Counted from the first letter of the stretch, positions 1 through 13,054 are shown. The stretch is DNA of 13,054 nt from Candidatus Hadarchaeum sp. (GCF_049969415.1 NZ_JBMFOX010000028.1:1-13054), one strand, 5' to 3'. The notes: generated from the sequence alone by a model not told the origin. Numbers and translations are program-made.

Positions 1-1
1 G

Positions 2-295
2 GCCAGATTGCCCGCGGTCAAGAAGAGCTGGGGGGTCGGAGTGGTAGAGGCGCCGCGGGGGCTATTGATCCACGAGTACCGCATCAACGGCAACGGCACA
101 ATTGACGCGGCCAACTGCATCATCCCAACGGCTCAAAATCTGGCCAACATCGAGGCGGACATGAGGGAACTGGTGCCCCAGATCCTTGACCGGCCGAAGG
201 AGGAAATCGTTCAGCTGCTGGAGATGCTGGTAAGGGCATACGATCCCTGCATTTCCTGTTCCTGTCATCTTTTAAAGGTAGATTTTGTTGGTTGA
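2..295 (+). CDS. [NiFe]-hydrogenase large subunit, C-terminal part (5'-truncated by window edge); group 3b/sulfhydrogenase alpha-like
   Basis: Frame is open from base 2. Motifs GVGVVEAPRGLLIH, IIPTAQN and the L2 motif RAYDPCISCSCH, followed by an 8-aa cleavable tail (LLKVDFVG). A maturation protease lies immediately downstream. Confidence 0.93.
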   Translation, partial: ARLPAVKKSWGVGVVEAPRGLLIHEYRINGNGTIDAANCIIPTAQNLANIEADMRELVPQILDRPKEEIVQLLEMLVRAYDPCISCSCHLLKVDFVG

Positions 296-746
296 AAGGA
301 AGCTCATCGTTGGTCTAGGGAACATACTTCTCAAAGACGAAGGCGTCGGGATGAGGTGCGTTGAGTTCCTAAGGAACCGGGGGCTGGGCAGGGACGTTAA
401 AATTGTTGACGGGGCGACGCTGGGGGTTGATCTTCTCGAGGAGATTAAAGGATTTGACCGCGTGGTCTTAGTTGACGCCGTTGACATGGGTAAGGAGCCC
501 GGTTATATTGCCAGCTTCAGAGCCGAAGAGCTGTTAATGATCGCGGATGAAATAAAATTCTCCTTACACGAGTTCAATTTGGTAGATGTTATCAAGCTGG
601 GCAAGCAGCTGGGCCACGACCTGAGCAACGTGAAAATCGTCGGCATTCAGCCCAAGGAGGTCGGCTGGGGAGACCGCCTGAGCAACATCATCGAGGAAAA
701 ATTGCCTGAGCTGGCAGTTAGAGTTTTAAGTGAGCTGGAGGATTAA
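285..746 (+). CDS. Hydrogenase maturation endopeptidase (HyaD/HycI family)
   Basis: GLGNILLKDEGVG, VDGATLG, LVDAVD, SLH and VGIQP motifs. The TTG start (285 or 288) overlaps the hydrogenase stop, with AAGGTAG upstream. Confidence 0.95.
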   Translation: MLVERKLIVGLGNILLKDEGVGMRCVEFLRNRGLGRDVKIVDGATLGVDLLEEIKGFDRVVLVDAVDMGKEPGYIASFRAEELLMIADEIKFSLHEFNLVDVIKLGKQLGHDLSNVKIVGIQPKEVGWGDRLSNIIEEKLPELAVRVLSELED

Positions 747-760
747 GGATTGGTGGCTAA

Positions 761-1219
761 ATGGCGGTGAGGCCGGAAGTTCTGAAGGGGATGGACATTT
801 TTGAGTTTTTAAAGCGCGATGAGCTGAAGGACATCGCTGAGATGACGGAAGTGGAGGATTATGAGCAGGGGGACCTGATCTTTAAGGAGGGGGATCAGGC
901 CGAGAAGATCTACATGGTGTTGGAGGGAAGGGTTTCGATAGAGCTGGAAGCCGGAGCGGGGAAGAGGATCTCCGTTTATACGCTGACCAAGGGCAGGTTT
1001 TTCGGCTACCCGGCACTTCTCCGCACCAAAAGATACACCACCTACGCCCGCTGTTTGGATAAGGTCAAGGTCGCCACCATTGTCGCCGATGATTTGGTCA
1101 ACAAGATTTTCAAAAAGGATTGCCGGCGGGGATACTTAGTTATTAAAAAGGTGGCGGAGATCATCGCTAACGAGTTGGCCGACACCCGCGTGCAGCTTCT
1201 GTTCTTGGCCCAGCTTTAG
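761..1219 (+). CDS. Stand-alone cyclic-nucleotide-binding (Crp-like) domain protein without HTH
   Basis: IFKEGDQAEKIYMVLEGRVSI...GRFFG cNMP-fold pattern plus a C-helix. At 152 aa it has no room for a DNA-binding domain. RBS-like GGTGG precedes the ATG. Confidence 0.85.
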   Translation: MAVRPEVLKGMDIFEFLKRDELKDIAEMTEVEDYEQGDLIFKEGDQAEKIYMVLEGRVSIELEAGAGKRISVYTLTKGRFFGYPALLRTKRYTTYARCLDKVKVATIVADDLVNKIFKKDCRRGYLVIKKVAEIIANELADTRVQLLFLAQL

Positions 1220-1394
1220 CTGGGAATGGAAACCGGCTTTTTTCTGGGCTGGCTTTTGATTGAGTGAACGCGGTGAGGGGACGTTGACGAGATGCCGGTG
1301 GAGTGAGAAAGGGCAACATCATATTTGCCTTTTTCAGGTTCAGCGGAAAGGATAAAATGGCGTTCAAGTTAATTCATCAAGATGTGGTGGAATT

Positions 1395-2000
1395 ATGAGA
1401 ATCGGCGTCATCGGACTCCAGGGTGCGGTTAGCGAACACATCGAGGCCGTCAGGCGGGCCCTTGTGGCCAGCGGCCAGCAGGGTGAGGCTGTCTGGGTTG
1501 CCCGGCCCGAGCAGCTGGAAGGAGTTGACGGCATCATCATTCCCGGCGGCGAGAGCACCACCATCGGCAAGCTCATGAAGATCACGGAAATCTTCGACGC
1601 GGTGAAAAGGCTGGCAGAATCAGGGGTGCCACTGCTTGGGACCTGTGCCGGGATGGTCGTGCTGGCCAAGCGTGGCGACGAGCAGGTGGCGCGGACCAAG
1701 CAACCGCTGCTGGGGCTGATGGACATCGCGGTGGTGAGAAATGCCTTTGGCAGGCAGCGGGAGTCGTTTGAGGCGGAGCTAAATATCCCTATCTTGGGCG
1801 AGAAACCATTTCCCGGGGTCTTCATCAGAGCACCGGTGGTGAAAGAAGTCTGGGGCGATGCTGAGGTCATCGCCGAGTTCATGGGGAAAATAGTGGGGGT
1901 TAAACAGCGGAACATGGTTGCGGTGGCCTTCCACCCGGAGTTGACTACGGACACCAGACTACATGAATATTTTTTGAGGATGTGTCGCGGTCAATTTTAA
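1395..2000 (+). CDS. pdxT: Pyridoxal 5'-phosphate synthase glutaminase subunit PdxT
   Basis: LQG, IIPGGESTT, GTCAG (nucleophile Cys), RNAFGRQRESFE, FIRAP and FHPEL (catalytic H-x-E). RBS GTGGTGG at 1384-1390. Confidence 0.97.
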   Translation: MRIGVIGLQGAVSEHIEAVRRALVASGQQGEAVWVARPEQLEGVDGIIIPGGESTTIGKLMKITEIFDAVKRLAESGVPLLGTCAGMVVLAKRGDEQVARTKQPLLGLMDIAVVRNAFGRQRESFEAELNIPILGEKPFPGVFIRAPVVKEVWGDAEVIAEFMGKIVGVKQRNMVAVAFHPELTTDTRLHEYFLRMCRGQF

Positions 2001-2140
2001 GTTTCTTTCCACCGCTTTTATCAGCGTAGAGACGAAATCCAGACCGGTCCTGTTTTCACTCCTGAGAATGATCCGCGCGAGTTGAACCCGACCGTCCGTC
2101 CGCTGAGCAATTTTTGATGATCTTAATCCGACCCACGTCA

Positions 2141-2153
2141 GCAAGTATTTAAT
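2141..2153 (+). promoter_or_regulatory. Putative archaeal BRE/TATA promoter of tRNA-Ala
   Basis: GCAAG-TATTTAAT, with the TATA-like box at 2146-2153, about 27 nt upstream of the mature tRNA 5' end (2180). Confidence 0.6.
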
Positions 2154-2179
2154 GAGGGATTAAAACTAATTGAAGTGGT

Positions 2180-2275
2180 GGGCCCATAGCTCAGCGGCAG
2201 ATTGGAGAAATCCAAGCCGAAAGCACTCGCTTCGCAGGCGAGGGGTCGCGGGTTCAAATCCCGCTGGGTCCACCA
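2180..2275 (+). tRNA. tRNA-Ala(CGC) with a 21-nt intron (2201-2221) at non-canonical position 22/23; CCA encoded
   Basis: Acceptor stem GGGCCCA/TGGGTCC with the G3:U70 Ala identity pair and A73-CCA. Anticodon arm CTCGC-TTCGCAG-GCGAG (CGC at 2233-2235). T-arm GCGGG-TTCAAAT-CCCGC. The D-stem GCTC/GAGC forms only after removing 2201-2221, which sits in a bulge-helix-bulge motif. Confidence 0.95.
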
Positions 2276-2294
2276 GAACTTTTGCCGGCCAAGT

Positions 2295-2429
2295 TTATTT
2301 TTCGAATTGTTGTTCAGTTTTCATCTCTTTTTGATAGGCAAAGTAGGAATAGACGATTGTGTACACAGCGACGAAGAGGATCGGAGTAAGGACGAAGAAC
2401 AGGAAATAGTCGGTAAGGACTTGCCAGCA
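2295..2429 (-). pseudogene. Start-less C-terminal fragment of a membrane protein (resembles the SdpI/DUF1648-family C-terminus)
   Basis: The minus-strand frame reads CWQVLTDYFLFFVLTPILFVAVYTIVYSYFAYQKEMKTEQQFEK*, a TM helix plus polar tail. An in-frame TAA at 2430-2432 bounds it upstream and there is no ATG before the TM. The family assignment is from recollection only. Confidence 0.55.
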
Positions 2430-2447
2430 TTAGATCGGAAGACGAGT

Positions 2448-3200
2448 TTAAACGGCGGTATAGCCCCCGTCGATGACCAGTTCGGCCCCGGTCATGAACG
2501 AGGACTCGTCCGAAGCTAGGAACAGCGCGCCATAGGCAATTTCAATGGGTTCCGCCACCCTTTTCATCGGCGTTGGGCCTATCAGCTCTTTGGCCTTTTC
2601 AGGATCCTTTAACCAAGGCTCGTTCATCTCGGTTCTGGTGTTTCCCGGGTGAAGGGAGTTAACCCGGATGTTGTATTTGGCGTAGTCGGCAGCCATGGCC
2701 TTGGTTAACATCCTGACGCCGCCCTTGGAGGCATCGTACGAAGGCTCGTTCGGAAAGGCCACGATCCCCATGATCGATGAGGTGTTAATGATGGAGCCGC
2801 CCCCGGCCTTTTTCATCGCCGGCAGAATGTACTTGCAGCCGTAGAAGGTGCCGGTGAGGTTGATCTTGATGACCCTCTCCCATTCCTCCGGAGTGAGTTC
2901 TTCCGCGCTTTTTGATATCAGTATCCCCGCGTTGTTCACTAGTATGTCCACCTTGCCATATTTTTTCATGACTTCATCTACCACTTTTTGCCATTCCCCG
3001 GGCACGGTCACGTCGAGTCTCATAAACTCGGCCTTGCCACCGTTCCTCCTTATTTCATCGACCACCTTTTCTCCGGCTTGGGCAGAAATGTCTGTCACGA
3101 TCACTACGGCGCCTTCCCGCGCAAACAATGCCGCCTCGGTCCGGCCGATGCCACCGCCGGCACCGGTTATCAGAGCTACCTTACCGTCAAGCCTCCCCAT
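2448..3200 (-). CDS. Classical short-chain dehydrogenase/reductase (SDR), probably NAD(H)-dependent
   Basis: TGAGGGIG, acidic D at the end of beta2 (VTDI), NNAG, catalytic S...YDASK, NIRVNSLHPG and DGG. ATG at 3200 is preferred over the track's 3209 start because it lies about 30 nt from TTTAAA (3231-3236). Confidence 0.93.
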   Translation of the reverse strand: MGRLDGKVALITGAGGGIGRTEAALFAREGAVVIVTDISAQAGEKVVDEIRRNGGKAEFMRLDVTVPGEWQKVVDEVMKKYGKVDILVNNAGILISKSAEELTPEEWERVIKINLTGTFYGCKYILPAMKKAGGGSIINTSSIMGIVAFPNEPSYDASKGGVRMLTKAMAADYAKYNIRVNSLHPGNTRTEMNEPWLKDPEKAKELIGPTPMKRVAEPIEIAYGALFLASDESSFMTGAELVIDGGYTAV

Positions 3201-3230
3201 ATTAGTCAAAAAGAAGTAAGCAGCCGATGT

Positions 3231-3276
3231 TTTAAATTTTGCGCCACAGTTAAACGAGGTGACTAAGATTTTTATA
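3231..3276. promoter_or_regulatory. Back-to-back divergent archaeal promoters for the SDR (-) and hisD-like (+) genes
   Basis: TTTAAA at 3231-3236, about 30 nt from the SDR ATG. TTTATA at 3271-3276, about 30 nt from the ATG at 3307. Confidence 0.55.
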
Positions 3277-3306
3277 CAGAACAGCCAAGTGTGGTAAGGG
3301 TGTTGA

Positions 3307-4605
3307 ATGAGAATTATTGAGCTGGATAAAGCACCCGCTGAGGTAATTCAGACAATTTTGAGAAGAGGAATGAGGGATATCGAGTCCTTCATGGAAAAAG
3401 TAAAGCCAATCATGAAGGATGTTCAGAGCCGGGGAAATCAGGCGCTTGTTGAGTACATAAAGAAATTTGACGGCGCGGATCTGAAGGCGGACGAACTGAG
3501 GGTTTCAAAGGAAGAGATCGAGGAAGCCTATCGCTTGGTCGACTCCAAGGTGATGAAAGCGCTGAAAATAATGACGAAAAACGTGAGGCTCTTTCATAAA
3601 CGGCAGCTGCCTAAGGAACTGAGGGTAAAAATCTCACCGGGCGTTGAGGCGAGACGTCTGGTTGTGCCGATCGAGAGCGCTGGACTATACGTGCCCGGTG
3701 GCAAGGGGCGCTTCCCCAGCGTGGCGGTGCATCTGGCTGTGCCGGCAAAAATAGCCGGGGTATCGAGAACGGTGTTGTGCAGTCCTCCGATGAGCAACGG
3801 CAAGCTGGACCCAGCGACAATAGTGGCGGCAGATATGCAGGGCGTGGATGAAATTTACAAGATGGGCGGGGCACACGCCATAGCGGCGCTGGCCTACGGC
3901 ACCGAGACGATAAAACCAGTGCACTGCATTGCCGGCCCCGGAGGCCCTTATGTAACGGCGGCCAAGATGCTGGTGCAGCATATGGTAAAAACTGATTTGC
4001 CTGCTGGTCCCAGCGAGGGTTTGGTTCTGGCTGATTCCTCCGCGAATCCAAAGTTCGTCGCGGCGGATATTCTGAACGAGGCCGAACATGGCCCTGATTC
4101 GGCAGGGGTACTGGTGACGGACTCAATGGAGCTGGCTAAGGAAGTGGCCGCTTGCATCGATGAGATGATAGGAACCCTATCCGAGATGAGACAGAACTTT
4201 ATCAAGGAAAACATGCAGAAGTACAGCGCGATAATAGTCACGAAGAGTTTTGAGGAAAGCGTCAGGTTTGTCAACGATTATGCGGTTGAGCACTTGGTAA
4301 TTCAAACCAAGGACCCGGAGAAGACCCTCAGAATGATCAAGAACGCCGGTACTATCTGCGTGGGCGCCTATTCGCCAATTTCCGGAGGCAACTATGTGGT
4401 GGGTCCCAACCACGTGCTCCCCACCGGCGGCACGGCCAAATGGACCTCGGGTCTGGACGTGGAGACCTTTTTGAAGAAGCCAACAGTTGAAAAGCTCAGC
4501 AGGAAGGGGCTGGAGTCGCTGAAGGAGGCCTTGGTCACTATAGCCGAGTATGAGGGGTTCCCGGCCCACGCCAATTCAGCAAAGATAAGGTTTGAGAAGC
4601 AATGA
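3307..4605 (+). CDS. Histidinol dehydrogenase (HisD)-family protein, divergent paralogue
   Basis: GLYVPGG, GGAHAIAALAYGT, GPG, AGPSE, AEH, EHL, GPNHVLPTGG and EG..AHA motifs are present. NEAEHG replaces SQAEHD and GNY replaces GDY, so no symbol is assigned. Confidence 0.92.
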   Translation: MRIIELDKAPAEVIQTILRRGMRDIESFMEKVKPIMKDVQSRGNQALVEYIKKFDGADLKADELRVSKEEIEEAYRLVDSKVMKALKIMTKNVRLFHKRQLPKELRVKISPGVEARRLVVPIESAGLYVPGGKGRFPSVAVHLAVPAKIAGVSRTVLCSPPMSNGKLDPATIVAADMQGVDEIYKMGGAHAIAALAYGTETIKPVHCIAGPGGPYVTAAKMLVQHMVKTDLPAGPSEGLVLADSSANPKFVAADILNEAEHGPDSAGVLVTDSMELAKEVAACIDEMIGTLSEMRQNFIKENMQKYSAIIVTKSFEESVRFVNDYAVEHLVIQTKDPEKTLRMIKNAGTICVGAYSPISGGNYVVGPNHVLPTGGTAKWTSGLDVETFLKKPTVEKLSRKGLESLKEALVTIAEYEGFPAHANSAKIRFEKQ

Positions 4606-5252
4606 ACGCACACAAGCTCGGGCTGAATTTAATATCGGCTGACGTGAACCACGTCAGCTTAGAAAGGAGAACCACTGAGCTGGTGATTCAGGGTGAAATT
4701 TCGCTGAAGAACAAAGTTGAGTCTGAAATCAGCACCGGCTTGGATTTTCTGGATCACATGCTGGACCAAGTTAGATTCGCCGGTTGTTTCAACCTTAGAC
4801 TGAAGATGGGGTCGACAAAAAAGAAATTAAGCCACACCATCTGTGAGGATTCCGGAATCATGCTGGGGAACCTGGTGCTGAATCTGTTCAAGCAGAGAAA
4901 GGATAAGGTGGGCGTCAACGGCTATGGTTTTTCGGTGAGAGTTATGGATGAGTCTAGATCTAGGGTTTGCCTCAGCGTTGAGGGCCGGAGCAATTCCTTC
5001 ATCGAGCTGCCGAAATGCCTTGAGGATGCGGACCACGTTGAGGACGTCCTGAACCGGGACATGGTTGCGTTTTTTGAGGGGTTTGCCCAGGGTTGCCGGG
5101 CTACCGTCCACGTCCAGATTGAGCGGGCCAGCGATCCCCACCATGCTTGGGAGGCGGCCTGCCGTGCGCTCGGTGACTGTATCCGTGAGACCTTGAGGGA
5201 AAACAGCTGGAAAATCGGCCAGATTGGAGGCATAAAAGGGACGCTGGACTGA
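4602..5252 (+). CDS. Imidazoleglycerol-phosphate dehydratase (HisB/IGPD)-family protein, divergent paralogue
   Basis: RRTTE, STGLDFLDHML, SHTICEDSGIMLG, MDES, EGR, TVHV, DPHHAWEA and C-terminal KGTL. ATGA overlap with the hisD-like stop. Confidence 0.85.
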   Translation: MNAHKLGLNLISADVNHVSLERRTTELVIQGEISLKNKVESEISTGLDFLDHMLDQVRFAGCFNLRLKMGSTKKKLSHTICEDSGIMLGNLVLNLFKQRKDKVGVNGYGFSVRVMDESRSRVCLSVEGRSNSFIELPKCLEDADHVEDVLNRDMVAFFEGFAQGCRATVHVQIERASDPHHAWEAACRALGDCIRETLRENSWKIGQIGGIKGTLD

Positions 5253-5344
5253 ATTCGTTTCGAAAATGAAGTATAAAAAAAGCAAGGCTTAAATTTATCC
5301 ACCTTGAAAAATAGACAAGCGGAGCAAGAAGCAGGGGTGGCAGA

Positions 5345-6406
5345 ATGAGTACAGAAGCAATCTTGAAAATCGACCGTGTGAGTAAGAAATACGAGGAATG
5401 CGAGGCCCTGCGTGAAGTCAGCTTTTCCGTGAATAAGGGAGAACTCGTGGTCATCTTGGGCCCATCGGGTTCTGGCAAAAGCACTCTGTTGATGTGCATT
5501 GCTGGTTTTGTTAAGCCAGATTCGGGGGACATCATCCTCGATGGAAAGAGGATTAACGACGTGCCGCCATATCGCAGAAATGTCGGGGTCGTTTTTCAAA
5601 GCATGGCGCTCTTTCCGAACATGAATGTCTTTGATAATATTGCCTACCCGCTGAAGATAAGAAAACTGCCCAAGGACGAGATAAAAAAGAAAGTCGAGAG
5701 AATGCTGGAAATCGTCGGACTGGCTGGGCTGGGTAGCCGGCGGATAACTCAGCTTAGTGGTGGCCAGCAGCAGCGGGTCGCCATCGCCCGGACCCTCGTG
5801 TTTGAACCGTCTATTCTTCTTCTCGACGAACCGCTGGGTGCTCTCGACAGAAAACTCAGAGAGGAAATGCAAGGTGAGATTAAGAAGATTCACGACAGGG
5901 TCGGTGCGACTACTTTATTAGTAACCCACGATCAGGAAGAAGCCATGACCATGGGTGACAGAATACTCGTCATAAATGGCGGAAGAATAGAGCAGATGGG
6001 AACCCCTGAGGAAATCTACAACGATCCGAAGACGCTGTTTGTTTCGGAGTTCATTGGTACAACAAACATCTTTAATGGTGTCGCGGTGAAAAAGGATGGC
6101 AGAACAGTTTTCAAGTCCGTGGAAGGAGTTATCCTCCCCCTCGCCAAGGAGGCCAAGGGCGAAGGCCATGTTTCGATTAAGGCGGAGCACATTAAACTTT
6201 TCGGAAACCGGCCAAAGGACGATATTTTTGCATTGGAAGCCATAGTGGCGCAGAACTTCTTCTCAGGCAACTTCATTAAGTACGAACTTGATCTCGAAGG
6301 AACCATTATCAAGGCGATTGACCGGGACCCAAAGCAAGTTTTTAAGCAGGGACAAAAGGTCTACATGAAAGTAACTCCGGAGAACGTTAGATGGTTCCCA
6401 AAATAA
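5345..6406 (+). CDS. ABC transporter ATP-binding subunit (PotA/polyamine-iron-thiamine class)
   Basis: Walker [10 protein letters not shown]-loop VFQ, signature [13 protein letters not shown], Walker B LLLDEP, H-loop VTHDQEEA and a C-terminal TOBE-like region. RBS GGGGTGG. Confidence 0.95.
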
Positions 6407-6486
6407 TTTTTAACTTTTAATAACAGGCCGTTTAAAAATCATATAAGTCGATTTTTGGTTTCGGCCGTTTCACCGCTAAAATTTTC

Positions 6487-6670
6487 TCATTTTTCACCGA
6501 CGAGCCCCTGAAAAGTTTCTTCTATTTTCTTTCTCTCGGGATGTAAAAATCCTCCAGATGTGGGCTAAAAGTTATTGAAATGTGTGGGGCGTCAATTCTT
6601 TCAATCGGTGCTTCAAGATAGTCAAAGGCTTCTTCGGCAATGGTTGCATCAGTCTCTGCTCTCCGGTACC
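6487..6670 (-). pseudogene. Frameshifted C-terminal remnant of a 2-oxoacid/acetoin dehydrogenase E1 beta subunit (transketolase C-terminal domain)
   Basis: Minus strand reads GTG/[frameshift]/AETDATIAEEAFDYLEAPIERIDAPHISITFSPHLEDFYIP/[frameshift]/KIEETFQGLVGEK*. This matches the PdhB/AcoB C-terminal pattern G.GAEIAA.IAEEAFDYLDAPI.RV.A.D.P.PFS..LE...IP. No upstream part of the gene is present. Confidence 0.8.
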
Positions 6671-6700
6671 ATCCACTTTTTCTTGGCACTGCTAATGGGT

Positions 6701-6712
6701 AAAATATTTAAA
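6701..6712 (+). promoter_or_regulatory. Putative TATA box for the (likely leaderless) solute-binding protein gene
   Basis: AAAATATTTAAA ends 24 nt before the ATG at 6736. This argues against the track's 6712 start, which overlaps the box. Confidence 0.6.
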
Positions 6713-6735
6713 TGGCGCCATATAATTTAGCTCGT

Positions 6736-7845
6736 ATGAAAAAGAGTATAGTGATTGCAGTTATAGTAGGGATAGTGATTGTGGTAGGGGCAGCAATTTG
6801 GATTGTAGGTCAACCGTCAACTACAGCAGAGAAGCCGAAGAGCATAGTTGTCCGGGCGTGGGGCGGTGGCTGGGAGCGCGCACTTGATGAGGCTGTGAGC
6901 AAGGCATTTGAAGAGGCAACTGGAATAAAAGTTGAATACGATTACACCGAGGACAGTGAGCTGCAGACGCGACTTCGTGAGATAATACCTGCAGGGCAGG
7001 TGCCGCCTGTTGATGTAAACTGGACCATATCTACCAACTCGTATCTGGAAGCGCAGTGGGGGCTCGTTTCTCCGATGTCTCTATCTGAGGTTCCAAACCT
7101 TGCCAAGATGAGGCCTGAGGCGAAGCCCGGGGCAGACGTAATGGTGTCATACGGTGACAAATGGCCGTATGTCAACGTGTATGCCTACACCTACGTGTTG
7201 GCATATGTGCCGAGCTTGGTTTCGGAAGTGCCAGATTCTTGGCGGGTGCTCTGGGAGCCGCAGTACAAGGGCAAAATAGCGATGTACGACGATGGCATAG
7301 GTTTCCACGCAGTTCTGGCCAGACTGGCGGGCGTTGAGATGAGCGAGGTCTTAGCCCATCCTGAAAAGATGGAGGCGGCATGGGACCTGCTCAAGACCTT
7401 GGCCCCAAGCATCGGGGGACTTGGTGAAGACCCGGACTTCTCCATGTGGATCGAGAGAAAGGAAATGGCGCTGCTGGTTACCATCCTGACTAACGTCTTC
7501 GAGGCGAAAAGAGCGGGAGCAGAGGTTGCTTGGGTGGTTCCTAAGGAAGGCGTTGAAGTGCACACAGATGCTTTGGAAGTGGTTAAAAATCTGCCGCCAG
7601 AACGTGATTACTGGGCCAAGCAGTACATCAACATCGCCTGTGATCCAGAGGTCCAGGGCAAGTGGGCGGAACTTCTGGGATGTCCACCACTGGCCGTTGG
7701 CGCGCCGATTCCAGACTATATGAAGGGCGACCCCGCGTTCCCCACCGAGCCTGAGCACTGGGCAATGAACATATTTGTGCCGGAGAATGTCCTAGCGAAG
7801 TACCAGAAGGAATGGTTTGCTAGGTTCCAAGAAATCACGGGCTGA
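6736..7845 (+). CDS. ABC transporter substrate-binding protein (PotD/PotF-like), N-terminal TM anchor
   Basis: MKK plus a hydrophobic helix with no lipobox, an S/T linker, then WGG, FEEATGIKV, PDSW..LW.PQYKGKI, VVPKEG and PEVQ motifs. Adjacent to two permeases. Confidence 0.92.
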   Translation: MKKSIVIAVIVGIVIVVGAAIWIVGQPSTTAEKPKSIVVRAWGGGWERALDEAVSKAFEEATGIKVEYDYTEDSELQTRLREIIPAGQVPPVDVNWTISTNSYLEAQWGLVSPMSLSEVPNLAKMRPEAKPGADVMVSYGDKWPYVNVYAYTYVLAYVPSLVSEVPDSWRVLWEPQYKGKIAMYDDGIGFHAVLARLAGVEMSEVLAHPEKMEAAWDLLKTLAPSIGGLGEDPDFSMWIERKEMALLVTILTNVFEAKRAGAEVAWVVPKEGVEVHTDALEVVKNLPPERDYWAKQYINIACDPEVQGKWAELLGCPPLAVGAPIPDYMKGDPAFPTEPEHWAMNIFVPENVLAKYQKEWFARFQEITG

Positions 7846-7890
7846 AGCCGGGATTAATCCCTACCATAGGCATGAAGGGGCGCAATTACT

Positions 7891-8790
7891 ATGGCGGCTG
7901 AGAGAGATTCCGATTCGATGAAGGCGAAAATTTACCTTTGGGCGAGAAAAAGAGTGGGTTATCTACTAACCCTCCCGGCATTAGTTTCCGTGGGAATAAT
8001 GGCGGTTGGCCTTTTTTATTTTTCACTCGTTAGTTTTTTTAAATACGATATTATCCAGATTTTCATCCCTGTTTTTACCATAGAAAATTATGTTCGAGTA
8101 TTCGCGACGGAGGGCGTCGTTTCCTCTTTCATAAGGACTTTCACTCTCACCACGATAACTTGCATACTGTGCCTTCTCATCGGAATTCCCTACGCGTATT
8201 TTATGGTGAGAACCAAGTCACTGATGCTCAAAAGGGCGCTGCTATTGATGACTTTGGTCCCCTTTTTCATAGGGGAAATCGTCAAGGCCTATTCTTGGCT
8301 GATAATATTGGGTGAGAAAGGACTGCTGGGGTCGGTGGCCCAACAGCTGTTTCATACCCCTATCAGCTTGGTCAACACACCCTATGCCGTTCTGATCGGG
8401 CTTCTTCATATGTTGCTACCCATGACAATTCTTCTCATCGCTCCCGCGGTGACCGCAGTTAGCGAATACACGGAAATGGCGGCCCAGAACCTCGGAGCCA
8501 CCCCCAGGCAGTGCTTCTTCCACATTGTCCTGCCCCAGCTAAAACCGGGAATCCTTGGAGCGCTGATAGTGACGTTTGCCATAGGGGCCACCGAATACGC
8601 AAACCCAGACCTGCTGGGCGGCGGCGTGTTTGACTTTGTGGCTAACGTGATGTACATGATGATTTTCAACGCCGTGAATTATCCCTACGGTGCGGCGATG
8701 GGCGTGGTTCTCGTGATAACGCTTTCGGCGATTGTTTACATAATCCTTAGAATAGGAAAGATCGGAAACATCTTCATCAGAGGAAGGTGA
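7891..8790 (+). CDS. ABC transporter permease (PotB-like)
   Basis: About six hydrophobic segments, an EAA-type loop EMAAQNLGA...F..IVLPQLKPG, and P.LLGG. An alternative ATG lies at 7918. Confidence 0.92.
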   Translation: MAAERDSDSMKAKIYLWARKRVGYLLTLPALVSVGIMAVGLFYFSLVSFFKYDIIQIFIPVFTIENYVRVFATEGVVSSFIRTFTLTTITCILCLLIGIPYAYFMVRTKSLMLKRALLLMTLVPFFIGEIVKAYSWLIILGEKGLLGSVAQQLFHTPISLVNTPYAVLIGLLHMLLPMTILLIAPAVTAVSEYTEMAAQNLGATPRQCFFHIVLPQLKPGILGALIVTFAIGATEYANPDLLGGGVFDFVANVMYMMIFNAVNYPYGAAMGVVLVITLSAIVYIILRIGKIGNIFIRGR

Positions 8791-8794
8791 TGGC

Positions 8795-9571
8795 TTGAGA
8801 TGGTACACCAAGATCTTTTTGGCCGGCATCATGTTATTTTTTATTCTTCCCCTGTTGATCGTGTTGATATGCTCCTTCACTAGTGCTCCGAGGGTGACCT
8901 TTCCTCCCGAAGGATTTTCAGTTCAATGGTACTTCACTGCTTTAACCTCTCCATGGTTCCAAACGGGCTTGAAAAACAGCTTGATTGCCGCAACATTCTG
9001 CACAATTTTAGCGATACCTATAGGCGCTTTAGCTTCCTATGGCCTCCTCCGATATAAAATAAAGGCAAGAAACGCGATACAAGTTTATCTGCTGCTTCCC
9101 TTTACCGTTCCGCTGGTGGTGCAGGGCATCTCATTGCTGTTTATCTATGCTCGCGCTGGCTTGGTGGGCAACATCTTGGGAATCGGTTTCGCCCTTATGG
9201 AGATAAATCTTCCTTTCATGCTCTGGTCCACCTCTTCTGCCGTCAATCGCATGGATCCAAATCTGGAGAACGCCTCGATGAGTCTGGGAGCCAATGAGAT
9301 CTACACGTTCATCCACATTACAATTCCGGCACTACTGCCCGGGATAATGTCGGGAGGGCTGCTTATGTTTGTCTTGGGTCTGAATGAATTTGTGACTAGC
9401 CTTATGCTGACGACGATTTGGTCGGCCACGCTTCCAATAAACATGTACACCAGGATCAAGACGGCGATTACGCCAGATGTAGCGGCGGCAGCAGCGATAT
9501 ACATAATTATCGCGGTAATTGCCATTATTATACTGGATAAGACAGTGGGCATCGAATCTTATCTAAAGTAA
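8795..9571 (+). CDS. ABC transporter permease (PotC-like)
   Basis: FPPEGFSVQWY, EAA loop LENASMSLGA...ITIPALLPG, and NEF/TLP motifs. TTG start with GGTGA RBS at 8786-8790. Confidence 0.92.
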   Translation: MRWYTKIFLAGIMLFFILPLLIVLICSFTSAPRVTFPPEGFSVQWYFTALTSPWFQTGLKNSLIAATFCTILAIPIGALASYGLLRYKIKARNAIQVYLLLPFTVPLVVQGISLLFIYARAGLVGNILGIGFALMEINLPFMLWSTSSAVNRMDPNLENASMSLGANEIYTFIHITIPALLPGIMSGGLLMFVLGLNEFVTSLMLTTIWSATLPINMYTRIKTAITPDVAAAAAIYIIIAVIAIIILDKTVGIESYLK

Positions 9572-9666
9572 GAGAACGGTGCAACTAAAAGCCTGCTTTA
9601 TGGCGGGGTCATTTTCCAAGGAGAACAGTTTAATAGCCGGTCGCACCCAGTAACTCAAGGATTCTG

Positions 9667-10200
9667 ATGGCAAAGGAGCCGATAAAAGAGGGCGAGAAAG
9701 ATAGGGTAAAAGAAGCTCAAAAGCCAGAGCAACCTAAGGGGAAGAAAAAGTTCACCGAGGTGGACCCGAGAACGCTCATCTCCGTCCCCACGATCCTCTG
9801 TCCCGTTTGCGGCCTCCCCATGGAGATAAAGGGGAGAAAGGAAGTTGAAAAGACGGCGCGGACGCTGCGGGGCAAGACTACGAGAAAAATCCCCCATCTG
9901 GTCTATCAGTGTGCTAAGGATAAGACTGAATTTAACCTGAACCTTGAGCGTCGTGGGGGTGGCTGCTTCATCGCCACCGCGGCCTTCGGTACCTCGATGG
10001 CGCATGAGATCAACGTACTCCGGTCTTTCCGGGACAACTATCTCATGAGGGAGAGCGCCGGCAGGCTGTTCGTCTCGCTCTATTACAGAACCTCACCCAC
10101 CATCGCTAGAATGATCAGTAGATCTAAGACGCTGAAATTCATCACCCGCGTCTTGTTGACACCGATCGTAAAAGCCGTCCAGAAAACCGTGGGACTTTGA
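9667..10200 (+). CDS. Protein with Zn-ribbon-like middle region and C-terminal CFI-box-CTERM domain
   Basis: CPVC...YQCAKD, then GGGCFIATAAFG...VLRSFRDNYL...GRLFVSLYYRTSP.IA, the hallmark of the CFI-box-CTERM domain. TTTAATA at 9629-9635 upstream. Confidence 0.85.
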   Translation: MAKEPIKEGEKDRVKEAQKPEQPKGKKKFTEVDPRTLISVPTILCPVCGLPMEIKGRKEVEKTARTLRGKTTRKIPHLVYQCAKDKTEFNLNLERRGGGCFIATAAFGTSMAHEINVLRSFRDNYLMRESAGRLFVSLYYRTSPTIARMISRSKTLKFITRVLLTPIVKAVQKTVGL

Positions 10201-10248
10201 GCTTAGGCGAATTTAGCCGAAGTTGAGCGGGTTGCCCGGACCGAGCAT

Positions 10249-10360
10249 TATTTAAGCAAGGAAGGATATGGTAGTCCAAGATACGTGTGGTCCCTCGAAG
10301 GGACATAGGAGAAATGGTTGAAACTGTTTTTCCGCACCGTATCTGAGAAAAAATAGGAGA
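10249..10360 (+). promoter_or_regulatory. TATA box, structured ~90-nt 5' leader and RBS of the CxxC-x17-CxxC gene
   Basis: TATTTAAG at 10249-10256, a three-way junction at 10279-10344, and AGGAGA RBS at 10355-10360. Confidence 0.6.
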
Positions 10361-10369
10361 GTTAGTAAA

Positions 10370-10546
10370 ATGGCATATGGTGGAAGATACGGCGGGCCAC
10401 GGAGGTTTGGACCCAGGGAAATGCACAAGGCAACCTGCTCAGACTGCGGCGCCGAGTGCGAGGTTCCCTTCCAGCCGACCGAGGGCAGACCTGTTTACTG
10501 CAGGGAATGCTTCCAGAAACGCCGGGGATCAAGACGGGGCCCGTAA
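10370..10546 (+). CDS. CxxC-x17-CxxC domain small zinc-binding protein (58 aa; absent from the ORF track)
   Basis: MAYGGRYGGPRRFGPREMHKATCSDCGAECEVPFQPTEGRPVYCRECFQKRRGSRRGP*. It carries the REMH.A.C..CG..CEVPF.P..GRPVYC..CF signature and has an AGGAGA RBS 9 nt upstream. Confidence 0.93.
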   Translation: MAYGGRYGGPRRFGPREMHKATCSDCGAECEVPFQPTEGRPVYCRECFQKRRGSRRGP

Positions 10547-10583
10547 GTTTTTAAACGATAGAGGGCAACCAAAATCTCAAGCG

Positions 10584-10688
10584 TTGGTCGCGGTTCAACC
10601 GAATCGTGATCGGATGGGGAGCGGTGCCTGAGGGTTATAACACCTCGATTTGTGGCAACCGCTCCAAAAAGGTTTTATTTTTTATTTT
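10584..10688 (+). ncRNA. Tandem hairpins plus U-tract: structured 3' UTR/terminator or independent small RNA
   Basis: Hairpin 1 pairs 10584-10596 with 10601-10613 (13 bp, G-U rich). Hairpin 2 is closed by GGAGCGGT/ACCGCTCC (10618-10665). A T-tract follows at 10673-10688, and a TATA-like TTTTTAAA precedes at 10548-10555. Confidence 0.4.
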
Positions 10689-10781
10689 GACTTTAAGATT
10701 CAAAAGCAGCTTACTTTTTTAGATGCAGCGCACTTTTGGCAGCTTTTATTGATCTTCTAGGGGTAAATATTGGTGGATGGC

Positions 10782-11537
10782 ATGAGACCCTCAAGATTTC
10801 TCTCCGGTTTTCGTCCGGTTTTCACGGCTCTGTTAATTTTCCTGACGTTGAACTTCAGTTTCTTTGCCGTCCTTTTCCTTTACCCCTCCTTACTGGATTG
10901 GCTGTGGCTCTCTGCGGACCGACCTTGGGGCATCTTAACCTCGGTTTTTTCTCACGTGGACTTGGAGCACATTTTCAGCAACGTCGCGGGTTTTATCTTT
11001 GCCTCGGCCTTGTTCATTCTGATCAACCTGAGAAAATCCAGACAGACCAGGCATCGGTTGAGCCGCCGTTTTTTATTGCTGGCATTTCTCGCAGGGATTG
11101 GTGCCAATGTTCTGGAGTATCCTTTCCTTTTGACCAGCCTGAAATCTGCATACGGTGCCTCAGGGGTTGTCTACGGTGCGCTGGGTATCGTCTTATCATG
11201 CGCGATTCAAGATCTTCCGGACAATTTTAGGTTCTTGATGCGGGGGCGCCAGCGCTTGGCAGGCAGGAGAAGAAAGAGAGTTCTCAGATTTAGCGCTATC
11301 GGAGTGAAATTTTATTCCAGCCTGATGTCCCTTTCGCTAGTCATTTCACTGTTGATTTTGGTCGTCTTGGATGTCAGCAGCTTCCTAAGCGTTGCACCGG
11401 GCGTCGATGTCTTTGCCCACGGAGTCGGGTTTCTAATCGGTTTTTTATCCTTTGGAGCCCTGCGAATTCTCGACAGAAAATATAGAAGACATCTGAGCAA
11501 CTCGAATGGCCCGCGCTTCTTCGGCTCTATCCTCTGA
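10782..11537 (+). CDS. Rhomboid-family intramembrane serine protease
   Basis: PWGILTSVFSH..LEHIFSN, catalytic GASG and AHGVG.LIG, with multiple TM segments. ATG 10782 has GGTGG upstream; the track's TTG at 10770 is an alternative start. Confidence 0.88.
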   Translation: MRPSRFLSGFRPVFTALLIFLTLNFSFFAVLFLYPSLLDWLWLSADRPWGILTSVFSHVDLEHIFSNVAGFIFASALFILINLRKSRQTRHRLSRRFLLLAFLAGIGANVLEYPFLLTSLKSAYGASGVVYGALGIVLSCAIQDLPDNFRFLMRGRQRLAGRRRKRVLRFSAIGVKFYSSLMSLSLVISLLILVVLDVSSFLSVAPGVDVFAHGVGFLIGFLSFGALRILDRKYRRHLSNSNGPRFFGSIL

Positions 11538-11628
11538 TTTGCAACGCTTTAAACACATTGCCTTTTGCATGCTAACGTTTTTGTCTGAAAGTCGACTATT
11601 TTAATCTAGGTGGAAGGGCAGAGTTGGT

Positions 11629-12918
11629 TTATTTTACTATCTCAATTTTCGCGCCCAGCTTTTGCATATCCTCGACGAATCCCGGATAAGAGACGGGGAT
11701 ATTATCAACGTTTTCGACAATCGTTTTGCCCTGAGCGACCAGTCCGGCCACTGCCAAAGCCATCGCCATCCTGTGGTCATCGTAAGACCATAATTTTGAG
11801 CCTCGGAGCTGTTCCGCCCCTTCTATTTTCAGCTCATCAGGTAACTCGGCTACTTCCACACCCAGTTTGCGCAGCTCGTTGGCAAGGGCGCGCAGCCGAT
11901 CGGTCTCCTTGAACCTCAGGTGCGGTATGTTGGTCAGCCTAGTTCTTCCGTCCGCGACTGCGCCGATGACGGCGAGGATGGGGACCAGATCGGGATTGTC
12001 GCCACAATCCGCCTCGATGCCGCTGAGCTCGCCCTCACCTGAGACCTCGACGGCGTTCTCGGAAACCTTCACCTCTGCGCCGAAGTCCTTTAGCAGCGTC
12101 ACAATGCGCTTGTCGCCCTGAGCTCCTTTGATGTCCAAGTTGTTCACCCTTACGGTGGAGCGGGTTATCGCCGCAGCCCCGAGCGGAAAGGCCGCCGAGG
12201 AGAAGTCTCCGGGGATGGTTATCTTAATCGGCTTCAGGGTCTGTCCTCCAGGAATTTTGAAGTTCATGAGCTTGCCGTCGTGCTTTATTTTTGCACCCGC
12301 CCTTTCGAGCAGTTCCAGCGTGATCTCAACGTAGGGTTTCGAGCGCAGCTCACCGGTGATGGTGAGGCTGACGTCATTTTTGGCATAGGGCGCGGCGAGC
12401 AAAATGGCCGAGATGAATTGGGAGCTTATGCCTCCGGTAATCTCCACATCGCCTCCCTCCAACCCGCCGCCGACGATGACGGGGGGCCGGCCCTCCTTTC
12501 CCTCGCATCTGGCCTTTGTACCAAGTTCGGCCAGCGTTTCAATCAAGGGGCCCATCGGACGCTGCAGAATTGATTGGTCGCCGGTGAGCTTGATGGGCTC
12601 CGGAGAGATTGCGGCAATGGCGCTCATCAGCCTGATGGTGGTGCCCGAGTTGCGCGCGTCAATCAATCTTTTGAGCGGTCTTAAATTTCCGCCAGTGCCG
12701 CGCACCCTCCAGACCTTGCCCTCTTGAGTTACCTCAGCGCCCATCGCCCTTACCGCTTCAATCGTAGCCATGGTGTCGTAGCCGATGAGGGGATCCCTTA
12801 TAACGCTTTCTCCCTCAGCAAGCAGCGCTATCATGAAGGCGCGGTGGGTGTATGATTTCGATGGTGGCGCGGTTATCTCGCCCGCAAGCTTCGACGGCCT
12901 GACAATTAGCGCGTTCAT
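11629..12918 (-). CDS. aroA: 3-phosphoshikimate 1-carboxyvinyltransferase (EPSP synthase)
   Basis: PPSKSYTHR, NSGTTIR, RPM, SSQFISA, SKPY, PGDFSSA, PDLVP, LRFKETDR and DHRMAM. A TATA-like TTTTTAAG lies on the minus strand at 12942-12949. Confidence 0.97.
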   Translation of the reverse strand: MNALIVRPSKLAGEITAPPSKSYTHRAFMIALLAEGESVIRDPLIGYDTMATIEAVRAMGAEVTQEGKVWRVRGTGGNLRPLKRLIDARNSGTTIRLMSAIAAISPEPIKLTGDQSILQRPMGPLIETLAELGTKARCEGKEGRPPVIVGGGLEGGDVEITGGISSQFISAILLAAPYAKNDVSLTITGELRSKPYVEITLELLERAGAKIKHDGKLMNFKIPGGQTLKPIKITIPGDFSSAAFPLGAAAITRSTVRVNNLDIKGAQGDKRIVTLLKDFGAEVKVSENAVEVSGEGELSGIEADCGDNPDLVPILAVIGAVADGRTRLTNIPHLRFKETDRLRALANELRKLGVEVAELPDELKIEGAEQLRGSKLWSYDDHRMAMALAVAGLVAQGKTIVENVDNIPVSYPGFVEDMQKLGAKIEIVK

Positions 12919-13054
12919 GTTCTTCCAGCCAGATATTGTTTCTTAAAAATAAAGAGAAATCGGTAGGTTTGAAATGACGCCTTTAGTTGCTGCATTGTTA
13001 CATTAAATTTTTAAAATTGTCCTGAGACCGGTGTTTTGGCGGCTGGGGGCTGGA

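Follow-up and report, generated by a model that had tools for sequence, protein, structure and literature searches.

What does an archaeon do with a HisD-like and a HisB-like gene that stand between an SDR gene and a four-gene ABC importer? We addressed this in one Candidatus Hadarchaeum contig of 13 kb (13,054 nucleotides in all, here called the window), for which gene calls and families agree with a first-pass annotation that had described a coupled hisD-like/hisB-like pair, a divergent SDR and an importer, with no other his genes in the window. A classical SDR is encoded on the minus strand (2448-3209; PF13561 233.8 bits, PF00106 217.9 bits) and is separated by a divergent intergenic region of 97 bp (3210-3306) from a plus-strand HisD-like gene of the 'E/N' type (3307-4605; PF00815 512 bits, TIGR00069 493.2 bits against a cut-off of 243.8). 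As read from the sequence, the intergenic region contains A/T-rich TATA-like stretches and is a possible shared promoter region of the two genes. The HisD-like ORF overlaps a variant IGPD-like ORF (4602-5252, plus strand; PF00475 94.8 bits against a cut-off of 27) by an ATGA at 4602-4605, and by this overlap the two genes are translationally coupled. The importer follows on the same strand, with an ABC ATPase with a TOBE domain, PotA/PhnT2-like (5345-6406; TIGR01187 potA 363.8 bits against 355.6), a binding protein of the PotD/PhnS-like superfamily, SBP_bac_8 (6712-7845; PF13416 110.5 bits), and PotB-like (7891-8790) and PotC-like (8795-9571) permeases, both PF00528. The other ORFs belong to unrelated families (NiFe-hydrogenase C-terminus, HycI, cNMP-binding protein, PdxT, CFI-box-CTERM protein, rhomboid and AroA), and profile searches of the ORFs of the 13-kb window returned no further his genes. 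All seven genes of the locus show dN/dS of 0.03-0.06 against two relatives, which indicates strong purifying selection, so the genes are functional and not relics.

The active-site substitutions previously claimed for both His-like proteins are real by alignment to E. coli HisD (1K75) and A. thaliana IGPD2 (4MU0). In E. coli numbering, we take the Zn ligands of HisD to be Gln259, His262, Asp360 and His419'. The motifs 'NEAEH' and 'GGNYVVGPNH' of the HisD-like protein correspond to Gln259->Glu and Asp360->Asn, so that two of the four ligands are altered; His262 and His419 are retained, as are Glu326/His327, His367 and Glu414. The ligand types are confirmed in PMC11382572. The catalytic Glu326-His327 pair ('VEHLVIQT', aligned with 'PEHLIIQT' in E. 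coli) is conserved in 121 of 122 aligned HisD rows; the one other row breaks off after the pair. The E+N combination is common to 107 of the 120 best database homologues and occurs in 37 HisD rows outside his operons that are readable at all six signature positions; one long ORF outside his operons (L156) aligns badly, and its HisD type is not assignable. A phylogenetic tree was built for the HisD-like family, and the protein does not reach the NF010343 cut-off (288 bits against 647).

For IGPD, in A. thaliana numbering, the Mn ligands are presumably His47, His73, His74, Glu77, His145, His169, His170 and Glu173, and the phosphate-binding residues Arg99, Arg121, His55 and Lys177. The IGPD-like protein shows His74->Thr, Arg99->Gly, His145->Ala, His55->Ala and Lys177->Arg and retains His47, His73, Glu77, Arg121, His169, His170 and Glu173. 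Six of eight Mn ligands are thus present (His74 and His145 are gone), and of the phosphate-binding set only Arg121 is unchanged. In canonical IGPDs of Hadarchaeales relatives none of the eight Mn ligands is changed, and position 55 is His or Arg in variant members from his operons or beside HAD genes. None of 13 NCBIfam HisB equivalogs reaches its cut-off (best NF002111, 103.2 bits against 231), the Atlas model has an IGPD fold (pTM 0.92; TM 0.89-0.93 to IGPD clusters), and the variant clade is split from canonical IGPD with 100% SH-aLRT in the tree. A non-phosphorylated imidazole substrate would fit the absence of Arg99 and His55.

The adh_short/adh_short_C2 domain spans the whole length of the SDR, which passes only a glucose 1-dehydrogenase subfamily model (250 against 215) and reaches no equivalog cut-off; tblastn (E<=1e-5) found only the self match in its own genome. 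The importer (5345-9571) resembles the PotABCD spermidine/putrescine importer in being a four-gene type I ABC system with a PotD-related binding protein and an ATPase above the potA subfamily cut-off. However, the ATPase alone reaches a curated NCBIfam Pot score, with a subfamily model (TIGR01187), and stays below TIGR03265 (359.9 bits against 457.7), whereas the binding protein (PotD equivalog, 47 bits against 582) and the permeases (PotB, 123 bits against 348; PotC, 121 bits against 326) fall below the Pot cut-offs. The best solved relative of the binding protein is the uncharacterised binding protein 4EDP, with PotD entries next. Unlike in PotABCD, the ATPase gene stands first, with a gap of 306 bp before the binding-protein gene, and TATA-like A/T-rich stretches upstream of both genes suggest that they lie on separate transcripts.

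The own genome is a 138-contig bin, 95% complete, and, like all genomes compared, derives from a metagenome. It holds one HisD and two IGPD homologues. The proposal of repurposed paralogues next to canonical copies does not hold: in a search for separate hisD and hisB genes, the HisD-like protein proved to be the sole HisD, and the other IGPD homologue is a paralogue that is more divergent still. Searches of this genome found no HisG, PRA-CH (HisI), HutH or HutU, and for HisA/F only three partial His_biosynth matches of 24-30 bits. HisG and HisA/F are likewise lacking in G002 and G007, the genus's two further genomes with the module; none of the three bins that carry it (95%, 71% and 92% complete) thus yielded these genes, whereas both were found in G004 and G006, in which the his operons are canonical and the module is absent. 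No his genes flank the pair in the part read of a related 33-kb contig (L143). On contig C11 a HisC-like aminotransferase (TIGR01141 228 bits) has as neighbours a D-2-hydroxyacid dehydrogenase and an MFS transporter of the lactate type; the aminotransferase also occurs in the module-free genomes G001 and G003 and is therefore not tied to the module. These two genomes keep the AroA-rhomboid-CFI-permease-binding-protein synteny but are missing HisD, IGPD-like and ATPase genes at the locus, and their SDR survives only as decayed, frameshifted fragments. Their binding protein is kept at 92-98% identity, and binding protein and permeases are intact despite the missing pair. The ATPase is present in G007 and L143, whereas in G001 and G003 the binding protein has none next to it; within the genus the ATPase is gained or lost together with the HisD-IGPD pair.

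The pair recurs far outside the genus. Among 72 variant-IGPD loci, a HisD is present in 51, and in all 25 metagenome loci that are well flanked (upstream sequence of at least 1.5 kb, downstream sequence of at least 3 kb); around one locus (L147) some 1.3 kb of sequence in each direction contains no HisD. In 39 of the 72 loci, 15 of the 25 well-flanked loci and 26 of the 38 clusters formed at 90% identity, the IGPD-like gene has an SDR no more than 1.5 kb away. An ABC ATPase gene is near the pair in 14 of the 25, and in 18 of the 72 the gene directly ahead of the IGPD-like one codes for a HisC-like aminotransferase. The divergent SDR|HisD-IGPD layout is also found on a bacterial contig (L207). 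In uncultured Solirubrobacterales-like bacteria the pair is part of IclR-regulated islands with the order IclR | Zn-ADH, HisC-like aminotransferase (TIGR01141 256 bits), IGPD-like, SDR, HisD, SsuA-like binding protein, permease, ATPase, HutH (TIGR01225 630 bits against 539), FMN L-lactate-DH-like (a 2-hydroxyacid dehydrogenase), PTE-like and HutU/I/F. Some bacterial versions have no SDR (L033, L183-L192 and L198), and in L033 and L183-L192 the pair has neither SDR nor importer. Neighbourhood analysis hence upholds the linkage of HisD-like, HisB-like and SDR genes across unrelated lineages. For the transporter the first-pass annotation was right only in part: bacteria also attach ABC importers to the pair, but these are of another type (SsuA/NMT1; SsuA score 161 bits, cut-off 163.5) and not of the family to which the window's binding protein and permeases belong, and G001 and G003 keep binding protein and permeases without the pair. 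The link between the HisD/IGPD/SDR module and its PotABCD-like transporter is weaker than had been proposed.

The tie to histidine, in contrast, stands, given the hut genes inside the bacterial versions and the missing upper his pathway in the own genome. Actinobacterial Hut systems are laid out as HutH, HutU, HutI and a HutF/M20 variant, and in L033, L188 and L198 the pair lies directly upstream of hutH-hutU-hutI-M20-hutF. We know of no described hut operon with IGPD-like, HisD-like, HisC-like and SDR genes. The window differs from Hut operons in that HutH and HutU are both missing from its genome. With HisB and HisD of histidine biosynthesis the pair shares folds and families (PF00475, PF00815; TIGR00069 passed), the hisD-hisB adjacency, which is found in relatives too, the HisD Glu-His pair and six of eight IGPD metal ligands. 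It departs from them in the metal-site changes in both proteins, the attached SDR and importer, the own genome without an upper pathway and the joining of the bacterial pair to hut genes.

We consider it somewhat probable that the module takes up imidazole C3 compounds like those late in the pathway and converts them into histidine, for salvage in Hadarchaeum and for catabolism in bacteria. Because the Hadarchaeum lineage has neither the upper his pathway nor the Hut pathway, the module most likely imports an imidazole compound and makes L-histidine. The compound, with a C3 side chain on the imidazole, would come from outside the cell, putatively through the window's own importer, and the L-histidine would go into protein synthesis. 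Histidinol is a candidate substrate, and imidazole glycerol, imidazole acetol or a close relative of these probably is one too. The IGPD variant would dehydrate the 2,3-diol beside the ring to a 2-keto compound, the SDR would interconvert 2-keto and 2-hydroxy forms, the amino group would come from an aminotransferase encoded elsewhere, for which the HisC-like one on contig C11 is available, and the HisD-like enzyme would oxidise the primary alcohol to an acid. In the Solirubrobacterales-like bacteria the same core sits in putatively catabolic islands, where the presence of HutH/U/I/F suggests that the histidine is burnt.

A bolder form of this reading is possible but doubtful, namely an undescribed route in two domains of life in which IGPD variant, SDR and E/N HisD funnel non-phosphorylated imidazole C3 compounds into histidine. 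HisC-like aminotransferase and 2-hydroxyacid dehydrogenase would be its partners, imidazole glycerol, imidazole acetol, imidazolyl-propanediol, imidazole lactate and histidinol its candidate substrates, and the metal sites would have been rebuilt for phosphate-free substrates. Against the main reading as well, variant IGPDs are also found inside ordinary his operons, in L170 (hisG-hisD-hisB-hisA-hisF-hisIE), in L211 (hisG-hisC-hisD-hisB) and, together with an E/N HisD, in L208 (hisZ-hisG-hisA-hisF-hisD-hisB). The substitutions are therefore clade traits and no proof of a new reaction; variant-clade enzymes may still use phosphorylated substrates, which would be hard for the module to obtain.

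Paenarthrobacter (Arthrobacter) histidinolovorans is an actinobacterium that grows on external L-histidinol, which is oxidised to histidine and then degraded. We found no description in the literature of a gene cluster for this growth. According to one report, extracellular histidinol supports his auxotrophs in E. coli co-cultures (bioRxiv 10.64898/2026.10.08.757639). Such exchange speaks for the main reading and also for an unlikely account in which only histidinol is salvaged: HisD alone is useful, converting histidinol into histidine, the IGPD-like protein is co-inherited with another role or none, and SDR and transporter are unrelated neighbours that handle, for example, polyamines. The HisD-like protein is a full TIGR00069 member of a type that the L208 his operon also uses, binding protein and permeases survive without the pair, the ATPase scores as potA, and L033 and L183-L192 have the pair without SDR or importer. 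Against this, the IGPD-like gene is coupled to HisD, has a dN/dS of 0.04 and accompanies HisD in all well-flanked loci, SDR decay and ATPase loss go with pair loss in G001 and G003, and the HisC-like aminotransferase that precedes the IGPD-like gene would be superfluous for histidinol.

We regard as quite improbable a new chemistry with a product other than histidine, in which a different heterocyclic or amino-polyol substrate is processed as dihydroxypropanesulfonate is by HpsN. The likeness to HpsN/HpsO/HpsP lies in a HisD-family four-electron alcohol-to-acid dehydrogenase, SDR-type 2-keto/2-hydroxy oxidoreductases and an imported C3 compound; the HisD-like protein matches HpsN chains at 216-221 bits and the SDR matches HpsO at 156 bits. 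The loss of two of eight Mn ligands and Arg99 in the IGPD-like protein, the change of two of four Zn ligands in the HisD-like protein, the near-threshold SsuA (sulfonate) type of the bacterial importer and a second IGPD-like paralogue in G001, without any HisD, would suit such a change of substrate, as would the abolition of HpsN activity by D352A in PMC11382572. In that paper, however, HpsN keeps the axial Gln and equatorial Asp, both changed here, and carries a G-R-Y-A/S-H motif whose His126 binds Zn and sulfonate, whereas the aligned place in the window reads G-K-G-R-F. No sulfonate-cleaving enzyme is encoded nearby, and bacterial versions have hut genes in its place, including a bona fide HutH; the same clades are moreover represented in L170, L208 and L211. 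Ordinary biosynthesis, with a variant-type hisD and hisB and the remaining his genes missing through bin incompleteness, is very unlikely: it suits the sole HisD of a 138-contig bin and the his operons elsewhere with variant IGPD and E/N HisD, but HisG and HisA/F appear in none of three module-bearing bins yet in both canonical-operon members of the genus, HisI was not found in the own genome, and no his gene lies beside the pair in the window or the part read of L143.

If the bolder, two-domain route from phosphate-free imidazole C3 compounds to histidine exists, histidine auxotrophs such as Hadarchaeum could live on leaked pathway intermediates, and soil Actinomycetota could grow on them.

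The first-pass annotation had described an SDR, a HisD-like and an IGPD-like gene and an ABC importer, and this gene set is real, given that gene calls and family matches agree. A classical SDR (2448-3209) is divergent from a HisD homologue (3307-4605; PF00815 512 bits, TIGR00069 493 bits against a cut-off of 243.8) and an IGPD homologue (4602-5252; PF00475 95 bits, with 13 of 13 NCBIfam HisB models far under cut-off), and an ATGA at 4602-4605 overlaps the HisD stop with the IGPD start. The importer consists of a PotA/PhnT2-like ATPase (5345-6406), an SBP_bac_8 binding protein (6712-7845) and two permeases (7891-9571). A/T-rich, TATA-like stretches ahead of the HisD, ATPase and binding-protein genes make separate transcripts for these three possible. 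Based on dN/dS values of 0.03-0.06 against a genus member (G007) and a metagenome contig (L143), HisD, the IGPD-like gene, the SDR and the importer genes are functional and not remnants. In G007 (L226, C13, 5972-8129), approximately 2.1 kb separates the ATPase and binding-protein genes, compared with 306 bp in the window. No his gene was found among the remaining genes of the window. Those upstream (the end of a NiFe-hydrogenase large subunit, the HycI maturation protease, a cNMP-binding domain protein and PdxT, window 2-2000) appear unrelated to the module, and the others encode a CFI-box-CTERM protein (9667-10200, + strand; NF041770, 99 bits), a rhomboid-family protein (10770-11537, + strand; weak rhombosortase match, 28 bits against a cut-off of 84) and AroA. 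The CFI-box-CTERM protein and the rhomboid, for which synteny is kept in the genus members G001, G003 and G007, may be a sorting-signal/protease pair.

The genome bin (G000) comprises 1.47 Mb in 138 contigs and is 95% complete, and the database proteins nearest to those of the window are named Candidatus Hadarchaeum. A genome search of this 95% complete bin found neither HisG nor PRA-CH, and His_biosynth gave only three partial matches of 24-30 bits. Using tblastn, no HutH or HutU was matched with the proteins of a Solirubrobacterales locus (L033), and the window SDR matched only itself (E<=1e-5). Separate canonical hisD and hisB genes, for which a search elsewhere in the genome had been proposed, did not turn up: there is a single HisD, and the second IGPD homologue is a paralogue 42% identical to that of the window on contig C14 (L007:8227-8871, + strand). 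This paralogue also lacks His73 and has the signature H-T-G-A-T-E-G-R; genes for AlaRS, LeuRS and a DUF434/DUF5616 protein precede it, and an Opp-type ABC operon follows. It occurs in G000, G001, G002 and G007, and G001 has it without HisD.

Within the genus, the pair is also present in G002 (93% identity) and G007 (85-86%), and genome searches of both found neither HisG nor HisA/F. G004 and G006 carry canonical his operons and lack the pair, and in G001 HisG, HisA/F and HisD were all not found. In other Hadarchaeales, canonical hisB and hisD are adjacent, their products being 27-34% and 36-47% identical to the window's proteins. G001 and G003, both without HisD and without a window-type IGPD, have a 92-98% identical binding protein and keep the order AroA, rhomboid, CFI-box protein, PermC, PermB, binding protein. 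In the place of the ATPase, IGPD-like, HisD and SDR genes there are only SDR fragments, which are decayed and frameshifted and adjoin the intact binding-protein/permease operon: two separate matches in G001 (residues 39-100 and 108-180, 48-55% identical; L224:9897-10318) and one in G003 (residues 141-176, 46% identical; L225:9155-9265). This supports SDR, HisD, IGPD-like protein and ATPase as a functional unit, since the SDR and ATPase went with the pair. The proposed tie to this transporter is better supported for the ATPase than for the binding protein and permeases; their persistence without the pair weakens the case that the binding protein serves the unit exclusively.

Both enzymes of the pair differ from characterised relatives at active-site positions. 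Aligned to E. coli HisD (1K75), the window protein has NEAEH and GGNYVVGPNH as opposed to SQAEH and AGDYASGTNH; the Zn ligands Gln259 and Asp360 (E. coli numbering) are replaced by Glu and Asn (E/N type), whereas there is no change at Glu326/His327, His262, His367, Glu414 and His419. In an alignment with A. thaliana IGPD2 (4MU0; numbering of that enzyme), the window IGPD keeps His47, His73, Glu77, Arg121, His169, His170 and Glu173 and has His74 replaced by Thr, Arg99 by Gly, His145 by Ala and His55 by Ala. According to PMC11382572, HisD and HpsN have the same Zn ligands, namely an axial Gln, an equatorial Asp and two His residues, and HpsN is inactivated by D352A.

Judged from the alignments, the substitutions in both proteins are clade traits. 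Among the best 120 database homologues of the window HisD, 107 have Glu and Asn at the two sites and one more ends after the Glu, the rest being canonical Gln/Asp (10) or Gln/Cys (2). His367 is Ala or Ser in most of these homologues and is kept by the Hadarchaeum group. Their source names include Nitrososphaerota, Caldarchaeales, Thermofilum and Micrarchaeota, with archaeal E/N types in the first three. The variant IGPD family comprises approximately 100 clusters of roughly 213 residues each, several of them ‘hypothetical’ at NCBI in Solirubrobacterales and Thermoleophilales bins, and has the signature H-[TV]-x-x-E-D, AFFEGF, DPHHAWEA and GVKGTLD. In a quick-search tree of 48 sequences, midpoint-rooted for drawing only, variant IGPDs (27) split from canonical ones (21) with 100% SH-aLRT. 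In the canonical IGPDs of the Hadarchaeales relatives, the eight ligands and Arg99 are intact.

These variants also occur inside his operons. Three plain operons, L170 (hisG-hisD-hisB-hisA-hisF-hisIE), L211 (hisG-hisC-hisD-hisB) and L208:3719-10357 (hisZ-hisG-hisA-hisF-hisD-hisB, in a bacterial WhiA/RapZ context), encode variant-clade IGPDs without His74, Arg99 and His145. L208 encodes an E/N-type HisD; in the HisDs of L170 and L211, Asp360 and His367 are retained and Gln259 is Arg or Ala. Both variant types can apparently serve biosynthesis, judging from these operons, and the substitutions alone are therefore no proof of a new reaction, which speaks against the simple ‘repurposed’ reading of the first-pass annotation. 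The three operons (L208, L170, L211) thus hold apparently biosynthetic enzymes in which supposedly invariant ligands have been exchanged. Across 151 genomes of one class, the variant was found in G041 only (350.7 bits; the next match, at 135.8 bits, is canonical), which has hisG, a possible hisH, hisA and hisF, and hisIE on a contig of approximately 3.9 kb that ends just upstream of hisG. IGPD position 55 is Ala in the window protein, Gly in the C14 paralogue, His or Arg in variants within his operons or beside HAD genes, and Tyr, Trp or His in the bacterial island type, a pattern that would fit lost phosphate binding in the window protein. The G-S-A-P-L / G-R-Y-A/S-H loop was dropped as a substrate discriminator, given that archaeal canonical HisDs already depart from the bacterial motif and that L208 is also E/N.

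Linkage of the pair was followed in metagenomes by a scan with the C-terminal half of the variant IGPD family, which gave 72 loci; the metagenome loci, L033 and the window were mapped by tblastn against reference proteins, the canonical L212 and L214 were left out, and 72 variant loci were counted. HisD is present in 51 of these 72. The 21 loci without it have <1.5 kb on the relevant side, an IGPD at the contig end, or the layout of L158, with HisD >4.4 kb downstream; in L147 no HisD was found within the approximately 1.3 kb of flank present on either side. All 25 loci whose flanks reach at least 1.5 kb upstream and at least 3 kb downstream contain HisD; 15 of them have an SDR, 14 an ABC ATPase, 12 an SsuA/NMT1-type binding protein, 10 an FMN-dependent dehydrogenase and 9 HutH. 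At 90% identity clustering, HisD is found in 27/38 and SDR in 26/38. Related loci are not independent of one another, and the short loci depress all of these figures. The predicted conservation of pair and SDR in other genomes is thereby borne out. HisD rows outside his operons and readable at all six signature positions include 37 of the E/N type, and the long ORF of L156 aligns too poorly for its type to be assigned. Among at least 80 loci listed in a scan of genome contigs, in which one of the two patterns also matched canonical IGPD and 16 other loci checked were canonical, only L032 (the second Hadarchaeum paralogue) and L033 were variant. Fused forms were sought among the homologues, and the single longer one, P0231 (618 aa, ENA metagenome), was rejected as a fused variant pair because it joins a canonical HisD and a canonical IGPD in one polypeptide.

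The loci fall into several layouts. In B1, an IclR gene is divided from Zn-ADH, a HisC-like aminotransferase (TIGR01141 256 bits, cut-off 276.6), IGPD-like, SDR and HisD, with an SsuA-like binding protein (161 bits against 163.5), permease, ATPase, HutH (TIGR01225 630 bits against 539), an FMN L-lactate-dehydrogenase-like protein, a PTE-like protein and HutU/I/F as its second part. B2 has IGPD-like, SDR, HutH or FMN dehydrogenase, importer and HisD. B3 (L033, L183-L192, L198) lacks SDR and importer and has IGPD-like and HisD, joined in some loci by HutHUI-M20-HutF; L033, from an uncultured Solirubrobacterales bin, encodes IGPD-like, E/N-type HisD, HutH, HutU, HutI-like, M20 and amidohydrolase proteins. 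The SDR (- strand) is divergent from HisD and IGPD-like in A1 (window, L143, L144 and L207, a bacterial contig with Lgt and a LysM-GH18 protein as neighbours), and A2 (L179, L185, L205) consists of HisD, IGPD-like and a HAD hydrolase.

Histidine is the most likely product of the module: G000 has no upper his pathway, and a bona fide HutH is built into the bacterial islands. On the model of IGPD chemistry, the variant enzyme would turn a 2,3-diol next to the ring into a 2-keto compound (imidazole glycerol into imidazole acetol). Imidazole acetol would be converted to histidinol by a HisC-like aminotransferase, and HisD would oxidise histidinol to histidine. The SDR (2-keto/2-hydroxy) and the islands’ FMN 2-hydroxyacid dehydrogenase could provide entry for imidazolyl-propanediol and imidazole lactate. 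An alternative order modelled on HpsO/P/N would have the SDR reduce the acetol to a diol and HisD take the diol to imidazole lactate, which would pass via imidazole pyruvate to histidine; it uses all conserved enzymes, but it suits an E/N HisD in a his operon less well. In the Hadarchaeum, the aminotransferase would be encoded outside the window, which has no such gene. Contig C11 of G000 (L229:424-3725) carries a D-2-hydroxyacid dehydrogenase, a HisC-like aminotransferase (TIGR01141 228 bits against a cut-off of 276.6) and a convergent lactate-type MFS transporter, and orthologues of this aminotransferase (74-84%) occur only in the his-less genus members G001, G003 and G007. The set may convert an aryl- or imidazole-lactate into the amino acid, or the aminotransferase may instead serve aromatic amino acids. 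In E. coli co-cultures, >200 uM extracellular histidinol sustained every his auxotroph but hisD, according to a preprint (bioRxiv 10.64898/2026.10.08.757639); substrates of this kind are therefore available, at least under laboratory conditions.

The window proteins belong to the HisD and IGPD superfamilies but fail the ligand criteria of characterised HisD and IGPD, and the IGPD does not reach the curated scores of HisB equivalogs. The logic of the module is similar to that of HpsN/O/P, although the HpsN motif is missing from the window HisD. In full-text literature searches we found no described IGPD-like/HisD-like/SDR cluster, no papers on histidinol or imidazole-glycerol utilisation genes and none on Hadarchaeota histidine metabolism. 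Late histidine enzymes are here combined with an importer and an SDR, probably for salvage, and in bacteria with hut genes, probably for catabolism. Two enzyme clades have supposedly essential ligands replaced in genes still under strong selection: IGPD, where two of the eight Mn ligands are gone, and HisD, with the Zn ligands Gln and Asp changed to Glu and Asn. The replacements are relevant to annotation, such proteins now being labelled HisB/HisD or ‘hypothetical’, to genome-based auxotrophy predictions, and to research that targets IGPD and HisD with herbicides and drugs. If the proposed salvage and catabolism are true, bacteria would have a new catabolic island feeding the Hut pathway, cross-feeding on pathway intermediates, not end products, would gain a concrete genetic basis, and the organism would dispense with eight of the ten steps of a costly pathway yet go on producing the amino acid out of its neighbours’ leakage.
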